In this document: positions 1-64,000 of the stretch, in pieces | Layout: every line of letters begins with the position of its first letter | Numbering within the stretch: the stretch's first letter is position 1 | Source: Dethiobacter sp. | GTDB lineage: Bacteria > Bacillota > Dethiobacteria > DTU022 > UBA8154 | Length of the DNA: 64,000 bases | Reading direction: 5' to 3' | Assembly (NCBI GenBank): GCA_003605065.1 | Contig: QZJM01000049.1 | Coordinates: 208-64,207 of the forward strand | The notes under the pieces: model-generated | Told to the model about the DNA's origin: nothing | Databases searched by the model: none | Seen by the model: the letters and a program-made list of their open reading frames with translations, nothing else | Translations under genes and position numbers: made by a program

Positions 1-539
1 TATATCAACACCATAAGGTTCAAGTAAATCCAGTGCCGTAATAATATTCTCCTGATTTAACCCCCCCGCAAGAATAAGGGGGATAGTCCTTTTATAAAAA
101 GGCCTGGCCAGTCGCCAATTGAAAGTTTGACCTCCTCCACCCTTTTTATCTGTATATTTAGTATCCAGTAGAATAGCGCTAACAAGGTATTCCCGGCACC
201 TTTCTAGTGATAAAGAGGACGATGCCAAAAAAGTTTTGATAATTTTATATGTGGGAAACCGGCGGCAGTACTCCGCTGTCTCCTCGCCGTGAAACTGTAA
301 GGTATCCAGCCTGCAATAAGCAGCAATCTCTCTTACTTTTTCGTCTTCTTCGTTGACAAAAACGCCCACTTTCCCGATAAAAGGAGGCAGTTCCTTGATA
401 ATAGCTGCCGCTTTTTCAGGACTTATCCGGCGGGGACTGGCAGCAAAGACAAATCCCAGAGCATGAACGCCTTCTTCCACGGCTGCCAGAGCCTCCCGGG
501 GAGTAGTAATACCGCAGATCTTAACGCGTACAGGACACA
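1..539 (-). CDS. trpF: phosphoribosylanthranilate isomerase (TrpF), C-terminal part cut by window edge
   Basis: Minus-strand translation from the ATG at 539-537 (MCPVRVKICGITTPREALAAVEEG...) matches the PRAI N-terminus. It overlaps the trpC stop by 19 nt. It is absent from the ORF track because it runs off the window. Confidence 0.8.
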
Positions 540-1327
540 TCTTCCCCCAGCAGCTCCTTTATTTTGGCAACAGGATCGCTACTGCTCATAAGGCTATTAC
601 CAACAAGAATAGCATTCACTCCCAACTCTTTCAACTGCTTCACCTGCTCCCGGCAGTGAATACCGCTCTCCGAAATCAAAACCCTGTCGCGGGGAACATA
701 GGGACCCCATTCAAGAGTCCTCCTAAGATCAATCTCCATAGTATGGAGGTTACGGTTATTGATACCTATGATCTCCGCCCCCGCCTGTACCGCCCGAAGA
801 ATTTCTTCCTTTTTACCTACTTCTACTATGGCAGCCATTCCCAGCTCGTGGAGCAACTGCAAAAATCTTTTTAACTCCGTAAAAGCCAGTAGAGAGGCAA
901 TAAGCAGGACAGCATCTGCTCCCATGGCCCTGGATTCATAAATCTGGTACTCATCCACGATAAAATCCTTACGAAGGACAGGTATGCTTACAGCACTCTT
1001 AGCGCTCTTTAGATCTGCAGGACAGCCGGCAAAATATTTTGCCTCTGTTAACACAGATATGGCCGCTGCGCCGGCTTCCTGGTATAAAAGGGCGATTTCG
1101 GCCGGGCTTTTAACCTGTGCAAAATGAGACTCAATTACTCCGCAAGAGGGGGAGGCTTTTTTAATCTCCGCTATAATGCTTAGCTGCGGAAAACGCTTTT
1201 GAACTGCCTCTTTAAAGTTTCTTGCCGGAGAGATTAAAGGCAGCTGCTTGATTATTTCCTCCAGGGGATATTCTTTTTTCTGCCTGATAACTTCCCTCCA
1301 TTTATGAGCAGCTATCTCTTTAAGCAT
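521..1327 (-). CDS. trpC: indole-3-glycerol phosphate synthase
   Basis: 268 aa with the IAEIKKASPS, LRKDFI and INNRNL motifs typical of IGPS. Start overlaps the trpD stop. Confidence 0.9.
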   Translation of the reverse strand: MLKEIAAHKWREVIRQKKEYPLEEIIKQLPLISPARNFKEAVQKRFPQLSIIAEIKKASPSCGVIESHFAQVKSPAEIALLYQEAGAAAISVLTEAKYFAGCPADLKSAKSAVSIPVLRKDFIVDEYQIYESRAMGADAVLLIASLLAFTELKRFLQLLHELGMAAIVEVGKKEEILRAVQAGAEIIGINNRNLHTMEIDLRRTLEWGPYVPRDRVLISESGIHCREQVKQLKELGVNAILVGNSLMSSSDPVAKIKELLGEDVSCTR

Positions 1328-2375
1328 GAGCTCTTCCCCCTTCTATCCTCCTGGCAGATTCCCGCCGGTACGAGGAAAACTCCACCAGGGCCTGAAGTTT
1401 TTCATAAGCCGCTCCTGAATCAATAGATTTTTTTGCCAGCTCAATCCCTTCCCTGATACTTGAGGCCAGGCCGGAAACGTACACAGCCGCTCCCGCATTT
1501 AGTAAAACAACATCCCGGTATGGCCCTTTTTCCCCTTTCAGTACCGCCAAACAGGAATAAGTACCCGCTGCAGTATCCCCACCCTTCAGAGACCTCATCG
1601 AAACCCTGGAAAAACCAAAATCTTCCGGTGTAATAATATAGCTTTGTATGTTCCCGTTTTTCATTTCCGTTACTTTAGTCTCTGCCGTAAGTGTAATTTC
1701 GTCCAAGCCATCCCCACCGGCTACCACCAGGACATGTTCGGAGCCCGAAGAGGCCAGTACCGCAGCCATTTTTTCTGTTAACGCCGACTCGTAAATTCCC
1801 AGCAGCTGCCTTCTTGCTCCTGCCGGATTATTCAAGGGGCCCAGGAGATTAAAGATGGTCCGCACTCCCAGAGCTTTTCTTGCCGGGAGCGCATGGGCCA
1901 TAGCCGGGTGTAATAAAGGTGCGTACAAAAATCCCAGGCCGATTTCATTGAGACAATGCTCTAGATCTCCAGTAGACAATTCCAAATTTATGCCTAAAGC
2001 TTCACAGAGGTCTGCACTACCGCACTGCCCGGACACAGCCCTGTTTCCGTGCTTGGCCACCGTTATCCCGGCTCCGGCTGTAACAAAGGCGCTCACCGTA
2101 GAAATGTTAAAGCTCCCCTTGCCGTCTCCCCCTGTACCGCAGGTATCCACCAAAGGAGTCCTGGTAACGGAAATTTTAATGCTATGTTCGCGAATGGCCT
2201 GGCAGCTCCCCAGTATTTCATCTACGGCCTCACCTTTGCAACGAAGGGCGACAAGATAAGCAGCAACTTGAGCCTCTTTAAATTCACCTTTCATTACCTG
2301 TCTCATGACCTGGTAGGCCTCTTCACAAGTTAGATTTTCGTGATGTATCAACTTTTCCAGGAAATCTTTGATCAT
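1320..2375 (-). CDS. trpD: anthranilate phosphoribosyltransferase
   Basis: 351 aa with DTCGTGGDGKGSFNIST and AKHGNRAVSGQCGSADLCEALG motifs. Confidence 0.9.
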   Translation of the reverse strand: MIKDFLEKLIHHENLTCEEAYQVMRQVMKGEFKEAQVAAYLVALRCKGEAVDEILGSCQAIREHSIKISVTRTPLVDTCGTGGDGKGSFNISTVSAFVTAGAGITVAKHGNRAVSGQCGSADLCEALGINLELSTGDLEHCLNEIGLGFLYAPLLHPAMAHALPARKALGVRTIFNLLGPLNNPAGARRQLLGIYESALTEKMAAVLASSGSEHVLVVAGGDGLDEITLTAETKVTEMKNGNIQSYIITPEDFGFSRVSMRSLKGGDTAAGTYSCLAVLKGEKGPYRDVVLLNAGAAVYVSGLASSIREGIELAKKSIDSGAAYEKLQALVEFSSYRRESARRIEGGRAHA

Positions 2376-2378
2376 TTT

Positions 2379-3041
2379 TTAACCCGGGATTACTCCAGGG
2401 TGTTCACCTCCTGCAGAATGATTACGTTTAAAGGTTTCCCCTTTAATCTTTAAATTCTCTTCAGTGGTAATAAGGCCGGAAATCAGGCAAAAATTAGCCA
2501 GGATCATACGTCCCCGGGGAGTAAACAGGGACTCGGGGTGAAACTGCAACCCTATCAGATTGCGATAAAGTTTATGCCGGATAGCCATAATTTCCTCCTC
2601 CTCCGTGGCCGCGATAACTTCCAGAGAGGAAGGCAAGCCCCCGGCCAGGATAAGAGAATGATAGCGCATGGCCTCGAAAGGTGAATCTACCCCTTTAAAA
2701 ATGCTGTCCCCCTGATGGTAAACAAGAGAAGTTTTTCCATGCATAAGGTGAGAAGCTCTCACAACCCTGGCGCCAAAGTAAGCCCCGATAACCTGGTGTC
2801 CCAGGCATATACCCAAAATAGGAAGACGGTTTTTAAAAAAACCCACCGCTTTCAAGCTCAACCCGGCGGTGGAAGGCTCTCCCGGTCCCGGCGAGATAAC
2901 AACAGCCCGCAAAGGCATCTCTTCCAGCTCTTCCAGGTTAAAAGCATCATTGCGGCGAACATCCACGTCCAGCCCCATAGAACCCAGTTCTTGAGCCAGG
3001 TTAAAAGTAAAAGAATCGTAATTATCGATAATTAAAATCAT
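2379..3041 (-). CDS. trpG: anthranilate synthase component II (glutamine amidotransferase TrpG/PabA)
   Basis: 220 aa class-I GATase with ILGICLGHQ (Cys nucleophile). Overlaps the trpE end. Confidence 0.88.
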   Translation of the reverse strand: MILIIDNYDSFTFNLAQELGSMGLDVDVRRNDAFNLEELEEMPLRAVVISPGPGEPSTAGLSLKAVGFFKNRLPILGICLGHQVIGAYFGARVVRASHLMHGKTSLVYHQGDSIFKGVDSPFEAMRYHSLILAGGLPSSLEVIAATEEEEIMAIRHKLYRNLIGLQFHPESLFTPRGRMILANFCLISGLITTEENLKIKGETFKRNHSAGGEHPGVIPG

Positions 3042-4557
3042 TTTCCCACTCCTCGGCTAAGCTTATGGCCCGTAAAGAACTGGCCATTTTATGTTCTGTT
3101 TCTTCATACTCCCTGCAGGGGTCAGAATCAGCTACAATTCCTGCCCCGGCCTGAATAAAAGCCTGGCCGTGATCGAACAACAAAGTCCTTATCGTGATAC
3201 AGGTATCCATATCCCCGTTAAAGCCCACATAACCTACGGCCCCGGCATAGGGCCCCCGGGGAAGCGGTTCAAGTTCAGCGATAATTTCCATAGCTCTTAC
3301 CTTGGGCGCACCGGAGACCGTTCCCGCGGGAAAAACAGCACGTAAAAGATGGGTAAAATTGTATTCCGGACGGATTTTTCCCCTGACTTCGGAAACAAGG
3401 TGCATAACATGAGAAAAATATTCTATCTCCAGCAACTTGATTACTGCTACGCTGCCGTAACAACAGACTCTCCCCAGGTCATTTCTGCCCAGATCCACCA
3501 GCATCATATGCTCAGCCCTCTCTTTTTCATCTTTACTGAGCTCTGCAGCCAGGGAAAAATCTCTTTTTTCGTCCTGACCCCGCGGCCTGGTCCCGGCGAT
3601 AGGCTTAGTATAAGCCAGGCCCTTCTCAAGCCTTACCAGCATCTCCGGTGAAGAACCTATCATTTGAAAATGAGGAAAGAAAAGATAAAACTGGTAAGGT
3701 GAAGGGTTCAGGCTGCGCAGAGCGCGGTAAATATTAAACGGAAGGGCTGCCGTTTCCTGTTGCGCTTGCCTGGAGAGCACAACCTGGAATATCTCTCCTG
3801 CCCTTATATATTCCTTGGCCCTGTTAACCGCTGCTATAAAGCTAGCTTTGGTAAACGACCGTCTAACCCCCAGATCGGTGGAAAGGTCACTACAAGAAGC
3901 AACTTTCTCCAACGCATCCCCCTCCATACAACATTGATAACCTTGCCCTTGATTAACATTATTTAAAATATTTTCCAGCTCCTTGGAGGCCTTCTCATAA
4001 ATGTTCTCCAGATTATCTCTGTTGTTATTTATGGAGGCCACGTAAACAGCTGTTAAGAGATGCTTCTTGTGATCATAAATAAAAACTTTGCGGGGGAAAT
4101 AAAAATAGCACGAAGGCCACCTGCTTTCCTCCTCTATACCTGGCACTTTCTCCCACCGCTTAACCATATCATAAGAGAGATAGCCAACGGCTCCACCCCA
4201 GAAAACGGAAAGCTCCTCTGGTTGATAAACATGTAAGCTTTTAAAAATATTCTCTAAAACGTTCAGCGGGTCATCTCCCGAACGCCATCGTTCTCCATTC
4301 TCTTCCTGAACAACCGTGTCACTGCCCAGGGTATAAAGGGTTAAAAAGGGCTCGCTTCCGATAAATGAATACCTGGACTTTTCCCCCAGTTCCCCGCTTT
4401 CCAGCAAAAAGCTCTCCCTGCAATAGGAAGCCAGCTTGACATAGAGAGAAATAGGGGTCTCCAGGTCGGCCGGAACTGTTTTAAATACAGGTATGATATC
4501 ATAATCTTTGCCCAGCCGATTAAATGTTTCCCTATCCGGTTTAATCAATCGCCGCAC
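3022..4557 (-). CDS. trpE: anthranilate synthase component I
   Basis: 511 aa chorismate-binding enzyme (GTRPRG..., LVDLGRNDLGRV motifs). The track start is GTG at 4557. A better-spaced TTG at 4548 follows an AAGAGGTG RBS. Confidence 0.88.
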   Translation of the reverse strand: MRRLIKPDRETFNRLGKDYDIIPVFKTVPADLETPISLYVKLASYCRESFLLESGELGEKSRYSFIGSEPFLTLYTLGSDTVVQEENGERWRSGDDPLNVLENIFKSLHVYQPEELSVFWGGAVGYLSYDMVKRWEKVPGIEEESRWPSCYFYFPRKVFIYDHKKHLLTAVYVASINNNRDNLENIYEKASKELENILNNVNQGQGYQCCMEGDALEKVASCSDLSTDLGVRRSFTKASFIAAVNRAKEYIRAGEIFQVVLSRQAQQETAALPFNIYRALRSLNPSPYQFYLFFPHFQMIGSSPEMLVRLEKGLAYTKPIAGTRPRGQDEKRDFSLAAELSKDEKERAEHMMLVDLGRNDLGRVCCYGSVAVIKLLEIEYFSHVMHLVSEVRGKIRPEYNFTHLLRAVFPAGTVSGAPKVRAMEIIAELEPLPRGPYAGAVGYVGFNGDMDTCITIRTLLFDHGQAFIQAGAGIVADSDPCREYEETEHKMASSLRAISLAEEWENDFNYR

Positions 4558-4646
4558 CTCTTTTCCCAGCTATAATTTTAATTAAATAACCAGGCAAAAT
4601 AAATTGGGGAAATTAAATCTACCCCATTAAACAACCACTTCGGGTG

Positions 4647-5489
4647 CTAAGACTGGATATTCAATGGGAGAAAGCCCACACCGGAGTAAAAGTCAGAAAC
4701 CCGCAACCCGGAGTTCCACACTATCTTCTTTGTAAGAAATTCAAAAAGATAGGGATTGAGCACTTTAAGATAAGTACCCTTCCCCCCCAGCGAACGAGAT
4801 TCAATTACTCCGGCGCATTCAAGCTTCCGTAACGCGTTAGCTATTACCGAACCAGCTATACCCAGTTTTCTGGTTACGAGGATTCCTTCGTTATTACCAA
4901 GTTTTTCAAAAACATGTTCCACTGCCTCCCGCTCCGAACAAGAAAGCGTATCAAGTGCCAGTCTGAGAACTTCTTTATAGCGCATCTCTTTTTCAGTTTC
5001 CTCTACTTTTAAGCGCAGCATCTCCATGCCGGTAATAGCTGCCCCATTTTCAGCAAGAATTACGTCTTCAACCCCGAAAAGCCCGTCAAAGCGTACCAGA
5101 ATTACAGTGCCCAGCCGTTTACCACCGCCGATAATCGGAATTTCCGCAACAATTTTATCAGTATAAGGGCATGATTGCCCTTCAAGAAAAATACAGTCCT
5201 GAGGTTTTTGCTGCAGGTTAATTTTTAATTCATTGCTTTTTAGGAGATACTTGTTATATCCCTCCGGAAATCGCTCCTTTTGTACCAGGTTTATCATAAT
5301 TTTACATTTAAAATTGTCTACAAGGGCATACCCTTTAATTGATCCTTGAAGATCGGCAATATAAACACTGGCATGGATAACATTTTTAAGGACCCCGGCA
5401 ATATCTTTAAAACTGATATGCTGTCCTGCTGCTTCCTGAAGAATTTTGTTAATACAACGGATTTTCTTTAATAAGGAAGAAGTAATCAT
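4647..5489 (-). CDS. codY: CodY-family GAF + winged-HTH transcriptional regulator (paralog embedded in trp operon)
   Basis: The C-terminal region VILAENGAAITGMEMLRLK...EREAVEHVFEKLGNNEGILVTRKLGIAGSVIANALRKLECAGVIESRSLGGKGTYLKVLN aligns almost residue-for-residue with the B. subtilis CodY HTH domain, and the N-terminal GAF-like region (PIIGGGKRLGTVIL) also aligns. It carries a ~20 aa C-terminal extension. A 215-bp gap lies upstream. Confidence 0.8.
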   Translation of the reverse strand: MITSSLLKKIRCINKILQEAAGQHISFKDIAGVLKNVIHASVYIADLQGSIKGYALVDNFKCKIMINLVQKERFPEGYNKYLLKSNELKINLQQKPQDCIFLEGQSCPYTDKIVAEIPIIGGGKRLGTVILVRFDGLFGVEDVILAENGAAITGMEMLRLKVEETEKEMRYKEVLRLALDTLSCSEREAVEHVFEKLGNNEGILVTRKLGIAGSVIANALRKLECAGVIESRSLGGKGTYLKVLNPYLFEFLTKKIVWNSGLRVSDFYSGVGFLPLNIQS

Positions 5490-5704
5490 TTCTTTACCTT
5501 CTTTCTTTCACTTCTCATTTTTAAAAAAGGCGTAGGTTTTGCCAGCCGTCCCACATGAAATATAGGGCCGGAACTATGAGAAAAAGGGCACACCCAGTAA
5601 GAATGCCGTGACAAATAGTATTTCCTATGTGATTGCGAAATCCTACCCTGAAAGGCCGGTAAGGTATCCACCTGCGATTATTAGAACGCCTCCCGTTAGA
5701 TGGT

Positions 5705-6499
5705 TCACAGCAGGGTTCCGGTTTCCACTAGCGCCTTTTTTACAGAGCAAATAAATTCGAAAACAGCCGGTTTCCAGTCCTTTTCGCTGCCCATTAAATG
5801 GACAATACTGCTGCCGATGATCACGCCGTCTACACTAACTGCCACCTCTGCCGCCTGCTCCGGGGTAGAAATACCAAAACCCATACATAATGGTTTGGCT
5901 GATAATCTCCTGACTTTGGAAACTAACCTGTTTAATCCTAGGGGAAGGTTTTTTCTCATGCCGGTAATCCCTGTAACCGAAACAAGATAGATAAACCCCC
6001 GTGAACGTTGTGCTATCTCTTTAATGCGATGCTCAGGGCTGGTAGGAGCAATAAGAAAAATTAAGTCGAGGTTGTACCCTAAGGTGGCTTTTTCCAGAAG
6101 ACCGGCCTCATCTAAAGGTAAATCCGGAATAATCAATCCATCGATACCGGCACAGGAAGAGTCAGCGCAAAAAAGATCTAAACCATAGCGAAAAACGGGA
6201 TTATAGTAGGTCATAAAAAGTAGTGGAATATCCACTTTCTGCCTGATGAGGCGGGCAGTCTCCAGGCACTTAGCCGGAGTTATACCATTTTGCAGGGCCT
6301 TATAGCTGGCCTGCTGGATGGTTACCCCATCAGCCATCGGATCGGAGAAAGGAATGCCCAGTTCAACCACGTCTACGCCGCATTTCTCCAGCAAAGGCAC
6401 TGCCTCCAGGGTTGCCTCAACGGTAGGATAACCTACTGTAACAAAGGCAATAAGGGCAGCATGGTCCCGTCCGGCAAAAACAGAAGCAAGGCGTGTCAT
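5705..6499 (-). CDS. trpA: tryptophan synthase alpha chain
   Basis: 264 aa with [22 protein letters not shown] and GFGIS motifs. Overlaps the trpB stop. Confidence 0.92.
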
Positions 6500-7716
6500 G
6501 ACCCCACCTCCGGCATTTTACTAATAATGTCCATATCTTTATCTCCTCTTCCGGAAAGGTTAACGACAATAACCTGTTCCCGTTTTAGGGAACCGGCCAG
6601 CTTAAGGGCATGAGCGATGGCGTGAGCAGGTTCCAGGGCCGGTATGATTCCCTCTGTGCGGCTGAGCAAGTGAAAAGCCTCCAGAGCATAACGGTCCTCC
6701 ACGGCCACATATTGAGCACGACCGGTATCTTTAAGAAAACTGTGTTCCGGGCCCACACCGGGGTAATCCAGACCGGCCGAAATACTGTGAGTGGATAAAA
6801 TCTGGCCGTCCTCATCCTGCAGCAAAAAAGATTTCGCCCCCTGCAGCACCCCTACTTTTCCTGCAGTCAGAGAAGCGGCGTGTTTGTTACTCTCCAGACC
6901 CTGCCCCCCTGCTTCCACACCGATGAGCTTTACCTGTGGATCGTTTAGGAAAGGGTAAAAGATACCCATAGCGTTAGATCCACCTCCTACGCAGGCCAAT
7001 ACATAGTCAGGCAAAGCACCTCTCGCACCCAGAATTTGTTCCCTTGCCTCTCTCCCAATGACTGCCTGGAAATCGCGGACCATCAGGGGGTAGGGATGCG
7101 GCCCCACAACTGAGCCCAGCAGGTAGTAAGTGCTCTGTACATTGGTCACCCAGTCACGGAAAGCTTCATTAACGGCATCTTTAAGGGTCCTGGCCCCGCA
7201 TGTAACCGCTTTTACCTCCGCTCCCAAAAGCCTCATGCGAAAGACGTTGGGAGCCTGCCGGTGTACATCCTCTTCTCCCATATAAACAACACACTCTAAT
7301 CCCAGTAAGGCAGAGACGGCAGCAGCAGCAACACCGTGCTGGCCCGCCCCTGTTTCGGCAACCAGGCGTTTTTTTCCCAGCCTTTTGGCCAGCAGCCCCT
7401 GCCCCAAGGCGTTGTTGATCTTGTGCGCTCCCGTATGCAAAAGATCTTCCCGTTTCAGGTAAATGCAAGCACCTCCCTGTAGCTCGCTGAGTCGCTTTGC
7501 TTCATAAAGAGGAGTGGGACGCCCAGACCAGTGCCTTGATAAATGGTAAAATTCCTCCTGAAAGGCCGGATCCTCCCTGGCCCCGCAGTACGCTTCGGTA
7601 AGCTCTTCCAGGGCAGGGATCAACACTTCGGGGACAAACCGCCCTCCAAATTCTCCATAATAACCACGTTCATCCGGCATCATGTCCATTTCAATCCCCC
7701 TTTTACTGCACGACAA
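6496..7716 (-). CDS. trpB: tryptophan synthase beta chain
   Basis: 406 aa with [17 protein letters not shown] (PLP lysine) and GGGSNAMG motifs. Confidence 0.93.
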
Positions 7717-7719
7717 ACT

Positions 7720-8388
7720 CTACACCTGGTATCGCCGCGCCGCTTTGATAAATTCCCGCACCTTTGCTCTATCGAGCTGCTTTCCTGAAATAACAGAGGA
7801 AAAGGCATCCACTGCATATGGCTGTACCTTTCTAACTGCCTCTGCTACATTATGTACATGCAATCCACCCGCAAGGATGAGGGGCTTGGGCCCGATAGCA
7901 TCTTTGATGCGACGGGCCACATCCCATGCCACGGTTTTACCGGTGGACCCGACTTTTCCTTCACCGTAGCTGTCCAGCAAAATTGCATCTGCCCCGGCTT
8001 TTATATAGTCCAGGGCACAGCGTTCGGGTCCATCCCCTCCTGCCAGACAACCTCCCTGGAAATGAAGGGTTTTAATAATCTTAATGTTAAGTTTCTTCTT
8101 GAGAGACACAACATCTTCCGGAGTATTAAATCCATGCAGCTGCACCGCATGGGGATAAACGTATTCTACCATGCGGCAAACCTCTTCAACCCGTTCCTCG
8201 GTGAGGATAAGGATGCCGGATACCATTGGAGGGATAAGGGCAGAGAGTTCTCGTGCCTCCTCAAGGGAAAGCCGGCAGAAAATTTCCTGCCTTACCTCGG
8301 TAATCAGACCGATGGCATCAACCCCCTCCTCCACCAGCAGCTGGATATCTCCTGCATTCCTACTGCCGCAAAGCATCACCCTGGCCAT
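7720..8388 (-). CDS. trpF: phosphoribosylanthranilate isomerase, second copy
   Basis: ORF 7720..8412. The likely start is the ATG at 8388 (MARVMLCGSRN...), one base after the trpC2 TAG stop. PRAI-like TIM barrel (ILAGGL, VDAFSSV). Confidence 0.8.
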   Translation of the reverse strand: MARVMLCGSRNAGDIQLLVEEGVDAIGLITEVRQEIFCRLSLEEARELSALIPPMVSGILILTEERVEEVCRMVEYVYPHAVQLHGFNTPEDVVSLKKKLNIKIIKTLHFQGGCLAGGDGPERCALDYIKAGADAILLDSYGEGKVGSTGKTVAWDVARRIKDAIGPKPLILAGGLHVHNVAEAVRKVQPYAVDAFSSVISGKQLDRAKVREFIKAARRYQV

Positions 8389-8389
8389 T

Positions 8390-9139
8390 CTAACTCCCTC
8401 CTGCCCGCACAAGAAAGGAAACCGTCCCGGCAGGATCCCCGGAGAGCATCAAGGCAGTACCGACCAGCACGGCATCAGCTCCGGCCTCGATGGAACATCT
8501 TATATCTGCTGCACTCCGGTGGGCACTCTGGCTTATTATTACAGCATCTCCTGCCACCTCACGGAAGCTGGCGACAATCTCCGGGGTGATTCGGACCAAA
8601 TCTTCCCCCATCTCCAGCTCGTCAATATTTTTGTTATTTATGCCGATCATAAGTGCCTTTTCACCAAGAGTGTTCAGGTAATGCAGATCCTGCTCCCCTC
8701 TTGTTTCAATCAGAGCATGCATGCCACAGGAATAAACGTACTCCAACATAGCAGGAAGATTTTCACCCAGCAGATGTGCATGAAGAAGTAAAGTTACCCG
8801 GCCAGTAAAGGAGGGCTCCAACCTTTCCGTAATTCCCGCATAAAAGTCTACTTCCTTCCCCTCCAGGATAAAATCCTTAACAAGCAGGGGTAAAGAGGTG
8901 GCCTGCAGAACTGCAGGGATGTCTTTTTCGGGCTCTCCACCAAAATACCGGCGCTCTGTAACAAGGGAGATCCCGGCGGCTCCGCCTTTCTGGTACAACC
9001 CGGCCAGTTGGCCGGCATCCCGCTCATCGCGGGGCCGGCCACACCCGGCTGCCAGTTTGGGAATTAGTCTTTTTATCTCAGCCACAATGGGGATTACTCC
9101 CCTGGTTTGAGTGAGTCTGATTGATTCCAGCAGGTTCAA
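8390..9139 (-). CDS. trpC: indole-3-glycerol phosphate synthase, second copy (short N-terminus)
   Basis: 249 aa with IVAEIKR, LLVKDFI, IGINNKNI motifs. Starts at TTG. The in-frame TAG three codons upstream prevents a longer N-terminus. Overlaps the trpD2 end by 62 nt. Confidence 0.8.
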   Translation of the reverse strand: MNLLESIRLTQTRGVIPIVAEIKRLIPKLAAGCGRPRDERDAGQLAGLYQKGGAAGISLVTERRYFGGEPEKDIPAVLQATSLPLLVKDFILEGKEVDFYAGITERLEPSFTGRVTLLLHAHLLGENLPAMLEYVYSCGMHALIETRGEQDLHYLNTLGEKALMIGINNKNIDELEMGEDLVRITPEIVASFREVAGDAVIISQSAHRSAADIRCSIEAGADAVLVGTALMLSGDPAGTVSFLVRAGGS

Positions 9140-10169
9140 CTTCGCCTACCCCCTTTACTTCCCGGGACCTGTTACGTATTTCCAACATCTTAGCCATGGC
9201 ATTGCCGGAGTCCAAAATCTCCCGGGCCTGTGCCACCCCTTCAAAAAGGGAAGAAGCTTTACCCGCCACTACCAGTGTGGCCGCTGCATTCAACAGCAGC
9301 ATATCACGTTTAGGGCCGGTCTCCTTCCCGCTAAAAATATCCAGGATAATCCTGGCATTGAACTGCGGATCACCCCCCCGGATCTGATCGATAGTACAGC
9401 GCTTCATACCAAAATCTTCCGGGACAATGGTATAATTTTCTATCTTTCCTTCTTTGATCTCCGCTATACTGGTCTCTCCAAGAAGTGAAATTTCGTCGAT
9501 ACCATCAAGGCCGTGAATAACCATGGCATGGGTAAAATCCAGCTCAGCTATTACCTCCGCTACCTGTTCTATCAGCCGGGGCTGGTAAACTCCCAAAACG
9601 TGTCTTTTGGCATTGGCAGGGTTTATGAGAGGACCGATGATGGTAAAAAAAATAGTTTTAATACCAAGATCGTTTTCTGGAGTAAATACTTTCATCATCA
9701 CCGGATGGAAAAGAGGAGCATAGAGGAAAGAAAAACCCACTTCTTCAATTAGCATCTCCGCCTGGCGGGGCTCAAGCTCAACCTCTATTCCCAGAGCTTC
9801 CAAAACATCGGCGCTTCCCGAAGAAGCAGAGATAGAACGCGATCCGTGCTTAGCAATCTTTACGCCAGCTGCGGCAGAAAGCAGGGCATTGGCGCTGCTA
9901 ACATTGAAAGTGGTAAGCCCACCACCCGTTCCACAGGTATCGGTTAATTCACCGTTAACCAGCGGCCTGATAGGAATACAGGCTTTACGCATTGCCCTGG
10001 CAATAGCCGCTATTTCACCGGTAGTGGGACCTTTCATAAGGAGGGCCATCAGGAATCCCGCTATTTGTGTTTCCGAAAAGCGATCTTCTTTAATACCAAA
10101 GATCAGATCATCTATTTCATGTTGGTACAGCTCTAGTCCCCTGGACAATTTTTGTAAAATCTCTTTCAT
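9078..10169 (-). CDS. trpD: anthranilate phosphoribosyltransferase, second copy
   Basis: 363 aa with DTCGTGGGLTTFNVSS (Gly in place of the usual Asp after GTGG) and AKHGSRSISASSGSADVLEALG. About 33 aa C-terminal extension. RBS GAGAAAGGAG upstream. Confidence 0.8.
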   Translation of the reverse strand: MKEILQKLSRGLELYQHEIDDLIFGIKEDRFSETQIAGFLMALLMKGPTTGEIAAIARAMRKACIPIRPLVNGELTDTCGTGGGLTTFNVSSANALLSAAAGVKIAKHGSRSISASSGSADVLEALGIEVELEPRQAEMLIEEVGFSFLYAPLFHPVMMKVFTPENDLGIKTIFFTIIGPLINPANAKRHVLGVYQPRLIEQVAEVIAELDFTHAMVIHGLDGIDEISLLGETSIAEIKEGKIENYTIVPEDFGMKRCTIDQIRGGDPQFNARIILDIFSGKETGPKRDMLLLNAAATLVVAGKASSLFEGVAQAREILDSGNAMAKMLEIRNRSREVKGVGEVEPAGINQTHSNQGSNPHCG

Positions 10170-10299
10170 AAGTCAGATACTCCTTTCTCAGTTTCAGGTT
10201 AAAATAAAATTCTTTACTTTTTTTAATAAAAAAAGTTTTACAGGCCCTTGCGGGCCAAGCCCATTTATTAAGAAATAAAAACATCGCAATACCTCCTTT

Positions 10300-10612
10300 A
10301 TAAATTAAAAAAGCCTCTTGCCCAAATAAGGACGAGAGGCTTGCTTTCGCGGTGCCACCTTAATTGCCGGTAAAAATAATTAACCAGCATCTTTCTCAGG
10401 TACGGCCCAAAATTGCGTGGGCGATACCCTGAACTCTGCTAACGGTGCTCACTCCGGCAAAAACTACTAGGTAATAACCGTTCGTCATGCAATTCTTGAG
10501 TCCATTCGCTCTCTGCGCCTGGACCGGGCTCACACCTTTTCCCGGTTCTCTGGGCCTTCGCTCGAGAGTTACTAGTCTCATTCATAATTTTTTACATTAT
10601 GATGTTAGTTCT
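10300..10612 (-). promoter_or_regulatory. T-box riboswitch leader, putative Trp (UGG) specifier, with intrinsic terminator
   Basis: Minus strand reads AATTAAGGTGGCACCGCGAAAGCAAGCCTCTCGTCC...GGCAAGAGGCTTTTTT (T-box 14-mer plus terminator). Stem I carries AGAGAG-CGAA-UGG-A-CUCAAG, matching the GAA-codon-A specifier context. A second GC hairpin plus U-run lies at about 10241-10260. Confidence 0.75.
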
Positions 10613-10639
10613 CATTTATATCGTACTTTCACGGGTTTG

Positions 10640-11029
10640 TCAATAGGTGTATTCATCTCCCGTTTGCAGGTCTTCCCTTAAAACAACAGCCCCTCTTAAG
10701 TAAACATGCCGTATTTCTTCCGGCGTCCTTGTTGAATTAATCAGCATCAAAACGCGAATACAGCGAGAAAGGGATCCCGGTACATTAATTTCACTGGTAT
10801 CGAACAACGGCACATAAGTCCATCCCATCTGGCGGGCAGCTTTGGCAGGGAAAACAGCATTGAGGTCTGCCGTCATACTAAAAATAATTGCCGCTATCTC
10901 TTCTTTCACAATAGAATTTTTTTGCAGCATTTCCTGGAGGAGTTCCTTTGTTGCCTCCAAAATTTCATGAGCATCATTTGCAGAAACATCGATAGCCCCT
11001 CTGATACCCCTTAAACTTACACTCGGCAC
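10640..11029 (-). CDS. aroH: chorismate mutase, AroH class
   Basis: 129 aa. The RGIRGA start and overall match to the B. subtilis AroH monofunctional chorismate mutase. Confidence 0.8.
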   Translation of the reverse strand: MPSVSLRGIRGAIDVSANDAHEILEATKELLQEMLQKNSIVKEEIAAIIFSMTADLNAVFPAKAARQMGWTYVPLFDTSEINVPGSLSRCIRVLMLINSTRTPEEIRHVYLRGAVVLREDLQTGDEYTY

Positions 11030-11103
11030 TTTTATACCACACCTCGATTACAAAAGTTTTTCTTTGGCCACAAATATGATGTAATAAAAGACAGATATCT
11101 ATT

Positions 11104-11553
11104 TTACTCTTCATCTATCTCACAAAGAGCTCGTAAAGCCAAAAAATAGCTCTGCGGCCCGAAGCCGCTTATCTGGCCCCGTACAACAGGGGCAATAACA
11201 GAGCGGCGGCGAAACTCCTCCCTGGCGTAGATATTGGAAAGATGTACCTCCACAGCAGGAATGTTAACCCCTGCCAGGGCATCCCGCAGGGCGATACTAT
11301 AATGGGTAAAAGCCCCGGGATTAATAATAATTCCCTGATTTTTTCCAACCGCCCCGTGAATATGATCCAGCAAATCACCTTCACTGTTAGATTGATAACA
11401 TTCCAATTTTACCCCCAGCCTCTCTGCTTCCGTATGGAGCAAACCGTTCAGTTCTTCCAGGCTCAAATTACCGTAAATCTCTATCTCTCTGCTGCCCAGC
11501 AAGTTGAGGTTTGGTCCATGAAGCACCAAAAAGCTTTTCTTTCCACTGTCCAT
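11104..11553 (-). CDS. aroQ: 3-dehydroquinate dehydratase type II
   Basis: 149 aa with [12 protein letters not shown]...[10 protein letters not shown]. Confidence 0.9.
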
Positions 11554-11602
11554 CCAGACACCCCTTTTTATAAATTTACTATTATGCCCCTCCTGCAGTT
11601 CA

Positions 11603-12208
11603 TTAAAATTTCAAGGGCCTAATAGCATTAATTATCTCTTCAGCAATTTCCTGCATGGTCCTTCCAGTAGAGCTAATACATAAATCTGCCTGAAGATAGA
11701 AAGGCTTTCTCTTTTGCAGCAATTCCTCGATTTTTTTAAGGGAATTCTCCACTTGCAAAAGAGGCCTGTCATTCATTTCCTTTACTCTGCGGTAGGCCTC
11801 CTCGGCTGATACATCCAGGTAGACAATAATACCATTTTTTCTCAAAGCATCGAGGTTCCCGGGCCTCAGCACAGCACCGCCCCCAGTAGAGACCACACAG
11901 CTTCCCGGTGATTTTTTGCCCAGGATCTCCAGCACTTCAGTTTCCCTGCTGCGGAAATAATCTTCGCCATAGCACCTGAATATGTCATTCACGCTCATTC
12001 CCACTAGACCGGTTATAAGTTCGTCGGAATCAAAAAAATTGACCTTTAACAAGCGGGCCAGGATTTTGCCCACGCTGGTCTTCCCCGAACCCATGAAACC
12101 CGTCAGTAAGATGTTCCTCTTAAGTCGAAATGACGCCGGATTATCTTCTTCATACCCTGTATTGTTTTCGGAAGCTTGCATATTGCTACCCCGCAAAAAA
12201 TTTTTCAA
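11603..12208 (-). CDS. aroK: shikimate kinase
   Basis: Walker [12 protein letters not shown]. About 30 aa N-terminal extension in the longest ORF. Confidence 0.85.
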
Positions 12209-13103
12209 CCGGTTTATAACCTATTTTAAAAGCATTTTGGAGAGCTTCTTTCATGATGCGCAATGGCGCTTCTTCCCCGGTAAAAATTTCAAACGCTTTT
12301 ACCCCCTGCCCCAGAAGCATATCCAGCCCATTCAATGCCAGAATACCGTTATTCTCAGCCCATTTCCCAAATGGGGCCAGCGGGGTGCTGTACCGCAGGT
12401 CAATTGCCGCCTTACATCCCCGCAAGTTTTGCTGGGGTAAAAACCCGAGTTCAACCGGATCTTCGCTCAGGGCATTTATGATCAAAGTTGAGCTTTCAAT
12501 GCTCTCCCGCAGAGAGTTTTTATCCAGTTTTACAATACTTACCTTCCCATCCTCAAAAATACCACCCCGGATTAAAAGAGAGGCCAGTCCTTCAGCCCTG
12601 GCAATGGTGCGGTTGGCAACAACCAGAGACTTAACCCCTGCTTTGGCCAGGGCCAGGGAAACAGCCCCGGCAGCCCCTCCTGCCCCCAGCAGGAAGGCAT
12701 CCTCCAACGGAAAGACGTTTCCAAGGTTGTTTTGCAGCAGGTAAAGGAAGCCGTCAACATCGGTGTTATAACCTACCAGCTTGCCTTCCTCATTTTCAAT
12801 GGTATTGACAGCCTTTAAAAATCCGGCCTCCGGAGAAAGCTCGTCTAAATATGGGACTACAGCTTCCTTATGCGGGGCCGTTACGTTCACACCCCTTAAC
12901 CCCAGGGAAGCTATGGCTCTGACCGCAGCCGGTAAATCATCTTTGCGCACGCGGAAAGGCAGGTAGCAAAAATTCAACTCTCTTTCCCTGAAGGCGGCAT
13001 TATGCATGGCAGGAGAAAAAGAGTGACTGACGGGATCCCCGAAAAGACCCACCACTTTTGTTTCACCGTTAATAACCATCCTCTTTCCGTTCTCTGAAAA
13101 CAA
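12186..13103 (-). CDS. aroE: shikimate 5-dehydrogenase
   Basis: 305 aa with VTAPHK, NTDVDGF and GAGGAAGAV Rossmann motifs. Confidence 0.88.
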   Translation of the reverse strand: MFSENGKRMVINGETKVVGLFGDPVSHSFSPAMHNAAFRERELNFCYLPFRVRKDDLPAAVRAIASLGLRGVNVTAPHKEAVVPYLDELSPEAGFLKAVNTIENEEGKLVGYNTDVDGFLYLLQNNLGNVFPLEDAFLLGAGGAAGAVSLALAKAGVKSLVVANRTIARAEGLASLLIRGGIFEDGKVSIVKLDKNSLRESIESSTLIINALSEDPVELGFLPQQNLRGCKAAIDLRYSTPLAPFGKWAENNGILALNGLDMLLGQGVKAFEIFTGEEAPLRIMKEALQNAFKIGYKPVEKFFAG

Positions 13104-13120
13104 TTTTTTTACACCTTTCT

Positions 13121-14245
13121 TTATAAGAGATCCCCTCGCAGGTATTCTTCAATAACCTGTTCCATAAGGGAGAAAGGGGGTGCTTTATACATCAGTACCC
13201 TGCCTGGAGCAGTAGGAAGTACAAAAACTAATTCCCCTCCCTCTTTCTTTTTATCATAGAATAAGGCTTCAGCGACAGTATCCTTGTTCAACCCCTGCGG
13301 GGGGAAAGGAGTCTTCAGCTGCTTAAGGAGAGTTTTAATCCTCCGTTCAGAAGCCGGGTCCAATATGTTTAACAATACCGCCAGCCTGGCTGCCATGGCC
13401 ATCCCGCATGCCACCGCTTCTCCGTGAAGGTAGTAGGCATAGCCGGTTGCTGCTTCCAGGGCATGGCCAAAAGTATGTCCAAAATTTAAGACGCGGCGTA
13501 AGTTTTTTTCCCTCTCATCCCGGCAGACTATTTCCCCCTTAATGAGGACAGCCCGGGCAATAAACTTTAAAAGCCAGGGATTGTCAATTTCGAGGAGCAG
13601 GCCCCGGGGAGAGGCCCTCCGGCTGAGGGATTTCAGGGATTCCAACCGCTCAAAAAGCTTTTTATCCCAAATAACCCCGTATTTTACCAGCTCGGCTAAC
13701 CCGGCGTTAAATTCCCGCTCCGGTAAAGTGTTAAGGGTATCTACATCGCTGATAACCAGCGACGGCTGGTAAAAAGCACCGATAAGGTTTTTCCCCAGGG
13801 GGTGGTTTACGGCTACTTTGCCTCCAATACTGCTGTCCACCATGGCCAGCAGCGTTGTAGGCACCTGGACATAGGGAACACCCCTTAAATAAGTAGCGGC
13901 TACAAATCCTGCCAGGTCGCCTGTCACTCCCCCGCCCAGAGCTACAATAGCTGCATGTCTGTCCAGGCCTGCTTCAAGTGCCCGCGTGTAAAGGGTTGAA
14001 GCTGCTGTTAAAGATTTATCTTTCTCTCCCCCCTCCAGCACTTCCAGGTAAGGTTTAAAACCTGCACGCCGCAGGCTCTCCAGGCATCTTTCGCCATAAT
14101 AAAGCGAAACATTCCTGTCGCTTACCACCAGGATGGAGCAGGCTGGCAGATACGCAGAGATAACGGAACCAATACTATCGATCATACCCCGGCCCAAATA
14201 GACTGGATAGGCTTTTTGGTCTGTTTTTATTTTAATTTTGAACAT
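13121..14245 (-). CDS. aroB: 3-dehydroquinate synthase
   Basis: 374 aa with GGGVTGDLAGFVAATYLRGV, the metal-binding HxxxH region and GHTFGHA. Confidence 0.9.
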   Translation of the reverse strand: MFKIKIKTDQKAYPVYLGRGMIDSIGSVISAYLPACSILVVSDRNVSLYYGERCLESLRRAGFKPYLEVLEGGEKDKSLTAASTLYTRALEAGLDRHAAIVALGGGVTGDLAGFVAATYLRGVPYVQVPTTLLAMVDSSIGGKVAVNHPLGKNLIGAFYQPSLVISDVDTLNTLPEREFNAGLAELVKYGVIWDKKLFERLESLKSLSRRASPRGLLLEIDNPWLLKFIARAVLIKGEIVCRDEREKNLRRVLNFGHTFGHALEAATGYAYYLHGEAVACGMAMAARLAVLLNILDPASERRIKTLLKQLKTPFPPQGLNKDTVAEALFYDKKKEGGELVFVLPTAPGRVLMYKAPPFSLMEQVIEEYLRGDLL

Positions 14246-15448
14246 CTACATTTCCCCTATATCTTGTATACCTTTATTTCCCCCCAGGTAACGTTTAGCC
14301 AACTCCATGTAGTTATGCCAAGCCATCTCCACTTCGGCCATCGAGTCTCCGGAAAATTTTTCCATAAAGGCCTTCGCTATCTCCCAGGCAACTACAGCTT
14401 CTCCGACAACTGAGGCGGCAGGAACAGCACAAATATCCGAGCGTTCTACAGCAGCGTCCTTTATCTTCCCGGTAGCCAGATCTATACTGGGCAGGGCCTT
14501 CTTTAAGGTAGGTATGGGCTTCATGGCCGCTCTTAAAATAACAGCCTGCCCGTTGGTTATACCTCCTTCAAGCCCTCCGGCATGGTTCGCAGACCTGGAA
14601 ATTTTGTTATGATCATCTAATACGATGGCATCGTGTACCAGTGATCCGGGTCTTCCGGCAGCACTAAAGCCCAAGCCTATCTCCACGCCTTTTATGCCGG
14701 GAATACTCATTAACGCCCCGGCCAGCCGTCCATCCAGGCGCCTGTCCCAGTGGACGTGGCTCCCGATCCCCGGAGGAAGCCCTTCAACCAGGACCTCAAA
14801 AACCCCTCCCAGGGTATCTCCCCTCTTCCTGGCCTGGTCGATCTTTTCCCGCATCAACTGCTCCGCTTCTCCGTCAAGACAGTAGAAAAGAGAGTTAGCC
14901 GTCTTTTCTTTGATAACACTTGCCCTTAATTCCGACCCTCGTGGAGAAGCCGAGACATCCCCCACGGCAACAACAAAACCGGCACTTATAATATGAAAAT
15001 GAGCCAGCAATAAAGAGGCGATACTGCCGACAGCCACGCGCATAGCCGTCTCCCTGGCGCTGGCGCGCTCCAGCACATTACGAAGATCGCGGTGGAAATA
15101 TTTTATCCCGCCGGCCAGGTCCGCATGCCCCGGCCGAGGGCTAGTCACCTTTCTTTCACCTGTTTCATCCAGCGGGTCTGGTGACATCACCTTTTGCCAG
15201 TTCAACCAATCCTTGTTTTCAATTAACAGGGCCAGAGGGCTACCCGTTGTTTTTCCAAAACGAACACCGGAGAGGATTTTAATGCGGTCTTTTTCTATAG
15301 ACATACGTCCTCCCCGGCCGTAGCCTCCCTGGCGCCTGACCAGCTGCTGGTTAATATAATCTTCTTTTATGGTCAAACCTGCCGGCAGTCCTTCAATAAT
15401 ACCCACCAGCGCGGGACCGTGAGACTCACCTGCTGATAAATAACGCAT
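14246..15448 (-). CDS. aroC: chorismate synthase
   Basis: The track ORF runs to 15646 (466 aa). The canonical start MRYLSAGESHGPAL is the ATG at 15448, giving 400 aa. Confidence 0.88.
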   Translation of the reverse strand: MRYLSAGESHGPALVGIIEGLPAGLTIKEDYINQQLVRRQGGYGRGGRMSIEKDRIKILSGVRFGKTTGSPLALLIENKDWLNWQKVMSPDPLDETGERKVTSPRPGHADLAGGIKYFHRDLRNVLERASARETAMRVAVGSIASLLLAHFHIISAGFVVAVGDVSASPRGSELRASVIKEKTANSLFYCLDGEAEQLMREKIDQARKRGDTLGGVFEVLVEGLPPGIGSHVHWDRRLDGRLAGALMSIPGIKGVEIGLGFSAAGRPGSLVHDAIVLDDHNKISRSANHAGGLEGGITNGQAVILRAAMKPIPTLKKALPSIDLATGKIKDAAVERSDICAVPAASVVGEAVVAWEIAKAFMEKFSGDSMAEVEMAWHNYMELAKRYLGGNKGIQDIGEM

Positions 15449-15647
15449 TCCCAAGCAGGCAGGACCTTTTAACGTTTCCCAGACAATCGCTAAAACTCCT
15501 GCCGTTCCCCCCTTTACTGTGTCTACTTTACAAAATGCTTCTTTAACAAGGCCCTCCCTGGATATGCAATGCTGCTTAGCAGGGCAACCTGGTTTAGAGC
15601 TTTCCGCGAAAACCACAGGAGCCCATGCCACAGCAGCCCAAATCAAG

Positions 15648-16934
15648 TTAAGCAGTTAGATTTTGTAAAAGTTCAAAAAAACCGGGAAAAGAAACCTGGA
15701 CAGGTTCAATTTCCTGGATGACCGTTTCGCCCCGTGCAAAAAGTGCAGCAACAGCCAGCGCCATCGCGATGCGGTGGTCACCATGACTTGAGCAACAGGA
15801 ACCTTTTATCCTGACCTTTCCCTTTATGATTAAACCATCGGGAAGCTCCTTAATAACCGCCCCCATTTTTCTCAGCTCCAGGGTTAAAGCGCTTAGGCGA
15901 TCAGTTTCCTTAAAACGCAATTCGCCTGCACCTTTGATAACCGTTTCACCTTCAGCAAAAAGGGCGGCAACAGCTATAACAGGTATTTCGTCTACCAGGC
16001 GCGGGATGATTTTGGAGTTAATCTCTATCCCTTTTAAGGAAGCACCGCTTTTAATGAAAAGGTCGGCTACCGGCTCAAAATTATATTCTCTTTTATTTAA
16101 AATTTTTACACCAGCCCCCATTTCTTCCAGCACATCAAGTATTCCAGTTCTGGTAGGGTTAATGCCTACTTCTTCAATTAAAAGTTCCCCTCTTGGAGCC
16201 AGTGCCGCCGCTACCAGAAAAAAGGAGGCTGATGATATATCCCCGGGTATTTGAATCCTCCTGGCTTTTAATTTAAAGGGAGTTTCAAGGATAACCCGTT
16301 CTTTTTCCCTCTTCATTCCGCTGCCCAGATAGCAGAGCATTCTCTCCGTATGATCCCTGGAACAAACTGGTTCAATTATTTCTGTCGTACCGCTGGTGTA
16401 CAGCGCAGCCAACAGAAGGGCTGATTTTACCTGGGCGCTGGCTACCGGCAAAGTATAGCGGATAGGGGTCAAGTCCCCGCCCCTTACATACAGCGGTAAG
16501 AGGGTACTGTTGTGGCGCCCATCGAGATAAGCTCCCATCTTTTTCAAAGGCTCAGTTACTCTTCCCATAGGTCTATTTCTTAAAGATGTATCTCCTGTTA
16601 AAGTTGAAAAAAATGGTTGCCCGGCCAGTACCCCCAGGAGAAGACGGGCGGTAGTACCAGAATTTTCCGCATTCAGAACATCCTCCGGTTCTCTCAAGCC
16701 CCGTAAACCCTTCCCCTTTACCTTCAACCTGTTCCAATCACCATAAAATTCAACACCTAATCCCTGCAGGCATTTATATGTACTCAGCGGATCTCCTGCC
16801 TCCAGAAGACCCTCCAGCTCCACTGTCCCTTCTACAAGGGAAGAGAGTATCAATGCCCTGTGGGAAATGGATTTATCACCCGGCACCCTGGTCTGGCCTA
16901 GCAGTTGTTCCCTGGGTTCTACAGTTATGTCCAT
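15648..16934 (-). CDS. aroA: 3-phosphoshikimate 1-carboxyvinyltransferase (EPSP synthase)
   Basis: 428 aa with LPGDKSISHR and the EPSPS fold repeats. Confidence 0.9.
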   Translation of the reverse strand: MDITVEPREQLLGQTRVPGDKSISHRALILSSLVEGTVELEGLLEAGDPLSTYKCLQGLGVEFYGDWNRLKVKGKGLRGLREPEDVLNAENSGTTARLLLGVLAGQPFFSTLTGDTSLRNRPMGRVTEPLKKMGAYLDGRHNSTLLPLYVRGGDLTPIRYTLPVASAQVKSALLLAALYTSGTTEIIEPVCSRDHTERMLCYLGSGMKREKERVILETPFKLKARRIQIPGDISSASFFLVAAALAPRGELLIEEVGINPTRTGILDVLEEMGAGVKILNKREYNFEPVADLFIKSGASLKGIEINSKIIPRLVDEIPVIAVAALFAEGETVIKGAGELRFKETDRLSALTLELRKMGAVIKELPDGLIIKGKVRIKGSCCSSHGDHRIAMALAVAALFARGETVIQEIEPVQVSFPGFFELLQNLTA

Positions 16935-16993
16935 TTTTTCATCCTTCCTTTTTCTATCCCCGTACCAGGCTTTTGGGGGTCCTTATCCCAATT

Positions 16994-17866
16994 TTACTGA
17001 AGAGAGCGTCTTACAAACCCGGCCTTTGTTAGTGTTTTTATCGTTTCTTTTTCATCCCCTTTTTCCAAATAACCATGCAGTAAATTTAATTCTTCCAGAA
17101 AAATTTTCAGAGAATCCCTTAAAAAAATTTTATTGGTAGCGAAAATATCATACCACATCGAAGGCTCCCCCATGGCAATACGAGTAGTATCTCTAAACCC
17201 TTTACCGGCAAGGGTAAAAAGCAGTTCATGTTCCTGGCCACAATTTCTTAAAGTATTAACGAGAGCAACAGCGACCATCTGGGGAAGGTGGCTGACCAGA
17301 GCTATCAACCTGTCATGTTCTTCCGGTTCCATTATAAAAGGGTGGGCTCTGATAGCACGGATAGTATCCTGCAGTTTTTCCAGCTTTGTGTTCGATGTAT
17401 GCCGTGTGGGAGTTAATAAATAAACGGCATTTTCCAGCAGGAAGGGATTTGCCGCGGTAACTCCAGCCTGTTCTGAACCGGCCATAGGATGACCGCCTAC
17501 GCCCGTTACTCCTGGAGGTAACACAATTTCCATGGTCTCAACGATCTTTTGCTTCGTACTCCCCACATCAGTTACCAGTGCGCCCTTTTGCAGAGAGGAG
17601 GAAATTTCCCCCAGCACTTTTACGATCTGGCTCACAGGCATGGAAAGGATGACCAGTTCAGCATCCTCTAGGGCTTGTGACAAGTCTGCTGTTTTATCTA
17701 CTGCTCCTCTCTCCCTGGCCTCTACCATGGCCCGGGCATTAACATCGTGTCCCCAGCGCTCCTCCACAACTTTATACTTTCCCAGAGCCATACCCACCGA
17801 GCCTCCGATAAGACCCAGCCCTATAATACAGCATTTTTTAAATAACGGCTTACAGGGTACGGCCAA
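16994..17866 (-). CDS. tyrA: prephenate dehydrogenase
   Basis: 290 aa with IIGLGLIGGS (NAD-binding) and the PDH core. Overlaps aroF by 17 nt. Confidence 0.85.
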   Translation of the reverse strand: MAVPCKPLFKKCCIIGLGLIGGSVGMALGKYKVVEERWGHDVNARAMVEARERGAVDKTADLSQALEDAELVILSMPVSQIVKVLGEISSSLQKGALVTDVGSTKQKIVETMEIVLPPGVTGVGGHPMAGSEQAGVTAANPFLLENAVYLLTPTRHTSNTKLEKLQDTIRAIRAHPFIMEPEEHDRLIALVSHLPQMVAVALVNTLRNCGQEHELLFTLAGKGFRDTTRIAMGEPSMWYDIFATNKIFLRDSLKIFLEELNLLHGYLEKGDEKETIKTLTKAGFVRRSLQ

Positions 17867-18887
17867 CTGTCTGTGCCACTCCTCTCAATGAACTAATCAT
17901 CTGTGAAAACTTTTCCGGAATTAGCGATTGGGGACCATCACAAAGTGCCTCTTTCGGCGCAGTATGTACCTCTACCAGCAGGCCGTCAGCACCGGCTGCC
18001 ACTGCAGCCAGGCTCATGGAAGGAACCCATTTCCACTTCCCGGTACCATGGCTGGGGTCGACAAATACCGGCAAATGGCTTAACTCTTTTACGATGGGAA
18101 CAGCACTGATATCCAGCGTATTACGGGTATATGTTGTTTCAAAAGTTCGTATTCCTCTTTCACAGAGAATGACCCGCTGGTTTCCACTGCTAAGAAGATA
18201 CTCTGCCGCCATTAACCATTCTTCAATAGTCGCTGACATCCCTCTCTTGATTAAAACAGGTTTATTTAGCTGCCCCAGTTCTGTAAGCAGCTTAAAATTT
18301 TGCATATTGCGTGCACCCACCTGGATTATATCGGCATAGCGGGCAACAATTTCCACGGAGTGCTGGTCCAGCACTTCTGTTATGATGGGAAGACCGGTTA
18401 TATCCCTGGCCTCGGCCATAATTTTCAAACCTTCTTCTTCCAGGCCTTGAAAGCTGTACGGAGAAGTGCGCGGCTTATATGCCCCCCCTCTTAAAATATC
18501 CGCCCCCCCTTTTTTTACAGCTTCAGCGACTTGAAGATATGATTCCCTTCCCTCAACGGCACACGGCCCGGCTACCAGGACTACTTTCCCACCGCCGATT
18601 TCAACTCCTCCAACTTTGAAAGCGGTCTTTTCCTTCTTGAACTCCCTGCTTACCAGCATGAAAGAGGGTGAAACAAGTATTACTCTTTCTACGGAAGACA
18701 TGGCCTCCAAAGCCTCTTTAACATCTTCCCGGGGGGAGCCGATGGCCCCCAGGATAGTACTGTTCTCGCCGGTGGAACGGTGTATACCATAGCCGAAACT
18801 CCTAATCCTCTTCTCTACCTCCTGAATTTCCTCTTCATCGGCACCTGAATCCATAATAACAATCATAAAAAATCCTCCTCTTAACAA
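17850..18887 (-). CDS. aroF: 3-deoxy-7-phosphoheptulonate (DAHP) synthase, type I-beta with N-terminal regulatory domain
   Basis: 345 aa with an N-terminal ferredoxin-like/ACT-like domain plus the KDO8PS-like TIM barrel (GPCAVE, LIKRG, DPSH), like Thermotoga/Bacillus AroA(G). Confidence 0.85.
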   Translation of the reverse strand: MLRGGFFMIVIMDSGADEEEIQEVEKRIRSFGYGIHRSTGENSTILGAIGSPREDVKEALEAMSSVERVILVSPSFMLVSREFKKEKTAFKVGGVEIGGGKVVLVAGPCAVEGRESYLQVAEAVKKGGADILRGGAYKPRTSPYSFQGLEEEGLKIMAEARDITGLPIITEVLDQHSVEIVARYADIIQVGARNMQNFKLLTELGQLNKPVLIKRGMSATIEEWLMAAEYLLSSGNQRVILCERGIRTFETTYTRNTLDISAVPIVKELSHLPVFVDPSHGTGKWKWVPSMSLAAVAAGADGLLVEVHTAPKEALCDGPQSLIPEKFSQMISSLRGVAQTVGRTL

Positions 18888-18969
18888 TTTATATACAATC
18901 TATTTAACCTGGCTATAAGTATGCGGAACCTGAAGGTCGTAACCTCGGCGAATCAGCACCCCCTTATTA

Positions 18970-19300
18970 AGATCAAAAAACTTCCATCCCATAGGGACGG
19001 AAGTTTAATCTTCACGCGGTACCACCCTGGTTAGGCACATAGTGCCCCCCTCTTATTAGAGTACGGACCAGAATTTTCCGCCCGATACCCTTAATACATA
19101 GTGCTTTTCAGCAGTGGTGTCAGGTACGGACTGAAAGCATTCCAGTCTTATACCCCCTTCCTTTTAACGGTGGAAGTTTCCGTCAAAGCCTACTAACCGT
19201 TAAGGCGTTATCGGCTTTCGGTTTGCTTCTCAGGAGTGTATTTCAGCAATTTAGGACACCGGGTCGCACCATCCCCCGGCTCTCTGAGATCCGTTTATTA
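18970..19300 (-). promoter_or_regulatory. T-box riboswitch leader (complete), putative Tyr (UAC) specifier, terminator 18974-19006
   Basis: Minus strand reads AACCAGGGTGGTACCGCGTGAAGATTAAACTTCCGTCCCTATGGGATGGAAGTTTTTT. Upstream are an F-box-like CCGTTAAAAGG and a Stem I carrying AGAGAG...GAUGGUG...GAAAUACAC (AA-UAC-A). Confidence 0.7.
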
Positions 19301-19386
19301 CCTACTTCTCTCCGTCATCGCTTTACTTAATTTTCTTGTACCGAACCGATGTTTAACCGGTAATACCAGCTTCTTCTCTACCTTTT

Positions 19387-19500
19387 CCGGTTCTTCAGCC
19401 TACGACTCCAGAGGGAACTTCTTCTGGTCGTTATACTGAGAGGCTTTCAGCCTGCGACCTCTCATCTCTGTGGAAAACATCACCAGATTACTTTCCTCTT
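19387..19500 (-). promoter_or_regulatory. additional T-box Stem I-like module at 5' end of aroF leader (homolog of pheA Stem I; GAAGUUCCC specifier context)
   Basis: Minus strand reads AAGAGGAAAGTA...CACAGAGATGAGAGGTCGCAGGCTGAAAGCC...GAAGTTCCCTCTGGAGTCGTAGGCTGAAG. This is about 70% identical to pheA leader Stem I (19676-19790, plus strand). No T-box 14-mer or terminator of its own was seen. Confidence 0.55.
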
Positions 19501-19541
19501 TCCTTGTCTTTGGTTAATTTAAAATTAAATAATTAACTTTA

Positions 19542-19570
19542 ATTTTAGCACAGGGTTTTTACTCTGTCAA
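19542..19570 (-). promoter_or_regulatory. sigma-A type promoter for aroF supraoperon leader (TTGACA-17-TAAAAT)
   Basis: Reverse complement of 19542-19570 gives TTGACAgagtaaaaaccctgtgcTAAAAT. The leader begins about 35 nt downstream with GAAAGAGGAAAGTA. Confidence 0.6.
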
Positions 19571-19623
19571 CTATTTTTTTCTTGAAAAATTTTTTTTGAA
19601 AAGGATTTGAAAAAGAATTTTTG

Positions 19624-19653
19624 TTGACACCGGGCAGGTTCCTATGCTAATAT
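19624..19653 (+). promoter_or_regulatory. sigma-A type promoter for pheA leader (TTGACA-18-TAATAT)
   Basis: TTGACAccgggcaggttcctatgcTAATAT on the plus strand, back-to-back with the aroF promoter. Confidence 0.6.
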
Positions 19654-19659
19654 TACACA

Positions 19660-19990
19660 AAATTATAGTAAAAAAGGCATTGAAAGAGGAAAGTACGCCG
19701 TAATGCTTGCCGCAGAGAGGTAGGGTCGTGGCTGAAAGCCCTGCCAGAAGAGCACCCGGCCGAAGTTCCCTCCGGAGCCGCAGGCTGAAACGCCTTAATA
19801 TCCTTTCTTCGGATTATAAGGGGAGAGTAGGCTGTGCCGGGTTTTTCGCCCGTTAAGAATGAAACGGGAATCGGATCCCTAAAGGTAAAGGGATCCCGCT
19901 CCTGAAAGAGAGGGCTTTGTACGAAGCCAACAAGGGTGGTACCGCGGAAGTAACTTTCTGTCCCTGGACAGGAAGTTTTTTTATTTAAAC
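19660..19990 (+). promoter_or_regulatory. T-box riboswitch leader for pheA (putative Phe UUC specifier) with terminator 19951-19986
   Basis: GA motif TGAAAGAGGAAAGTA, an AGAGAG element, specifier-context GAAGUUCCC, F-box CGCCCGTTAAGAATGAAACGGG, T-box AACAAGGGTGGTACCGCGGAAG, then AACTTTCTGTCCCTGGACAGGAAGTTTTTTT. Confidence 0.75.
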
Positions 19991-20070
19991 ATACGGTTAC
20001 ACTTTCGTCCCTGCGATCGTGTCAACCTTTATTTTTTACAAAATAAGTATTAATGAGGAGGCGGTTAACG

Positions 20071-20904
20071 ATGGGCAATTTAATAGGCTACCTGGGACCA
20101 CCAGGAACCTTTACAGAAGAAGCAGCCAGGAGATATGGTAACAGCCGGACTTTTTTGCTAAGGCCCTACCCTACTATTGACGGGGTTTTTGCGGCCGTAG
20201 CCAAAAAAGAAATAGACCAGGGTGTGGTTCCTGTAGAAAACTCCCTGGAGGGATCCGTAAACCTGACTCTTGACCTGCTTTCCGGAAATACTGATGTTAA
20301 AATAAAGGGTGAACTGCTCTGCAGGATAAAGCATTTCCTCCTGGCCCGTCCCGGGCAAAATCCGGTTAAAATAAAAGAGGTGTACTCCCACCCTCAGGCC
20401 CTGGCCCAGTGCCGCTTTTATTTAGATAAACTCTTTCCCGAGGCTTCCCGTATCAGTATGTCCAGTACCGCAGAGGCTGCTGCACTGGTGGCCCAGAGTG
20501 AGGGGAAGGCTGTTATCGCCTCCCGGCGAGCTGCCAGGCTTTACGGCCTGAAGATTCTCCAGGCAAACATCCAGGATGAACCTTTTAATATTACCCGCTT
20601 TTTCCTCCTCGCCCTGGAGGATGCTCCTCGCACGGGAGACGATAAAACTTCTTTATTAATCGGGCTGCACGATAAGCCGGGAAGCCTGTTCTCAGCACTG
20701 GGAATATTTGCCGGCTATAATCTGAACCTGACGAAAATCGAATCACGACCTGTCCGGGGTGAACTGGGGAAATATATATTTTTTCTGGATATTGAGGGAC
20801 ACCGGGAAGATAAAAAAGTTGCCCATGCACTGAAAGAGATGGAAGAAAAAGCCTTATTTTTAAAAGTACTGGGAAGTTATCCCCACGCCGATACCCGTAT
20901 ATAA
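20071..20904 (+). CDS. pheA: prephenate dehydratase (PDT + ACT domain)
   Basis: The track ORF starts at 20053, but that ATG lies inside the RBS ATGAGGAGG. The probable start is the ATG at 20071 (MGNLIGYLGPPGTFTEEAA). C-terminal ACT domain (ESRP, GHRED). Confidence 0.88.
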   Translation: MGNLIGYLGPPGTFTEEAARRYGNSRTFLLRPYPTIDGVFAAVAKKEIDQGVVPVENSLEGSVNLTLDLLSGNTDVKIKGELLCRIKHFLLARPGQNPVKIKEVYSHPQALAQCRFYLDKLFPEASRISMSSTAEAAALVAQSEGKAVIASRRAARLYGLKILQANIQDEPFNITRFFLLALEDAPRTGDDKTSLLIGLHDKPGSLFSALGIFAGYNLNLTKIESRPVRGELGKYIFFLDIEGHREDKKVAHALKEMEEKALFLKVLGSYPHADTRI

Positions 20905-21112
20905 TTAGAATAGGAAGACCCGACGTTTCACCTTCCTTAAAACGGCTCTTTTAAACACTTCAGGGCTTCTACCATACCCGCTGGCAGCATCTGGGTTTTT
21001 TCTATGCCGACGGTATTCTGGGCGGTAATAGCGTTTAACCTTCACTATCTATATTTTTATGCTTTCCGCAAAGAACCCCTACGCTACACCATTATCTCTA
21101 CCCAGCCCGTTC

Positions 21113-22405
21113 TCATGCTAAATATTCTTTAACCATCTTAAGGGCACAATAGGAGCCGCACATCGTACATTCTTCTTTTTCCTGGGGATTGAGACGTTTA
21201 TACAAACTTTTCGCCAGCGCGGGATCCAGGGACAGTTCCAGCTGGCGTCCCCAGTCCAGCCTCCTGCGGGCCAGCGACATCTCCCTGTCCCACTCCCTCG
21301 CTCCCTTAACGCCCTTGACCACGTCAGCGGCATGGGCGGCAATACGGGAGGCCATCACTCCCTGGTGAACTTCTTCCGGACCGGGTAAACCCAGGTGCTC
21401 GGTGGGAGTTACATAGCAGAGAAAATCTGCTCCGGCCACAGCAGCCATCGTTCCTCCAATAGCAGCGCTGATGTGATCGTAACCCGGGGTCACATCGGTA
21501 ACCAGCGGGCCTAAAACATAAAAAGGGGCGCCTTTACAGATCGACTTGGCTGCTTTCATGTTCGTCTCGATCTGATCAAAAGGAACATGTCCCGGGCCCT
21601 CTACCATAACCTGCACTTCGGCCTCCCTGGCCCTCTGGACCAGTTGCCCCAGGGTCAACAGCTCCTGCAGCTGGGCGCGATCGGTGGCATCTTCCAGGCA
21701 TCCCGGCCTCATTCCATCCCCAAGGCTCAGGGTTACATCGTATCTCCCGGCAATCTCCAGAAGCCGGTCAAAGTTTTCATAGAGGGGATTCTCCCTTTCT
21801 TTTTCCAGCATCCAGCCGGCCAGAATCGCGCCGCCGCGGCTGACCAATCCCATAATCCGCCCCTCTGAACGCAGGCAATCCAGGGCCGACATGGTCAAAC
21901 CGCAGTGCAGGGTCATAAAATCTACACCTTCCGCCGCGTGCTCTTCGATTACGGTAAAAAGATCTTCTTCCTTCATTTTAAGAACTCCCCCATAAGATAA
22001 GCGGGCCTTAACTGCTGCTTCATAAATGGGAACAGTGCCTACAGGTACAGGGCAAAGATCCAGTACCATGGAACGTATCCCTTTGAGGTCACCGCCTGTA
22101 CTTAAATCCATAACGGCATCTGCGCCTGCCTGCAGTGCCGCAAATAGCTTAGCCTTTTCGTTCTCTTTTTCGGGGAAGGCCTCTGAAGTACCGATGTTAG
22201 CATTGATTTTTATCCGCAGTCCCTGCCCGATGCCGCGAGGCTGCAGGTTTTGGCGGTTGATGTTGGCAGGGATAACAATGGTCCCCCCGGCCACCCCGTT
22301 CATTACCACCTCTACAGGGAGGTTCTCCTGCGAAGCCACAAGCTTTACCTGGGGGGTCACCTCTCCTTGCCGCGCTCTGGAAACCTGTGTAACATCTTTT
22401 CTCAT
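21113..22405 (-). CDS. thiC: phosphomethylpyrimidine synthase
   Basis: 430 aa with the ThiC radical-SAM C-terminal cysteine cluster (CTMCGSYC) and conserved core. Confidence 0.93.
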   Translation of the reverse strand: MRKDVTQVSRARQGEVTPQVKLVASQENLPVEVVMNGVAGGTIVIPANINRQNLQPRGIGQGLRIKINANIGTSEAFPEKENEKAKLFAALQAGADAVMDLSTGGDLKGIRSMVLDLCPVPVGTVPIYEAAVKARLSYGGVLKMKEEDLFTVIEEHAAEGVDFMTLHCGLTMSALDCLRSEGRIMGLVSRGGAILAGWMLEKERENPLYENFDRLLEIAGRYDVTLSLGDGMRPGCLEDATDRAQLQELLTLGQLVQRAREAEVQVMVEGPGHVPFDQIETNMKAAKSICKGAPFYVLGPLVTDVTPGYDHISAAIGGTMAAVAGADFLCYVTPTEHLGLPGPEEVHQGVMASRIAAHAADVVKGVKGAREWDREMSLARRRLDWGRQLELSLDPALAKSLYKRLNPQEKEECTMCGSYCALKMVKEYLA

Positions 22406-22556
22406 AATAGCGAACCACCTTGCATCAGAGTAATTTATTAAGATAGTTAAAAAACCCTACCTCACAGCAAACGTCTTTTGTTAATCCCTTATTGATTTAT
22501 GACCTTACGAGCTGGAAAAAACCAAAACGAACAAGCCCAAGCCTTCGCCATCTATT

Positions 22557-22730
22557 TTAAAAATAAAAACGGGCCATCCAGGGCCCGTAACCACATTCAA
22601 ATCATGTAAATCACCTTCCCTACGCTGGCATTACCCAGAGCGAAAATTAAAATTTCGCCGAACAGGTTCGAAGGGTTGAGGAACTTCATAGCGTCCCCTC
22701 TCAGCCCCACTCAGGAGCACCCCTGGAAAT
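22557..22730 (-). promoter_or_regulatory. TPP (THI-box) riboswitch with intrinsic terminator, upstream of thiC
   Basis: Minus strand reads GGGGTGCTCCTGAGTGGGGCTGAGAGG...ACCCTTCGAACCTGTTCGG...CTCTGGGTAATGCCAGCGTAGGGAAGG, then ACGGGCCCTGGATGGCCCGTTTTTATTTTT. The promoter TTGTCA-17-TATACT lies at 22745-22773 (minus). Confidence 0.85.
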
Positions 22731-22885
22731 ATGTAGTTTTTTTAAGTATAACACCTGAAGGTTTTTTTGACAAGTTCTTTTAAAGCCGATCAATACATAT
22801 TTGAGCAAATTCCTATCAGAAGCTGGGGAGGGACATGGAAAGAATGGCCGATCCGCGCATGAAGAAAGGCTAAGGGATACGCCTC

Positions 22886-23350
22886 TTACAGCCTGTACAT
22901 CTTGCTTTTGCCCATGCGTGCATCCCGGGCCTTCATATTAACCGATACGACGCGCAGCTTGATTCCCACTCTGTCAAGCTGCTCTTTTAAGATTTCGCCG
23001 ATGCGCACTTCCCGGTCTCCCCCCACCAGCAGTTCATAGGACATTCGTGGGCCGGTGGCCAGGCCGGCAAGAATTCCCATGGCCTTTTCCGGGTTATGAT
23101 CGTAGGGAGAAAGATGGGGATTATACCACCGGCGGTGCGGGGAGAGAATGCCCATGCTTCCGGGGATCGCCGCCCCCCGGGCGATTTTATCCACCAAATC
23201 CTGCCTATTGATAGCATAAGCAAAGGCCTGTCGCAGCTCTTCCTTTTTAAATTCCGGCAGCTTCTCCATGTTAAACCGCAGGCGGTAACCCCAGAAGCCG
23301 GGGTTCTCCATAACAGTAAACGCAGGGTCTTTGGCAAAGCGGGGCAGCAC
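22886..23350 (-). pseudogene. internal fragment of a family-5 ABC solute-binding protein (Opp/Dpp/Nik-like)
   Basis: The 154 aa ORF carries the motif RQAFAYAINRQDLVDKI typical of the middle of SBP_bac_5 proteins. There is no signal peptide, no N-terminal 300 aa and no C-terminal 100 aa. It is boxed in by the FmdE-like gene and the thiC promoter. Confidence 0.5.
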
Positions 23351-23388
23351 GTCTGCAGGGATTTCCGCCAGGTCGATTCCTTAGCTTA

Positions 23389-23997
23389 TCACCAGCCACG
23401 GGTATAGTGTTCGGCACAGGGGATGCAGGTTATCTTGCCGTCTTTTACCCTGGCCCTGGGTTCCATCACTTTTTCCCCGCAGCAGCTACAGGTTACGGAA
23501 GAAAAAAGACGGGCCTTGCCTGGAATCTCGCAATCGACTTCCCTTATTTCACATACTTCTTCCAGCGGCCTGGAAAGATATGTGGAGATTATTTCCCCGG
23601 TTTTTGATTTAAAGAGGGCTTGTTCTTCTTCCGTAGCCTCTTTACAGGCGACTTTTCCCCGTAACTTCGTTATCTCTCTGAGGCTGTCTTCCTCTGGTCC
23701 TTGAACGGTAATGCGCACGGCCTTTTTCTTCTCCCGTAAAGCAAAGGTATAGGCCTGTTTACCGTAGTCGCGGAAAAGAAGGTTGCCCTTTCCCAGGGTG
23801 CATCCCGTGACTACCTGAATGGCATCCACGGCGCAGCTGTCGTTTTCCACGATGGCCAGCATTTCTTCGTCTACGTCTCGCTCGTGTTCCAGGAACTTCA
23901 TGGCCGCTTCGGCTGCACGAAATCCCATAGCCAGGCCGATACAGCTATGCCCATGGAATTCAACGGTCTTCTCCCACGGTGTTTTTTCCATACACAT
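23389..23997 (-). CDS. FmdE/FwdE-family protein with C-terminal CxxC...CxxC zinc ribbon
   Basis: N-terminal FHGHSCIGLAMGFRAAE (the HGHxC motif of PF02663). C-terminal CSCCGEKV...CIPC. Confidence 0.65.
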   Translation of the reverse strand: MCMEKTPWEKTVEFHGHSCIGLAMGFRAAEAAMKFLEHERDVDEEMLAIVENDSCAVDAIQVVTGCTLGKGNLLFRDYGKQAYTFALREKKKAVRITVQGPEEDSLREITKLRGKVACKEATEEEQALFKSKTGEIISTYLSRPLEEVCEIREVDCEIPGKARLFSSVTCSCCGEKVMEPRARVKDGKITCIPCAEHYTRGW

Positions 23998-24104
23998 ATC
24001 GAAATCTCCCTTCCGTATTACTATATTAATATTTGTGCTACATTATTCTATAATTACCCGGCCATTTCCTGCCTGGGTAAAAATTTTTCTTTTGTCCAAC
24101 AAAC

Positions 24105-24242
24105 CAACAGCCCATCTAAACCAAAAGCTTCCATCCCATAGAGACGGAAGCTTTACATTTACGCGGTACCACCCTGGTTGGGTTGAGGCCCCACTCTTTT
24201 CAGGGTACGGGCTGAAGTTTTCCCGGCATTCCGGCAGGTTTT
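24105..24242 (-). promoter_or_regulatory. truncated T-box copy (antiterminator/terminator half only), homologous to aroF T-box 3' end; acts at least as nadC terminator
   Basis: Minus strand reads AACCAGGGTGGTACCGCGTAAATGTAAAGCTTCCGTCTCTATGGGATGGAAGCTTTTGG. Only about 70 nt separate it from the nadC stop, so no Stem I is possible. It matches 18965-19080 in sequence. Confidence 0.65.
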
Positions 24243-25109
24243 CTAATATAATTTTAAAGATAAATCCAGTGCACGACTTTTGTTTGTCAGGTAACCAAGA
24301 GAAATTAAATCCACCCCGGTAGCAGCCACTTCGGTCAGTCTTTCTCTGGAGATTCCTCCCGAAGCTTCAACCAGCGCCCGCCCGTCGATCAAGTTTACAG
24401 CTTCATCCATCTGGCTTGTTGTCATATTATCCAGCATAATGATATCCACGCCGCAGGCCACCGCCTCTTTGACCTCATCTAACGTTTCCGTCTCCACCTC
24501 AATCTTTACTGGAAAACCACAACACCTTCTGACCCGTGCTACTGCCTCACGGATAGAACCGGCACCGCGGATATGGTTATCCTTTATCAAAACCATGTCA
24601 GCAAGGTTAAAACGGTGGTTTACCCCCCCACCGGTGCGTACCGCATATTTTTCAAGAATACGCAGTCCCGGAGTTGTTTTGCGTGTATCGGTAATTCTTG
24701 CCCTGGTGCCGCGGATAATTTCCACGGCAGCCCTTGTGGCAGTAGCAATTCCGGACATTCTCTGCAGGAAATTGAGAGCCACGCGTTCACCCATAAGAAT
24801 AGCGGCTATCGGCCCTTCCAGGCTGGCAACACAATCACCGGTATTGATTATGTCACCATCTTGAAACGCCGTAAGAAAAGATATCTGCCTGTTAACCTGG
24901 GCAAACACCTCTTCAGCAACCGGTAACCCGGCCAAAACCCCTGACTCTTTGGCTACAATAACAGCCTTTCCTTCTTCACCGCTAAAAACACTTCCTGTAG
25001 TGCAGTCTTCAGAACCAAGGTCTTCGGTTAAAGCACGTTCAACAATATCTTTATACAGTAACCGGTGCAAGCAATTCCACATCCTTTTACACATTTTAGT
25101 GGGCAGCAT
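24243..25109 (-). CDS. nadC: nicotinate-nucleotide pyrophosphorylase (carboxylating)
   Basis: 288 aa QPRTase core. Confidence 0.9.
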   Translation of the reverse strand: MLPTKMCKRMWNCLHRLLYKDIVERALTEDLGSEDCTTGSVFSGEEGKAVIVAKESGVLAGLPVAEEVFAQVNRQISFLTAFQDGDIINTGDCVASLEGPIAAILMGERVALNFLQRMSGIATATRAAVEIIRGTRARITDTRKTTPGLRILEKYAVRTGGGVNHRFNLADMVLIKDNHIRGAGSIREAVARVRRCCGFPVKIEVETETLDEVKEAVACGVDIIMLDNMTTSQMDEAVNLIDGRALVEASGGISRERLTEVAATGVDLISLGYLTNKSRALDLSLKLY

Positions 25110-26712
25110 ATCTTTTTACTGATTGGCACAGGTGGCGTAACCGCCAGGCCTCATCAGGTTGCGGGTAATCAACCCGGTAATGGCTGCCACGGCTTTCGGT
25201 CCGCATAAGGGCGCTGTTTACAATAAGATTAGCTACAACAAAGAGGTTTTTTAGCTCCCATGTTGACCGATCTTCCGGTACCGCCTCCAACAGCGGAGCA
25301 TGTTGTTGAAGAAAACGCTGGACTGTCAAAAGACCTTTCTCGTCACGGAGGATGCCCGCTTTACTGAACATTATAGTGCGAAGTTCATCCCCCAGTTCCC
25401 TTCTGTACGCGGGTTTCAAGGGAAGGATTTTCTCGCCATAATCAGTGGTACAAGTTTGATGCAAACTGCCCGGGAGCCTCTTTCCGGTTTTTTCAATCCG
25501 CTCCACGACACGCCCTGCAAAAACAAGTCCCTCCAAAAGGGAATTACTGGCAAGGCGATTGGCACCATGCACCCCATTGCAGGCAACCTCGCCGCAGGCA
25601 TAAAGACCGTCTAAATTTGTTTCCCCATGCAGACCTGTGCGCACACCACCCATAGCATAATGTGCCGCAGGAATCACGGGCAACCAGTCCCTGGCCAGGT
25701 CCAGCCCGTATTTCAAAGTGAAACCATAGATAGTGGGAAAACGCTTTTTAAGAAAAACGGGATCCCGAAGCGTAACATCGAGGTAAACATACTTACTTCC
25801 GTTTTTTTTCATCTGGTCTACGATAGCACGCGCTACTACATCGCGCGGGCCCAACTCCGCCATCTCGTGATATTCATCCATAAACCGTTCACCGTGACAA
25901 TTCCGGAGCACCGCTCCTTCACCACGTACTGCCTCGGAAATGAGGATAATTTCTTCCTGCGGACTTCGAAAAACAGTGGGGTGAAACTGGATAAACTCCA
26001 TATCGACAACTTCAGCTCCGGCACGGTAGGCCATGACTACACCATCTCCCGTAGCCACCTCCGGGTTTGTCGTACATGAAAACACCCAGCCCAGCCCGCC
26101 CGTGGCAAGGACCACGGCCCCGGCACGGTATGTTTCTCCCGCCAGAGTTCTTACACCAATAACCTGTCCTTCACAGGTGACCATATCCGTAACAAAAGTG
26201 TGCTCCCGGACGACAATTGCCCTGTTGGCAAACAAATTTTTTTTTAAAGTTTCATGCAGAACTTGCCCGGTGGCATCACCTCCGGCATGAACGATACGGT
26301 TACTGCTGTGTGCTCCTTCCCTGGTCATTGCCAGCCGCCCATCTACCCGGTCAAAAGGCATGCCCAACTCCAGAAGTTCTTTTATACAACCCGGCCCTTC
26401 CTCAACCATCACTTTAACGGCCTCAAGGTTGCACAACCCGCCCCCGGCCGATATGGTATCCTCCATGTGCTTCTCAGGGCTGTCATCAATACCAAGAGCA
26501 GCAGCGATACCACCCTGTGCCAGCCAGGTGTTGGTATTATACAGGGCATCCTTGGTCAATAGACAGACACGGGCAAAGCGTGCTGCTTTGATGGCGGCAA
26601 ACAGGCCTGCAATACCGCTGCCAACAACAATTACATCATATTCATAGGGATATTTCCCTGCTAAGTTTATCATGGAGCCAACCCCTTTAAACTGCCGTAA
26701 ACATACGTTCAA
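25096..26712 (-). CDS. nadB: L-aspartate oxidase
   Basis: 538 aa with the FAD motif VVGSGIAGL, RSHT and the succinate dehydrogenase/fumarate reductase flavoprotein family core. Confidence 0.9.
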   Translation of the reverse strand: MNVCLRQFKGVGSMINLAGKYPYEYDVIVVGSGIAGLFAAIKAARFARVCLLTKDALYNTNTWLAQGGIAAALGIDDSPEKHMEDTISAGGGLCNLEAVKVMVEEGPGCIKELLELGMPFDRVDGRLAMTREGAHSSNRIVHAGGDATGQVLHETLKKNLFANRAIVVREHTFVTDMVTCEGQVIGVRTLAGETYRAGAVVLATGGLGWVFSCTTNPEVATGDGVVMAYRAGAEVVDMEFIQFHPTVFRSPQEEIILISEAVRGEGAVLRNCHGERFMDEYHEMAELGPRDVVARAIVDQMKKNGSKYVYLDVTLRDPVFLKKRFPTIYGFTLKYGLDLARDWLPVIPAAHYAMGGVRTGLHGETNLDGLYACGEVACNGVHGANRLASNSLLEGLVFAGRVVERIEKTGKRLPGSLHQTCTTDYGEKILPLKPAYRRELGDELRTIMFSKAGILRDEKGLLTVQRFLQQHAPLLEAVPEDRSTWELKNLFVVANLIVNSALMRTESRGSHYRVDYPQPDEAWRLRHLCQSVKRYAAH

Positions 26713-27601
26713 GCGGCCTGCGGGCCAGATCGCGAATCGGTAGGGGAACAGAGATCTGCGGCTGCATTGTCTCCAATGCTTTGCTTACCTTTTCCAGATC
26801 GGTGAACTTCATGTTTGGACAGATCAACCCCTGGGAAAGCAGGTAAAACTGTTTATGAGGATTTTCTTTTTGCAGACGGTAAATCAAGCCCATCTCCGTC
26901 CCGACAATTATTTTTTCATAGCTTGTCTCCCGGGCAAACTTTATCATCCCTCCGGTGGAAAAAACATAATCTGCAGACTTAACTACCTCCGGACGGCATT
27001 CCGGGTGGACCACTATAACTGCGTCAGGATGTGACCTCCTGGCGGCAGCCACATCAGCCAGCCTCACACGGTGATGCGTCACACAGTAGCCGTCCCATAG
27101 AATGATGCGTTTATCCGTTTGCCCTGCAACAAAGCTCCCAAGGTTCATATCCGGTACAAAAAGAACCTCGTCTGTATCCAGGGAGTTGACCACGCTAACG
27201 GCATTGGAGGAGGTAACGCAAATATCGCTAACCGCCTTAACAACAGCCGGAGAATTAATATAGGTAACTACCATGGCAGCCGGGTATTGTTTCTTTTTTT
27301 CCAGCAGTGCCTCCAACGTGACCATATCAGCAAGGGGACAACCGGCCTGGATTTCGGGAAGCAGTACAATCCTGTCAGGTGCTAAAATAGCCGCCACCTC
27401 AGCCATAAAATGAACACCGCAAAACACAATCACATCTGCGCTGGATTGTGCAGCTATACGGCTGAGTTCAAAGGAATCTCCGACAAAATCAGCAACATCC
27501 TGGACCTCATCTAGTTGATAGTTGTGCGCCAGCACAACAGCATTTCGCAGCCTTTTTAATTCCTGAATTCTTTCGAACATTGCTTTTTTCTCTTCTCCCA
27601 T
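26687..27601 (-). CDS. nadA: quinolinate synthase
   Basis: 304 aa NadA family with conserved Cys ligands. Confidence 0.9.
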   Translation of the reverse strand: MGEEKKAMFERIQELKRLRNAVVLAHNYQLDEVQDVADFVGDSFELSRIAAQSSADVIVFCGVHFMAEVAAILAPDRIVLLPEIQAGCPLADMVTLEALLEKKKQYPAAMVVTYINSPAVVKAVSDICVTSSNAVSVVNSLDTDEVLFVPDMNLGSFVAGQTDKRIILWDGYCVTHHRVRLADVAAARRSHPDAVIVVHPECRPEVVKSADYVFSTGGMIKFARETSYEKIIVGTEMGLIYRLQKENPHKQFYLLSQGLICPNMKFTDLEKVSKALETMQPQISVPLPIRDLARRPLERMFTAV

Positions 27602-27641
27602 GCCACCTACATCCTTTAACCTGTTTTGTTGTATTTAATTA

Positions 27642-27679
27642 TGCCATGGCAAACTTGTCTTGTCAACTGTAAAGACAAA
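27642..27679. promoter_or_regulatory. two adjacent palindromes in niaR-nadA intergenic region (TGCCATGGCA; CTTGTCTT-N10-AAGACAAG), candidate NiaR operator
   Basis: A perfect 10-bp palindrome lies at 27642-27651. A perfect 8-bp inverted repeat with a 10-bp spacer lies at 27654-27679, just upstream of nadA. No T-run follows, so it is not a terminator. Confidence 0.5.
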
Positions 27680-27687
27680 GCTTGAAA

Positions 27688-28203
27688 CTACTTTACAAGA
27701 TAGCCGGCCCTATCCAGGCTTGCCGTGATTTCTTGCATAACTTTTTGATCAGGTGCCTCCAGGGTATGCAGGTGAATACCTCCCGTTAATGCTAAAAGCG
27801 GGTTTGCCGCTGTTTTATGCAGCGACTCCAAAAATAAATTTAAGTCACGACGACTACTTACCATCAGGTTACCACGCAGTTCCCCGTAGACAGGGTGTTC
27901 AACGATCACATCAAGAGCCCTGCCACCGAGGTCCACGACAATACCTAACTCGTCTTTAATCTGTTCCCGGGTGTGCCGGCAGGCGACTACAGACCGCACC
28001 CATATTTCCTCTGGCAGTGAAGGGATCATGTATCCCTGGAAAGAAGCAAATATCTGCTCACCTGAAGCCCTTAAGATAGCAATATCCTGGACGATAACCT
28101 GCCGGCTTATGTTAAAATGCCTGGCCAGTTCTGCACCTGTAAGCGGTTTGGATGCTTTACGCAAGAGGTTTAAAAGCTCATTACGCCTTTTCTCGGTTTC
28201 CAT
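27688..28203 (-). CDS. niaR: NiaR/YrxA-family transcriptional repressor of NAD biosynthesis (HTH + 3H domain)
   Basis: 171 aa with an N-terminal HTH (LTGAELARHFNISRQVIVQDI) and a C-terminal 3H domain. Sits in the conserved position upstream of nadABC. Confidence 0.8.
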   Translation of the reverse strand: METEKRRNELLNLLRKASKPLTGAELARHFNISRQVIVQDIAILRASGEQIFASFQGYMIPSLPEEIWVRSVVACRHTREQIKDELGIVVDLGGRALDVIVEHPVYGELRGNLMVSSRRDLNLFLESLHKTAANPLLALTGGIHLHTLEAPDQKVMQEITASLDRAGYLVK

Positions 28204-28458
28204 TGCCTGTCACCCCCGTTAATAGGTCCAATTGGAAAGGTATTTAATTTTTTTCCCCCTTTAATCTGCTCCTAATTTTATCATATAATAAAAAGCTTGA
28301 AAAAGGAAAGAGCAGAAAACGTCTTTAAAAACCACTTATAAGGAAAAAAGGGGAAGTAAACGCAAAAACGGGGTATTGATGCGATGAATGAATAACCACA
28401 CTTACCTGGTAAAACGTAGTGGGAATTATGAACTCATATTTGTGTGAAAAAAATCTTC

Positions 28459-28494
28459 ATGCATATTGCATGCATTTTTTATATATGCTAAAAT
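28459..28494 (+). promoter_or_regulatory. vapBC promoter (TTGCAT-17-TAAAAT) overlapped by palindrome ATGCATATTGCATGCAT
   Basis: -35 at 28466-28471, -10 at 28489-28494. The palindrome ATGCA-tat-TGCAT covers the -35, as expected for an antitoxin autoregulatory operator. Confidence 0.5.
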
Positions 28495-28528
28495 CTAACT
28501 GAACCAAATTAAGAAAGGAGGTTTTTTC

Positions 28529-28777
28529 ATGCCTTCCCTTCAGGTCCGCGATTTACCTGAGCATATTTACCGAAAAATTGTAGAACTTGCTGAAGCTGAA
28601 CGAAGAAGTATTGCCCAGGAAACTATAATTTTATTAGAAAAAGCTTTACAGATAAAAGCGCAGGACAAAAAACGCCGCAAACAGTTACTTACCCACATTA
28701 TGCAAGAAGATAGACCCAGCAATAAAACAAATATTCCCGATCCGGTACCCTTAATTCGAGAGGATCGCCAAAGATGA
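28529..28777 (+). CDS. vapB: ribbon-helix-helix (CopG/Arc/MetJ-like) antitoxin, VapB-type
   Basis: 82 aa. N-terminal LQVRDLPEHIYRKIVELAEAERRSIAQE is an RHH beta-strand plus helix. 4-nt ATGA overlap with the downstream PIN gene. Confidence 0.75.
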   Translation: MPSLQVRDLPEHIYRKIVELAEAERRSIAQETIILLEKALQIKAQDKKRRKQLLTHIMQEDRPSNKTNIPDPVPLIREDRQR

Positions 28778-29178
28778 TTATTACATTAGATGCCAGTGCC
28801 GCTGTTGAAGTTGTCATGGGTCGACCGGGTCAACAATCAATTGTATCTGTATTAGAAAAAGCTGATTGGATAGTCGCCCCTACTCTTTACGTTTATGAAA
28901 CATCAAGTGTAATGTGGAAATATTACAAATTATGTAATTTCCCAATCAATGATTTAGTGCATAAAGCCCGGCACTTACTTGAGCTGGTAGATGAATTCGT
29001 TGAAGCAGATGATTTATATGAAGAAGCTATTTCACTTGCGTGTGAACTCAACCATCCCGTATGTGACACTATGTATTTGGTTCCCAGCCGCAGAAAAAAT
29101 GCACCACTGCTTACTTTAGATTCCAGGCTAATAGAAGCTGCTGTAAAAACCGGGATTTCAGTTGTGCACCTTGGGTAA
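28774..29178 (+). CDS. vapC: PIN-domain toxin, VapC family
   Basis: 134 aa. MIITLDASAAVE (first Asp), ...YETSS..., ...CDTMYLV (conserved acidic residues of the PIN fold). Confidence 0.75.
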   Translation: MIITLDASAAVEVVMGRPGQQSIVSVLEKADWIVAPTLYVYETSSVMWKYYKLCNFPINDLVHKARHLLELVDEFVEADDLYEEAISLACELNHPVCDTMYLVPSRRKNAPLLTLDSRLIEAAVKTGISVVHLG

Positions 29179-29437
29179 TTTATGTGCAAATTAGATTTGT
29201 TTCCGTCACATTTGGACATGATCAACCCGGTGGTGCCAGAGGATTAAAGGTTAGCGCTCCCACAGCGCTTGCTGTCATAAGGAAATTATCATCACTTGCT
29301 GCAAACAGCCAGTCTTCTCCCCGGGCTGATGTGTCAAAGAAAATATCATACGCGCTCATTTCTTTCTTCTCTGATGTCATCTACCGTACGGATGATTTTA
29401 ATATTAATTATTAACTTAGTAAGAAGGTTAATCTTTT

Positions 29438-31336
29438 ATGAATTTATTTGCCCCCGGTGATTATGACCTTTATTTATTCCACGAAGGCAGCCTTTTTTAC
29501 AGCTACCGGATAATGGGTGCACACCTCGTTGAAAATGAAGGTATGAGTGGAGTACTATTCTCCGTCTGGGCCCCCCATGCCAGGAAAGTCAGGGTAGCAG
29601 GAGACTTTAACGGGTGGCAGCCACACTTCCACCCTATGAGAAAGGTAAGGAATTCAGGAGTCTGGTCAGTCTTTATACCGAAAGCTGAAAACGGTCAGTT
29701 ATATAAATATGAAATTCACACGCACAGTGGAGAGGCCTTTTTGAAAGCGGATCCATATGCATTTTGCTCAGAATTCAGGCCTGGAACGGCTTCCCGGATC
29801 TATTCCCTGAAAGGCTATGAATGGCAGGATGATAAGTGGCAGCGTGAAAAAGGAAATAACCCTGCTTATAACCGTCCCATGTCAATCTACGAAGTTCACC
29901 TCGGTTCATGGAAGCGTAAGGAGACCGGGGAGTTTTATTCCTACCGGGAATTGGCCGTTGAACTGTCCGACTATGTTGCAGGTATGGGATACACCCATGT
30001 AGAACTGCTTCCTCTCGCAGAACATCCTTACGACGGTTCCTGGGGTTACCAGGCAACAGGTTACTATTCAGTTACCAGCAGGTATGGCACTCCCCATGAG
30101 TTTATGTATTTTGTGGATTGCTTTCACCAGAAAGGTATCGGCGTTATTCTGGACTGGGTCCCGGCACATTTTTGTAAAGATAGCGCTGGATTAAAAAGAT
30201 TTGACGGCACTACCCTCTATGAATACGAAGACCAACTGAAAAGTATAAATACAGAGTGGGACACTTTGAACTTTGATCTGTCTAAACCCGAAGTACAGAG
30301 TTTTCTGATCTCCAATGCCTTCTTTTGGATGGATATTTTTCATATTGACGGGTTAAGAGTAGATGCTGTAGCCAACATGCTTTATCTTGATTATGGAAAA
30401 AAAGAAGGACGGTGGAGTCCCAACGAATACGGCGGCCGCGAAAACCTTGCCGCAGTGTCTTTTCTTAAAAAACTGAATGAACAGGTCTTTAAATATTTTC
30501 CCGGTGCCCTGATGATGGCCGAAGAGTCAACACAGTGGCCGCTCGTAAGCGCTCCTACTTACCTTGGAGGCCTGGGTTTTAACTTTAAATGGAACATGGG
30601 CTGGATGAACGACATTTTACGCTACATGCAAAATGACCCTGTTAACCGTAAATGGCATCATGATTTACTGACCTTTTCCTTCTGGTATATCTTTTCCGAA
30701 AATTTTATTCTACCCTTATCTCACGATGAAGTAGTGCATTGCAAAAAATCCCTGCTGGACAAAATGCCGGGGGATTACTGGCAGAAGTTTGCAAACCTGA
30801 GAGCTTTGTATGGTTTTATGATCGCTCACCCGGGGAAAAAGCTTCTGTTTATGGGTGGGGAATTCGGTCAATTTTCCGAGTGGCGGGATCAGGAAGGCCT
30901 GGACTGGAATCTGCTGGAATATGATATGCATCGCAAGCTTCATTTTTATGTGCGAGAGCTGAACCATTTCTACAGGAAAGAAAAAAGGTTATGGGAGCTT
31001 GACCACGAAGATAAAGGTTTTCAATGGGATCCAGATGACCGGGAACAGAGCATTATTTCTTTCATGAGAAAAGCAAAGAACGAGGATGACTTTATGATCA
31101 TCATTTGTAATTTTACTCCCGTAGTTCGTAACGATTACCGCTTAGGTGTCCCTTACCAGGTGAAATACAGGGAAATATTTAACAGCGATCTGGAAATTTA
31201 CGGGGGCTCAGGTCAGGTAAATTTACATATCCCGGAGGCATCTACCCAAAGATGGCATAATCAGCCCTGTAGTATAACAGTTAAAATTCCTCCGCTGGCA
31301 ACGATTATCCTTGAACCTCTAGGAAAGGAGGGATAG
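29438..31336 (+). CDS. glgB: 1,4-alpha-glucan branching enzyme
   Basis: 632 aa GH13 with [10 protein letters not shown], an N-terminal CBM48 and the typical GlgB length. Confidence 0.92.
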
Positions 31337-31346
31337 GAGGACAAAA

Positions 31347-32561
31347 ATGAACAGGAAAAAAGAATGCGTGGCCATGCTCCTGGCAGGAGGGGAAGGAAAA
31401 AGGCTGGGCTTTTTAACAAGAGAAACAGCAAAACCCGCAATTCCTTTTGGGGGCAAATATCGTATTATTGATTTTACTCTGAGCAATTGTACTAATTCGG
31501 GTATTGTTGATACGGTAGGAGCCCTGACCCAGTATAAACCTTTAATTTTGAACTCACACATCGGTAACGGAAGCCCCTGGGATTTAGACCGGAAAAAAGG
31601 GGGAATTTCCCTCCTCCCTCCTTTTGTCAGGGGAAAGGGTGGAAAATGGTACAAAGGAACGGCTGATGCAGTTTTCCAAAATATGAATTTTCTCGAACAG
31701 TATAATCCCCGTTATGTACTGATCATCTCAGGGGACCATATTTACAAAATGGATTATTCGCTGCTTTTAGATTATCACAAGAGCAAAGAGGCTGAAGTGA
31801 CTATTGCCGTTATCGAAGTGCCCTGGGAGGAAACCAGCCGTTTTGGCATTCTAAACATGGCAGAAGACGGCCGCATTACTGAATTCCAGGAAAAACCGAA
31901 AAACCCTAAAAATAACCTGGCATCCATGGGTATATATCTCTTTGATTTTGATATATTAAAAAAATATTTACAAAAAGACCAAAAATATCCTAAATCAAGC
32001 AACGACTTTGGTAAAGACGTCCTTCCTCTCATGTTAAAAAATAAATGCCGCATGTTTGCCTACCCTTTTCGGGGTTACTGGAAAGATGTGGGCACGATTG
32101 AATCACTGTGGGAAACAAATATGGATTTATTGCAGGATAAACCTACCCTTGACCTTTATGAACGAAACTGGCGTATTTACACTGTAAGCTCAAATCAACC
32201 GCCTCATTACCTGGGACCCGCAGCAAAAGTGGAACAGTCCATGGTTAGCGACGGGTGCCTGGTTTTTGGAGAAGTAAACCGCTCTGTACTTTTCCCCGGG
32301 GTTTATGTTGGAGAAAATACGATTATCAGAGACTCGCTAATCATGTCGAATGTAAAAATAGGTTCAAATGTAAAAATTATCAGGGCCATTATTGCTGAAA
32401 ACAGCATAGTGGGAAACGGCAGTCAGATATGCTGCCAGGACAATGAAGCGGGCGAAATTATACTCATCAAGGAAAACAGTACTATCCCCGATAATTCTAT
32501 TATTAACAGCACAGATAATCTGAAAAAAGTTATCTTTGAATCGGGAGGCAAGTTCACATGA
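31347..32561 (+). CDS. glgC: glucose-1-phosphate adenylyltransferase
   Basis: 404 aa with [10 protein letters not shown] and the left-handed beta-helix C-terminus. Confidence 0.92.
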
Positions 32562-33679
32562 GAGATGTGATGGGTATTATCAATGTAAATGTTAAAGATG
32601 ATATTTTAGACGAGCTTACTTACTCCCGGTGTATAGCTTCTGTTCCATTTGGTGGAAATTACCGATTAATAGATTTTATGCTCTCCAGTATGGTAAATTC
32701 AGGCATTCAAAACGTAGTCGTATTAACCCTGCACAAATACCGTTCGCTTATGGACTACCTGGGAAACGGCAAAGCATGGGACTTAAACTTAAACAGGAAA
32801 GACGAGGGTTTGTCCATCCTGTCTCCAAATGTTTTTTATTCTTTGAAATATTTTCAGGGTGATATACAAAATTTTTACAGTAACATTGACTTTTTTCAGA
32901 GAAGCAGGCAGAAAGATGTGCTCATTACCAGAAGCAATATGATCTGTAATCTTGATATCACGGAAGTTGTCAATTTTCACCGCAGGACGCAGGCAGATAT
33001 TACCTTTCTATACCGGGAAAATGATGACCTGGTGGAAGAATCCCCCTGGCGCAGGAAGTTGGAGATAGGAGCAGACGGACGGGTATTAAACCTGGAACAG
33101 GGCACGGAAAAGGTTAAGGGTAAGAAAGTACTCCTGGAAATATTCGTTATGTCGAAAGCTCTCCTGATAGATCTGATTGAAAGCTGTATGATTAACGGAA
33201 CAGGAGATCTGCTCCATGACGGGATTATTAAAAATCAGGAGAACCTAAAAATATTCGCCTTCCCTGCAAAAGGCTACCTGGGTGTGATCAACTCCATTGC
33301 TCTCTATTACAAACACAGCTTGAATCTTTTAAAACCGGCTAACTGGCAGGAGTTATTTTTCCGCCCGGGCTTCATTTACACCAAAGCTGAGGATGAACCA
33401 CCCACAAAATATATGCGGGGGGCCAGGGTTACAGGTTCCCTGCTTGCCGGTAGCTGCGTAATTGAAGGAAAAGTTGAAAACAGCGTTTTGTTCAGAGGGG
33501 TTCAAGTGAAGAGGGATGCTTACATAAAAGACAGTATTATCCTGCCGGAAAGTGAAATTGAAGAAAAAGCGCAGATTGAATACGCAATCCTGGACAAAGA
33601 GGTGCGCGTCTCCAGAGGTAAAGTGGTGAAAGGCAGAAAGGACAATCCTTCTGTTATTCCTGAAAGAACGATTATTTAA
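32558..33679 (+). CDS. glgD: ADP-glucose pyrophosphorylase regulatory/second subunit
   Basis: 373 aa GlgC paralog lacking the G-rich NTP loop ([10 protein letters not shown]). Overlaps the glgC stop. Bacillus-type glgBCDA order. Confidence 0.85.
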
Positions 33680-33691
33680 GGAGAAATTACA

Positions 33692-35122
33692 ATGAAAGTG
33701 CTTTTTGTCGCTTCTGAAGCTGTTCCTTTTATAAAAACCGGCGGTTTAGCTGATGTGATCGGCTCTTTACCTGTGGAACTGAGAAAATTAGGAGTTGACG
33801 CAAGGGTTATCCTTCCGAAATACGGGGAGATAGCTCCCCGGCTGAGAGACAAGATGGTTCTCAGGAAAAATTTAGCCATTACCATGGGGTGGAGATACCA
33901 GTATTACGGTATCCTGGAGACGGAACACTCCGGAGTCCCCTTCTACTTTATCGACAACGATTACTTCTTTAACAGGAGGGGCTTATACGGCTTTGAGGAT
34001 GATGCTGAGCGTTTTGCCTTTTTTTCCCACGCCGTCCTGAAGGCCCTCCCCCACCTTGATTTTGTACCCCAATACCTGCACTGCAATGACTGGCATACAG
34101 GCATGGTCAGTGTTTTTTTAAAGGCTCATTACGAAAGAGATCCTTTTTATAAGGACATACGAACCCTTTTTACCATACACAATCTGGGTTACCAGGGGTT
34201 GTTCCCCCTGAAAATGTTGGAAGAGTTACTGGAGCTTGAACCCGAATATTTTACCATGGACGGAATCGAATTCTTCGGCCAGGGAAGCTATTTAAAAGGC
34301 GGCCTGGTCTTTTCCGATTTTTTGACAACCGTGAGTAAGACCTATGCAGCAGAGATTCAGGCTCCGTCTTACGGCGAGGGACTCGATGGCCTCCTCAAGC
34401 AGAGAAATAAGGATCTGGAAGGAATCCGAAACGGGATAGATTACAGGATCTATGACCCTATGTCCGATCCCGAAATATCCATTCCTTTCAGATCATCTTT
34501 AGTTAAAAAACATCAAAACAAACTATTTCTGCAGAAATCCCTTGGTCTTCCCCAAAGCAGGGAGATTCCTCTACTCGCATTTATTAACCGGTTTGTGGAA
34601 CAAAAAGGTCTCGATTTAATAACATATGTAATAAAGGAAATTCTGGCTATGAACGTTCAGCTTGTAATCCTGGGCACCGGGGAAAAAAAATACCGGGATT
34701 TTTTTCAGCGTATCTTCAAACAGCACCCTGATAAGTTTTTTGCCAGTTTTAATTTTGACGATTCGCTGGCGCGAAAAATCTACGCAGGTTCCGATCTGTT
34801 CCTTATGCCCTCCCTATATGAACCCTGCGGAATCGGCCAGATGATCGCCATGCGTTACGGCAGTATTCCGATCGTGCGAGAAACAGGAGGGCTCAAAGAT
34901 ACTGTAAAACCCTTTGACATTTCCAGCGGTGAAGGCAATGGTTTCATCTTTACAGATTTTAACGCTCACGAGATGCTTTATACAATTAAAAAAGCTGTGA
35001 ATCTTTACCAGAACAAGCAGGCCTGGGCCAGGCTGATTAAAAATGCCGTAAGAATGGATTACAGCTGGGACAGCTCTGCAAGGAAATATTTGGAATTATA
35101 CCAGCGTATACTGAAGATATGA
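33692..35122 (+). CDS. glgA: glycogen synthase (ADP-glucose type, GT5)
   Basis: 476 aa with KTGGLADV and EPCGIGQM motifs. Confidence 0.92.
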   Translation: MKVLFVASEAVPFIKTGGLADVIGSLPVELRKLGVDARVILPKYGEIAPRLRDKMVLRKNLAITMGWRYQYYGILETEHSGVPFYFIDNDYFFNRRGLYGFEDDAERFAFFSHAVLKALPHLDFVPQYLHCNDWHTGMVSVFLKAHYERDPFYKDIRTLFTIHNLGYQGLFPLKMLEELLELEPEYFTMDGIEFFGQGSYLKGGLVFSDFLTTVSKTYAAEIQAPSYGEGLDGLLKQRNKDLEGIRNGIDYRIYDPMSDPEISIPFRSSLVKKHQNKLFLQKSLGLPQSREIPLLAFINRFVEQKGLDLITYVIKEILAMNVQLVILGTGEKKYRDFFQRIFKQHPDKFFASFNFDDSLARKIYAGSDLFLMPSLYEPCGIGQMIAMRYGSIPIVRETGGLKDTVKPFDISSGEGNGFIFTDFNAHEMLYTIKKAVNLYQNKQAWARLIKNAVRMDYSWDSSARKYLELYQRILKI

Positions 35123-35289
35123 GGAATAAATCCATGTTTAGTGATAAAGAGGATTTTAAATAACGACATCGTTTTTTATCCTGAAAGATTTTATTTCCTA
35201 TGCCGATACCCAGGTAAGAGTGGGCAAAACATTTGAAAACAGGGCGAAATGGCTGGAAATGTGTATTATTAATATTGCCCACTCAGGGA

Positions 35290-35430
35290 AAATTCGGTAA
35301 ATTAGGTATCTCTATCATCTTAGACGGGGTCTTCAGCCATACGGGAAGTGACAGCCTATACTTTAACAAGGAAGGAAATTATGACTCCCTGGGAGCTTAT
35401 CAATCCATCAACAACAGGAGCCGCAGTCTA
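35290..35430 (+). pseudogene. short remnant of a GH13 alpha-amylase-family gene (region I motif)
   Basis: ORF 35233..35490 contains [29 protein letters not shown], which is the GH13 region-I LDGVFNHTG signature. No other conserved regions are present and stops flank it. Confidence 0.35.
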
Positions 35431-35719
35431 AGTCAGGAGTTTCCTTCTTTATGGAAAAGCCTCCCTGCGGCCCCGTATGGTAGTCGATAATCCTGTCATT
35501 TACATGGGGGGCAATATTTTTATCGTAAATGATAGTTACCCCATCTGTTTCCTCCAACTGATCCTGACCTTCTTGAACCGACTCATCCAGAGCCAGCGCC
35601 AAATTAGGGCCGCCTCAGCCCACACCACTGATAAATATTCGGATATAGATCTCTTCCCTATTCTCCTGCCTTAAAACCTCTTTCAATTGCTCTACCGCTG
35701 CAGTCGTAATTTTCAGCAT
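35408..35719 (-). CDS. HesB/IscA-like selenoprotein (in-frame UGA at 35617-35615 read as selenocysteine)
   Basis: Manual minus-strand translation from the ATG at 35719 gives [103 protein letters not shown]. It aligns to A-type carrier proteins (IscA: ...GGGCSGF...CGCGSSF) with the TGA exactly at the first conserved Cys. The track shows only the post-TGA half (35408..35602). Confidence 0.7.
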
Positions 35720-35773
35720 AAATACCAATCCTTTCTTCTTAATCTCATTTTGAGTTCACTGCTGTATTAATGC

Positions 35774-36985
35774 TTATAATTTACTCGCACCGTGGGCTTT
35801 TTTAAAACGCTGCTCTTCTTTTTTGCCTAACACTTTCAACAACATAGCACAGGCTGCAGTTGCCAGGGCAAAAATGGCCATTACCATAAAACCATAAACA
35901 TAGGAACCGGTTCCATCATAGGAAAGACCAACCCAAAGAGGCCCTATTAAAGCTCCTATGTTCAAACAGGTTGATAATACACCATATCCGGCTCCAACTT
36001 GTTCCGGAGGAAGTAATTTAGGTACTATGGAAAAAACAGGTGCGGGAATGAAAGCCGCCATAAGGCCGATTAAGATTGCTAATAATAAAGGGTTCAAACC
36101 CGTTCCCGTAATCAGCATCAAAAGAACAGCAAGAGCTATGCTACCCCCGGCTATAAAGATTTCTACCTTACCAATCCTGTCAGTCAGGTATCCTATCAGG
36201 GGGCTGAGAAGAAGTGACCCCAGCATAAAAAGGCTTGTTAAAAATCCCGCATAAGTAACGCCATAGCCGGCGGTTCTATAGTAATCAGGAGCAAAGGTAA
36301 GAAAAGAAATAGCGGCGGCATTGAAAGTCATCCAGGCTGCGGCCACTATCCATATAAGCTTGTTCATGTTTTTTAACGGCGCCAGGATCTCTTTAACAGT
36401 TTTTTTCTCACGTTCTTTTCTTTCCTGTAAGCCCGGATACTTTATGATAAAGAATACAAGCACCAGCGCAGAAAAAACGGAGGTAAAAATAATAGGTACC
36501 TGCCAACCCCAGTAGCTGCCGGCACGCCCAAAAACGTTAAAGGCGAATATGGTTCCTACCGGCATGGCTGTATTAAATAATCCCATGGCTGTTCCCAACT
36601 CCTGCTTTTTGAACCACCGGGATATTGCCAGCGGCGCTACAATGGCCAGGGTCATGGCCCCAATCCCGGAAATAATCCTTCCCGCCGCCAAAACGGGAAA
36701 ACCGTAAGCAAAACCGGCAAGGATGGTACCCGCTACCATTAGTAAAAAAGCTAAGATGCCTATCTTCCTGGGTCCATAAATATCGGCAAGCATTCCCCCG
36801 GGTATGGAAATAAAGATCCCTGGAAGAGCAAAAAGACCCATAAGCGCACCGGCCTGGGTATGCGAAAGCTGGAGTGCAGAGATTACCAGTCCGAGTAAAG
36901 GCGGTATTGACTGAAAAACAAGTGCAAAAGCGAGCATAGAGAAATAAATTAAAAACAGGATACTCCAACGGCGGCTGTACTCCAT
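35774..36985 (-). CDS. MFS transporter (12 TM)
   Basis: 403 aa, hydrophobic throughout. MFS loop motifs (GMLADIYGPRK; GYLTDRIGK). Confidence 0.8.
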   Translation of the reverse strand: MEYSRRWSILFLIYFSMLAFALVFQSIPPLLGLVISALQLSHTQAGALMGLFALPGIFISIPGGMLADIYGPRKIGILAFLLMVAGTILAGFAYGFPVLAAGRIISGIGAMTLAIVAPLAISRWFKKQELGTAMGLFNTAMPVGTIFAFNVFGRAGSYWGWQVPIIFTSVFSALVLVFFIIKYPGLQERKEREKKTVKEILAPLKNMNKLIWIVAAAWMTFNAAAISFLTFAPDYYRTAGYGVTYAGFLTSLFMLGSLLLSPLIGYLTDRIGKVEIFIAGGSIALAVLLMLITGTGLNPLLLAILIGLMAAFIPAPVFSIVPKLLPPEQVGAGYGVLSTCLNIGALIGPLWVGLSYDGTGSYVYGFMVMAIFALATAACAMLLKVLGKKEEQRFKKAHGASKL

Positions 36986-37231
36986 TTATATACCTCCGGA
37001 ACATCATTTTGTTTAAAAAAAGTTTGTTATTTTTTATTCGATATATATTCGACAAACAATAACGTTATCCCTTCAGCTTGCCGACCTACTGACTGTTAAA
37101 TTCCTCTGGACAGTGCCGGCTGCTGTTTTTGATTATATTTTTGTCGTAGGCTGCAACGGAGATGTATGCAAAAAATCAGAAAAACCGGCGTTTTCAGGGA
37201 AGGAAAAACTTTACAGGACTAACCCCCGCCC

Positions 37232-37549
37232 TCAAACTTTGTTCCTTCCGGTGTCATATATTTTTTCCGAAATTATTTTGTCCGCTCTTTTTTTATCCCC
37301 CGTATCCGCTTTTTCAATATCGATAGCAGCATCTGGACAAACCAGGGCACAAACACGACACGCGGTACACCGTTCTATCCGCTTGGCTTCAACAATGGGA
37401 GTCCCGTAAACCCCCATCTCCCTGGACCAGTCTATCACATGGGAGGGGCATTTCTCCAGGCAAAGGCCGCAGCCCTTGCAGAGATCGGGAGAAATGATAA
37501 AATTTCCTTTCGGTCCTTCCCATTTTTTTTTAGTAAAAGTTTTAGCCAA
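37232..37549 (-). CDS. 2-oxoacid:ferredoxin oxidoreductase delta subunit (2x[4Fe-4S] ferredoxin)
   Basis: 105 aa with CKGCGLCLEKCP and CTACRVCALVCP cluster motifs. Confidence 0.85.
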   Translation of the reverse strand: MAKTFTKKKWEGPKGNFIISPDLCKGCGLCLEKCPSHVIDWSREMGVYGTPIVEAKRIERCTACRVCALVCPDAAIDIEKADTGDKKRADKIISEKIYDTGRNKV

Positions 37550-37564
37550 AGACTCTCACCTCTT

Positions 37565-38257
37565 TTAAATTTTTCCGGTAGAAACCGGTCTTTTTATCAT
37601 GCGGGCCGCCGCCTCCCATCCCAGCTCCAGGGCCCGGAAATTTAAATTTTTTAAGGCGGGATCGCGCTTTAATTTATTTTCCAACCGTGTTTCCAGGGCT
37701 TTTTTAGTGCTTTCCAGCTGTACTATCTCCATAACTCCGGCCGTTGCCCCCAGGATAATAATATTGGCAACCCTGGGATGAAGCTTATTTTGAGCCATTT
37801 CACTGGCGGGCAGGCCATAAATATGTTTTACTTTTGACGTAATCTCGGGAAAGCTTTGTCTTTGATCCGTCAGCCTCCGCTCGGCAAAAGCTTCCGGGGC
37901 GATGGTATCATAGCACTGCCAGCCGATAACTTCATCGGAAACTTGTGGCGGTGCCAGCAGGGAACTGTCATATAAAATAATGCTTTCTTCATTTATATAG
38001 CCCTGCAGGCGTTCAAGGGAGCGCCCGCTCAAGGCCACGATTAAATGAGCATACTTAAACTTGGGGGAACCAATAGGCTCTTCTCCTACCTGGACAAAGG
38101 CCAGGGAAACACCACCTCTTTGTTCTATGCCAAAGTTTGGGATGTAGAGAGCTTCTTTCCCCTCTTCATAGGCCGCCTGAGCCAGGATATCAGCTGCCGC
38201 CTGTACGCCCTGGCCTCCCTCGCCTCCCATAACAATACGCTTATTACTCAGGGTCAT
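37565..38257 (-). CDS. 2-oxoacid:ferredoxin oxidoreductase gamma subunit
   Basis: 230 aa POR/KOR/VOR gamma family (MGGEGGQGVQ...). Confidence 0.85.
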   Translation of the reverse strand: MTLSNKRIVMGGEGGQGVQAAADILAQAAYEEGKEALYIPNFGIEQRGGVSLAFVQVGEEPIGSPKFKYAHLIVALSGRSLERLQGYINEESIILYDSSLLAPPQVSDEVIGWQCYDTIAPEAFAERRLTDQRQSFPEITSKVKHIYGLPASEMAQNKLHPRVANIIILGATAGVMEIVQLESTKKALETRLENKLKRDPALKNLNFRALELGWEAAARMIKRPVSTGKI

Positions 38258-39024
38258 AACCTGACGACCTCCTCCTCTGCTTTATTTTTTTTCCAGGGAG
38301 AAACCAGTTCCCCTAGCGGGTAATAATCAGTCATTTCCTTTTCCAGGTACTTCCAGGTATCGACAGCATTGGTTCTCCAGTTAGTAGGGCAGGTGGATAG
38401 AGCTTCTATCACGGAAATACCCCGATCCCGGAGTTGATTTTCCAATCCCCTTTCCAGGTAACGGGACAGGCGCTGCACCTGGGAAACTGATCCCCGGGCC
38501 ACATAGGCTCCTTCGGGAGCAAAGGAGGCAATCATCTCGGGACCACGCAGGGGAAAACCTTCCTGGTCAGGCTCCCGGCCTCCGGGGGTTGTTTCCGTTT
38601 TCTGGCCCAGCAGGCTGGTTGGAGCCATCTGCCCCCCGGTCATAGCGTAAGTGGTATTGTTTACGATTATGACCAGGATCCTCTCGTTGCGCATGGTAGC
38701 GTTTACCAAATGCTGGACACCAATAGCATAACCTCCACCGTCACCCATATAAGCAATACCCACCAGGTGGGGGCGAGCCCTTTTTGCTCCCACAATAAAG
38801 GGTACCGTCCTGCCGTGATGGGTCTGAACTGTATCCAGGTTAAAGAAATCCCAGGACAACAGGGAACATCCTATATCACAACCAAAAAGCACTCTTTCGG
38901 CTATTTTCAGGCGATCTACGGCCATGCCCAGGGCTTTTAAAACCAAACCATGGCCGCACCCAGGGCAAAACTTGTGCGGCTTTGTTTCTGTACGCCAGGA
39001 AAGGGGCATAGACTGTTCAGACAT
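38254..39024 (-). CDS. 2-oxoacid:ferredoxin oxidoreductase beta subunit (TPP-binding)
   Basis: 256 aa with CPGCGHG...GDGGGYAIG, the TPP-binding motif. Confidence 0.88.
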   Translation of the reverse strand: MSEQSMPLSWRTETKPHKFCPGCGHGLVLKALGMAVDRLKIAERVLFGCDIGCSLLSWDFFNLDTVQTHHGRTVPFIVGAKRARPHLVGIAYMGDGGGYAIGVQHLVNATMRNERILVIIVNNTTYAMTGGQMAPTSLLGQKTETTPGGREPDQEGFPLRGPEMIASFAPEGAYVARGSVSQVQRLSRYLERGLENQLRDRGISVIEALSTCPTNWRTNAVDTWKYLEKEMTDYYPLGELVSPWKKNKAEEEVVRL

Positions 39025-39224
39025 AAGTTACCACCTACCTATCCTTAAAATGCAGAAGTCGGAAGTCAGAATGCCGGTGTGCCAGAAAATATTTCTGGAA
39101 TCAATGGCCAGGGGAATGGCCGGGGGGAATGGCCGGGGGGACGTTCTTCTTCCGGCCATTTTTATCCTTCCAGTGGTGCCACTGGAACAGTGGCATGAGC
39201 GTCTATATCATCAAACTCCTTATC

Positions 39225-40391
39225 TTACAGCAGGGCTACGGAGGCGTCTTTCTCCCGTTCTCCGTTTAAAATAGCCCGGGCTTCCTGCACAACCTCCTCT
39301 GCCGTGATCCCCAGCCCGGGCCGAAAATAAGTATACATCTTAAGGCTGTGTTCCAGTTCACCACCAATAGCGATACGGATCAGTTTGGCCAGCTGACCCT
39401 GCGCTGATTCTACCACAAGAAGCCGGGAGCAGGCAGTTAAGACGTTTTTAATATCTTTGTCTGGAAAGGGACGAAGGGTAATGGGCCGGAAAAAACCAAC
39501 GGGGATATCCTTTTCCCTTAATTCCCTGACAGCAGACCGCACACTCCTACCTACAATACCATGGGCGACAACGATGAGTTCAACTCCCTCCAGAAATCCT
39601 TCCTCCTTTTCGCTTAACGAAGGAGCAGCCCGGTGAAAATCGTCGATAATAGGTTTTAATACTTCGTAGAGCTCTTCTTCCACTGAAAAAGCGTTGCGCC
39701 AGTGGGCAGGTTCCCGGTCCACTCCGGGAACGCCCTTAAGGCCCACCATGGGAAATGTGGGTTTAAGATCAATCCCTTTTTCCCGGGGATCGTAAAGAGT
39801 AACAGGCTCCCTCATCTTGGCCTGGTAACCATCTCCTAAAACCAGAGTGGGAAAACGGTACTCCCAGGCTGTGGCAAAAGCTTTAATGGTCAGGTCGTAC
39901 ATCTCCTGGTGACTGCCTGGAGAATAGACTACCCTTAATCCCTCACCGTTTCCTCCGAAAATCGTTAAGAAAACTTCCTGCTGTGAGTAAATTACAGTAG
40001 CAGTGGAAGGCCCTCCCCTCTGCTGGACAACCAGAACCATGGGTATCCGCATCATTTCCGCCATGGAGAGGGGCTCCTGGAAAAGCACCGTTCCCGGACC
40101 AGCAGTGGCCGAAAAACAGCGCGCCCCTGCCATAATGCCTCCCAAAACGGCAAACCCTGCCGAGAGTTCATCTTCAGTCTGCAGAAACCCTCGCCCGTAA
40201 CGGGGAGCCAGCCGCGACCAGTAATGCATAACTTCATTCTGCGGCGTAATAGGGTAGCCAAATAAAAACTCAGCTCCGGCGGCCAGCGCTGCCCAAACCA
40301 CTACTTCATTACCGTACATGAAGGCCCGTTTTTCTCCTTCCAGGGACCTGGTTAAAAGTTTTTCTTCCTGTGTGACAGGTTGGTTTATCAT
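39225..40391 (-). CDS. 2-oxoacid:ferredoxin oxidoreductase alpha subunit
   Basis: 388 aa POR/KOR alpha family. Confidence 0.88.
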   Translation of the reverse strand: MINQPVTQEEKLLTRSLEGEKRAFMYGNEVVVWAALAAGAEFLFGYPITPQNEVMHYWSRLAPRYGRGFLQTEDELSAGFAVLGGIMAGARCFSATAGPGTVLFQEPLSMAEMMRIPMVLVVQQRGGPSTATVIYSQQEVFLTIFGGNGEGLRVVYSPGSHQEMYDLTIKAFATAWEYRFPTLVLGDGYQAKMREPVTLYDPREKGIDLKPTFPMVGLKGVPGVDREPAHWRNAFSVEEELYEVLKPIIDDFHRAAPSLSEKEEGFLEGVELIVVAHGIVGRSVRSAVRELREKDIPVGFFRPITLRPFPDKDIKNVLTACSRLLVVESAQGQLAKLIRIAIGGELEHSLKMYTYFRPGLGITAEEVVQEARAILNGEREKDASVALL

Positions 40392-40499
40392 ATCAGCATC
40401 TTCCCTTAAGAGAAAATAGACAAAACAGTATATTTTAGCTTTCCCTTTTGGCTCCTTTCTATAAACGATAGAGCATTATTTTTTTGTACATATTAAAAG

Positions 40500-40535
40500 G
40501 CGCGCCAGTTTAAGTTCGGCCGCCTTTTTAATTCA
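40500..40535. terminator. bidirectional intrinsic terminator AAAAGGCGcgccagtttaagttcggcCGCCTTTTT
   Basis: A perfect 8-bp GC-containing stem flanked by an A-run and a T-run. Lies downstream of the DUF1343 gene and upstream of the kor promoter. Confidence 0.6.
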
Positions 40536-40562
40536 TTATTGTAACCTACAAGGTCATAATGG

Positions 40563-42113
40563 TTAGTTTATGGTAACCGTTTGCAAATAGGCATTCCAGT
40601 GAACCCGGGCATCAAGATATTCACCCACATAGCGCACGGGGACCATTGTCCGGCCGTTTTTAATTACGGGGACTGTATCCATGCTTCTCAATTCACCGTT
40701 AACAACAGCCGAGGTGCTGTCAACGGTAAAGATGATTCTCTTCCCCGGCCTCGTAATGGTAATAATCCTTGCCTGGGCGTCCCAATCCACTGCTGCTCCC
40801 AAGGCCTCGGCTATAGCCCTGAGTGGAACCATGAGACGGCTATTCCTGTCAATATAGGGAACGGAGTCAAAAAGCACCGGCCTGCCGCCAACCGTCACCG
40901 TAATATCCTCCGGCCTGAGTTCATAGTCACTGATAAGATATTTTTTTCTTTCATCTTTAAACCTGTTCAGTGCAGGGGCATAATTCATTTCGATTTGCTG
41001 CGGGGATAGTCCCCGTTCCAGGTACTCACCAATTTTATTCGTTCCCATAACTTTATCGAACATGACCATCATGTTCTGTCCACTTTTGGGCACTTTAAAG
41101 TTACCAAGGGAATAAGCATAGGTTAAAGCATATATGCCTGTCCTGGCCGGATTAAACGTATAGGGGTCAACGATTTTTAACCTGACGCCCCCGGCTTCTC
41201 CCCGTTGTTCGGGAATAAAAGTCACCCCCGGAAAACCTGCCTGGTTGAGAAGGTCGGCATATTTCCCGGCATCAAGTCCTTTCCCGCCGATCCACTTAAA
41301 CTTATCCGCCTGAAAGATCCCCGTCCCTTCTCCCAAACCGGTAGCCATATAGCCAAAAACAGAATCCAAATCGGGAATATTGGGGGATGTCTGCACCCAG
41401 GTCAACCCGGTATCCTGGAATAACATCGTTCTCTTATAACCTTCCATGGGGACCACTTTTAGATCGGCCCCGATATTTCGATTGAAGAATCGTGCCAGTT
41501 CCCCCACCGTCATCCCGTGAGCCATGGGTAAATTATCCACGCCGACAAAAGTTTTATAAGGATCTTCCAGCACGGGCCCTTCCACTATTCTACCCCCCAG
41601 CGGGTTAGGCCGATCCAGGACAACTATCGTTTTCTTATATTTCTGAGCCGCCACCATGCAGTAATTTAAAGTTGAGATGTAAGTATAAGTTCGTGCCCCG
41701 ATATCCTGCATATCAAAAAGAAGCACGTCAACATTGCGCAGCATCTCCCCGGTGGGCATTCTTGTTTTCCCGTACAGGCTGTACACAGGTATTCCCAGTT
41801 TTTCGTGAATATAGGACTCTACGTATTCCCCGGCTTTGGCCTTACCGTCAATGCCGTGCTCAGGGCCAAAGAGCGCTACCAGATGGGTTGATTGATCGGA
41901 TGCCAGTATATCAATAGTACTCTCTCCCCTGCTGTTTACCCCGCTTTGATTTGTAATCAGCCCGACTTTTTTCCCCTCTATCAAATAGTAATACTTGCTC
42001 ATTAAATTCTCACTGCCGAGCTTAACCCTGGAAGTCTCCATACAAACAGCAAAATTAGCAGGAAATGCCAGTACAGCAACAAGAACTATCAGGGAAATTA
42101 TTTTTTTACTCAT
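40563..42113 (-). CDS. DUF1343 (NamZ/YbbC-like exo-beta-N-acetylmuramidase family) protein with signal peptide and C-terminal copper amine oxidase N-terminal-like (CuAO_N1) repeats
   Basis: The track ORF runs to 42200. The probable start is the ATG at 42113 (MSKKIISLIVLVAVLAFP, a signal peptide) with RBS AAAGGAGATAAG. The DUF1343 core is followed by two CuAO_N1-like repeats (...RLMVPLRAIAEALGAAVDWD...). Confidence 0.7.
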   Translation of the reverse strand: MSKKIISLIVLVAVLAFPANFAVCMETSRVKLGSENLMSKYYYLIEGKKVGLITNQSGVNSRGESTIDILASDQSTHLVALFGPEHGIDGKAKAGEYVESYIHEKLGIPVYSLYGKTRMPTGEMLRNVDVLLFDMQDIGARTYTYISTLNYCMVAAQKYKKTIVVLDRPNPLGGRIVEGPVLEDPYKTFVGVDNLPMAHGMTVGELARFFNRNIGADLKVVPMEGYKRTMLFQDTGLTWVQTSPNIPDLDSVFGYMATGLGEGTGIFQADKFKWIGGKGLDAGKYADLLNQAGFPGVTFIPEQRGEAGGVRLKIVDPYTFNPARTGIYALTYAYSLGNFKVPKSGQNMMVMFDKVMGTNKIGEYLERGLSPQQIEMNYAPALNRFKDERKKYLISDYELRPEDITVTVGGRPVLFDSVPYIDRNSRLMVPLRAIAEALGAAVDWDAQARIITITRPGKRIIFTVDSTSAVVNGELRSMDTVPVIKNGRTMVPVRYVGEYLDARVHWNAYLQTVTIN

Positions 42114-42181
42114 CTTATCTCCTTTCATTGGCCGGTTGTCTCCTAAAATAACATATAAAAGACACTTTTCCGGGGAATATG

Positions 42182-42928
42182 TCACTTTCCTCCACCCCAT
42201 CTCCAGACCAGGATAAAACCAGCAATAAAAGCAAGAAATACCGGAATGTTAAAAAAAGCGGGCAACAGTACCCTGGCCGAACCGGCGATTAAGCCTGCAA
42301 AAAAATAAGCTGTAGGGGCCTGATACCGGGAATAAAGCTTATCCAAAACCTTTGCCAGGAAAAAAATGCCAAGCAGGCAGCCGGCACCAAAAATGAAGAG
42401 GTTAATCAGGGCAAACTCCTTAATATAAAAGAGCACATCGTCATATATCCCCAGAAGAATCAACACCGAACTTCCGGGTATACCCGGAATCAACATGGTG
42501 GCGCTGGAAAAAGCTCCCCCCAGAACCAGGACGGCCCAGTTTATTTCGCTGCTTTCCGCAACAATACCGAGGGGTTCATTGGCCAGGAGAAAAGCTAAAA
42601 GGAACCCCGCTGCCAGGATTAGTATCCTGCCGGCGCTGGGGTGGGGGCGGCTGTTAAATACAGTCTTGATGGAGGCCAGCAGGAGCCCCATAAGAAAAGC
42701 AGAAGTTATATCGCGGTAAGAGGCAAAAAGCATGGAAAAAAAGAAACCCCCGACAAATATACCCCCAATGGTCCCACAGACTAAAGGCAAGTACGGTTTA
42801 AGATTAAACCTGGAAAGGTCGTTTATGATCTTTTCATAAAGTCCCAGGATTATAAAAGCTGTCCCCCCGCTCATTCCCGGCAGGACAATGACAAATCCCA
42901 GAATGATTCCTTTAAGGATCGAATGCAA
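42182..42928 (-). CDS. DUF368-family polytopic membrane protein (family recently assigned as undecaprenyl-phosphate translocase UptA/PopT)
   Basis: 248 aa, very hydrophobic, with a two-fold internal repeat (LPGMSGGTAFIILGLYE / IPGIPGSSVLILLGIYD) typical of DUF368. Confidence 0.55.
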   Translation of the reverse strand: MHSILKGIILGFVIVLPGMSGGTAFIILGLYEKIINDLSRFNLKPYLPLVCGTIGGIFVGGFFFSMLFASYRDITSAFLMGLLLASIKTVFNSRPHPSAGRILILAAGFLLAFLLANEPLGIVAESSEINWAVLVLGGAFSSATMLIPGIPGSSVLILLGIYDDVLFYIKEFALINLFIFGAGCLLGIFFLAKVLDKLYSRYQAPTAYFFAGLIAGSARVLLPAFFNIPVFLAFIAGFILVWRWGGGK

Positions 42929-43419
42929 AAAAAATACTCCTCTCTAAAAGGCCGGAAAATATTAAAGCCGGAAATCGGCACGGCAACATGAATTTTTTAA
43001 GCGCAAACGGTGAATGTTGCATTAACATTATCGGTACTCTTTCTGTAAAAATTTCTTTCTTCCTGCAAGTTATACGGCTTTACTCTAAAAAAAGCCGGGA
43101 TCCTGAACGGCTTCCCGGTTTTTATAAATTCATCATTTTTTTAAGTTGTTCTCCAAGCTTTTTAATTATTCCCTGCTCAGAGGAATTTTAAACTCATTAA
43201 TTATACTCCCGTCCCTGGCACTATAGGCAAAAACCCGTAATATCATTTTTTGGGGAACGTCTTCAGGAACGGAAATTATGTAAACTCCTCCCTCAATAAA
43301 AGTATTTTGTACTTCTCCTTAAAGAACCATTTACCTTCACAGTCCATATAATGAAGTAACCTGCAGCGAAAATCAGTGCGTAAACATAAAAAATATTTTG
43401 CGAAGTCAGGTGATCTCTA

Positions 43420-43671
43420 ATGACCATTAAACTCGTAAAAGAGAAATACGAAAAGCTTTTAATGCGCAACCCCAACGTTATATGTGTAGGTACCGGTTCG
43501 AAAGCAAACAAAGAAATAATTAAGATTTTTGTAAAGCAAAAGGCACAGGAGCAGCTGTTAAAGTCGGAAGAGAGCATCCCTGGTGAACTGGATGGATTTG
43601 AAACCGATGTAGAAGAAATTGGGGAAGTGACATCGCTAACGGTTAAAATAAAGGAGGAAAGCTTACCGTGA
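43420..43671 (+). CDS. small protein paralogous to the N-terminal domain of the downstream peptidase
   Basis: 83 aa with RBS AGGTGAT. NPNVICVGTGSK...KEIIKIFVKQKAQEQLL aligns with RANVIGMGVGMK...EPALVVLVTHKKAREEL of ORF 43668..44717. GTGA stop/start overlap. Confidence 0.55.
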   Translation: MTIKLVKEKYEKLLMRNPNVICVGTGSKANKEIIKIFVKQKAQEQLLKSEESIPGELDGFETDVEEIGEVTSLTVKIKEESLP

Positions 43672-44717
43672 GGGAAGGTAAAAATAAAATGATGCTGTCA
43701 GCAGCGAATATTGAAAGCGCACAAAAAGCTCACAGTATAGCTGCTGACGATTTTCTAGATACTGCACACCGCCGGGCCAATGTCATCGGCATGGGAGTAG
43801 GGATGAAATGGAAAAATGCTCAACCTACAGGCGAACCGGCTCTTGTGGTTCTGGTAACACACAAAAAGGCCAGAGAAGAGCTATGCTCCTCTGACCTGAT
43901 TCCTGAGAAACTGGCCGGTATGCAAATCGATGTCTTGGCCATAGGCTATCCCCTTGCTGGCGGAGGGGAAATAATGGAAAATCCCGCACAAACTCTTGCC
44001 AGGCAAATACGCCCGGTAAAAGGCGGTTTCAGCGTAGGGCACAAAAATATTACAGCGGGTACCATTGCCACCTGCATTTATAATATTTTGCCGGAAAACA
44101 GTACCAGTGCACACAATTACGGAACTGGCATACCGGGCAGGTACTACATTCTCAGCAACAATCATGTCCTTGCCAACAGCAACCTGGCTGCTCCCGGTGA
44201 CCCCATTCTCCAACCCGGCCCTTTTGACGGAGGCATGTACCCGAGGGATCGCATCGCCACCCTGAGCCGCTTTGTTCCCATTACCTTCGAACCCCCGGTT
44301 CCCAGGGAGAAACACCACAACCTCGTGGATGCAGCCATTGCCGAAGGGGAATTTCATAACCTGAATCGAGAAATCTACTGGATCGGACACGTCCGTGGCT
44401 GGAGACCCAAAAATGAAATTACCGTAGGTATATATGTACAAAAGACGGGGCGTACCACAAATTATTCCGTCGGTAGGATTACGGCGATAAACGCTACAGT
44501 GGATATAAGCTACGATGCTGGGAGAACGGCCAGGTTTAAAGACCAGATTATTACCACGAATATTTCTGCCGGTGGGGATTCCGGTTCCCTGGTAACCACG
44601 CTGGACAATGTAGCTATCGGACTGCTTTTTGCAGGTTCATCTATCGCCACCATTGTCAATCAGATCGAAAACGTGCGTTCTTTGCTTCAGGTAGAAATAG
44701 CTGAGGAAATACTTTAA
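43668..44717 (+). CDS. chymotrypsin-fold (S1-like) serine peptidase with N-terminal extra domain
   Basis: 349 aa with a candidate catalytic triad: His in SNNHVLAN, Asp in HNLVDAAIAEG, Ser in GGDSGSLV. GTG start 10 nt after an AAGGAGG RBS. Confidence 0.6.
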   Translation: MREGKNKMMLSAANIESAQKAHSIAADDFLDTAHRRANVIGMGVGMKWKNAQPTGEPALVVLVTHKKAREELCSSDLIPEKLAGMQIDVLAIGYPLAGGGEIMENPAQTLARQIRPVKGGFSVGHKNITAGTIATCIYNILPENSTSAHNYGTGIPGRYYILSNNHVLANSNLAAPGDPILQPGPFDGGMYPRDRIATLSRFVPITFEPPVPREKHHNLVDAAIAEGEFHNLNREIYWIGHVRGWRPKNEITVGIYVQKTGRTTNYSVGRITAINATVDISYDAGRTARFKDQIITTNISAGGDSGSLVTTLDNVAIGLLFAGSSIATIVNQIENVRSLLQVEIAEEIL

Positions 44718-44743
44718 GGTGCTGCCCTTTATGAATGAATAGA

Positions 44744-46027
44744 TCAAGACAGGTATTTCCTGGCCAGCGCCATAAGGAAGTCAGCTTTAAAATAAAGGCT
44801 GGGTACGTCTATTCTTTCATTTTTGCCATGAATTGTCGTCCTGACATCCTGGTCAAATTCCCGGGCCATATGACCGATACCATAAGAAGGTATGCCTGCA
44901 CTGCGCAGGAATCTTGAATCTGTGGCCCCGGGGGAAATATGCGGCAGACATGAAATTTCTTCTCCTGCCATTTCCCTGGTTATGCTCTCTATCAGCCGGT
45001 AGTAGTCCGACTGGGAAGTTGAAAAGGTCGGTGCCACATAGTTGTCAATTTCAATAAGGATATCCTCTCCCAGGTAGCGGCGCAGTTCACCAATCACGTA
45101 TTTTTGATCCTGCCCCGGAAGAATCCTGATATCAATACTGGCAGAACAAAAATCAGGAACAATATTGGTTTTACTTCCGCCTCCGATAACGTTTGGAGAA
45201 ACAGTCATCCTTGTCATGGCGCGGAGGGTTTCGGCAAAACTTTTGTCGTCAAACCCGTTTAGTAAAATATCCACGTTTTCCTTCTTCACTGCCCCATCCA
45301 GTCCTTTCAGGCGCAGCAGCTCCTGCAGCAGGCATTCCACTTCGGGAATTAACCTGCTTTCCGGTTCATAGCCTGCCAGGTTATTTAGCGCCCGGGCCAT
45401 CTTTAGTACGGCATTGTCGCCCAGTGCCGGAACAGAGCCGTGGCAGGATTTCCCTGCTGCCTGGAGTTTACTCCAGGCCGTTCCCTTTTCTCCGACCTGG
45501 ATGAAGTAAATCATCCGGCCGTTCCAAAAAACAGGCTCCTCTCCACCCTCGTTAACGGCAAAATCCGCCTGAATTTTTTCCGGGCAGTTTTCCAGGAGGT
45601 ATTTTATACCGAAATGACCACCTTTCTCTTCATCTGCGGTTGCAGCCAGGATTAATGTGCCGTTAAGCGGCACAACTTCCCTGGCGAGCTGTAATAAAGT
45701 GTAAACCTGGGCAGCCATTAACCCCTTGCAATCCAGGGCACCCCGACCGTAAACCACCCCATTACAGATATCGCCGCAGAACGGGTCAAAATCCCATCCT
45801 TCACCAGCAGGCACCACATCGGAATGAGAGAGAAAAAGAAGTTTTTTAGAACCTGAACCAAGCCTGGCGATAATATTGGCACGGTCTTTTGCTGATTCCA
45901 TAATTTCATAAGGGATCCTGGCGGCGTCAAAGAGCTCTTTAAGATAACTGACCACCCTGATTTCATTTCCCGGAGGGTTAACCGTGTTCAGGCGAATTAG
46001 ATCGGAAAGAATACGTTCCGGGGTCAC
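44744..46027 (-). CDS. M20-family metallopeptidase (ArgE/DapE/dipeptidase-like)
   Basis: 427 aa with HSDVVP, the GRGALDCKG metal-binding signature and ATADEEKGG. Confidence 0.85.
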   Translation of the reverse strand: MTPERILSDLIRLNTVNPPGNEIRVVSYLKELFDAARIPYEIMESAKDRANIIARLGSGSKKLLFLSHSDVVPAGEGWDFDPFCGDICNGVVYGRGALDCKGLMAAQVYTLLQLAREVVPLNGTLILAATADEEKGGHFGIKYLLENCPEKIQADFAVNEGGEEPVFWNGRMIYFIQVGEKGTAWSKLQAAGKSCHGSVPALGDNAVLKMARALNNLAGYEPESRLIPEVECLLQELLRLKGLDGAVKKENVDILLNGFDDKSFAETLRAMTRMTVSPNVIGGGSKTNIVPDFCSASIDIRILPGQDQKYVIGELRRYLGEDILIEIDNYVAPTFSTSQSDYYRLIESITREMAGEEISCLPHISPGATDSRFLRSAGIPSYGIGHMAREFDQDVRTTIHGKNERIDVPSLYFKADFLMALARKYLS

Positions 46028-46302
46028 TTCTTAGTATCACTCCTTGAATTATTATTGGCGCAAGGGTCACAACTATGGAGAAAAAACCCGAACTTAACTG
46101 GTACGCCTCTTTCCACCTTGGGCGGAAATGTTACCGTTGCTTTAATCAGCAAGTTCGGAATTAAAAAGCGCGAGGAGCGAAGGTTAAGGAGGCCAACTGT
46201 TTGAGCGAAGCGAGTTGTTGGCCGACTCCTTAAGCGACGAGCGCTACCTTAGTGTGGGTTGAACTTGCCTAAAGCAACGGAAACTTTCCGGCCGTTTTCG
46301 TA

Positions 46303-47592
46303 CTAACTGCTTTTGGCTTCTGCCCTTAGTATAACCTCGGCTGAAGGTTTTTTAAGCAGCAGCGATCCGGCAAGGCCGATCATGGAAATAAGGGCAGCCG
46401 CAGTAAAAGCCAGGGTGAAAGTCCCCGTTTTATCAGCAATAAATCCCCCCAGAGCCGGGCCGAGCGCCTGCCCAGTTCCAAAAAACAGGGAAATAAAACC
46501 CACGCCTGCAGGGGCAAGCTGCGGCCCCACGTAGTCCCCCGCCGCCGCGGCCATGATTGTAGGTATGCTCCAGGCACTTAGACCAAATAACACCAGGGAA
46601 ACATAGAAAGCTCCCATGGAATTAAAAAGGGCAAAAATAATATAGGAACAGGCCAGCGTTAGATAAGCCAGCGCCGCGCCATATTTTCTCCCCAAAATGT
46701 CGGAAATCCCTCCCCAGATGACCCCGCAAAAGATGCTAAGCCCCCCTACCAGCGCCCACATGGCACTGGCCTGACCAACGGAAATGCCTATCTCCTCAGT
46801 AAGAAAAGCTTTGAAAAATGTCATGTAGATAACGTAAGAAAAACCGTACATAAAGTACACAATACCTATATGCCAGACCTCTTTTACACGGTACACCAGT
46901 CTCCACTGCAGGTTACTGGGGCGCCCCGCCGCAGGTGCCGGTGCCGGGTTGTCCACTGATGCTGCTGCCCCCACAGGTAGCAGGCCGAGATCTGCGGGCC
47001 GGTTTCTGAGGAAAGCATAACAAACACCGGAGATAACCAGCACCAGCCCACCGAGGTAATACCAGGAATACGACCAACCCCGGGTACCATAAGTAATAAG
47101 AATAAGGGGAACAATAAGGCCGGAAATAAATGTGCCCACGCCGATACCACCGGAGACAATACCTGTAGCAAAACCCCGGCGCTTCATGGCAAACCAGGTT
47201 GAACCCAAGGCCATGGCCGGCACATAAGATCCCCCGTTTCCAATTCCGCTAAGCAAGCGCATGGCAAAAGCGAACTCGAAAGAACCGGCCATGCCTGTTA
47301 ACAGCATGGTAATTCCCATCAGCAGCAAAGAAAGGGAAATAACGATCCGGCTGCCGTACCTGGCAGCGAGAAATCCGCCGATAAGTGCAAAAACAAGGTA
47401 TCCTATAAAATTACCCGTCCCCAACAGGCCTGATTGAGCCCAGGTCAATCCCAGGCCGTTACGCATCTCAGGAAGAATGAGGGTATAGGCCATCCTTCCA
47501 AAACCGTGCGCTCCAATAGTGGTAAGCATCCCCATAAAGATTACTACCCAGCCGTAATGAAATTTATGCGACTTTACCTGCGGTTTGCTCAT
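46303..47592 (-). CDS. MFS transporter
   Basis: 429 aa, 12 predicted TM segments, MFS signature loops. Confidence 0.8.
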   Translation of the reverse strand: MSKPQVKSHKFHYGWVVIFMGMLTTIGAHGFGRMAYTLILPEMRNGLGLTWAQSGLLGTGNFIGYLVFALIGGFLAARYGSRIVISLSLLLMGITMLLTGMAGSFEFAFAMRLLSGIGNGGSYVPAMALGSTWFAMKRRGFATGIVSGGIGVGTFISGLIVPLILITYGTRGWSYSWYYLGGLVLVISGVCYAFLRNRPADLGLLPVGAAASVDNPAPAPAAGRPSNLQWRLVYRVKEVWHIGIVYFMYGFSYVIYMTFFKAFLTEEIGISVGQASAMWALVGGLSIFCGVIWGGISDILGRKYGAALAYLTLACSYIIFALFNSMGAFYVSLVLFGLSAWSIPTIMAAAAGDYVGPQLAPAGVGFISLFFGTGQALGPALGGFIADKTGTFTLAFTAAALISMIGLAGSLLLKKPSAEVILRAEAKSS

Positions 47593-47625
47593 GGACTTGA
47601 ACCACCTTTCTGTTATGATTAAAAA

Positions 47626-48402
47626 TTAAACTTGTTCCAGTAATTCCAGTACTCCGGTCATTATCTCCCCGGCCTCCCCCTTTATGATTAAGTCGGCAAT
47701 ACTGTCCAGGGGAGTGCTTTCCCTGTTGATAATTACCAGTTTTGCCCCTGAGTTTTTAGCTGTTTCCGGGAGTTGGGCTGCAGGATATACTACCAGGGAA
47801 GAACCTATGCAAAGAAGGAGATCGCAGTTCATACTGCAGCGCTGGGCTTCCTGGAGTGTTCCCACCGGCAAGGACTGTCCGAAAGATACGGTAGCGGGCT
47901 TGAGCAACCCCCCGCACTGGTGGCAGTTGTTCACTTCCCGTCCCCCTTCCAGGAGATTGAAAATTTCTTCCCAGGGGTAGAAATAATTACAGGACAGGCA
48001 GCGGACCTCCCACATAGTCCCGTGAAGCTCTAAAACTTTCGCCGGGCTGTTACCAGCCGCCTGGTGCAGTCCGTCTATGTTCTGGGTGATCACAGCCATT
48101 ACTTTCCCCTGCTGCTCAAGGTCAGCCACAGCCCGGTGGGCACTGTTGGGCTGTACCCCGGTAGCGCCTTTCCAGTATTCCCGGTAAAACTCCCAGTACT
48201 TGCGACGGCTTACCGGATTAGCGATAAAATTCGGGTAGGACAGCTCTGAGGGATCGAAGCGGTCCCATATGCCTCCCGGGCTCCGGAAATCGGGTATTCC
48301 AGATTCAGTGCTGATCCCGGCACCGGTAAAAACAACTATTCTCTGGCTTTCCTTTATCCAGCGGGCAAGTTCCATCAACGTTTCTTTTTTCCCCTTGTTC
48401 AA
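47626..48402 (-). CDS. cobB: NAD-dependent protein deacylase, Sir2 family
   Basis: 258 aa with GAGISTESGIPDFRS, zinc-finger Cys pairs (CLSC...CHQCGG) and GSSLVV. Confidence 0.88.
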   Translation of the reverse strand: MNKGKKETLMELARWIKESQRIVVFTGAGISTESGIPDFRSPGGIWDRFDPSELSYPNFIANPVSRRKYWEFYREYWKGATGVQPNSAHRAVADLEQQGKVMAVITQNIDGLHQAAGNSPAKVLELHGTMWEVRCLSCNYFYPWEEIFNLLEGGREVNNCHQCGGLLKPATVSFGQSLPVGTLQEAQRCSMNCDLLLCIGSSLVVYPAAQLPETAKNSGAKLVIINRESTPLDSIADLIIKGEAGEIMTGVLELLEQV

Positions 48403-48475
48403 TATTCCTCCTCCTTTTCTTCCGAGGTGTATAATAAAATTAATGATTCGAAGTGATTTTTTACAGTAGAATCAA

Positions 48476-48919
48476 TTAATGGATCTCCTCATCAGTCTGG
48501 TCGCTGGAAATAATGTCCTGGAAGTCATAGGTAAACTCTACCAGTTTAGGAGCCATAAAAATGCCGGCTTCGCACCTCAAAGCCAGGGCGACGGCATCAC
48601 TGGGCCTGGAATCCATTATCAATGTTTGACCTTTATGCTGTATATAAATTTCTGCGTAAAAGGTGCTGTCGATAATATCTGTGATTATTACTTTTTCTAT
48701 GGTCCCTCCCATATTTTCACACAAAGATTTGAGCAAATCATGCGTAAGGGGACGCGGGGGCATTTTCCCCTGTAAAACCAAAGCTATGGACTGGGCTTCA
48801 AAAGGCCCGATGGAAATAGGTAAAATTTTTGTTTCCTGCTCATCGGTCAATAAAACTAAAAAGCTGCCACCTTCATCCAAGGTCACCGCTTTTACTTTCA
48901 CCTGCAACAGCTTAACCAT
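48476..48919 (-). CDS. bifunctional nuclease family protein (DUF151)
   Basis: 147 aa. The conserved DSRPSDAVALALR motif is characteristic of the BFN/DUF151 family. Confidence 0.7.
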   Translation of the reverse strand: MVKLLQVKVKAVTLDEGGSFLVLLTDEQETKILPISIGPFEAQSIALVLQGKMPPRPLTHDLLKSLCENMGGTIEKVIITDIIDSTFYAEIYIQHKGQTLIMDSRPSDAVALALRCEAGIFMAPKLVEFTYDFQDIISSDQTDEEIH

Positions 48920-49053
48920 CCCCTCTCAGATTTATAAAGACCCGGGAAATATGCCAAAACTTATTCTTAAAATATAGGAAGATTAAAAAGCTGCTTACAA
49001 TTCATATTATAACAAATATTATCCGTGCATGTTATGAAGCCTTAAAAAAATAA

Positions 49054-50340
49054 TTAAAAAGTTGTCTTAAGCGTAACCTGGGCTTCCTGAAAATCATGTT
49101 CGGGAAAACTGAGTTTGTAGAACAATCTCAGATAAACCCAGATATTTTTTGTTACCAGAAATTCTTTTCTAACCTTTTCCCTGGCTGCCTCCCTCATATC
49201 ATCAGCCAGAACCGGGTTTCTCAGCAATTTTAAAACCTTTTGCGCGCACTCTTCCACAGTGTTCACCAGGTAACCGGTTACCCCATCCTCGATTTGCAGC
49301 TTTATACCTCCCACATTTCCGCCTATTACCGGAGTTCCCTTCCATAAGCTTTCGGCAACGGTAAGCCCAAATCCTTCCCGGAGTGATTTTTGCAGTATTA
49401 TATCTGAAGCCGTTTGAAAAGCATTAACCTCCAGGTCGGAAATACCGTTAAAATTGGTTACAACTTTAATGTCATAATCCTCTCCGGCCCGGCGCAGGGT
49501 CCGGTATAAATAATCCCACCCCTCGGGATCATCGGAAGCCATGGAACCTACCAAGGCCAACTGCACACTGGGAACTTCTTTTTTGACTATTTTATAAACA
49601 TCGATCACCCCCAGGGGATCCTTCCAGGGGTCAAATCTGGAGACCTGTGAAATCAACGGTCGACTGGCATCAATACCAAACCTGCCGGTAACAGCCCTGG
49701 CTTCTTCTAGCTCCAGGGGAATATTTTTAATACTGAGGGGATCAATGGAGGGGGTGATAAAAGTAATGTTTTTAAGATCGGCACCCTCTTTGACATAATC
49801 CTGCATGGTGAAAATTGTGGCATCATACTGGACAATGAATTTATATAGAAAATTCCAGTATTCCAAATTGGGGGTGGAGGTATCAATATGACATCGCCAG
49901 ATCCATTTTTCATGCTCTCTTTTTTCCCGGAATTCGATCAAAGCGGCGGGCTGCGGATCGTGAATTACAATAAAATCATAATACCAGTCTTTCATATACG
50001 ACGCATTCATTTTATTATATTTAAGGTAAGTTTCTATATCGCCGCAGGGCAGATCTCCTTCCTGGCCCTGCAGGCGGTTATGAAAGTTTTTTGTGATATT
50101 ATAAAACTCCTCATGCCCCAGGATCGTCCACCAGTCCACATCCACCCCCAGATCCTTCATCAGGGGCACCATGGAATGCAATTTTTCGGCTACACCGCCC
50201 CCATAAGCGGTGGCATTAATCATGGCAATTTTTTTTCCCTTTAACCTCTGCACTAAAAAATCAAGTTCGAATTCAGTTTCATCATCTATGAACTGGCGGT
50301 AATCATCAAAATTTTTCTTTTTCACCGTTACCAGCTGCAT
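49054..50340 (-). CDS. GT4-family glycosyltransferase, TreT (trehalose glycosyltransferring synthase)-like
   Basis: 428 aa. The C-terminal GT4 EX7E motif REGFGLTVAESLWKGTPVI. N-terminal domain typical of TreT-like enzymes. Divergent from treZ. Confidence 0.5.
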   Translation of the reverse strand: MQLVTVKKKNFDDYRQFIDDETEFELDFLVQRLKGKKIAMINATAYGGGVAEKLHSMVPLMKDLGVDVDWWTILGHEEFYNITKNFHNRLQGQEGDLPCGDIETYLKYNKMNASYMKDWYYDFIVIHDPQPAALIEFREKREHEKWIWRCHIDTSTPNLEYWNFLYKFIVQYDATIFTMQDYVKEGADLKNITFITPSIDPLSIKNIPLELEEARAVTGRFGIDASRPLISQVSRFDPWKDPLGVIDVYKIVKKEVPSVQLALVGSMASDDPEGWDYLYRTLRRAGEDYDIKVVTNFNGISDLEVNAFQTASDIILQKSLREGFGLTVAESLWKGTPVIGGNVGGIKLQIEDGVTGYLVNTVEECAQKVLKLLRNPVLADDMREAAREKVRKEFLVTKNIWVYLRLFYKLSFPEHDFQEAQVTLKTTF

Positions 50341-50477
50341 TTTCCTTCCTCCTCCATAAGTTCTTATATTCGGTTCTTATATTCGATGCTGTTAATCTTT
50401 CTTTCCATAATTTAACCAAGACATACGATCCTTAAACCAACAAAATTCATCCGGCAGGGACATAGAAGGCTCCAAAG

Positions 50478-52295
50478 ATGGTTATATTAACTATTATGAA
50501 AAAAATGGGAGCAAATATTTTAGACAGTAAAAATGGCAGGATTGGGTTCCGGGTATTTGCCTTTAACAAAAATAAGGTTGAGCTTCTACTGAAGAACGCC
50601 GATAAAGAAATCACCACCCTTATGCATGAGGAAGCACCCCACATTTACAGTACCGTTATGGAAAACGCCGGCCGGGATTTGTTGTATAAGTTTAGAATCG
50701 AAGATGAGGGAGATTTCCCCGACCCGTATTCCCATTTTCAGCCGGACGGTGTCCACGGTTTCTCCCGGGTAATAGATCACAAAAAATACCGGTGGAACGA
50801 TCACGACTGGCATGGTAAAGATTTAAGCCAACTGATCCTCTATGAACTTCACGCAGGCGCTTTTAGCCCGGAAGGAACCTTTAGAGCAGCCGCCGGCAAG
50901 CTTGAGTACCTGGTGGAACTGGGAGTAAACGCCGTGGAGCTGATGCCCGTAACCCAGACCCCGGGTAGATGGAACTGGGGATATGACGGGGCCACATTAT
51001 TCAGCGTCAATAAAAACTACGGTACTCCCGACGATTTGAAATATTTAATAGATAGATGTCACCAGAAAGGAATTGCCGTTATTCTCGATATGGTCTATAA
51101 CCATTTGGGCCCGGAGGGAAATTACCTCCCCGTTTACGGCCCCTACTTCACCTTTAAACACACCACTCCCTGGGGCGCTGCTGTAAACTTCGACGACCAG
51201 TACTGTGAATATATGCGTGCTATGGTGGTGGATAATGTCCGTTACTGGTTGGAAGAATACCATTTCGACGGTTTAAGGCTGGACGCCGTTCACGCTATAA
51301 AAGACGAAAGCCCCACTCACATCTTACAGGAAATAAAAGCCGCGACCCAAAAAACGGCTGCCGAATTTAACCGCAAGATTGCGCTGATCGCTGAAACAGA
51401 TGAAAATAACGTCAAAATTATTAACCCTCCGGAAAAAGGCGGGTATGACCTTGACGCCCAGTGGATGGATGACTTCCATCACACCATTCACACCATCTTA
51501 ACCGGGGAAAAAGGAGGTTACTATATTGACTACGGACGACTGGAGGACCTGCCAAAGGTTTACAAAAATTACCTGTACACCGGCGAATTTTCCCAATTCT
51601 GGCAGAAAGACCGCGGCAGTGACGCCTCCCAAAATCCCGGTTATCAATTTGTGGTCTCTATTCAAAACCATGACCAGGTAGGGAACCGTGCCGGCGGGGA
51701 AAGGCTCACCAGCCTGGTGGATTTTCCTTCCTTAAAAATTGCTGCGGGCTTGCTGTTTTTTTCTCCTTATATACCCTTACTTTTTATGGGTGAAGAATAT
51801 GCCGAAAAAAATCCCTTTTTATTTTTTACCAACTACGAGGACCCCCGGCTTAAAGCAGCAGTTTCCCAGGGAAGGAAAGAAGAATTTAAAGCGTTTGGCT
51901 GGGATAATTTTCATGATCCCGAAGACGACCAGACATTTTACAGCTCCAGGCTTACACCCCGGGATAACTGGGAAGAGCAAAACAAACAAATGTTTACTTT
52001 TTACCGGGATTTAATCAGCCTCAGGAAATCCCATCCCGCCCTCAACCACCTGGAAAAAGGGAACACAGAAGTAAAAGCAGACAAAGAAACCAGGCTGGTG
52101 GAAATCCACAGGTGGCATGGCGAAAGCAAACTAACAGGGCTTTTTAACCTCGGCGAGAACGATTTACCCCTTGACATCTACCAGGGAAAACAAATATTTA
52201 ATTCACAGTGGAAAAAGTACGGAGGAGATATTGAAGGAAACAGCGATGTTCTGGGGAAAAAAAGTATGATTGTGCTAGAATCCGCCGGAAAATAA
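50478..52295 (+). CDS. treZ: malto-oligosyltrehalose trehalohydrolase (GH13, E-set N-domain)
   Basis: 605 aa with GH13 regions (AVILDMVYNH, GLRLDAVH, EFNRKIALIAE, MDDFHH) and the TreZ-type N-terminal domain and length. Confidence 0.8.
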   Translation: MVILTIMKKMGANILDSKNGRIGFRVFAFNKNKVELLLKNADKEITTLMHEEAPHIYSTVMENAGRDLLYKFRIEDEGDFPDPYSHFQPDGVHGFSRVIDHKKYRWNDHDWHGKDLSQLILYELHAGAFSPEGTFRAAAGKLEYLVELGVNAVELMPVTQTPGRWNWGYDGATLFSVNKNYGTPDDLKYLIDRCHQKGIAVILDMVYNHLGPEGNYLPVYGPYFTFKHTTPWGAAVNFDDQYCEYMRAMVVDNVRYWLEEYHFDGLRLDAVHAIKDESPTHILQEIKAATQKTAAEFNRKIALIAETDENNVKIINPPEKGGYDLDAQWMDDFHHTIHTILTGEKGGYYIDYGRLEDLPKVYKNYLYTGEFSQFWQKDRGSDASQNPGYQFVVSIQNHDQVGNRAGGERLTSLVDFPSLKIAAGLLFFSPYIPLLFMGEEYAEKNPFLFFTNYEDPRLKAAVSQGRKEEFKAFGWDNFHDPEDDQTFYSSRLTPRDNWEEQNKQMFTFYRDLISLRKSHPALNHLEKGNTEVKADKETRLVEIHRWHGESKLTGLFNLGENDLPLDIYQGKQIFNSQWKKYGGDIEGNSDVLGKKSMIVLESAGK

Positions 52296-52431
52296 ACTAT
52301 CTCCGAATAAAGAAAGAAGAGAAAGAAATAATAAGGTAAAGGGGTGCCTGGAACAGGTGCCGGGCACTTAACTGTTTACTTATTGTTTCCTTCACTCTGT
52401 ATCGATATGCCAGATAAAAGGAGGTGTTAAA

Positions 52432-52779
52432 ATGACCATAGCACAAACATCTGTAGAAAAATACCAGAGCTGTATTGACGCTTGTAACCGGTGTATGCAG
52501 GTATGTGAAGAGTGCTTGCAGTCATGTTTGAAGGAGGAAGACGCCAAAGCCAGGGCCAGGTGTATTTCAATACTCAGGGACTGTGCCGATATTTGTTCCC
52601 TGGCCTCCCAGTTTATGGCCAGAAACAGCGAATTTTCCAGACAGCTCTGTGATTTATGCGCCACTATTTGTGATTCCTGCGCCGTTGAATGTGACAGATT
52701 CAAAGATCAACACTGCCGGCTGTGTGCCGACGAATGCCGCCGGTGTGCACAGGAATGCCGCCAGATGGCTAAAATATAA
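52432..52779 (+). CDS. cysteine-rich four-helix-bundle copper-binding protein (DUF326 family)
   Basis: 115 aa with 18 Cys arranged as repeated Cx2C/Cx3C (CIDACNRCMQVCEECLQSC ... CADECRRCAQEC). RBS AAAAGGAGGTG. Confidence 0.7.
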   Translation: MTIAQTSVEKYQSCIDACNRCMQVCEECLQSCLKEEDAKARARCISILRDCADICSLASQFMARNSEFSRQLCDLCATICDSCAVECDRFKDQHCRLCADECRRCAQECRQMAKI

Positions 52780-52791
52780 GCCGCAAGACGC

Positions 52792-52828
52792 AAAGAGAGA
52801 ATCCAACAAAACTATGATTCTCTCTTTC
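52792..52828. terminator. bidirectional terminator AAAGAGAGAATCcaacaaaactatGATTCTCTCTTT
   Basis: 12-bp perfect inverted repeat with T-rich flanks, between the convergent cysteine-rich gene and the Mrr-like gene. Confidence 0.55.
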
Positions 52829-52938
52829 TATTTAACTTGCTTACCCAATCCATGTCCGCTCTCTGTATACCTCTTTCTGCTCACCGAAAACCAGATACCG
52901 CACATATTCAGCATTCTGCTGCCGGCATGCTGGCGTAC

Positions 52939-53595
52939 TTAAATTCTTAAAAACCAATCATTATCAATTGTGACAGACTCTACTTTTATAATCTCAGTCT
53001 TTACCCCTAGTTTAATTCTGTAAATACCTTTTCCGTCAATTCCACCGTCACCGCTTCTGCCAGTTACTTCTACCTGTATAAAACCGGATTCCCTCAGAAG
53101 CCTTTGGACCAGTCTTTCAAAAGCATCTGGTTTCATATTGACTAATATGTTTTGAAGTTTAATTCTCCAATCCTCAATGTCTTCAGTTTCATCTACTGAA
53201 TCATCCTCTGAGACAATTTCTTTTTTTCCTCCACCTTTTGTTATTTTTTCTTTTGCAATTAACTCTCTTACCTTCTTAACAACATCACTGGGGTCTACCT
53301 CTCTAACATCTTGCCCGGTTGGAGTAAATGCCCATATACCCCTAGCTGAATTCTCAAGAATTCCATACTTTCTCAGATAAGTGCGGGTCCAGGCAAGACG
53401 ATACGCTACCTCACTCATACTTCCTTCTTTATTTTCGTGTGGTATTTCAAGTATTTCGTCCGGTAAATCAAGTATTTTGATTGTCTCTTCATATATTTCA
53501 GAAACTGAACCGGAACCACCCAGCTCTCTTAAGGCCTGAATTAAAGGATTCATCATTTGATCATAAGTCGGGATTTTCATAGTGCTTCTTGTCAT
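52939..53595 (-). pseudogene. Mrr-like type IV restriction endonuclease, C-terminally disrupted
   Basis: 218 aa with an Mrr_N winged helix and the start of the Mrr catalytic domain (FERLVQRLLRESGFIQVEVTGRSGDGGIDGKG), then a premature end. An out-of-frame remnant (SRKRY..., resembling the QCKRY motif) follows downstream. Confidence 0.5.
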
Positions 53596-53885
53596 ATGAA
53601 CCTCCTCAGCATATCAAAGTTTACCCGTACGTTTTTTTCCAAAGAATAGGAAATACGCCCTTCCCATTTGTTATTTGACTAAATAGATTGCTTACTCCAC
53701 TTTTCCATTTCATATCTACAATACGGAAGCCTATATTTTTGCATATCGCCAATTATAATGAACGGATGTTGAAACCATTTTAACCAACGATTTGTTGCTC
53801 AATTTCCGAATGATAAATCACCTATGTATATATAGTTATATAACTTCAAGATGAGTTTGGTTCAGCAAAAGTTAATTATTATAAT

Positions 53886-54347
53886 TTGGTAAAATGGATG
53901 AGTAACGACATTCAAATTTTAAGAGCTTATTATTACCACTGCCTTCCATATCAAAGCGATCCCCCCAGTGATGAAGAAAAAAAGAGATTTTCCAAGGCAC
54001 AGAAGTTTTTCAATAACCTGTCAAAATTGCCTCGATTCGAGGTAAGGTTAGGTGAATTAGCCTTTAGGGGTTATAAAAATACCGGTTCTCCAATTTTTGT
54101 TCAAAAAATGGTTGATATTTTGCTTGGAGTTGATTTAGTACTATTGGCAGCTAAACAAAGAATTTCCCATGCTGCTATATTTGCAGGAGACAGTGACTTT
54201 CTACCTGCAATAAAAGTAGCGAAAAACGAAGGTGTTATTATTACTCTTTTTCATGGGACAACCCATCCACCACACGATAACTTATGGGAAATTGCTGATG
54301 AAAGAGTTCCCCTTAATCAAGAAATTATTAATAAAATATTACGATAA
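53886..54347 (+). CDS. NYN-domain (LabA-like) protein, probably N-terminally truncated
   Basis: 153 aa with the GDSDFLPAI motif of the NYN/LabA fold. The usual N-terminal Asp motif is absent. AT-rich degraded DNA lies upstream. Confidence 0.5.
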   Translation: MVKWMSNDIQILRAYYYHCLPYQSDPPSDEEKKRFSKAQKFFNNLSKLPRFEVRLGELAFRGYKNTGSPIFVQKMVDILLGVDLVLLAAKQRISHAAIFAGDSDFLPAIKVAKNEGVIITLFHGTTHPPHDNLWEIADERVPLNQEIINKILR

Positions 54348-54352
54348 ATGTA

Positions 54353-54470
54353 TTGACACAATATAAACCGGATATTATAATAAATGCAGAATAGCTACTG
54401 GCGTTCGCGAGGATGTCAGTCAAGAATCTGTGTAACCCCACTTTTTATGAGTGGGGTTACTTTTTATAAA
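54353..54470 (+). ncRNA. candidate small RNA: consensus sigma-A promoter (TTGACA-17-TATAAT) followed about 50 nt later by a strong intrinsic terminator
   Basis: TTGACAcaatataaaccggatatTATAAT at 54353-54381. GTAACCCCACTttttatgAGTGGGGTTACTTTTTAT at 54432-54466. No convincing ORF or RBS between them. Confidence 0.45.
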
Positions 54471-54484
54471 ACATGAGGGGAATG

Positions 54485-56422
54485 TCAAACTGCTGCTGGG
54501 ACACCTTTTTTCAATCCGGCAAAGAATTCCTCTATCTGCTGCGGTTCCATGGCATCTATGGCACTCACCATGGAGGGGAAAAGGGGAGGGTAAAGGTCAT
54601 AAAGGTATGCGTACATTTTCTCCACCATATATTCCGTATCGTACACTTTTCCCCAAAGCCTCTGGATATGCTCCGTGGACATGAAAACGGCCTGGCAGTA
54701 ATCACGCATTAGTTCCAGCGCTTTTTTTAACTTGCTTGCCCAATCCATGCCAGCGTTGTTAACATCATAAAGCTCAACGGCTTTTTTTACGGCAATTTCC
54801 TTCCATTTAAAAACATGTTCTATCTCGCGGTACGCTGGCGACAGGTCAATACCCTTTTCCCCGGCAAGCCGCTCCATCCCGTACTGGAGATAATTTATAC
54901 GGCTGTCGATATAAATATCCAGCATCCTGACAATCCCCACGATATTCCTTTCATCCAGGTTCTCGGGTTGACGGCTAAGAATGAGACCTGCAGGATAATC
55001 TTCCATTTTTCTTAAAAGGGTTGAACACAGCAGGTAACCTTTAAGGCAGGGAAGTTTCTGCCTGCCTTCAGTCGGCCTCCATCCCCAGTTGCAGGCCCTT
55101 TTCATAATTCTTAGAAACATGATGATCTGCGTATCCGGATTTTCCTGCACCAGGTTGTAACCAGTGTCGTTAAAATGCTCGCTGTGTACAGGGATGCTAA
55201 GAGAAATGTTAAAGTTGTCAACCAGGGTATCGAATATCCCGCAAAAATACTTGCCGTTTTCCCAGAAAATATGGGGATGCTGGTATAAACCGGTTTTTTC
55301 CTTGTCATAACGTCCTACCCCCGTCACCCCGAGGGGAGGATAATGCCCGTCGGCTCTTAGAATCAACCTTATTTCCGGTGCCCAGCTAATACTGTCAAAC
55401 TCCAGTTCAGGTAAGGCTTCTATTCCTCCACTTTTCAGCACGTCATCAATATATTCATCCGGAGTAACAAAATGTATTTTAAACTTTCCTTTTGTCTCCC
55501 GTAAAATTTGTTTCCAGGCTTTTTCCATAATCTCTAGGGCAATATCGCCAAAATCCATTAACTCCAGATCCTGAATATGCACCAGCACCCCGCCGGGAGG
55601 AACGTTATGTAACTCTTTTCGCAAAACTTCTGTATAAATCTCTACCCCTTCGTCCAGGTTAATGGGAAATTTTTCCACCTCGTTATGCAGGTACTCATTA
55701 TCAAATACGGGAAAATCCCCAAGCATATACCCCTGAAATTTTACCTCTTCCCGCTTCATCCTGGTGATGGGGCGCCATATTTCCTGGGAAATAGGAAAGT
55801 TTCTCGGGAAGGCCAAAATGTTTTTCCGCTCCGTTTTAATCAGGAACGGTTTATATTTATAATCCCCTTCACCCTTTAATTTGAAAGGGACTTTTTCTTC
55901 ACTCAGGTGAGGGAAAATAATATAATCCAGGTTGGCTTTTTCAATGCCTCCCATCTTTGAGAATTTATATGAAGCCTCGGGAGCAAACAGTCCGTTGTAC
56001 TTGGGGTAAGGAACTCCCATATAGCTGTGCAGGTACTGCATATTCCACTGGATCTCCTGGGTTATCTCTTCCTCCCTGAGCAAAGAAACATGGGTGTGGT
56101 GGGCATGGCCGTAGAGGGGGTACAGCCTGCCCCTGGCATAACCCTCTTTTAACTTTTCAAAAGAGGAGGGCATAACATCCCGTATCTGGAACAAGAGTTC
56201 ATTTGTATACTCCACACACAAGGGAGCATTAATGCTCTCGGCAAATTTTATACTCAGGGAATAGATGTCCCTGCCTTCCTTCTTTCTTTTCTTTATATAA
56301 TTTTCATCCAGGATAGTCTCTTTCATGGGGTTATCATCACCAAGGTAAGAGAGAAGCATCTCCGGCAGGTCCCAGAGCAGTTCGTGGGCATGGAAAGCCA
56401 GTATTACGTAAATATCTTTCAT
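54485..56422 (-). CDS. glycoside hydrolase family 57-like protein
   Basis: 645 aa with an N-terminal AFHAHE...-type (beta/alpha)7 start and a LFAPE region resembling the GH57 nucleophile motif. Sits beside treZ/TreT-like genes. Family call is tentative. Confidence 0.4.
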   Translation of the reverse strand: MKDIYVILAFHAHELLWDLPEMLLSYLGDDNPMKETILDENYIKKRKKEGRDIYSLSIKFAESINAPLCVEYTNELLFQIRDVMPSSFEKLKEGYARGRLYPLYGHAHHTHVSLLREEEITQEIQWNMQYLHSYMGVPYPKYNGLFAPEASYKFSKMGGIEKANLDYIIFPHLSEEKVPFKLKGEGDYKYKPFLIKTERKNILAFPRNFPISQEIWRPITRMKREEVKFQGYMLGDFPVFDNEYLHNEVEKFPINLDEGVEIYTEVLRKELHNVPPGGVLVHIQDLELMDFGDIALEIMEKAWKQILRETKGKFKIHFVTPDEYIDDVLKSGGIEALPELEFDSISWAPEIRLILRADGHYPPLGVTGVGRYDKEKTGLYQHPHIFWENGKYFCGIFDTLVDNFNISLSIPVHSEHFNDTGYNLVQENPDTQIIMFLRIMKRACNWGWRPTEGRQKLPCLKGYLLCSTLLRKMEDYPAGLILSRQPENLDERNIVGIVRMLDIYIDSRINYLQYGMERLAGEKGIDLSPAYREIEHVFKWKEIAVKKAVELYDVNNAGMDWASKLKKALELMRDYCQAVFMSTEHIQRLWGKVYDTEYMVEKMYAYLYDLYPPLFPSMVSAIDAMEPQQIEEFFAGLKKGVPAAV

Positions 56423-56484
56423 AATAACACCCCTTTTAATTACTATAAAAATCTTGATACCCTTTCGCCCTTTTTATACCGTTA

Positions 56485-56530
56485 AAAGGGCATCAAAAAA
56501 TTACCTTAATATCTTACCCATAAATAATTA
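56485..56530 (-). terminator. intrinsic terminator after yhaN (TTACCTTAAT...ATTAAGGTAA + T6)
   Basis: 10-bp inverted repeat followed by TTTTTT on the minus strand. Confidence 0.5.
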
Positions 56531-56598
56531 AGGTAATAAACCTAAGCAACAAAAACAATAAAAAAACAAGGCTTTCATGATACGGATCCCCCTTCCCG

Positions 56599-58923
56599 CT
56601 AATGGAACTGTATATAGTTAACCTTTCCTGCGGCAATATCTTCGTGTAAAACCTGCCCGACCTCTTCCTTCGCCGTAAAATACAGAACCTGCCAGCCCTT
56701 GGCACAGATTTTTTGGAGCACTTCCAGCTGCCTGCGCAATCTGGGCAGATCTGCTTTAACAAAGGGATCATCGAGAATAAAAAATCCCTTCTGCCCTTTT
56801 AAGAGCTTCTCTCCGAGCGCCAGCCTCACAGAAAGATAGAGCTGGTCAAAAGCGCCGCCGGACAGCTTCACTGCAGACAGGATATGCCCATCTTTATTTT
56901 TAACCTCCACTGTTTTTACCCCGGGATTAAAATTAACTTCTTCATATAAATTACCCGTTATCTCCGCAAAGTACGCGGAGATGAGGCTGTCCCGGCCAAA
57001 CAATTCCAGAACTTTCTCTTCTTCTTCCCTCTCAATTTCTTCAAAAATGCTTATGGCCTTTAGTACATAGTCTGTACTGGTTTCAACTTCATTAATAAAT
57101 TGTTTCAGCCTGTTTTGAATAGCCTGCAAATCAACCAGGGTATTACAGTGAAAATGTTCACCTTCCAGGCTGAAAACCCCGTTTGCTTTTTGCTCAATTT
57201 CCCTCAGCTTTTGCGTAAAAGCAGCCATTTTCGCCGTTATACTATTTTTCTCCTCTTCCAGTTCCTTTTTCCTGTTTTTTAAGAATGTGCTCCGTTCTTC
57301 GTCATAATCCAGGCCTCTGCCGGCGTGTTCATAAACCTTTAGCTTTTCCAGTTCTCCACGCCAGTAAAACATGTCTTCCTCTATTTTCCCCTGACCGGCA
57401 CCAAACAAATTTTTTAAGACGGCCGCCTGTTTCTCTTTAATCCTTTCCTGCTCCTGCTTTTCCCGGAGTTTCTGGCTATATTCATCCAGGGTCAATAACC
57501 CGCTTTTAATTTTAATCTTTTCGATGATATCCTCTGATTTAGCGGCACTTTGCCCACATTTTTCCTTTTCACTTTCCCTGTTTTGTATTTCTGCCTGCAG
57601 GAAAGAAAGGCGGCTGTCCGCTTTTTTTAATTCTTCTTCTTTTCTGTAGAGATTATCTTCAAAAGCGGCCATATTTTCCAGGACTTCCCCCAGGCTGGCA
57701 CCGCCCAACTGGTACCGGGCAGAGCTAAATTTAATTTTTTCCAGTAAACCCTTAAGGCGGGCCTTTCCCCTGACATAAGAAAAATACATTAAGGCAAAGA
57801 CTGCTGCTGAAGTGAGAAAAAGCATGGACAAAACATAAAAAGCAAAAGCAGGTCTGGCGATAATTCCGGCTATGGTCACCAGCAGCAGGACTGCCGAAAT
57901 TATGCCGGCAGCAGCAAAGAACCTGCTCTTTTCCCCTTCAGCCCCCAGTTTTTCATTTGTCAGGTCATAATCCCGGAGAAGTGGTTTAATATCGTTGTCA
58001 ACTTTTTCCTTCCTGCGGCGGAGAAGATGCAGATCCCTTTCTTTTTCTTCCATGAATAGGCGGGCCTTTTTGAGCTCCTCTTTTTTACTGTTTATATTCT
58101 CTTCCATTTCCCGGCAGCGCCTTATCTCCCTGTCCCGGTCACGCAGGTTATCCCGCCATAGTTCCTCATCTGCGCTGTTAAAAATGGACAGCGTATTAAC
58201 TGTTTCCCCGGCCTCCTCCAGGTTTTCCAGGGCAGTCCGGGCTCCTTCATAGATCTTCCTCTTCCTGGCCATTTCCAGGTTTTCCAGTTCCAGCCCAATA
58301 CCTTCCAGCTCTTCGGCAATTTTTATAACGGCATCTTCCAAAAGGTCTAACTTCGCCCCGGTGCTTTCCTCCATTAAAATCTCCGTTTTTTTAACGAGAT
58401 CAGCTGCCTCCAGAAATCTTGATTTGATCTTGCCGTAACGGGCGTCATCAGACAGCAGACCCTCGCTGGAGGCCCTGGTTAATTTACCTAGTTCCATGAG
58501 CTTTTTTTTCAGAGAAGAGATTTCCTCTATCCTCAACCCTGTAAGACGATCTGTTAAGCCGGCATAAAAATCGCTCTCCCTGTCGATAGCGAGGTCGCTA
58601 TTTCTGATAATAAAAATATTGCGGTATTCCGATGGGTTTATATCCGCCATTTGGCCCGGATCTCCCTTCCCGGGCAGCTTCATTTCTTTCCCGTCTTCCC
58701 CCTGGAGCACGACATAACCTTCGGGGTTTTCCTCCACCCGGTCCAGTCCTGCAAATATTTTTGGTGTGGCACTGCGGCCCAGCAGCATTTTCAACAGCGC
58801 ATCTATGGAAAGCGACTTTCCATCCTCGTTGTGTCCGAAAAAAAGGTTAAATTCCTTAAGAACAAACCTTTCGTCCCGGGCTACGGGACCATATCGCTTC
58901 AGGCAAAATTCCTTCAGGATCAT
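56599..58923 (-). CDS. yhaN: SbcC/Rad50-like AAA ATPase with central transmembrane hairpin (YhaN-like)
   Basis: 774 aa with Walker A GHNEDGKS at the N-terminus, long coiled-coil regions, an internal hydrophobic segment (AAAGIISAVLLLVTIAGII...FLTSAAVFALMYF), and C-terminal signature/Walker B (LSGGAFDQLYLSVRLAL, FFILDDPF). Confidence 0.75.
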   Translation of the reverse strand: MILKEFCLKRYGPVARDERFVLKEFNLFFGHNEDGKSLSIDALLKMLLGRSATPKIFAGLDRVEENPEGYVVLQGEDGKEMKLPGKGDPGQMADINPSEYRNIFIIRNSDLAIDRESDFYAGLTDRLTGLRIEEISSLKKKLMELGKLTRASSEGLLSDDARYGKIKSRFLEAADLVKKTEILMEESTGAKLDLLEDAVIKIAEELEGIGLELENLEMARKRKIYEGARTALENLEEAGETVNTLSIFNSADEELWRDNLRDRDREIRRCREMEENINSKKEELKKARLFMEEKERDLHLLRRRKEKVDNDIKPLLRDYDLTNEKLGAEGEKSRFFAAAGIISAVLLLVTIAGIIARPAFAFYVLSMLFLTSAAVFALMYFSYVRGKARLKGLLEKIKFSSARYQLGGASLGEVLENMAAFEDNLYRKEEELKKADSRLSFLQAEIQNRESEKEKCGQSAAKSEDIIEKIKIKSGLLTLDEYSQKLREKQEQERIKEKQAAVLKNLFGAGQGKIEEDMFYWRGELEKLKVYEHAGRGLDYDEERSTFLKNRKKELEEEKNSITAKMAAFTQKLREIEQKANGVFSLEGEHFHCNTLVDLQAIQNRLKQFINEVETSTDYVLKAISIFEEIEREEEEKVLELFGRDSLISAYFAEITGNLYEEVNFNPGVKTVEVKNKDGHILSAVKLSGGAFDQLYLSVRLALGEKLLKGQKGFFILDDPFVKADLPRLRRQLEVLQKICAKGWQVLYFTAKEEVGQVLHEDIAAGKVNYIQFH

Positions 58924-59984
58924 TTCCTTACCCCCATCATGGCCTGAATAGCCAGAGCAAGTATCTGTCTTTTTGTTACCTCAGGATGATCAGCCTGTCC
59001 CAGAACAGAGGAAAATTTTTTAAATAAACTATTTTCCAGGATAATACTGATATCCCTGAACTCGTAATTTTCTTCCACGCAATTTATTCCGCCAATTTTT
59101 TTCTTTATACCGGCCACAAGTTCCGTTTCACTTACCCCAAGCTCGGCACTGTTTATATAACCTTTCACTGTAAGAACAACTCTGGCCTGGGAATGGAGGG
59201 ACATTAAATGCTTTTCAATTATTTCCAGGGGGTTTTGATGCTTAAAAGGTTCCAGTTCGATTACCACTTCCGCAAAATGAGAGGTATTTAGAGTACGCTC
59301 TTCCGGCGGACTGCCCAGCCGGAAGATATTAACTTTGCGCAGGCCCGTTTCCCTCCTGGTTACAGAAACGGGAGAACCGGGATAAATAAAGTAACCGCCG
59401 TTATCCAGCAACCGCACGTCAAAATTGCGGTGAAAATGCCCCGCCAGGATATAATGAAAAGGCAGGTCTTTAAAATAGGAGAGTTTAAAAGGCATGTACC
59501 TCCCTGTGCCCTCATCACCCAGCTCACCCCTGAAATAGAAGGCGTCCAGCAGTTCGCCATGATATACCAAAATATTGCTTTTATCAGGAGAGAGCCTGTC
59601 TTTCAACATCCTGAGCCTGGCCTGGATTTCTGCCTCCCCGGCGTGCTCAAAAGACATCCCCCAGATTCTTACTTTTTCGTTTTCAAAAGGAGTATGCAGG
59701 TTATTTAAAATAACGGTATCATCCCCGAAATACATTCCGCCGCCAAATGAATCTTTATCGTGGTTCCCGGGAAGAATGATAATTTTAAAACTGTTACCGG
59801 AAAATATTTTTCGCAGGTACGGCCTTAAATTTTCCGCATTAATCCCCTCATCAAAGAGATCGCCGCTGATCACAAAAATGTCTATGCCCTCTTTACCGGC
59901 CAGATCTACAAGCTCCTGCAGCGCCATCCATCTTTCATCAGCATATTCCCTCAGATGAATATCAGCCGTGTGCAGTATTTTCAT
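58920..59984 (-). CDS. yhaO: SbcD/Mre11-like metallophosphoesterase (YhaO-like)
   Basis: The track ORF runs to 60041. The probable start is the ATG at 59984 (MKILHTADIHL) with RBS GGGAGCGGG. Calcineurin-like motifs DIHL, GDLFD, GNHD, GHFH. Confidence 0.75.
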   Translation of the reverse strand: MKILHTADIHLREYADERWMALQELVDLAGKEGIDIFVISGDLFDEGINAENLRPYLRKIFSGNSFKIIILPGNHDKDSFGGGMYFGDDTVILNNLHTPFENEKVRIWGMSFEHAGEAEIQARLRMLKDRLSPDKSNILVYHGELLDAFYFRGELGDEGTGRYMPFKLSYFKDLPFHYILAGHFHRNFDVRLLDNGGYFIYPGSPVSVTRRETGLRKVNIFRLGSPPEERTLNTSHFAEVVIELEPFKHQNPLEIIEKHLMSLHSQARVVLTVKGYINSAELGVSETELVAGIKKKIGGINCVEENYEFRDISIILENSLFKKFSSVLGQADHPEVTKRQILALAIQAMMGVRK

Positions 59985-60068
59985 TTTCGCCCGCTCCCGA
60001 TTTTTAAAGGTGAGTTTGTACTTATATGCTAATTTTAGCAAAATAAACCAGGAAAAACAAGTGCCATA

Positions 60069-60341
60069 CTATCTCCTTAAACCCCAGAATATTAAGGCTG
60101 CCCCCAGATAGACGAAGATCATCTTGTTATAATTTATTTTCTGCGTGAGCCCTGTCAGTCCCAGGTACATGGCTCCTAAAAAAATTAAAGGCCCGATAGT
60201 GGCCAGTACAGCATTAATTTTTAAAGCATGTTCCAGGCTGTTAAACCTGTAAATTAAAAAAGCAGCGAAGATTTCTATGCTCCCCGATAAAATGCGTAAA
60301 AAAACGATAGCGAGAAGTAATGAAGACATCAATTTCCACAC
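60069..60341 (-). CDS. small integral membrane protein (3 TM), unknown function
   Basis: 90 aa, hydrophobic. Lies 85 bp upstream of yhaO on the same strand. Confidence 0.4.
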   Translation of the reverse strand: MWKLMSSLLLAIVFLRILSGSIEIFAAFLIYRFNSLEHALKINAVLATIGPLIFLGAMYLGLTGLTQKINYNKMIFVYLGAALIFWGLRR

Positions 60342-60463
60342 CTCGTATTTTTTTGCTTTGCTGCTATAAAAAAAACAGGGAATTGTTAAGATCTTGTTAT
60401 TGTATTTATATTCAATGTGTGCTATATAATGATTAAAATGGGAATAGAGGAGGTGCGTTTAAA

Positions 60464-60541
60464 ATGCCCGGCAAACAAACAAAGTCCAGTAATGACAAAA
60501 CAAAGACCAAGCAAAAACCAAAAAGCAAGCCGAAAAAATAA
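60464..60541 (+). CDS. candidate 25-aa lysine-rich peptide MPGKQTKSSNDKTKTKQKPKSKPKK
   Basis: Strong RBS AGAGGAGGTG 7 nt upstream. Followed by a perfect 12-bp-stem bidirectional terminator. Confidence 0.35.
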   Translation: MPGKQTKSSNDKTKTKQKPKSKPKK

Positions 60542-60606
60542 CAATGTAATTGTTGATTCGTTTTATGGCAGCCATTAATTATTTTAGGCTTTAAAAACGT
60601 GCTTCC

Positions 60607-60650
60607 CAAAAATAGAGTAGAAATTTCTACTCTATTTTTTTTTAATTCAC
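60607..60650. terminator. bidirectional terminator AAAAATAGAGTAGAAATTTCTACTCTATTTTTTTTT
   Basis: Perfect 24-nt palindrome flanked by an A-run and a T-run. Confidence 0.7.
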
Positions 60651-60740
60651 TCCAGCCTAAAAAAACAAATTTTTAAATCAGGGGATAGAAGATTATTTTC
60701 AGCAAAAAATAATAGTAGTATACAGAAAGGAGGGATAAAT

Positions 60741-60902
60741 TGGTGGCCAAGAAGTATAACAAAAGCCGTGAACAGAAACCCAATTATACCAAAAGAGGAA
60801 AAGATAACTTCCGCGTTGAAGCAGGAACAGATTTTGATCTGGACAGCAAACTAAAAGAACAAAAAAATTCGAGCCCGTGCATTAACCCCAAACAAAGATA
60901 AG
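60741..60902 (+). CDS. candidate small basic protein (~53 aa) VAKKYNKSREQKPNYTKRGKDNFRVEAGTDFDLDSKLKEQKNSSPCINPKQR
   Basis: RBS AGGAGGG 5 nt before a TTG/GTG start. A GC-rich terminator (GGGCCAG...CTGGCCC + T-run) follows at about 60972-61010. Confidence 0.35.
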
Positions 60903-61067
60903 TAACCTTAGCCTCCAGGAACTGAAAAACATCTTCCTAAGAGTAGAATTAAGAGTAAAGTAAACTCTTTCCCGGGCCAGGGGGAACATACACTGGCCCT
61001 TATTTTTTCCCGGATATTTTTTTTAAAAGAAGAGAAAAATAAAAAGAAAACGGGGGTGTAAAACAGT

Positions 61068-61208
61068 GACTGAAGAGAGAGGGCCTGACGAAACAAAGGT
61101 CATCAGCTACGCGGCCATCAGGTACGGCACCTGGCTGCTGGGCTTAATTATTGTGCTGTATTTTATCGGACGCCATTTTTTCCCCTTTATACGCTCCCTG
61201 TTTTAAAG
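61068..61208 (+). CDS. candidate small membrane protein (~45 aa, one TM)
   Basis: GTG start after ACGGGGGTG. Protein TEERGPDETKVISYAAIRYGTWLLGLIIVLYFIGRHFFPFIRSLF. Terminator CAGGGC...GCCCTG + T7 at 61305-61345. Confidence 0.3.
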
Positions 61209-61439
61209 GAAGTACGCCACTATTTTCCATTACCCCGTATTTTTAACTAAATTTTAAAATAAGTTAACATAATTTTAGAAATTCTTAATAATTGGAGCAG
61301 GGCATTAACCAGCAAGTTTGCCCTGTTCATTTTTTTGTATATAATAGAAGTTAACATAACTATTTCCTGAAAGTGGATGCTGTTGCAAAAAAAGTGAAGT
61401 TCTCCTTTTCAGGAATAACAGTTAACAGGAGGTATACAT

Positions 61440-62255
61440 ATGCTGCATTCCCTCAGACAAGCCTCAGGGAGATTATTCTTACTTTTCTTGATTACGGGGC
61501 TTCTCCTCCTTAGCTGGTGCCGGGCCGGAGAAGCAGCAACAACCCACCGTGTCGCCCCCAACGAAACCCTCTTTTTAGTCGCCCAGCTGTACAATACCAA
61601 CGCTGCAGAACTGGCAAAGGCCAACGGGATTACCAACCCCTCACTGATTTACCCCGGGCAGGTTTTAACTATACCGACAAAAATACATACTGTCAAGGCG
61701 GGAGAGACCATGTGGATTATCTCCCAGAAATACGGCGTAAGCCTCCCCGCGCTGATCTCCGCCAACCCCGGTATATCACCCTATAACATCTACCCGGGCC
61801 AAAAACTTAAGATACCCGTACCCGGTACTGCTTCCGGCGAAGGTGGTGCTTTACCCTCACGCGGGGGACGGGATTATACGTCAGGATTTTCACAACAGGA
61901 GATCGATCTCTTTGCCCGCCTGGTTTACGCCGAAGCGGCAGGAGAATCATATACCGGGCAGGTTGCCGTAGCTGCTTCGGTCCTTAACAGGATCGCCAGC
62001 CCCAGGTATCCCAACACTATTCCCGGGGTTATCTACCAGATTGTCGACGGCTATTGCCAGTACAGTCCCGTGTTGGACGGCAGGATAAACATCCCGGCCA
62101 ATAAAACGGCATACCAGGCCGTCTACGATGCCCTGGGCGGATGGGACCCCTCCAACAACGCCCTGGGATTCTACAACCCCAGCAAAACCAGCAACCAGTG
62201 GGTGCGCCAGCAGCAGGTCACAACAGTTATCGGCAACCATATTTTCTTCCGGTAA
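61440..62255 (+). CDS. sleB: spore cortex-lytic enzyme SleB-like (2x LysM + Hydrolase_2 domain)
   Basis: 271 aa with a signal peptide and two LysM repeats (HRVAPNETLFLVAQLY...; HTVKAGETMWIISQKY...). The C-terminal SleB/CwlJ catalytic domain has YAEAAGE. Confidence 0.85.
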   Translation: MLHSLRQASGRLFLLFLITGLLLLSWCRAGEAATTHRVAPNETLFLVAQLYNTNAAELAKANGITNPSLIYPGQVLTIPTKIHTVKAGETMWIISQKYGVSLPALISANPGISPYNIYPGQKLKIPVPGTASGEGGALPSRGGRDYTSGFSQQEIDLFARLVYAEAAGESYTGQVAVAASVLNRIASPRYPNTIPGVIYQIVDGYCQYSPVLDGRINIPANKTAYQAVYDALGGWDPSNNALGFYNPSKTSNQWVRQQQVTTVIGNHIFFR

Positions 62256-62544
62256 GCTGCCCCGTTAAAATGAAAATAGCGCAGCGTTTGCTAAGGCGGA
62301 GCTCCAAGTTCCGCTCTGAATGCTCTATGCTTCAGCTCAAGTCTACGATGACCTTCCCAGGAGAGCTCGCATCCTACTCGCCTCCTGGCTGCCGGCTTCC
62401 ATGCCGGCAGGGCCATCTTCAACCTTCGCTTCAGCATGAGCATTTTCCCTTCGCTTCACCAAGTCACTCCGCCTTAACAAAACGCTTCGTCTACGTACAA
62501 TTGCCGGTACTAAAACCGGTATTTTTATTCTTTTTTTGTATTAT

Positions 62545-62763
62545 TTACATACCGGTTTTTAAAAACGGTATCCTCTCGTAAATAAAGTTTAACACATCGA
62601 TGACGACAGGCAAGGGGACCCTGGCAACCACCAGAAGGGCATAGACCGCGGCTGTGCACCATACCAGGCCAAAACCGAGAAGCTCCCTGTACTGCTGTTC
62701 TTTCAGCAGGGGGGGGACCTGGAAAACAGCGATGGCAATCATGATCACAATAACACCAAACAA
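62545..62763 (-). CDS. candidate small membrane protein (72 aa, 2 TM)
   Basis: TTG start after GGGGTGA. Hydrophobic MFGVIVIMIAIAV...WCTAAVYALLVVA. Lies downstream of the Ger(x)C gene on the same strand. Confidence 0.3.
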   Translation of the reverse strand: MFGVIVIMIAIAVFQVPPLLKEQQYRELLGFGLVWCTAAVYALLVVARVPLPVVIDVLNFIYERIPFLKTGM

Positions 62764-62870
62764 TCTTGCTCACCCCGGAAAAAATTTTTTTTTTAACAAA
62801 AAAATTCACTTGCAGGCTTTCTATGGTAAAGTTTCAGTGCCTCTTCTTAAAAAACTTCCACTCTAGATTC

Positions 62871-64000
62871 TCAACGGATTTTGATGGGCTCAAGGACAAG
62901 GCCGTACCTCCTGATAACGGCCTCAACTTCTATATCCACCATTACAGCAGGAAAAATTTCCTCCCACTTTTCCTCCAGGCGCTTCCAGTCCCTAGGCCTG
63001 GTGCGGTAGATGATATTCCCCAGGCCGAAAACATCCGCCTCCAATTCCCGGGCTTTTTCCAGGCTCATGGCAATCTCGTTACGGATTACGATGGCCATGC
63101 GCCTGTTGAGAGAATTGATAAACTCCTCCTCCAGGGGCAGATCCCGGCAGGCAAATTCCTGGATGCTACTTTCAGCCCTTATGGAGGCCTTGAAACGCAC
63201 CCGGTCACCCTCGATTTTGGGTTCAAGCTTTGCGTCGGATTCAAACACTTCCACGGTCAGCAATTCCTCCTCGCTGCCCGGGCATTTCAGAACCAGGGTG
63301 GCACGACTGACATCCCCCTTAAGCCACAAATAGCCTGACGTTTCCCTGTCATCAAGGAAGCCAACCAGCCTATCCCCGCGGAAAACGGCTGCGCCGGAGA
63401 TGCGTGCGGGGTTAATTCTACCGCTCTTTTCCCTGTCCTTTCCCTCCTGTTCTAAAACTGCTATCCGCGGTAAAATCAGCTCCAACCCGGGCGCAGCAAG
63501 GTGATGAAAAAGTATCCTTAAAGATTCCACATCCGGGAGCACTGAACGCTCAAGTCTTATACTAAATAGCTGCTTGCTTACTGCCGTAGCCCCGGTCTCC
63601 TCCAAGGGGAAATCAGCCTCCAGCAGCCTGCGCACATCTCCCTGCACCACAAAAGGACGAGCGGTCGGGCGGGGTTCGCGCTCGCGGTCTAAAAAATCCA
63701 GGACCCGCCTGATTCCTTTCCTGGACAGTTCTTCGGAAAATAGCACGGCTTCATTGTGCGTCCAGACCAGCTTCCTCGAGCTTAAAACCTCCAGGTTCTT
63801 TATGGCCTCATAGATGGTATGCCCCGTGGCCTCCACCACCCAGAAAGGGGGTTTTTTCCCGCCCCCGCCGCCTCCTTCTTGCTGGCCGCCTTCCTCCCCC
63901 AGGGGGTTAGCCACCTGAACGATCACTCTAAAAAGCCCGGAGTCAGGTTTAATGTCGAAGGCCGCCATGGTAATGAATCCCAGCACATCCGGCTCGCGCC
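62871..64000 (-). CDS. spore germination protein, Ger(x)C lipoprotein family, N-terminus beyond window
   Basis: 371+ aa matching the GerAC/GerBC/GerKC C subunits. No signal peptide at the first Met of the ORF and the reading frame stays open to the window end, so the true start lies upstream. Confidence 0.75.
   Translation of the reverse strand, partial: REPDVLGFITMAAFDIKPDSGLFRVIVQVANPLGEEGGQQEGGGGGGKKPPFWVVEATGHTIYEAIKNLEVLSSRKLVWTHNEAVLFSEELSRKGIRRVLDFLDREREPRPTARPFVVQGDVRRLLEADFPLEETGATAVSKQLFSIRLERSVLPDVESLRILFHHLAAPGLELILPRIAVLEQEGKDREKSGRINPARISGAAVFRGDRLVGFLDDRETSGYLWLKGDVSRATLVLKCPGSEEELLTVEVFESDAKLEPKIEGDRVRFKASIRAESSIQEFACRDLPLEEEFINSLNRRMAIVIRNEIAMSLEKARELEADVFGLGNIIYRTRPRDWKRLEEKWEEIFPAVMVDIEVEAVIRRYGLVLEPIKIR

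What the first reader, a model, noticed from the sequence alone, without database searches (positions are those of the whole stretch)
54353..54470. Perfect-consensus promoter to terminator unit with no ORF: candidate sRNA at the 3' end of the GH57-like gene
TTGACA-17-TATAAT begins 6 nt after the NYN stop. The predicted transcript of about 78 nt, cagaauagcuacuggcguucgcgaggaugucagucaagaaucuguguaACCCCACUuuuuaugAGUGGGGUUACUUUUU, ends in an 11-bp GC-rich terminator 20 nt from the stop codon of the convergent GH57-like gene. Such a strong promoter driving only a short structured RNA is typical of trans-acting sRNAs or of type I antitoxins. A 17-codon ORF, MQNSYWRSRGCQSRICV, exists but has no RBS.
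Basis: seen in the sequence. Interest (0 to 1): 0.55.

Follow-up and report, generated by a model that had tools for sequence, protein, structure and literature searches.

The report
Small RNA gene partnered with NYN nuclease
The promoter-to-terminator unit is real. It is one copy of a widespread small RNA, apparently undescribed, that always sits beside one clade of NYN ribonuclease genes, here beside a broken copy, and it is most likely that nuclease's dedicated RNA partner.

Summary
A perfect TTGACA-17-TATAAT promoter (54353-54381) is the only one in the window (0.01 expected). It lies about 78 nt upstream of an 11-12 bp terminator (54432-54465) and encloses a stable hairpin (54397-54420).

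The unit belongs to the NYN gene on its own strand, not to the GH57-like gene. In loci found through NYN homologues, the same element lies beside about 65-70 standalone 184-aa NYN (LabA-like, PF01936) genes, always on the NYN strand. It consists of a sigma-70 promoter, a 5' RGWAU box, a hairpin with a nearly invariant CGUU/GAUG core and a covarying outer stem, a second RGWAU box, and usually a terminator. About 0.47 Mb of control loci gave no hit.

Most relatives place it upstream (promoter-RNA-terminator-RBS-NYN). The window's clade places it 36-63 nt downstream with its own consensus promoter. Here the NYN gene has lost its first ~31 codons, including the FIDGAY motif. The segment is a decayed insertion between TreZ and the GH57-like gene.

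Neither Rfam 15 nor the searched papers describe this RNA. The best reading is a dedicated, probably inhibitory (type III antitoxin-like) RNA partner of the nuclease. Type I antitoxin, CsrA sponge and chance are rejected. The function is inferred, not shown.

The parts
54353..54358 (+). -35 hexamer TTGACA
   Evidence: The same hexamer, mostly perfect, occupies the equivalent position in most of 60 distinct family loci.
54376..54381 (+). -10 hexamer TATAAT, 17-nt spacer
   Evidence: Across the family the -10 box ends 6-9 nt before the conserved RNA 5' box. Both hexamers are unchanged in L003.
54388..54393 (+). Inferred transcription start (A54388) and the conserved 5' box AGAAUA (family consensus RGWAU)
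   Evidence: Alignments A3 and A4. The distance to the -10 box is fixed. The start site is inferred, not measured.
54397..54420 (+). Conserved hairpin: 10-bp stem ACUGGCGUUC / GGAUGUCAGU with a GCGA loop; the CGUU/GAUG core, which includes G.U and U.G pairs, is nearly invariant
   Evidence: Fold. Covariation (outer 5 pairs: 34 double-change cells, 0/500 shuffles; 97.9% paired, 80 double-change cells, 6 of 10 pairs). The covariance model R1 scores this copy 46.8 bits, E = 2e-11.
54423..54427 (+). Second AGAAU box, a direct repeat of the 5' box, 4 nt before the terminator stem
   Evidence: The two flanks resemble each other within a sequence more than across sequences (5.26 vs 4.91 +/- 0.10; 1 of 1000 permutations reached the observed value).
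54432..54465 (+). Intrinsic terminator: GUAACCCCACU(U) / (G)AGUGGGGUUAC plus UUUUU; the 3' end of the ~78-nt RNA
   Evidence: A hairpin plus U-run follows the motif in about 48 of 60 distinct family loci.
53886..54347 (+). 5'-truncated NYN (LabA-like, PF01936) gene remnant, the genetic partner of the RNA
   Evidence: Pfam NYN at E = 5e-8, matching only profile positions 48-126 of 145. Alignment with 184-aa homologues shows that the first ~31 residues, including the nearly invariant FIDGAY motif with the first catalytic Asp, are missing. The full-length homologue is modelled at pLDDT 95, and its best PDB match is the LabA-like NYN structure 2qip.
52296..54484 (.). Inserted, decayed segment between the convergent TreZ and GH57-like genes; it holds a Csp/DUF326 gene, a C-truncated Mrr gene, the N-truncated NYN gene and the RNA unit
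   Evidence: In L004, L012, L016, L017 and others, TreZ and the GH57-like gene are 0-30 nt apart. Domain truncations are shown.

Best explanation
The unit is a gene for an RNA of about 78 nt. This RNA is the dedicated partner of a standalone NYN (PIN-like) ribonuclease, and the two form a conserved two-part module.

The RNA starts at a conserved AGAAUA box. A hairpin follows, whose CGUU/GAUG core with its wobble pairs is nearly invariant. Then come a second AGAAU box and an intrinsic terminator.

In both gene orders the short RNA should outnumber the nuclease mRNA. In the common upstream order, a strong promoter drives the RNA and only terminator read-through reaches the NYN gene. In the window's order, the RNA has its own perfect-consensus promoter just after the NYN stop codon.

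Most likely (inferred, not shown) the NYN protein recognises the hairpin and its flanking boxes. The RNA then holds the nuclease in check as a decoy or inhibitor, in the way a type III antitoxin or the AbiF-neutralising RNA RCd22 does.

In this window the nuclease gene has lost its 5' end and its first catalytic motif. The RNA gene is therefore an orphan survivor inside a decaying inserted segment.
For: Shown:
- The unit is real and not chance.
- The same promoter-RNA-terminator unit follows 184-aa NYN homologues of 62-78% identity in unrelated neighbourhoods.
- The covariance model R1 finds 69 hits in NYN-ascertained loci, all on the NYN strand and adjacent to the gene. Of these, 58 lie 7-97 nt upstream and 11 lie downstream, mostly 36-63 nt after the stop. 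Four further weak upstream copies appear.
- About 0.47 Mb of control loci gave no hit apart from this locus itself.
- The stem covaries: 97.9% of cells are paired, with 80 double-change cells in 6 of 10 pairs and 0/500 shuffles reaching the observed score.
- Near-consensus promoters sit at a fixed distance from the RNA 5' box, and terminators follow the motif, in most of 60 distinct loci.
- In upstream-type loci only about 15-30 nt separate the terminator from the NYN start (the motif itself ends 7-97 nt before it). That leaves no room for a second promoter, so NYN must be read through the terminator.
- NYN catalytic residues are invariant across the family.
- The RNA body is identical in L003 (0 of 73 positions) against 11 of 148 differences in the flanks, P about 0.004.

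By analogy: RCd22/AbiF has the same architecture of SigA promoter, ~100-nt RNA, terminator and read-through toxin gene. That RNA neutralises the toxin in cis and in trans by direct binding (bioRxiv 10.1101/2025.04.15.648962).
Against: - There is no experimental evidence at all: no transcript, no binding and no toxicity data.
- The RNA lacks the tandem repeats that define classical type III antitoxins.
- No NYN homologue was found in the plasmid or phage collections.
- Several loci have housekeeping neighbours. The module therefore does not look like a typical mobile toxin-antitoxin or defence gene.
- PADLOC gives only weak hits.
- About 10 of roughly 80 NYN loci lack a detectable motif.
- All loci were found through NYN, so it is untested whether the RNA also occurs without NYN elsewhere.
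Confidence: 0.45

Rival explanations
1. Autoregulatory cis-element. The hairpin is the NYN nuclease's own recognition or cleavage site in its mRNA, in the 5' leader in most genomes and the 3' UTR in this clade. It gives negative feedback as in the rne, rnc and pnp leaders. The short RNA would be a by-product rather than a functional inhibitor.
For: 58 of 69 hits lie in the 5' leader of NYN. In the downstream type no terminator separates the NYN stop from the motif, so the NYN mRNA would carry the motif in its 3' UTR. Many neighbourhoods are chromosomal and housekeeping. Feedback through leader hairpins is established for RNase E, RNase III and PNPase (general knowledge).
Against: All 13 downstream-type loci keep a near-consensus promoter dedicated to the RNA, at the same distance from its 5' box as in the leader type. 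Pure cis feedback has no need for that promoter. Upstream-type loci keep a strong terminator right after the motif. The RNA body stays unchanged here although the NYN gene is truncated.
Confidence: 0.27
2. RNP cofactor or adaptor. The RNA is a stable subunit that targets or gates the nuclease, as Y RNA does for Rsr/Ro. Alternatively, NYN matures the RNA for a function elsewhere.
For: The two genes are strictly adjacent in either order, as with bacterial rsr and Y-RNA genes (general knowledge). The sequence core is nearly invariant and the flanking boxes are conserved.
Against: A hairpin of about 35 nt is small for an adaptor. No additional conserved single-stranded 'guide' region was seen. The RNA persists here without an intact nuclease gene.
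Confidence: 0.12
3. Riboswitch-like or attenuator leader that senses a ligand and controls NYN transcription through the downstream terminator.
For: The majority architecture is promoter-motif-terminator-RBS-gene.
Against: The motif is a simple hairpin with a variable apical part. Terminator sequences vary freely while the motif core hardly varies. Predicted minimum-energy folds generally keep both the motif hairpin and the terminator hairpin, with no sign of an alternative antiterminator. Pairing between the 5' flank and the Shine-Dalgarno sequence is no better in true pairs than in permuted pairs. In the window's clade the unit precedes no gene and is followed by convergent genes.
Confidence: 0.06
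4. One reading: a trans-acting base-pairing sRNA with unlinked mRNA targets, or a type I antitoxin.
For: It is an independent unit with a strong promoter and a terminator.
Against: Complementarity to the NYN mRNA shows no consistent excess over shuffled controls (z between -2.0 and +1.4 across nine loci, averaging near zero). No small ORF is conserved on either strand. The conserved nucleotides are mostly paired. The RNA is strictly linked to NYN across phyla, which is not expected of a regulator of unlinked targets.
Confidence: 0.05
5. Chance promoter-like sequence next to a bidirectional terminator that serves the two convergent genes.
For: The hairpin lies between convergent genes, and the region is AT-rich.
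Against: Only 0.01 perfect promoters are expected per window. The whole unit is conserved with covariation in dozens of genomes. On the minus strand the hairpin has no clean U-run.
Confidence: 0.01

Closest known systems
abiF motif RNA / RCd22-AbiF system of Clostridioides difficile (Rfam RF03085; bioRxiv 10.1101/2025.04.15.648962)
   Same: A short structured RNA first recognised as a gene-linked motif. It is laid out as housekeeping-sigma promoter, ~100-nt RNA, Rho-independent terminator, then RBS and nuclease-like toxin gene with no promoter of its own. The short RNA predominates over the read-through transcript. The RNA holds two copies of a small element and acts in cis and in trans by binding the protein. 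This matches the family's majority (upstream) architecture.
   Different: The protein is a NYN/PIN-like nuclease, not Abi_2/AbiF. The RNA has no similarity to RF03085 or to any other Rfam 15 model. In the window's clade the RNA lies downstream of the gene with its own promoter. Nothing has been tested experimentally.
Classical type III toxin-antitoxin systems (ToxIN, CptIN, TenpIN)
   Same: An endoribonuclease gene lies next to a non-coding RNA gene on the same strand. In most family members a terminator sits between them, which makes the RNA more abundant than the nuclease mRNA. The span from one flanking box to the next (34-38 nt) is close to the ToxI and TenpI repeat length of about 36-37 nt (repeat lengths from my own knowledge).
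   Different: There is no tandem repeat array, only one hairpin flanked by 5-8-nt direct repeats. The protein family is unrelated to ToxN, CptN or TenpN. No plasmid or phage copies were found. Toxicity and RNA processing are untested.
AvcID (AvcI sRNA / AvcD deaminase), a type III system with a non-repetitive RNA
   Same: A non-repetitive sRNA, far more abundant than the protein's mRNA, that binds and inhibits the adjacent enzyme (PMC10511110).
   Different: AvcD is a deaminase and AvcI is much longer (minimum functional length ~171 nt, full transcript just under 300 nt). No terminator is predicted between avcI and avcD. Here the terminator is a conserved feature.
Rsr (Ro) with its adjacent Y RNA genes in bacteria
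   Same: A protein gene with a dedicated small RNA gene next to it. The RNA gates or adapts an RNA-degrading machine (general knowledge).
   Different: Y RNAs are larger and have a tRNA-like domain. Ro is not a nuclease. There is no sequence or structure similarity here.
RsmY/RsmZ CsrA-sponge sRNAs (the best Rfam sub-threshold hit)
   Same: A short RNA with an AGGAUG element and a terminator.
   Different: The score is 23.5 bits against a gathering score of 57. There is a single GGA and it sits in a stem, not a loop. GGA is not conserved across the family. Other family members give no RsmY hit.

Membership tests
Independent sigma-70 transcription unit ending in an intrinsic terminator | -35 and -10 hexamers with 16-18 nt spacing, followed downstream by a GC-rich hairpin and a U-run | tested here: met
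   12 of 12 consensus positions with a 17-nt spacer, against 0.01 expected. The terminator has an 11-12 bp stem plus UUUUU. Transcription itself was not measured.
Conserved structured RNA family (new NYN-linked motif) | Homologous sequences in other genomes, with base pairs maintained by compensatory changes | tested here: met
   69 covariance-model hits. 97.9% of cells are paired, with 80 double-change cells in 6 of 10 pairs, 0/500 shuffles reaching the observed score, and slid controls at 29-49% paired. The inner 5 pairs of the seed alignment A3 were fixed by my search pattern, but the covarying outer pairs were not.
Any Rfam 15 family | Score at or above the family's gathering threshold | tested here: not met
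   There is no gathering-level hit at the locus or at the motif in 14 other members. The sub-threshold hits are inconsistent between members.
Type III toxin-antitoxin system | Non-coding RNA gene adjacent to a ribonuclease gene on the same strand | tested here: met
   All 69 hits are adjacent to NYN and on its strand. NYN catalytic residues are invariant in the family.
Type III toxin-antitoxin system | Gene order promoter - antitoxin RNA - terminator - toxin gene | tested here: inconclusive
   This order is met in 58 upstream-type loci. It is not met in the window and its clade, where the RNA follows the gene and has its own promoter.
Type III toxin-antitoxin system | Antitoxin made of tandem direct repeats that the toxin processes | tested here: not met
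   No tandem repeat was found. There is only a single hairpin flanked by short RGWAU direct repeats. Processing could not be tested.
Type III toxin-antitoxin system | The protein is toxic and is neutralised by direct RNA binding | not testable with these tools
   This needs expression and rescue assays plus EMSA or co-purification.
Type III toxin-antitoxin system | Toxin belongs to the ToxN, CptN or TenpN families | tested here: not met
   The protein is a NYN domain, PF01936. Its fold matches the LabA-like structure 2qip.
Type I toxin-antitoxin (antisense RNA antitoxin) | Small, usually hydrophobic toxin ORF, with the RNA complementary to its mRNA | tested here: not met
   No ORF is conserved on either strand in 12 downstream-type loci. 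RNA-mRNA duplex energies are no better than shuffled controls.
RsmY/RsmZ-type CsrA sponge | Several GGA motifs in loops or single-stranded regions, and a score above the Rfam threshold | tested here: not met
   The score is 23.5 bits against 57. The single GGA lies inside the stem and is not conserved across the family.
Riboswitch / transcription attenuator | Located in the 5' UTR of the regulated gene, with a mutually exclusive terminator and antiterminator | tested here: not met
   The window copy precedes no gene; a convergent gene follows it. In upstream-type leaders the motif hairpin and the terminator generally coexist in the minimum-energy fold. No conserved alternative pairing was found.
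NYN / LabA-like nuclease (PF01936), for the partner gene | Pfam NYN match above threshold, PIN-like fold, and the conserved acidic catalytic residues | tested here: inconclusive
   The domain match is met (34 bits against a cut-off of 24.2). The full-length homologue is modelled at pLDDT 95 and matches 2qip with a TM-score of 0.67-0.75. The window copy, however, lacks the N-terminal ~31 residues with the first conserved Asp. It is a member by descent but probably inactive.

The most novel reading that the evidence does not exclude
The NYN-linked RNA and its 184-aa NYN nuclease form a new family of RNA-antitoxin (type III-like) or abortive-infection modules. It is widespread in Bacillota and Planctomycetota and present in many metagenomes. 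A single hairpin flanked by two RGWAU boxes (possibly NYN cleavage sites) neutralises a PIN-like toxin. The orphan RNA in this window would then be a retained 'anti-addiction' remnant.
Probability: 0.3. Interest if true: 0.8.

Novelty: new variant of a known kind. Interest (0 to 1): 0.68.

Why it matters
LabA-like NYN proteins (the COG1432 group of PF01936) form a very large family of predicted nucleases. The PIN-superfamily survey PMC5499597 still lists their function as unknown.

A dedicated, strongly expressed RNA that travels with one clade of these proteins across phyla gives the first concrete handle on their function. It points to a probable natural ligand, or to an inhibitor, a substrate mimic or a cofactor.

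If the RNA is inhibitory, RNA-antitoxin (type III-like) systems would extend to the PIN/NYN fold and to a minimal, non-repetitive RNA. This would parallel the recent reassignment of the abiF motif from a 'leader' to an antitoxin.

The module also occurs in a cultured organism, Heliomicrobium modesticaldum Ice1, so the idea can be tested directly.

For this window specifically, the result is more modest. The copy here is a well-preserved orphan next to a broken nuclease gene in a decaying insertion.

Tried and rejected
- **Rfam.** Gathering and permissive scans of the window and of 16 other members found no family. The RsmY hit (23.5 bits against a gathering score of 57) rests on the terminator plus AGGAUGUCAG and is not shared by other members.
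- **tRNA/tmRNA.** None was found in the window or in the related loci. The tRNA-like look of L003's extra 102 nt was not confirmed.
- **Other copies.** There are no further copies of the hairpins in the window. BLASTN against the plasmid and phage collections gave nothing meaningful.
- **Link to the GH57-like gene.** Of 43 orthologous loci, only the near-identical L003 carries the unit.
- **Exact-core DNA search in viral contigs.** This returned only spurious coding matches in high-GC DNA.
- **Antisense or type I model.** Duplex energies are no better than shuffled controls, and no ORF is conserved.
- **Anti-Shine-Dalgarno pairing.** Pairing of the 5' flank with the NYN RBS in leader-type loci appears in some minimum-energy folds. 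It is no better in true pairs than in permuted pairs.
- **Sarcin-ricin-loop mimicry.** The GUUC-GCGA-GGAU apex prompted this idea, which I dropped because the loop and apical part vary freely in the family.
- **Defence-system libraries.** PADLOC gave only weak hits, HEC-09 at 7e-6 and NYN at 2e-4. NCBIfam gave nothing above its cut-offs.
- **Sequence search of the PDB.** It found no homologue.
- **Literature.** No paper in the searched library combines NYN with type III toxin-antitoxin systems, or with phage defence and non-coding RNA. None of the gene-family terms searched (LabA, DUF88, COG1432, PIN domain, nuclease/ribonuclease) appears in the main texts of three large motif-discovery papers, and the full-text search found no use of 'NYN' in them.

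Full report
**1.
The + strand carries TTGACA (54353-54358), a 17-nt spacer and TATAAT (54376-54381). This is the only perfect match to that pattern in the 64-kb window, against 0.01 expected from dinucleotide-preserving shuffles. It begins 6 nt after the stop codon of the upstream ORF.

A perfect 11-nt inverted repeat (54432-54442 / 54450-54460) lies downstream. It forms 12 pairs if a terminal G.U is counted, and UUUUU follows it. The run of U ends about 20 nt before the stop codon of the convergent 645-aa gene.

Transcription from A54388 would give an RNA of about 78 nt. It folds into two hairpins at -33.9 kcal/mol, z = -5.4. The 5' hairpin (54397-54420) has ten pairs closed by a GCGA loop.

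The ORF from ATG 54384 has no stop after 17 codons and runs for 30 codons through the terminator. Its ATG lies 3 nt after the -10 box, so it is probably not even transcribed.

**2. Genomic setting.**
T-box leaders, spore-germination genes and the closest relatives place the window in a Dethiobacteria-like member of the Bacillota, known only from metagenomes.

I fetched 43 loci encoding relatives of the 645-aa 'GH57-like' protein. In most of them that gene converges on the trehalose gene TreZ, often with 0-30 nt between the two stop codons (L004, L012, L016, L017, L022, L039). In the window, 2.2 kb (52296-54484) sits between them. This segment holds four things:
- a Csp/DUF326 gene;
- an Mrr restriction-enzyme gene cut off inside its catalytic domain;
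- a NYN-domain gene that matches only positions 48-126 of the 145-position Pfam profile;
- the promoter-terminator unit.

Only L003 shares the unit. It has 93% protein identity in the GH57-like gene and comes from a deep-mine MAG. The unit is therefore not a feature of the GH57-like gene. It came in with the inserted segment.

**3. The unit travels with the NYN gene.**
Homologues of the NYN fragment are uniformly about 184 aa. The window copy lacks the first ~31 residues, including the nearly invariant FIDGAY motif that carries the first catalytic aspartate. It is a 5'-truncated remnant.

I fetched contigs for full-length homologues of 62-78% identity. The same unit follows the NYN stop codon in wholly different neighbourhoods:
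- among toxin-antitoxin genes (L046);
- in a prophage (L050);
- next to an integrase (L052);
- among housekeeping genes (L150).

Each time the unit has a near-consensus promoter and then, 6-8 nt after the -10 box, AGAAUA. The hairpin CUGGCGUUC-loop-GGAUGUCAG follows, then AGAAU and a terminator of variable sequence.

In more distant homologues (45-61% identity) the same unit lies upstream of NYN. The order there is promoter, RNA, terminator, then about 15-30 nt with the ribosome-binding site, then the start codon.

**4. Family-level statistics.**
I aligned 35 distinct instances (A3) and built a covariance model, R1, from them.

Searching 95 sources ascertained through NYN (the window plus 94 loci) gave 69 hits at E < 0.1. 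Every hit is on the NYN strand and adjacent to the gene. Of these, 58 lie 7-97 nt before the start. The other 11 lie after the stop: ten at 36-63 nt and one at 148 nt. Four more weak upstream copies appear with the speed filters off. About ten NYN loci with adequate flanking sequence show nothing.

The control was about 0.47 Mb of loci not chosen for NYN. The only hits above 17 bits were this locus itself (L001) and its near-identical relative L003.

The stem is supported by covariation:
- In A3 all five outer pairs show compensatory changes (34 double-change cells, 0/500 shuffles). My search pattern left those pairs free.
- In the 64 distinct model-aligned sequences, 97.9% of cells are paired, with 80 double-change cells in 6 of 10 pairs. 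With the 3' partners slid by 1-3 columns, only 29-49% are paired.

The inner CGUU/GAUG segment, with its G.U and U.G pairs, is nearly invariant. The apical part ranges from a tetraloop to an inserted 20-40-nt stem.

The hairpin is flanked by short direct repeats (consensus RGWAU). These resemble each other within a sequence more than between sequences: 5.26 against 4.91 +/- 0.10, with 1 of 1000 permutations reaching the observed value.

Among 60 distinct loci, most have a -35 TTGACA and a -10 TATAAT or TATACT that ends 6-9 nt before the 5' box. About 48 have a hairpin plus U-run after the motif.

A neighbour-joining tree of the NYN proteins puts the downstream arrangement in one region of the tree. 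It is therefore the derived state, and the window belongs to it.

The family includes the following, with G+C of the hits from 0.36 to 0.65:
- Syntrophomonas and other Bacillota;
- Planctomycetota MAGs (L151);
- the cultured Heliomicrobium modesticaldum Ice1, where an IS element has inserted exactly at the NYN stop codon and pushed the RNA unit 1.8 kb away.

**5. What it is not.**
- No Rfam 15 family matches at its gathering score, in the window or in 14 other members. The weak RsmY hit is not shared by other members. Its single GGA lies in a stem and is not conserved.
- There is no tRNA or tmRNA and no tandem repeat.
- No ORF is conserved on either strand.
- Complementarity to the NYN mRNA shows no consistent excess over shuffled controls. 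This argues against a type I antitoxin or cis-target antisense RNA.
- In the leader-type loci the minimum-energy folds generally keep the motif hairpin and the terminator together. Terminator sequences vary freely. The apparent pairing of the 5' flank with the Shine-Dalgarno sequence is no better in true pairs than in permuted pairs. I found no antiterminator logic.

**6. How it most likely works.**
What is shown: a conserved, structured RNA unit of fixed promoter-to-terminator design, strictly coupled to one clade of standalone NYN nucleases in either gene order.

What is inferred:
- The RNA acts in trans. The downstream arrangement keeps a dedicated consensus promoter and precedes no gene.
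- The RNA is made in excess over the NYN mRNA. In one order this follows from a terminator ahead of the gene, in the other from an extra strong promoter.
- The nearly invariant stem core and the flanking boxes are a protein recognition site, and NYN is the only consistent candidate.

This is the design logic of type III toxin-antitoxin loci. It is closest to the C. difficile RCd22/AbiF pair. There a SigA promoter drives a ~100-nt RNA with two small motifs, a terminator follows, and the toxin gene is read through it. That RNA neutralises the toxin in cis and in trans by direct binding (bioRxiv 10.1101/2025.04.15.648962).

I therefore favour an inhibitory RNA partner (confidence 0.45). The rivals are:
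- a purely autoregulatory cleavage or binding site (0.27);
- a cofactor or adaptor RNA in the manner of Y RNA with Rsr (0.12);
- a riboswitch-like attenuator (0.06);
- a base-pairing sRNA or type I antitoxin (0.05);
- chance (0.01).

Several facts weigh against a classical toxin-antitoxin or defence role:
- there is no repeat array;
- no NYN homologue occurs in the plasmid or phage collections;
- many neighbourhoods are housekeeping;
- defence-library hits are only weak.

**7. The copy in this window.**
The NYN partner is truncated and has no obvious ribosome-binding site, so the RNA gene is an orphan. It is nonetheless intact. Between the window and L003 the RNA body shows 0 differences in 73 nt and both promoter hexamers are unchanged. 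The flanks show 11 differences in 148 aligned positions, P about 0.004. This hints at continued selection but rests on a single comparison. The L003 contig ends before the NYN 5' end, so it is unknown whether NYN is intact there.

**8. Novelty.**
- The RNA is absent from Rfam 15.
- The PIN-superfamily survey lists this NYN group as function unknown (PMC5499597).
- No paper in the searched library links NYN to type III toxin-antitoxin systems, or to phage defence together with non-coding RNA.
- None of the gene-family terms I searched (LabA, DUF88, COG1432, PIN domain, nuclease/ribonuclease) appears in the main texts of three large motif-discovery papers, and the full-text search found no use of 'NYN' in them.

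The library is incomplete and I did not search supplements, so prior description cannot be excluded. I rate the finding a new variant of a known kind: a gene-linked partner RNA, type III-like.

**Limits.**
- All related loci were found through the protein, so RNA copies far from NYN would have been missed.
- My search pattern partly fixed the inner stem of the seed alignment.
- E-values from the shortened model calibration are rough.
- There are no expression data.

Noticed in passing
window 52296-54484: A 2.2-kb segment sits between the convergent TreZ and 'GH57-like' genes and is absent from relatives such as L004 and L012. It holds a Csp/DUF326 four-helix-bundle gene (52432-52779), a C-terminally truncated Mrr gene (52939-53595, minus strand) and the N-terminally truncated NYN gene. 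It looks like a decayed island in a variable hotspot.
   Followed up: partly
It is nonetheless conserved next to TreZ and TreT in more than 40 genomes (55-93% identity). It appears to be an unannotated family in a trehalose/glycogen gene cluster.
   Followed up: partly
L003:7950-8052 (between the RNA terminator and the GH57-like stop): The closest relative has an extra ~102 nt here that the window lacks. It includes a T-arm-like stretch, GGTTCGATC. ARAGORN finds no tRNA, and there are no other copies in the window or in any fetched locus. Whether it is an insertion or a deletion is unresolved.
   Followed up: partly
L152:3001-5560 (Heliomicrobium modesticaldum Ice1, CP000930.2): An IS element (DDE_Tnp_1 transposase, L152:3811-5172) has inserted at the stop codon of NYN gene HM1_0800. 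It alters the protein's C-terminus and separates the gene from its RNA unit (L152:5461-5506). The RNA unit keeps its promoter and terminator.
   Followed up: partly
L046:4780-4794 and L049:4682-4696: An identical 15-nt stretch, ATTCCCGGATTTAAA, follows the RNA terminator region in two loci whose NYN proteins are only 70% identical. L070 has the first 8 nt (ATTCCCGG). No matching copy lies upstream of NYN. It could be a module boundary or an att-like site.
   Followed up: partly
L052:4700-5944 and L053: A tyrosine integrase gene on the opposite strand ends within a few nucleotides of the RNA's terminator. The 3' end of the RNA gene may serve as an integration site there, as tRNA and tmRNA genes do.
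   Followed up: no
window 18990-19327 (-) and 10325-10594 (-): Two T-box leaders score above the Rfam gathering threshold (115 and 108 bits). This is consistent with a Bacillota origin.
   Followed up: no
window 56599-60041 (-): An overlapping gene pair encodes a 774-aa coiled-coil protein with a weak AAA_27 N-terminus and a 373-aa calcineurin-like phosphoesterase. It resembles SbcC/SbcD and lies upstream of the GH57-like gene on the same (minus) strand.
   Followed up: no
L125, L082/L083, L054, L107, L079, L140 (upstream-type motif copies): In these members a 20-40-nt extra stem is inserted at the apex of the conserved hairpin, in place of the usual 4-5-nt loop. The CGUU/GAUG base (CAUU in some of them, such as L125, L082 and L054) and the flanking boxes are kept. 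The apex is therefore free to vary and the base is what is conserved.
   Followed up: partly
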